From assembly GCA_002269645.1 (NCBI GenBank), contig NIVC01005026.1:1-28405 (forward strand): a DNA stretch of 28,405 nucleotides, read 5' to 3'. Below the pieces are notes generated by a model. That model ran no database searches, was not told where the DNA came from, and was given only the letters and a program-made list of their open reading frames with translations. This DNA comes from Macrostomum lignano (Eukaryota). Numbering within the stretch: position 1 is the first letter of the stretch; each line of letters opens with the position of its first letter. The position numbers and the translations under genes were made by a program. Shown piece by piece: positions 1 to 28,405 of this stretch.

Positions 1-132
1 TTTAACGATTTAAAAAGAATGGGTCATTTAAGTCAAATTATCGTTGCTCTTTTTTTCAGATTTTAATTGGGCCAAGAAATTCTGCAAATGGGTGGCATCC
101 TGACAGTGTCCCCGATCTTCCCAGCACAACTC

Positions 133-647
133 TCCTCTCTCCTCTCCTCCCCTTCCTTCCTCTCCTCCCCTCTCCTCTCCTCTCCTCTCCTGTCCTCTCC
201 TTCCTCTCCTCTCCTCTCCTCTCCTCTCCTCTCCTCTCCTCTCCTCTCCTCTCCTCTCCTCTCCTTCTCTCTCTCCTCTTCTCTCTCTCCTCTTCTCTCT
301 CTCCTCTCCTCTCCTCTCCTCTCCTCTCCTCTCCTCTCCACTCCTTTTCTCTCTCTCTCCTCTTCTCTCCTCTTCTCTCTTCTCCTTTTCTCTCTCTCCT
401 CTCCTCTCCTCTCCTCCCCTCTCCTCTTCTCTCCTCTTCTCTCCTCTCCTCTCCTCTCCTCCTCTCCTCTCCTCTTCTCTCTCTCCTCTTCTCTCCTCTC
501 CTCTCCTCTCCTCTCCTCTCCTCTCCTCTCCTCTCCTCTCCTCTCCTCTCCTCTCCTCTCCTCCTCTCCTCTCCTCCCTCTCCTCTCTCTCCTCTCCTCT
601 CCTCCCCTCTCCTCTCATCTCCTCTCCTCTCCTCTTCTCTCCTCTCC
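133..647. repeat. (CTCCT)n / CT-rich microsatellite
   Basis: Degenerate CTCCT/CTCTT pentamer run; explains the S/L/P and E/R/G ORFs in the track. Confidence 0.95.
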
Positions 648-1059
648 TAAGAATAAGAATCGATTTTCGCCATAATGCTCAAGATAAAAATCGTTTATTA
701 AACCTGACGCGTAATACGCAAAGTTGCTTCGCTAATCTCTCCACTCAAACTACATGTTAGCTGCTAGACTACAAGTAATCGTGTTCAAAAGCTACACAAA
801 ATAAATGTGGTTACCAAAGCTAATTCTCTTCAATTGTCTTCGATCTTTGCCTCTCAACCCGCTTGCACCTGGTGCTCCGCCCTCAGACCCGGTCAGTGCT
901 TGATTATATAGTGGTTGTCAATTGGTTGGCTACATAGATTATAACTCTTGTAGTTGTACGTGAGTAGCTTAAGAAAAAGCTTGACAAAATGTCCAGACAA
1001 AACTGACTCGCAGGACAGCACTTTCAGTTTTATCCCGGCTTAGTAAAACAATTGTGGCG

Positions 1060-15565
<14,506 letters not shown>

Positions 15566-16035
15566 GTTGAGTGCTCGCGAAAACTTTAATAATTTCTTCA
15601 TTGCACTCCCCTTCACATCACCTTCACCCAATTAAATTATATACCCGTAGCTCGTATGGAATAATGTTCAACTGCTCTGCCAATTCTTATAAATTCAATA
15701 GCAATCGATTGAAGCAATCAGTTCCTACCTCATGCTGTTCGTTCTACAGAAGTCATTAACTATACATTTGTAGCACCTATTACGAGTAGTATGTTTGCTG
15801 TTACTTATGCTTGCGCCGAAACACTATAGGCAGTAAAATATACGAGTACAGTAATTCTGCATGCCAACCACAATGTGATATAACTGGGTCTGGCGCTAAA
15901 TGCAGCTACCTTGCGCCTAGTTAACGTTATGAATTCCTTCTAGAGATGGTCTATTAAGACGATGGCTGAAGAGAATTCCTTTAGTGTGCAGTAAAATCTG
16001 AAGGCTGCGACCGGCTGTCTAAGACTGAACTCGAG

Positions 16036-17115
16036 GATCTGCGAGGCCCAGCAGCTGACGATCTGAGAGGCTGTTGGCCCAGCAACTGAGAATCTGGGAG
16101 GCTGGTGGCCCAGCAACTGAGGATCTGGGAGGCTGTTGGCACAGTAACTGAGAATCTGGGAGGCTGACCCAGTAACTGAGGATCTGGGAGGCTGGTGGCC
16201 CAGTAACTGAGGATCTGGGAGGCTAGCCCAGTAACTGAGGATCTGGGATCTGGGAGGCTGTTGGCCCAGTAACTGAGGATCTGGGAGGCTAGCCCAGTAA
16301 CTGAGGATCTGGGAGGCTGTTGGCCCAGTAACTGAGGATCTGGGAGGCTGTGGCACAGTAACTGAGGATCTGGGAGGCTGACCCAGCAACTGAGGATCTG
16401 GGAGGCTGTTGGCCCAGTAACTGAGGATCTGGGAGGCTGCTGGCCAGTAACTGAGGATCTGGGAGGCTGTTGGCCCAGTAACTGAGGATCTGGGAGGCTG
16501 GTGGCCCAGTAACTGAGGATCTGGGAGGCTGACCCAGTAACTGAGGATCTGGGAGGCTGGTGGCCCAGTAACTGAGGATCTGGGAGGCTGGTGGCCCAGC
16601 AACTGAGGATCTGGGAGGCTGTTGGCCAGTAACTGAGGATCTGGGAGGCTGGTGGCCCAGCAACTGAGGATCTGGGAGGCTGTTGGCCCAGTAACTGAGG
16701 ATCTGGGAGGCTGGCCCAGTAACTGAGGATCTGGGAGGCTGTTGGCCCAGTAACTGAGGATCTGGGAGGCTGTGGCACAGTAACTGAGGATCTGGGAGGC
16801 TGACCCAGCAACTGAGGATCTGGGAGGCTGTTGGCCCAGTAACTGAGGATCTGGGAGGCTGCTGGCCAGTAACTGAGGATCTGGGAGGCTGTTGGCCCAG
16901 TAACTGAGGATCTGGGAGGCTGGTGGCCCAGTAACTGAGGATCTGGGAGGCTGACCCAGTAACTGAGGATCTGGGAGGCTGGTGGCCCAGTAACTGAGGA
17001 TCTGGGAGGCTGGTGGCCCAGCAACTGAGGATCTGGGAGGCTGTTGGCACAGTAACTGAGGATCTGGGAGGCTGGCCCAGCAACTGAGGATCTGGGAGGC
17101 TGGCCCAGCAACTGA
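16036..17115. repeat. 27-31-bp minisatellite (CCCAGTAACTGAGGATCTGGGAGGCTG[TTGG])
   Basis: Invariant core with a variable linker; lies between the convergent 3' ends of the NRG-like and COMMD genes. Confidence 0.95.
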
Positions 17116-17482
17116 CACTCTGGGGGGGGGGGGGGCTGGCGCAGCTAAAAATAAAGGTGCAAAAGTACAAGCGGAAAATTTTTTATACTCTATCACCCAA
17201 ATAGATCAGCAATGGGTAAAAAATCAATATTTTAATAGAGCAATATTTCAGACTCGTATTATATTTATAGCATCAACATTGTCCAATTGACGCAAATGAT
17301 ACAAAGGATTTACAAAACATAATTAGACAATCAGTCGTTATATAAGAGAATCGGAATTATCAGTGTGAATCGCTAGTGTGAATAGTCATCACAATATACT
17401 AAATCTCTAATAAAATACTATAGTAGTTGCAGTAGCTAGAATATTTGCAGCAGACTTGGCACGCCTAACAATGTCAATTAGT

Positions 17483-20159
17483 TCAGTCTAGTGCGCCCTG
17501 CATGTCTAACAGGCCTTTAGCCTTCTCCATCTGGTGCAGAAAGTCGTAGAACTCGGTCAAGGACAGCTCTGCAACCGAGTCAGGGAAGTGAGATAAAAGT
17601 TATGAATAAAAAACACTATTTATAATATTTCTGGCAAAGTGTACTCTAAAGTCCACATTGATTACTATTTAAGAAAAGTTATCAAAGGTAAGTCAAGATT
17701 TTCATATAGGTAAATTGAGATTGAGATGAGATGTGATGTGATGAGATTTGATGAAATGAGATGTGATGTGATGCGATGTGATGAGATGAGATGAGATTTT
17801 ATGCAATGAGATGTGAGAGATGAGATTTGATGTGATGAGATGTGATGTGATGAGATTTGATGTGATGAGATGAGATGTGATGTGATGAGATGTGATGTGA
17901 TGAGATGTGATGAAACTTGATATGATGAGATGAGATGTGATGAGATGTGATGTGATGAGATGTGATGAGATGTGATGAGATGTGATGTGATGAGATGTGA
18001 TGAGATGTGATGTGATGAGATCAGATTTGATGTGATGAGATGTGATGTGATGAGATTTGATGAAATGAGATGTGATGTGATGTGATGAGATTTGATGTGA
18101 TGAGATGAGATGTGATGTGATGAGATGTGATGTGATGAGATGTGATGAAACTTGATATGATGAGATGAGATGTGATGAGATGTGATGAGATGTGATGTGA
18201 TGTGATGAGATGTGATGAGATGTGATGTGATGAGATGAGATTTGATGTGATGAGATGTGATGTGATGAGATTTGATGTGATGAGATGAGATGTGATGTGA
18301 TGAGATGTGATGTGATGAGATTTGATGCGATGAGATGAGATGTGATGTGATGAGATGAGATTTGATGTGATGAGATGTGATGTGATGAGATTTGATGTGA
18401 TGAGATGAGATGTGATGTGATGAGATGTGATGTGATGAGATGTGATGAAACTTGATATGATGAGATGAGATGTGATGAGATGTGATGAGATGTGATGAGA
18501 TGTGATGTGATGAGATGAGATTTGATGTGATGAGATGTGATGTGATAAGATTTGATGAAATGAGATGTGATGTGATGCGATATGATGAAACTTTATATGA
18601 TGAGATGAGATGTGATGAGATGTGATGTGATGAGATGAGATTTGATGTGATGAGATGTGATGTGACGAGATTTGATGAGATGAGATGTGATGTGATGCGA
18701 TGTGATGAGATGTGATGTGATGAGATTTGATGAAATGAGATGTGATGTGATGCGATATGATGAAACTTTATACGATGAGATGAGATGTGATGAGATGTGA
18801 TGTGATGAGATGAGATGAGATTTTATGCGATGAGATGTGATGAGATTGGAGAGATGAGATGAAGCGAGCACAGTCAGAGAGACCAAGAAGGAGTAAGTGA
18901 GAGACTGGAAGTAAGAAGGGAGATAGGAAAGAAGAGAATTAAGTAGGGAAATCCAGAAAAAAATTCAATTAGATGATAGCATATAGAAGGTGACAGAAGA
19001 TATGATGAGAATGGAAGTGGCAAACCAAAGCAGAAAATTGCAGATGGTACATGTATAAAAAGAGGTTAAGGAAGATGAGAACCCTTAAATCAAAATAATT
19101 AGTTATAAAACACCAGAAATAAAAACTTGCAAAGTATCACTTTTTGTTATTCGAGACAAGGGCTGTGTGCACCCTGGCGCACTTGAAGTGACATTGTCAC
19201 ACAACCGGAGAGAGGCAATTGCTGCCCATTTCGCCGACTCCCCTGAGCAGGCACACAAGCGCGCGGATACGTAAGCATTCATACAGTAATAATAAAAAAT
19301 AATAATATTTGATTACACCTGCCCCAATTGGGCCAGATGCGCAACCGACAGCTCAGCCGCAGCTATTGCGCGGCGCATCTGAAGGCTGCGTACGGCTGTT
19401 CGGTCCAAGGACTGGGGGTCGCCACACACCCTCAATTACCCCTGCTAATGCTGGCACCCATTTTACAGCTGGGTGAACTGAAGCAATGCAGAGTCAAGTG
19501 TCTTGCTCAAGGACACAAATTGTTCCGAGTGGGTCAAGAATCGAACCCCCAACCTTCAAATCGTGAGACCGACGCTCTAACCACTAGGCTACAGCCCCTC
19601 CATACGCGCAGGCACACAAGACTTTATTTATCGTTAGGCATGTACACTTCACTGCGCCTTGGGGGTTGGCCTTCAAGGCCGTTAACTGCACGAGCAGAGC
19701 CAAGCCGAGATTCCAATTCAGCCCCAAATTAATGTGACTGCACTTGGAATCGAGCCTGGGCCGCTGGCACATCAGAGCGCCGCGCCAGACCACTTGGCTG
19801 CAGCAACCGCGGTGATTGACGCAAGTTGTGACCCTGCGCTAAAACAAAAGAGCGATCAACACAATACAACAGGCGAGAGACAGGAAAAAATGGAAACAAA
19901 AGCCTTGCTCACCCAGAAAGACTCGCTCCCGTTCACCTGAGGAACAAGTTGAAGATGAGGCATTGCCACCTTTCTGCAGTAAGATGCTGAGTACGACTGA
20001 GGTGCGACCAACCTCGCTAGGGTCACTGCCTGCAGCTGTCACTGCAATACGCATTGAGGAATAAGACATTATAAGCACCACCTGTCAATCAAACCATAGA
20101 AATTGAGAGAACTAACCAGACAGACGCCAGTCGACATCAATAATTTGTGAGTAGTCCAT
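17483..20159 (-). CDS. COMMD7: COMM-domain protein, COMMD7-like (exons 20117-20178, 19913-20041, 17483-17568)
   Basis: Spliced product (M)DYSQIIDVDWRLSVTAAGSDPSEVGRTSVVLSILLQKGG...ERVFLELSLTEFYDFLHQMEKAKGLLDMQGALD*. This resembles the human COMMD7 C-terminus as recalled (QLIDMEWKFGVT...VG...KG...ELTLPQFYSFLHEME). Junctions are phase-consistent GT-AG. Confidence 0.85.
17718..18862. repeat. (GATGA/GATGT)n pentamer satellite
   Basis: Directly visible; lies in the last COMMD intron. Confidence 0.95.
19287..19598 (-). mobile_element. tRNA-derived CORE-SINE
   Basis: - strand: A box TAGCCTAGTGG, B box GGTTCGATTC, then TGTGTCCTTGAGCAAGACACTTGACTCTGCATTGCTTCAGTTCACCCAGCTGTAAAATGGG resembling the MIR CORE, and an (ATT)n tail. 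Confidence 0.8.
19622..19808 (-). mobile_element. Possible second tRNA-derived SINE (degenerate)
   Basis: - strand: A-box-like CAGCCAAGTGG, B-box-like GGCTCGATTCC, about 120-nt body ending ATAAATAAA. Confidence 0.45.
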
Positions 20160-20809
20160 GAGACAGGGAGTTGGACAACTGGAAATATAGTGTAGTGCGA
20201 TTGTCAACTATTATTAAAGTTGCGCATCCCGCAGCCAACAAGCTCATCAAGGTTTAACCTCTGTTGTAATAAAAAATCAATATACGAGCTACTTAATTTA
20301 AAGTGCAAAATTCTAACTAAAACGCTTATTACTTACTATTAGTAGTCGTTTGTTAGCTAGTTAACAGGTAGGTCTTAAGGCATGCCTAAGAACCCACATG
20401 CTTGTACAGCGGCTCTTGTGTCTTGTGTGATGGCCTTCATGGGTTGTGAGTCACTGGCCTACTCTGTACCTTACTAATAGTAGCAATGCATGAAATGATT
20501 CGATAAAAAAACAAAATTCAAGTTAAAATGAATTGAATTTGTATGTACTTTGGCCAACAGGAATTTTAGCTGCTTTCGGCAATGTCAACGAGTACTTTAA
20601 CGAGACATTTTCTAAACAAAAAATACAATAACCAAGGATAATCAGGAACAAACAACTGCATAACAAAACAAATTTTTGACAAATAACAGGACATAATAGA
20701 CACTAATTTCGACACAGTCTATAAGTAATCTGTCAGATTCTGACACAGTGTGTTACGATAATTTTCACAGCTAATTATGAATCTGATTGTTATTAATCTG
20801 TTTTAAATC

Positions 20810-21072
20810 AAACCTGACAGTTTGACATCAAATCTGACAGATTCTGACAGTCTGACATCAAATCTGACAGATTCTGACAGTTTGACATCAAACCTGACAG
20901 TCTGACATCAAATCTGACAGATTCTGACAGTCTGACATCAAATCTGATAGCTTCTGACAGTCTGACATCAAATCTGACAGATTCTGACAGTCTGACATCA
21001 AATCTGACAGATTCTGACAGTCTGACATCAAATCTGACAGATTCTGACAGTCTGACATCAAATCTGACAGAT
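20810..21072. repeat. 30-bp minisatellite (CTGACATCAAATCTGACAGATTCTGACAGT)
   Basis: Period of 30, built from three CTGACA subunits. Confidence 0.92.
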
Positions 21073-21153
21073 TCAATTTGACAGACGCTAACAGCTGTGA
21101 CAAACCTGAGAAATGTGAATTAGTGAGTCTGTGAGTTCAGTTCTCAAAGATGC

Positions 21154-21576
21154 TCAGTCCTTTTTAGTCCGCCTGTCCTTAGCCTCGGTCAGCAGCCGGG
21201 CTCTCTCCTTATCAACAGTCAAGTTCATCATCTGATAGATGAGGAAGCACGGAATCACCACGCAGTTGACCAGCACCGGCACAGACCAGATAAAGGTAAT
21301 GAAAAATCCAGGTGAATCGAAGTACTGCTCCCCAAATCTGAGGACTCGCCAGTGCGTCGCCAACTGACGATTGACGGCATCGGCCGCCAAGACGCTGGCT
21401 AGAAGCAGCAAAAGCAAGCCAAACAGTAGCCAACTTCTTCTGCGCAGCAACAATATCAGCAACAGGCAAACAGGATGAATGCTCAGCAATATTAACAGGC
21501 CGGGCTCCGTACGCCAAGATATTGTTGACAGGGCGGACAGCGGGCCCGAGATCTGGCTTGTGTCAATCCAGTCCAT
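21154..21576 (-). CDS. TMEM18: Transmembrane protein 18, intronless, 140 aa
   Basis: W-TEP-L, hydrophobic helices, and NRQLATHWRVLRFGEQYFDSPGFFITFIWSVPVLVN resemble TMEM18 (INE..A.NWR.F...QYFDS.G.FIS...S.PLLVN); basic C-terminus. Confidence 0.9.
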   Translation of the reverse strand: MDWIDTSQISGPLSALSTISWRTEPGLLILLSIHPVCLLLILLLRRRSWLLFGLLLLLLASVLAADAVNRQLATHWRVLRFGEQYFDSPGFFITFIWSVPVLVNCVVIPCFLIYQMMNLTVDKERARLLTEAKDRRTKKD

Positions 21577-22089
21577 GCGCGTAATACAAAGAAATGTAAA
21601 GTTCTAATTAGGTGACGAGGCTTTTTATATCTAAATTAAGCTATAGTTACTCCCACTGTTTACCCGACCCGATGAAAACGGTACATAAGGCCAAGAAGCG
21701 TCCCAGTCATTTGCGTCGAGCATCTTAGCATTTTATTGTCTGCGACTCTGGCGCACTCATTACAACTCTATTTAGTCTACTTGAGTTAGTAGAAAGTTAA
21801 GCTCTAACACAGCCATTCTTGGACGACTTTTTGCGACTCTAAAAATCCCGTGATGCGCTCGTTACTCAAGAGTCGCCTAATTCGTCGCATTGAAATCGTG
21901 AATCATTAAAAAGTCACAAGAGTGGCCCCAGAATCGCTAGAGTCACCAGTGAGTTGCTTGCAATGACTCTTAAGCAATTCTTGTCACGGTATCGTTTTCA
22001 ACGGGCTAAAACCATGCCATGTAGTTTAAATCTTTAACTTTAAAGGACATCAAAAGCAATCCAGCCCGATCAAGGTTTACGTCCCGGAT

Positions 22090-22298
22090 CTCAGCTCTCT
22101 TATTATTTTTCTTTTCTCCTCTCCTATCTCCCCTCTTCTCTCGCCTCGCCCCACTTCTCTCTCCTCTCATCTCCCCCTTTTCTCTTCTCTCCCTCTTGTC
22201 TCTCCTCTCCTCTCTTCTCTCTACTCTCCTCTCTTCTCTCTCCTCTCCCCTCTCCTCTCTCCTCTCATCTCCCCATTTTCTCTTCTCTCCCCTCTTGT
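22090..22298. repeat. CT-rich microsatellite, left part (split by the retrotransposon)
   Basis: Continues at 26724-26855; CTCTCCCCTCTTGT is duplicated on both sides of the element. Confidence 0.9.
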
Positions 22299-22312
22299 TG
22301 TTGTTGTTGTTG

Positions 22313-25300
22313 TTACTCCCGGCCGGTTGGATCCGGGGGGCGTGTCTGCGCCCCTACCGTGCGGAGGAAATCGAGCGCGCGGAGGCCGTCCGTCGAGAGG
22401 ACGGCCAGGGACGGGTTTGGCCCTAGGGTGCGGGCCCGAAGGTCGTCAAGGGCCCGGCAGTGCAGGAGGACGTGGGCCACGTCTTCGTCGGCGGCCCCGC
22501 AGCGGGGGCAGGTGGCGGCGGTGTCCAGGCCGATCCGGTGCCGATACCAGCGTAGGAGCGGTGAGTGGCCCGTGCGCAGCTGGGCGAGGGTCACCGCGTC
22601 GGCCCGGTTAAGGCGTGGCCGCGGGGCGGCGATGGCGGTTGCCAGACGGTGGGTGGCGCAGTGCGGGTCGGCCGCGTTGGCTTCGCGGGTGCGCTCGGCG
22701 AGGACCCGGCGGAGGGCGGCCCGCGCTGACCCGAAGTCGATCGGCGTCTCGTTCTGGGGGAGGCCGGCCGCGGTCTTGGCGGTGACGTCCGCAGCATCGT
22801 TCCGCCGGAGGTCGCAGTGGCTGGGGACCCATTGCAGCCAGATTGGGAAGCGGGCGGCGACGTGGGTCAGCAGCGTCCAGATCTCCCGGCACGCTGGCGA
22901 GGAGGACTTGGACGGTCCCTTCTCGAGGGCTCGGAGCAGGGACTGCGAGTCCGTCAGGCAGCGGAGGCCGCTCAGGGAGGCAAGGTCCGGCCTGGAGGCG
23001 ACGTGCTGAAGCCCCAGCCGGAGAGCCGACTCCTCGGCACGGAAGGAGGAAGAGTAACGGCCCGCAGCCTGCGACAGGTGGACTGGCGGCGCGGTCTTGC
23101 TGAAGATGACCGCCCCCGCTCCGCCGTTGAGGGTGCCCCCGGAGGCTGAACCGTCTGTCCAGAGCTCCAGGTCGGCGGGCGGGAGGCTCGCCAGCGTCTC
23201 CAGCGCGGCCAGCTTTCTGACGTGGGGCGCCTCCTCTCGGGAGGTCGCGGTCAGGAGGTCGCAGCGGATGGTGATCCGGCTGGTGTCGGACCATGGCGGC
23301 GGAGGGAGGTTTTCCTGCTCCCGGGGGAGGGTGGCCAGGCCGGCGGCGGCGCTCAGGTGCTGCGCCGAGTCGCGCCAGTTCCTACGGAAGGCCCCAGGCT
23401 CCCCGTGAGCGCGCAAGCGGGGCGTAGAGGTCTTGCCCGCTGCAGCGCGGAGCGGAGTCGGTTGTCGGTGACGGAGGGCTCGCTCGAACAGGGCTGCGCC
23501 TGCCGCCTCCGCTCTGGTCGCCAGGGGCACGAGGTCGGCCTCAGCCATGAGGGCGCCAATGGCGGTCGAGCGGCAGCAGCCAGTGATGACGCGGGCGGCC
23601 GATCGGTGCGCAATCTCGACTTCGTCCCGGCAGGAGTCGGACGCGAAGGTGAGCCACGTGGAGGCGCCGTGGAGCGCGGCCGCCTCCGCGTAGGTGCGGT
23701 AGAGCTGGGCGAGGCGCTGGCCGTCCTGGCCCCAATCGCGGCCCGCGAGGCAGCGTAGGACGCCGGTGCGCTGCTGGAGGGCGCGGCGCCGGAGCTCGGC
23801 GTGGTGGCGGAAGGTCAGCTAGGAGTCGAGGTGCACTCCCAGGAGCCTCGGATGCAGCTCGAACGGAGCTGGCGAGTCGCCGAGGAGGATGCGCGGCTGG
23901 ACCTTTCCGTTGACCTCCCGGGGGTCGAGCGAGAAGAAAGCGACGACCGACTGGTTCGGCTCAGGTCCACCTTCCAGGTTTGGGACCAGCGCACGAGCCA
24001 GTCGGCCGCCGGTTGCAGGGCCCGCTCACACTCCCGAGGGGTGGTCCCTTGCGCGCCGAAGGTGCTGTCGTCGGCGTACGCCAGCGTGAGGCAGTTCGTG
24101 GGGGCGCCGTCCAGGAGGTCGTCCATGTAGATCACCCACAGGATCGGGGCGAGGACCGACCCCTGCGGCAGCCCCTCGGAGAACACGGTTGGCTTGCAGG
24201 CCGCACTAACCCACCGCACGAAGGCCCTCCTGTCGGAGAGAAATCCCTTGAGCCAGCGGATGAGGCACGTGGGGATCCCCTTCCGACCGAGCTTGACGAT
24301 GAGGGCGGCTCTCCAGACGCGGTCGTAGGCTCTGGAGAAGTCTGCAAGGAGCAGAGCGGTGCGGGCTGCCGGCTTCTTGGCCTGGAAACCGTCAAAAATG
24401 TACTGGGCCGCCGCGGCGATGTGCTCCTCCGTGGAGCGGCCCTGACGGAAACCGGCTTGCGACGGGTGGAGAGCGTCATTTGCCTCGAGGATGTAGGACA
24501 GCCGCTCGTTCACCATCTTCTCCGCGAGCTTGCCCAGGCAGCTGAGGAGGCTGATAGGGCGGAAGCTGGATGTCAGGCCGGCTGGCTTGTCCGATTTGGG
24601 GATCGGGCGGATCTCCGCAAGGCGCCACGGGGCGGACACCTCCCCCGTCCTCCACGAGAGGTTCAGGAGGTCCAGGAGGCAGCGGAGCCCCAGGTCGGAC
24701 AGATGCTTCAGCATGATGTTCGCGACACCGTCCGGTCCCGGGGCCGAGCGGTCCGGCAGGCGCACCAAGGCGCGGCGGAGGGCGTCGGGCTGGAAGTCGG
24801 AGCAGGGGCCGCTGCGGAGGCCTTGGCAGCTGCAGGGGGCGCGGAGCGTGTGACGGGCTTCTTGGATGACCGGCCGGTCTTCCGCCTTGTTCTTGGGGAG
24901 CCTGCTGACGGCCGCGTACTCCCGGCAGAAAAGCGCGGCCTTCTGTTTGTCGGAGACGGCCGGTGCCCCCGTGGAGCCCTGGATGGCAGCCGACGAGGGG
25001 GTGCCCTGGGACCGTCCGTCGAGGGCCCGGATGATCCGCCAGAGGTCGGCGGAACACAGGTCGTGACCCGGGTCAGTGATGAAATCACGCCACAGCGACT
25101 CCTTGGCGCGGCAGATGGCGTGAGCAGCCGCGGCGGCAGCAGCCTGGTACGCGGCCGAGAGCGCCGGGTCGTCCGGGCTCGCGCGAAGCGCTTCGAGCGC
25201 CGCGCGGCGGGCGGTGCAGGCCGCCTCGGCTTCCGGGCACCACCAGGCGATCGGGGCGCGCCGGCAGCCTCTCGGGATGGCCGCCTTGGCGGCGCTGGTG

Positions 25301-26681
25301 ACGGCGGACGCGAACCGGTTGGCGGCGACGGGCACCGTGCGTGGGGGGCGCTCCGGCCAGCTGGCCAGGGCCTGGTCGAGGGTCCGCTGGAACAGGTCCC
25401 AGTCCGCCTTGTGGTAGGCGTACCGCGTCAGGCGCTTGGAGCTGGAGCGGGCCGGGCCAGGAGGCTGCGATGTCGATGATGATCGGCAGGTGGTCTGAGC
25501 CGATGTGCTCCCCGGTTCGCCACTCGATCCGGTCTTGCCAGGAGGCGTGGGCGAAGGAGACGTCAGGGGAGCTCGGCAGGCCGCGGGGGCTGATCCTAGT
25601 TGGGGAGCCGTCGTTCAGAGCGACCAGGTCGTAGGTCGTCGCCCAGTCTTCGAGGGCCCTGCCCAGCTCGTCGTCGTCCGCCGAGGCGTCCCACATCCCG
25701 TGGTGGGCGTTGAAGTCGCCCAGCACCAACGAGTCCCGTGAAACGGGGATCCAGTCGGGCTCGAAGGCGTCCGTGCGGCCGTCTGCGGCGCGGACCGGCG
25801 GGAGGTAGATGTTGATCACATCCAGGGGACGTGGTAGCCGGGGGTCGTGGATACGGAGGCCCGAGGCTTCGGCGGACGTGGCGTGGGTGACGAGCTCGCC
25901 TAGTGGAAGGTCGGCGAATTGAATGCCCTCCTTGACAAGGAAGCAGACGCCCCCGTGGTGGGTTCTGGCTGCCTCCCCGTCGCGGCCGATGTTGCGGTCC
26001 TTCCGGCCAGCGATCTGCCACCCTTTGAGGCGTGGGGCCGCTGTGTTGCCGGACAGGTTCGTCTCCTGGATGCAGGCGACGTCGGCGCCCTGCTTCTCCA
26101 GGAAGTGGAGCAGTTCCAGCTTGCGGGAGCGGAGCCCTGCCGCGTTGAGCTGGACGATGCGGAAAGCCGCCCCGCTGTTGTTCGGCGCCCCCGCCCGCGC
26201 TGGTTGCGCCATCAGGGGGGGCGGGGGTGCCGGTGCGGGGTTCGGGGGAGGTGGAGTCGTAGCCGTTGGCGTCTGGTGGGTGCCAGTGGGGCCTGCAGCC
26301 GCGGAGGGGGCCGGAGTCGCAGCGGGCTGCGGCGCTGAAGCGGCAGGCTGGTGGGCGCAGGTGGGACAGTGCCGCGGTGCCTTGTCCCGGTGGAGCCGGT
26401 TGATAGCCGCAATAGTGAGGCGGGAACAGCGGCGGTGCCACCACAGGCCGCAGTCGGAGCAGCAGGTGGAGTAGCCCCTGGCTACCTCCGCACGGGAAGG
26501 CCGGCCCAGGGTTGGACTCGACGTCTCCAGCTCTGAGAAGCAGCTGAGCCAGGTGAGCTGGGAGGCCTGGCTCAGCGTGGAAAAACCCGGGGCGCTCGAA
26601 GACCCTCGCACGGGTCCGGGGTGGTGGCTGCACTTGGCCGGGCGAACCCGGACGGTCCCGCCGCGTGAAGGCGGCAGCCAT
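22313..26681 (-). pseudogene. Disrupted single retrotransposon ORF
   Basis: APE motifs QLNAAGL, IQET, GDFNAH, SDHLPI. RT motifs FRPISLL, QAGFR, ADFSRAYD, PQGSVLAP, YADD. RNase H motifs WTDGS, RAEE, TDSQS, WVPSH, NDAAD. Zn knuckle CPRC-x8-H-x4-C. Frameshifts near 26485, 25455 and 23958; in-frame TAG at 23819-23821. Confidence 0.9.
26502..26543 (-). other. 2A-like ribosomal skipping peptide LLLRAGDVESNPG|P
   Basis: Exact D-x-E-x-N-P-G-P consensus with an upstream LLxxAG helix, in frame with the ATG at 26681. Confidence 0.9.
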
Positions 26682-26724
26682 GGGAAGCGCGCGAGCGCGC
26701 TCCGGGAGGCGGAACCTCCCGACC
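26625..26724 (-). ncRNA. HDV/CPEB3-like self-cleaving ribozyme at the 5' end of the retrotransposon
   Basis: Hand fold: P2 UGGCUGC/GCAGCCA, P3 GCC/GGC, L3 UUCACGC, P1 3' strand GGGACC, J1.1 GU, P4 CCGGG-UUCG-CCCGG, J4/2 CCAA. G1 coincides with the TSD boundary. Confidence 0.75.
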
Positions 26725-26855
26725 TCTCCCCTCTTGTCTCTCCTCTCCTCTCTCTACTCTCTACTCTCTCCTCTCCCCTGTTCTCTCTCCTCTCCCCTCT
26801 TCTCTCCACTCTCCCCCCTCTCTACTCTCCCCTCTTCTCTTTCCTCTCCTCTCTG
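26724..26855. repeat. CT-rich microsatellite, right part
   Basis: Continuation of 22090-22298. Confidence 0.9.
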
Positions 26856-27140
26856 GCCGGCAGTTTTGCGCTAGTTTCAATATCTCGCCCTTAGGTTAAA
26901 AAGTTCGCCGACCTGTGCTCTAACAATTTAACCTTCGCTAAAATATAAAAATAGTAATAAAGAAATTAACTTTTTAAGATGAAAGAAAAAGCTAAGCTAG
27001 AAAATTTAACCAAACGCGGCACTTTGGTCTGGATTTATAGGACAATTTATTAATCATAATGATTAAAAGTACATGTGATACATTGATTGATTGATAAGTT
27101 TCTGTCTGATAAGCAGCATAGCAGATTGAACCGATAGAGT

Positions 27141-27567
27141 TCAGAATTCTTCACTTCCGCTATCCTCTTCAGCGGCAGCTGATTTCGCACCGCTTCTGGT
27201 GCGACGAACTGTTGGCTTAGTTTTCTTTGATGTTGCCGCCTTTTTTGTTGTTGGCACTTTCCGTTTGATGTTGCCGCCGCGTTTGATGTCGCCGCCGCCT
27301 TCGCTATTAGCAGCATCGCCGTCTCCAACTTCGTCTGACTCAGACCTGTCAACTGGATCCTTGTCAACCAATTGGCGAATGCGCTCTTTTTTAGAGTTGA
27401 GCACTCGGGAGAATGCAGTCAGGAGGTTGTCGCGTATGGCGGCCTTCTCAGCGGCAGTTCCAGTGTACTTGGCCAGCAACTGTTCGTTGCGCTGGTGCAG
27501 ATCAGCCAGCTCAGCTGATTGGCTGGCCAAAGCGGCCTGAGCTGCCGCCAGGTGGGACTCCAATGAC
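27141..27567 (-). CDS. XRCC4: XRCC4-like DNA repair protein, last exon (coiled coil and tail)
   Basis: CTGACAG| acceptor. AEKAAIRDNLLTAFSRVLNSKKERIRQL resembles XRCC4 [38 protein letters not shown] resembles DPVYDESTDEE; basic NLS-like patch. Upstream exons not identified in the window. Confidence 0.8.
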
Positions 27568-28405
27568 CTGTCAGAATGAGCATTGTTGAGTTGGTCAAGG
27601 TAATAACTGTATCTATATATTTCCAGTAATAGATAGAACAGGTGTACATCATCCAGTTAATATATGAGGGGTGCTGCACAAATTTTCAGACTGTTCACAG
27701 CAGACATCAGAATAGTTTAAAGAAGTTAAATTTTTACCTAGGGTCTATGGCTTTTGTCTATGGCCCAAATGCATGCATGCAAAATTCAATTGCATTATCA
27801 ATCACATTACATTTTAGGGCTAAATTGGCATGGCAAAATGAATTATAGAGCATATCTATATGTCTGAGTGTATACAAGAGTTAGTAGAATAGGCAGAAAT
27901 GCTTCTTACCAGTTATGACAATGTTACTTAAAATTCACCATGGTACACATAGTCAATGCCTCTAATAAAAAACTATAACTGGCAACAGGAGTCTACTCTG
28001 CTTTATCTTTGATAAAACAAAAGTTTTATCCAAATTATTTAGTTTTGCTTCATATTAGCAAAATTAAAGTTTTTAGATTATTCTTTAATTTAGATTTTTA
28101 ATATATATGGACTTGAAACTATATTTTAAAGAACAGCTTATATATAGGCCAAAAAAAAAAAATGATTTAAAGGCATACTATGTCTAATACTAATATTAGT
28201 TTTATATATCTAATTAAATTTTCATTATAGAATTTAAAGTAAGGCTAAGATTGATTAATGAAAATAAAGAAAAAACACAAAATAACTTAAACAAAAATAA
28301 ACTTTTAAATGCCAAATATAAAAATCAACAAAAAAATTTAAAAACATGTACAATAAAAACTCTGTATAGAAATGTGGTAGGCCTTCTGCTCTCTCTTTAT
28401 AAGCT

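Follow-up and report, generated by a model that had tools for sequence, protein, structure and literature searches.

The window analysed here is the whole 28,405-nt stretch of Macrostomum lignano contig NIVC01005026.1 (assembly GCA_002269645.1), and it carries on the minus strand a 4.4-kb LINE-type non-LTR retrotransposon, full-length and frameshifted, in the order ribozyme, 2A peptide, PHD finger, APE endonuclease, reverse transcriptase (RT), RNase H and (CAA)n tail. An AUG start codon (26679..26681, −) opens an ORF (25596..26681) that runs across the ribozyme into the 2A peptide, and translation of this ORF places the 2A 'StopGo' core DVESNPGP (26502..26525, −) in frame with the AUG. The APE domain lies at 25478..26152 (−; Pfam PF14529, 2.7e-16, and PF03372, 3.5e-11), the RT domain at 23986..24603 (−; PF00078, 6e-31) and the RNase H domain at 22766..23173 (−; PF00075, 2.4e-9), and the sequence ends with the stop codon TAA and a (CAA)6 3′ tail (22295..22315, −). 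Judged by the presence of APE and RT (with RNase H), of D(V/I)ExNPGP near the N-terminus, of a 3′ repeat tail and of a target-site duplication, the element is an APE-type non-LTR retrotransposon with an N-terminal 2A. Its RT has a Trypanosoma cruzi relative at 36% identity. ORF inspection revealed at least three frame breaks, so this copy is defective and may carry mutations, and self-comparison found no second copy elsewhere in the window. The window also has a TMEM18-like ORF.

The upstream copy of the target-site duplication, ACAAGAGGGGAGAG, occupies 26724..26737 (−), its last G (26724) belonging either to the duplication or to the element as its first base, and the downstream copy occupies 22285..22298 (−) and shares its first four bases with the CAA tail. 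Each flank has the 14-mer once, directly adjoining the element end, and the reconstructed empty site aligns gap-free across the junction with the neighbouring repeat unit; the insertion site is a purine-rich minisatellite and the duplication an ordinary one. Since the duplication adjoins both ends and the empty site can be reconstructed, the copied RNA began at (G)GUCGGG and the inherited 5′ end of the element is G26724 or G26723. This bears out the placement of the ribozyme at a retrotransposon 5′ end in an earlier note on this DNA, and the first element base so defined is also the start of the split P1 described below and its predicted cleavage site.

HDV-like ribozymes undergo Mg2+-dependent self-scission to a 5′-OH product and a 2′,3′-cyclic phosphate, and they share an L3 of 7-8 nt, a P1.1 formed with the two bases after P1′ and a J4/2 cytosine that is essential. 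Every core element of this class is found in minus strand 26724-26625, the initial 100 bases of the retrotransposon, with the strands P1-P2-P3-L3-P3′-P1′-P1.1-P4-J4/2-P2′ all present in the nested double-pseudoknot layout and in the expected order. The P2 5′ strand UGGCUGC (26674..26680, −) pairs over 7 bp with GCAGCCA (26625..26631, −), the 3-bp P3 (GCC/GGC) encloses L3 UUCACGC (26660..26672, −), the P1 3′ strand is GGGACC (26654..26659, −), and P4 is CCGGG-UUCG-CCCGG (26638..26651, −), 5 bp with a UUCG loop; P2, P3 and P4 are found both in the sequence and by the covariance model below. J1/4 is GU (26652..26653, −), the 3′ half of P1.1 and the same in 5/7 family members, and together with this L3 it permits the P1.1 partners C26667-G26653 and U26668/U26652. 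J4/2 is CCAAGU (26632..26637, −). The earlier parse of this strand was correct base for base, helices included, but its assignment of the catalytic cytosine to C26637, given there as established, was probably off by one: in an alignment of seven J4/2 sequences, in which the element L190 has an identical CCAAGU, the invariant cytosine (C then A, 7/7) aligns with C26636 while C26637 is not conserved. C26636 is therefore probably the catalytic residue. The A of the AUG (A26681) is itself the 1-nt J1/2, and the UG opens P2.

The mammalian CPEB3 ribozyme has a 1-nt J1/2 (A), a 7-bp P2 and a 6-nt J4/2 with C in second place, a layout which the window shares in its one-A J1/2, 7-bp P2 and 6-nt J4/2. 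The 7-nt L3 is UUCACGU in CPEB3 (U20-U26, with U21, C22 and A23-C-G-U26 explicit) and UUCACGC in the window, and P1.1, which in CPEB3 involves G37 and U38, likewise consists of a C-G and a U-U pair with J1/4 GU and without J1.1/4 (10.1101/2022.09.22.508989), in agreement with the likeness that had been remarked on for L3 and the GU. The CPEB3 ribozyme differs in being intronic, outside mobile elements, and in having a contiguous 7-bp P1.

Homologous ribozymes were found upstream of 2A in six related elements (L190, L004, L191, L002, L195 and L001) from marine and other metagenomes, all of the 2A-PHD-APE-RT type, with the ribozyme immediately before 2A in some and about 200 nt away in others, and with the ribozyme read in frame with the downstream 2A in at least some family members. 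All four helices are fully paired in the window and in the six relatives. A hand-made structure-based alignment of these seven sequences shows compensatory changes at 16/18 helix positions with every cell paired, a count that applies at the level of the family, the junction of the two extra hairpins (H1 and H2, below) being known from a single sequence. Conservation across the family extends to L3, to the GU of J1/4 and to J4/2, L3 being UUCACGU in L190, L004 and L191 and the same with one extra C in L002. Leaders homologous to the 2A leader of the window occur in L004, L005, L190, L191 and L002, and no convincing ribozyme was found upstream of 2A in L003, L005, L192, L193 and L194.

R1, a covariance model whose only sources were L004 and L191, had its best match in 68 kb at 26678-26627 (−), with 28.3 bits and E 2.7e-5, aligning P2, P3 and P4. 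R1 ranked this core first, above 92 control loci preselected for a 24-nt core motif, of which the best reached 25.3 bits, only 3 bits below the window; this best control (L094) is bacterial, lacks the J4/2 cytosine and has no 2A. Realignment of the relatives to R1 with filters off was partly wrong, and R1 stays the sole model. A strict HDV descriptor found L001 and L002 and missed the split P1 of the window, and a permissive one, written in Python, gave hundreds of chance matches. The exact pattern GCCTTCACGYGGCN{4,5}CCGTCC had 0 matches in viral contigs and 92 each in metagenome and genome contigs; those inspected were chance matches in bacterial DNA, and the matches served as negative controls only. 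An 11-nt identity between the first bases of the window and L003 (GGTCGGGAGGT) was at chance level. Rfam gave no match at gathering score, and none to HDV-type families at E up to 10 in 601 nt, but the Rfam models also miss the conventional relatives, which argues against membership in those narrow families and not against the fold. That six related elements have homologous ribozymes, that the helices pair fully and show compensatory changes, and that the covariance model detects the core independently together support 26724-26625 as a genuine HDV/CPEB3-type ribozyme core at the retrotransposon 5′ end.

To our knowledge, every described HDV-like ribozyme has a contiguous P1 of 6-7 bp whose 5′ strand starts at the cleavage site. 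In the window the complement of GGGACC is divided: GGU (P1a, 26722..26724, −) pairs with ACC (26656-26654), with predicted cleavage 5′ of G26724, and CCC (P1b, 26682..26684, −) pairs with GGG (26659-26657). Between them, inserted inside the P1 5′ strand, stand hairpin H1, CGGGAGG-UUCCG-CCUCCCG (26703..26721, −), and hairpin H2, GAGCGCG-CUCG-CGCGCUU with one G-U pair (26685..26702, −), both seen in the sequence and on folding. GGU (26724-26722) and CCC (26684-26682) make up the exact complement of GGGACC (26659-26654) with zero unpaired junction bases, just as the earlier note had it. GGUC/GACC plus CC/GG is an alternative register, so that P1 can have six pairs, divided 3+3 or 4+2 by a four-way junction. 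With its two hairpins, the 37-nt insert folds at −25.1 kcal/mol (z = −3.0; 0/200 shuffles as good), in the minimum free energy (MFE) structure of the first 71 nt GGUC/GACC closes around H1 and H2 (z = −3.2), and complementarity of the first 3 plus last 3 bases arose in 0.5% of shuffled 43-nt leaders. P1 is contiguous in 6/6 relatives, with a J1/2 of 2-5 nt, H1 and H2 are absent from 6/6, and no precedent for an interrupted P1 in HDV-like ribozymes was found in these relatives or in the literature consulted. The P1 of L004, L191 and L190 begins with GGU; in L004 and L191 similarity is lost just upstream of P1, which starts GGUUGU, and that of L190 starts GGUCGUC, the GGUCG being common to L190 and the window. 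The split P1, seen in one copy, is plausible but unproven. It is favoured over its one competitor, GGUUCC, by the 5′ boundary set by the duplication, the GGU start of the relatives, nearest-neighbour energies and chance rates, and the four-way P1 first proposed for this locus stands to that extent, as the feature of a single copy.

The explanation that we prefer, at somewhat better than even confidence, is a 5′-terminal HDV-like ribozyme with P1 rebuilt across a four-way junction and cleaving 5′ of G26724. A 37-nt module of two GC-rich hairpins would have been inserted within the P1 5′ strand in the lineage of this element, and P1 would have been rebuilt as GGU/ACC and CCC/GGG (or GGUC/GACC and CC/GG) over a perfect four-way junction, in which the unbroken strand GGGACC may hold P1 to its usual 6-bp geometry, with H1 and H2 stacked to one side. 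The element would be co-transcribed from upstream DNA, the J4/2 cytosine (most likely C26636) would catalyse cleavage 5′ of G26724, and the released RNA, starting GGUCGGG, would then be reverse-transcribed. The AUG 44 nt downstream, inside the ribozyme, would open the 2A-led ORF, and from this position the folded ribozyme may also serve uncapped translation, as has reportedly been proposed for R2.

The most serious rival, though an unlikely one, holds that the core is genuine but crippled by the two-hairpin insertion and that the 5′ end at 26724 comes from an internal promoter at +1. The T. cruzi retrotransposon L1Tc joins both functions in its first 77 nt: the HDV-like ribozyme L1TcRz lies in the first ~77 nt and cleaves at +1 (PMC3185411, PMC3383444), and the internal promoter Pr77 initiates at +1 (PMC3383444), so that a promoter of this kind would produce an identical 5′ end with no need of cleavage. 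The DNA of H1 and H2, which as two inverted repeats has a trait often seen in protein-binding DNA sites, might then be the promoter, with GGU...CCC as the leftover of an ancestral contiguous GGUCCC. The contiguous P1 of all relatives is consistent with this, as is the finding that P1 defects lower activity in other HDV-like ribozymes, where mismatches in P1 alone can abolish it (PMC3774820). Against it, the gap is filled by two perfect hairpins with zero unpaired bases, which preserved P1 stacking would require and which is not expected of a random insertion, and the core has not decayed: its helices are perfect and its J4/2 is identical to that of L190.

Much less probable is a conventional, contiguous P1 made by GGUUCC (26716-26711) with GGGACC, which would cleave 5′ of G26716 and leave H2 as a P1.2-like helix within a 30-nt J1/2. 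The earlier note had raised this competing strand, and it does exist, with one U-G pair: apart from the split strand, the 420 nt upstream contain no 6-bp complement but this one. The P1 of L004 likewise begins GGUU, and structured J1/2 (P1.2) domains are known (PMC4908430). However, the 8 nt 5′ of its cleavage site (GGUCGGGA) fall inside the target-site duplication and were thus part of the copied RNA. H1 would have to melt, at a cost of about 9 kcal/mol (with P2 omitted, the GGUUCC fold reaches −30.5 kcal/mol and the split P1 −39.8 or −40.3), and a 6-mer of this type appears by chance in 17% of shuffled leaders. The fold also leaves a 12-nt single-stranded linker beside a 7-bp P2, an arrangement very slow in Agam-2 constructs (PMC4908430). 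cDNA snap-back, considered by reasoning as an origin of the H1 5′ arm, accounts for 5/8 nt only.

There is little to commend the proposal that the initial ~43 nt, from GGU to CCC, are non-ancestral and partly complementary by coincidence, acquired by template switching or from an upstream 'home site'. H1 and H2 are indeed found in no relative, and R2 does use upstream 28S sequence, carried on its RNA, as the P1 5′ strand (PMC3774820), but the minisatellite with its ordinary duplication is no conserved target, the P1 start of L190 has the same GGUCG, and cleavage would fall at 26724 even so. That the HDV-like parse arose by chance in GC-rich coding DNA, for which the Rfam result, a whole-region MFE z-score of only −1.4 and the bacterial control at 25.3 bits might be cited, is hardly credible given a covarying homologous structure that six related elements have in the same place, a parse that sits at the exact 5′ terminus, and the conservation of L3, J1/4 GU and J4/2.

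Within the preferred explanation, it is a tentative proposal, with chances a little short of even, that an HDV-like ribozyme occurring in nature can cleave although its P1 is divided by a perfect, branch-migrating four-way junction, which possibly acts as a folding gate. The junction would move between the registers 3+7+7+3 and 4+6+8+2 by branch migration, and such a gate could couple formation of the 5′-terminal hairpins to self-cleavage and to use of the buried start codon.

Among known systems, L1Tc and its ribozyme-promoter (ingi/L1Tc clade) share with the window a 5′ HDV-like ribozyme on a single-ORF APE-RT-RNase H element, and L1Tc also shares an ORF with N-terminal 2A (PMC3708506); L1TcRz however has an ordinary P1, whereas the ribozyme of the window is 100 nt with two hairpins within P1, and the element here also has a PHD finger behind 2A and has its start codon within the ribozyme. 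The RTE ribozyme drz-Agam-2 is likewise a retrotransposon HDV-like ribozyme with an extra helix near the P1-P2 connection, P1.2, which 'pinches' P1 and P2 together (PMC4908430), but this helix lies in J1/2 after a complete P1, whereas in the window the hairpins break into the 5′ strand of P1 and J1/2 consists of one A. In R2 as well, an HDV-like ribozyme at the 5′ end releases the element RNA from a co-transcript, the 5′ end is set by where P1 lies, and J1/2 is highly variable (PMC3774820); R2 differs in its REL endonuclease, its rDNA specificity and a contiguous P1 5′ strand, often of 28S sequence. Rex1, Crack, L2, CR1 and Ingi elements are known to encode, in one long ORF, an N-terminal 2A with a PHD finger and APE behind it (Odon et al. 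2013, PMC3708506), in a report which mentions no ribozymes, whereas the window and six relatives have one upstream of 2A.

Searches for HDV-like ribozymes usually employ descriptors that assume a contiguous P1 of 6-7 bp, and J1/2 and P4 are known sites of insertions. If the four-way-split P1 is active, the tolerance of the HDV-like fold would be wider than known, members of this kind would have been missed by current descriptor searches, and the junction beside the cleavage site would be a natural peripheral scaffold relevant to engineered switchable ribozymes. Independently of the split P1, the analysis shows that 2A-PHD-APE-RT elements carry at their 5′ ends a family of CPEB3-like ribozymes, which share L3 and P1.1 with CPEB3, so that self-cleavage and StopGo recoding, both of them non-canonical means of expression, are joined in one 5′ module; this family bears on the origin of the mammalian CPEB3 ribozyme.

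The proposed parse of the ribozyme on the minus strand (26724-26625) was reproduced exactly, with an identical string in which every pair is a standard pair. From 26724 it reads GGU, CGGGAGG-UUCCG-CCUCCCG (hairpin H1), GAGCGCG-CUCG-CGCGCUU (hairpin H2), CCC and A, and after this A it continues as UGGCUGC C GCC-UUCACGC-GGC GGGACC GU CCGGG-UUCG-CCCGG CCAAGU GCAGCCA to 26625. Joined, GGU and CCC do complement GGGACC exactly; the intervening 37 nt are taken up by two hairpins with 0 unpaired bases. The likeness of L3 and of the GU after P1 to CPEB3 likewise holds, P1.1 consisting of one C-G pair and a U-U pair, and in structure the core is closest to CPEB3, which shares this P1.1 and the same L3.

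An HDV-like ribozyme precedes a homologous 2A leader in six related metagenome elements, several of them marine: L004 (60-130) and L191 (269-340), both from TARA, L190 (1503-1563), L002 (251-378), L195 (729-827) and L001 (654-720). L190 reads GGUCGUC AUU GGGGG C GCC UUCACGU GGC GACGACU GC CGGC-GCAA-GCCG CCAAGU CCCUC, and L004 reads GGUUGUC AUC GGUGC U GCC UUCACGU GGC GACAACC GU CCCCUC...GAGGGG CCAGAAU GCACC. In our own structure-anchored alignment of these and the window, P1, P2, P3 and P4 are paired at every position in all seven sequences, and both sides have changed at 16 of 18 aligned helix positions. L3 UUCACGY and J1/4 GU are each conserved in 5 of 7, and C-A in J4/2 is conserved across the set. 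The L002 element has a second copy of its opening ~19 nt, with the 5′ strands of P1 and P2, just upstream of the ribozyme (221-264, tcttgcttcctgtgcgacc present twice); this may be a 5′-junction rearrangement. In another relative, L005 (1684-2990), the RNase H ORF belonging to an upstream copy is followed directly by a 2A leader homologous to that of the window, no ribozyme intervening, and the arrangement looks tandem or nested.

With L004 and L191 as its only source sequences, and restricted to P2, P3 and P4, a covariance model found the window as its top match in 68 kb (26678-26627, minus strand, 28.3 bits, E 2.7e-5). L190 was recovered at much the same score; recovery of L195 (E 0.13) and L001 (E 0.77) was weak. 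The window also ranked first against 92 metagenome loci picked for chance presence of the 24-nt core motif. The best of these controls, L094 (278-326), reached 25.3 bits, and on its own the model is therefore not overwhelming; this bacterial-looking contig has the core motif and a chance 5-bp 'P2', and lacks the J4/2 cytosine and a 2A. Short covariance-model scores are by themselves weak evidence for this motif. Rfam gave no match for the window and missed the conventional relatives too. Homology, position and covariation combined are overwhelming, and we are nearly certain that the ribozyme is genuine.

J4/2 is CCAAGU in the window and L190, CCAGAAU in L004, UCAAAAU in L191, CAAAGC in L002 and L195, and CCAAAU in L001. 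The invariant cytosine aligns with C26636 (J4/2 at 26632-26637, minus strand), and not with C26637, which the earlier note had named as catalytic; at the latter position L191 has U, and L002 and L195 have no base. In the 6-nt J4/2 of CPEB3 the catalytic C is the second. Judged from the alignment, a C26637U change may not be inactivating, and as a control it could mislead.

A minus-strand non-LTR retrotransposon occupies the block from ~22295 to 26724 (65-71% GC, with 36-50% for the window). Its APE (Pfam PF14529 2.7e-16, PF03372), RT (PF00078, 6e-31) and RNase H (PF00075, 2.4e-9) domains lie on that strand in three different frames and therefore imply at least three frame breaks; either this copy is defective or indel errors in the assembly are to blame. 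One break separates 2A from PHD finger (~26500-26470), another APE from RT (overlap 25335-25085) and a third RT from RNase H (23815-23548). The ORF starts at an AUG (26681-26679) within the ribozyme, made of the J1/2 A and the first two P2 bases, and encodes MAAAFTRRDRPG...LLLRAGDVESNPGP, a 2A 'StopGo' peptide, followed in a different frame by a PHD-like zinc finger. Read in frame with the 2A, the ribozyme gives ...AAFTRR... (26502-26681, minus strand). That of L190, likewise in this frame, gives GGAFTWRR and runs on into its own 2A (1501-1690), and the L190 AUG would be lost on cleavage. The 2A-PHD-APE order is known in several clades from a paper that is silent on ribozymes (PMC3708506). No close copy was found in the collections searched, the best protein relatives having 50% (APE) and 54-64% (RT) identity, and the window's own ORFs had no record in the sequence collections searched.

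Minisatellites crowd 137-21074 (40 TRF rows, periods 4 to 422 nt, for example 1214-2817, 6147-7462 and 16045-17115), and many long 'ORFs' there are repeat artefacts. Some 700 nt downstream of the 3′ flank of the element lies a eukaryotic host gene, an uninterrupted 140-aa TMEM18-like ORF (21154-21576, minus strand, Pfam TMEM18 3.5e-25) whose exact sequence was absent from the public protein collection. The element ends in TAA(CAA)6 and the target starts ACAA (22285-22315, minus strand), a match suggestive of tail-target microhomology at the priming step.

A purine-rich minisatellite (TRF rows 22115-22298 and 26723-26854) is the insertion site of the element, and the 14-mer ACAAGAGGGGAGAG occurs once per flank, adjoining each element end (26737-26724 and 22298-22285). 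An empty site was reconstructed from the upstream flank, one copy of the duplication and the downstream flank beyond it; over 99 nt it aligned to the neighbouring repeat unit with 5 mismatches and 5 gapped positions, 0 of these at the junction. The inherited element therefore begins at G26724 or G26723, the ambiguity arising because the target's next base is also G-compatible, and the duplication thus places the ribozyme at the retrotransposon 5′ end, as had been claimed. The reverse-transcribed RNA, however made, began (G)GUCGGGAGG. This boundary tells where the RNA began, not how the end arose: an internal promoter starting at +1 would give the same 5′ end even if the insertion killed the ribozyme, and L1Tc Pr77/L1TcRz is a precedent for a dual promoter/ribozyme (PMC3383444). 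L1TcRz/Pr77 is also the closest functional analogue, with an HDV-like ribozyme at +1, a single-ORF APE-RT-RNase H and an N-terminal 2A.

The competing contiguous complement GGUUCC, also pointed out earlier, is present at 26716-26711 and was the sole other 6-bp complement in the 420 nt upstream scanned. Cleavage at 26716 would take off GGUCGGGA; these 8 nt lie inside the target-site duplication bounds and were therefore on the template RNA, which argues against a cut there. L004 and L191 become similar within ~5 nt of the first P1 base, in keeping with the rule that elements begin at their cleavage site (PMC3774820, PMC3185411). P1 of the relatives opens GGU (GGUUGUC, GGUCGUC) against ...ACC or ...ACU, and the window opens GGUCG. 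With P2 omitted, the split P1 gave -39.8 kcal/mol (3+7+7+3) or -40.3 (4+6+8+2), and the GGUUCC fold, for which H1 must melt, -30.5. The two registers are near-isoenergetic because each of C26721, G26703 and C26684 can pair in two ways, making branch migration possible (26682-26724 and 26654-26659, minus strand). When the first 71 nt were folded without constraints, the MFE structure had GGUC/GACC closed round both hairpins (z = -3.2, 0/200 shuffles as good). A contiguous 6-bp complement arose anywhere in the leader in 16.5% of shuffles, and first-3-plus-last-3 complementarity in 0.5%. The GGUUCC fold would have a 12-nt single-stranded linker round a P1.2-like helix plus a 7-bp P2, a layout very slow in Agam-2 constructs (PMC4908430). 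The drz-Agam-2 P1.2, the closest analogue of the extra helices, sits in J1/2 and not within P1.

Inherited 5′ end, shared GGU start, modelled energy and chance rates thus favour the proposed four-way P1 over GGUUCC; against it, P1 is contiguous with a J1/2 of 2-5 nt in all six relatives, the window being the exception. GGU/ACC, CCC/GGG, H1 and H2 are known from one sequence, this single copy. Single P1 mismatches can abolish HDV-like activity (PMC3774820). With GGGACC as the continuous strand, an ordinary 6-bp P1 could be kept if P1a stacks on P1b and H1 on H2, and the other stacking isomer would break it. No published interrupted P1 in an HDV-like ribozyme was found in the literature searched, which is absence and not proof. 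The predicted four-way-junction P1 is the best-supported reading, one we believe slightly more than we doubt, and it would be new to the HDV-like fold.
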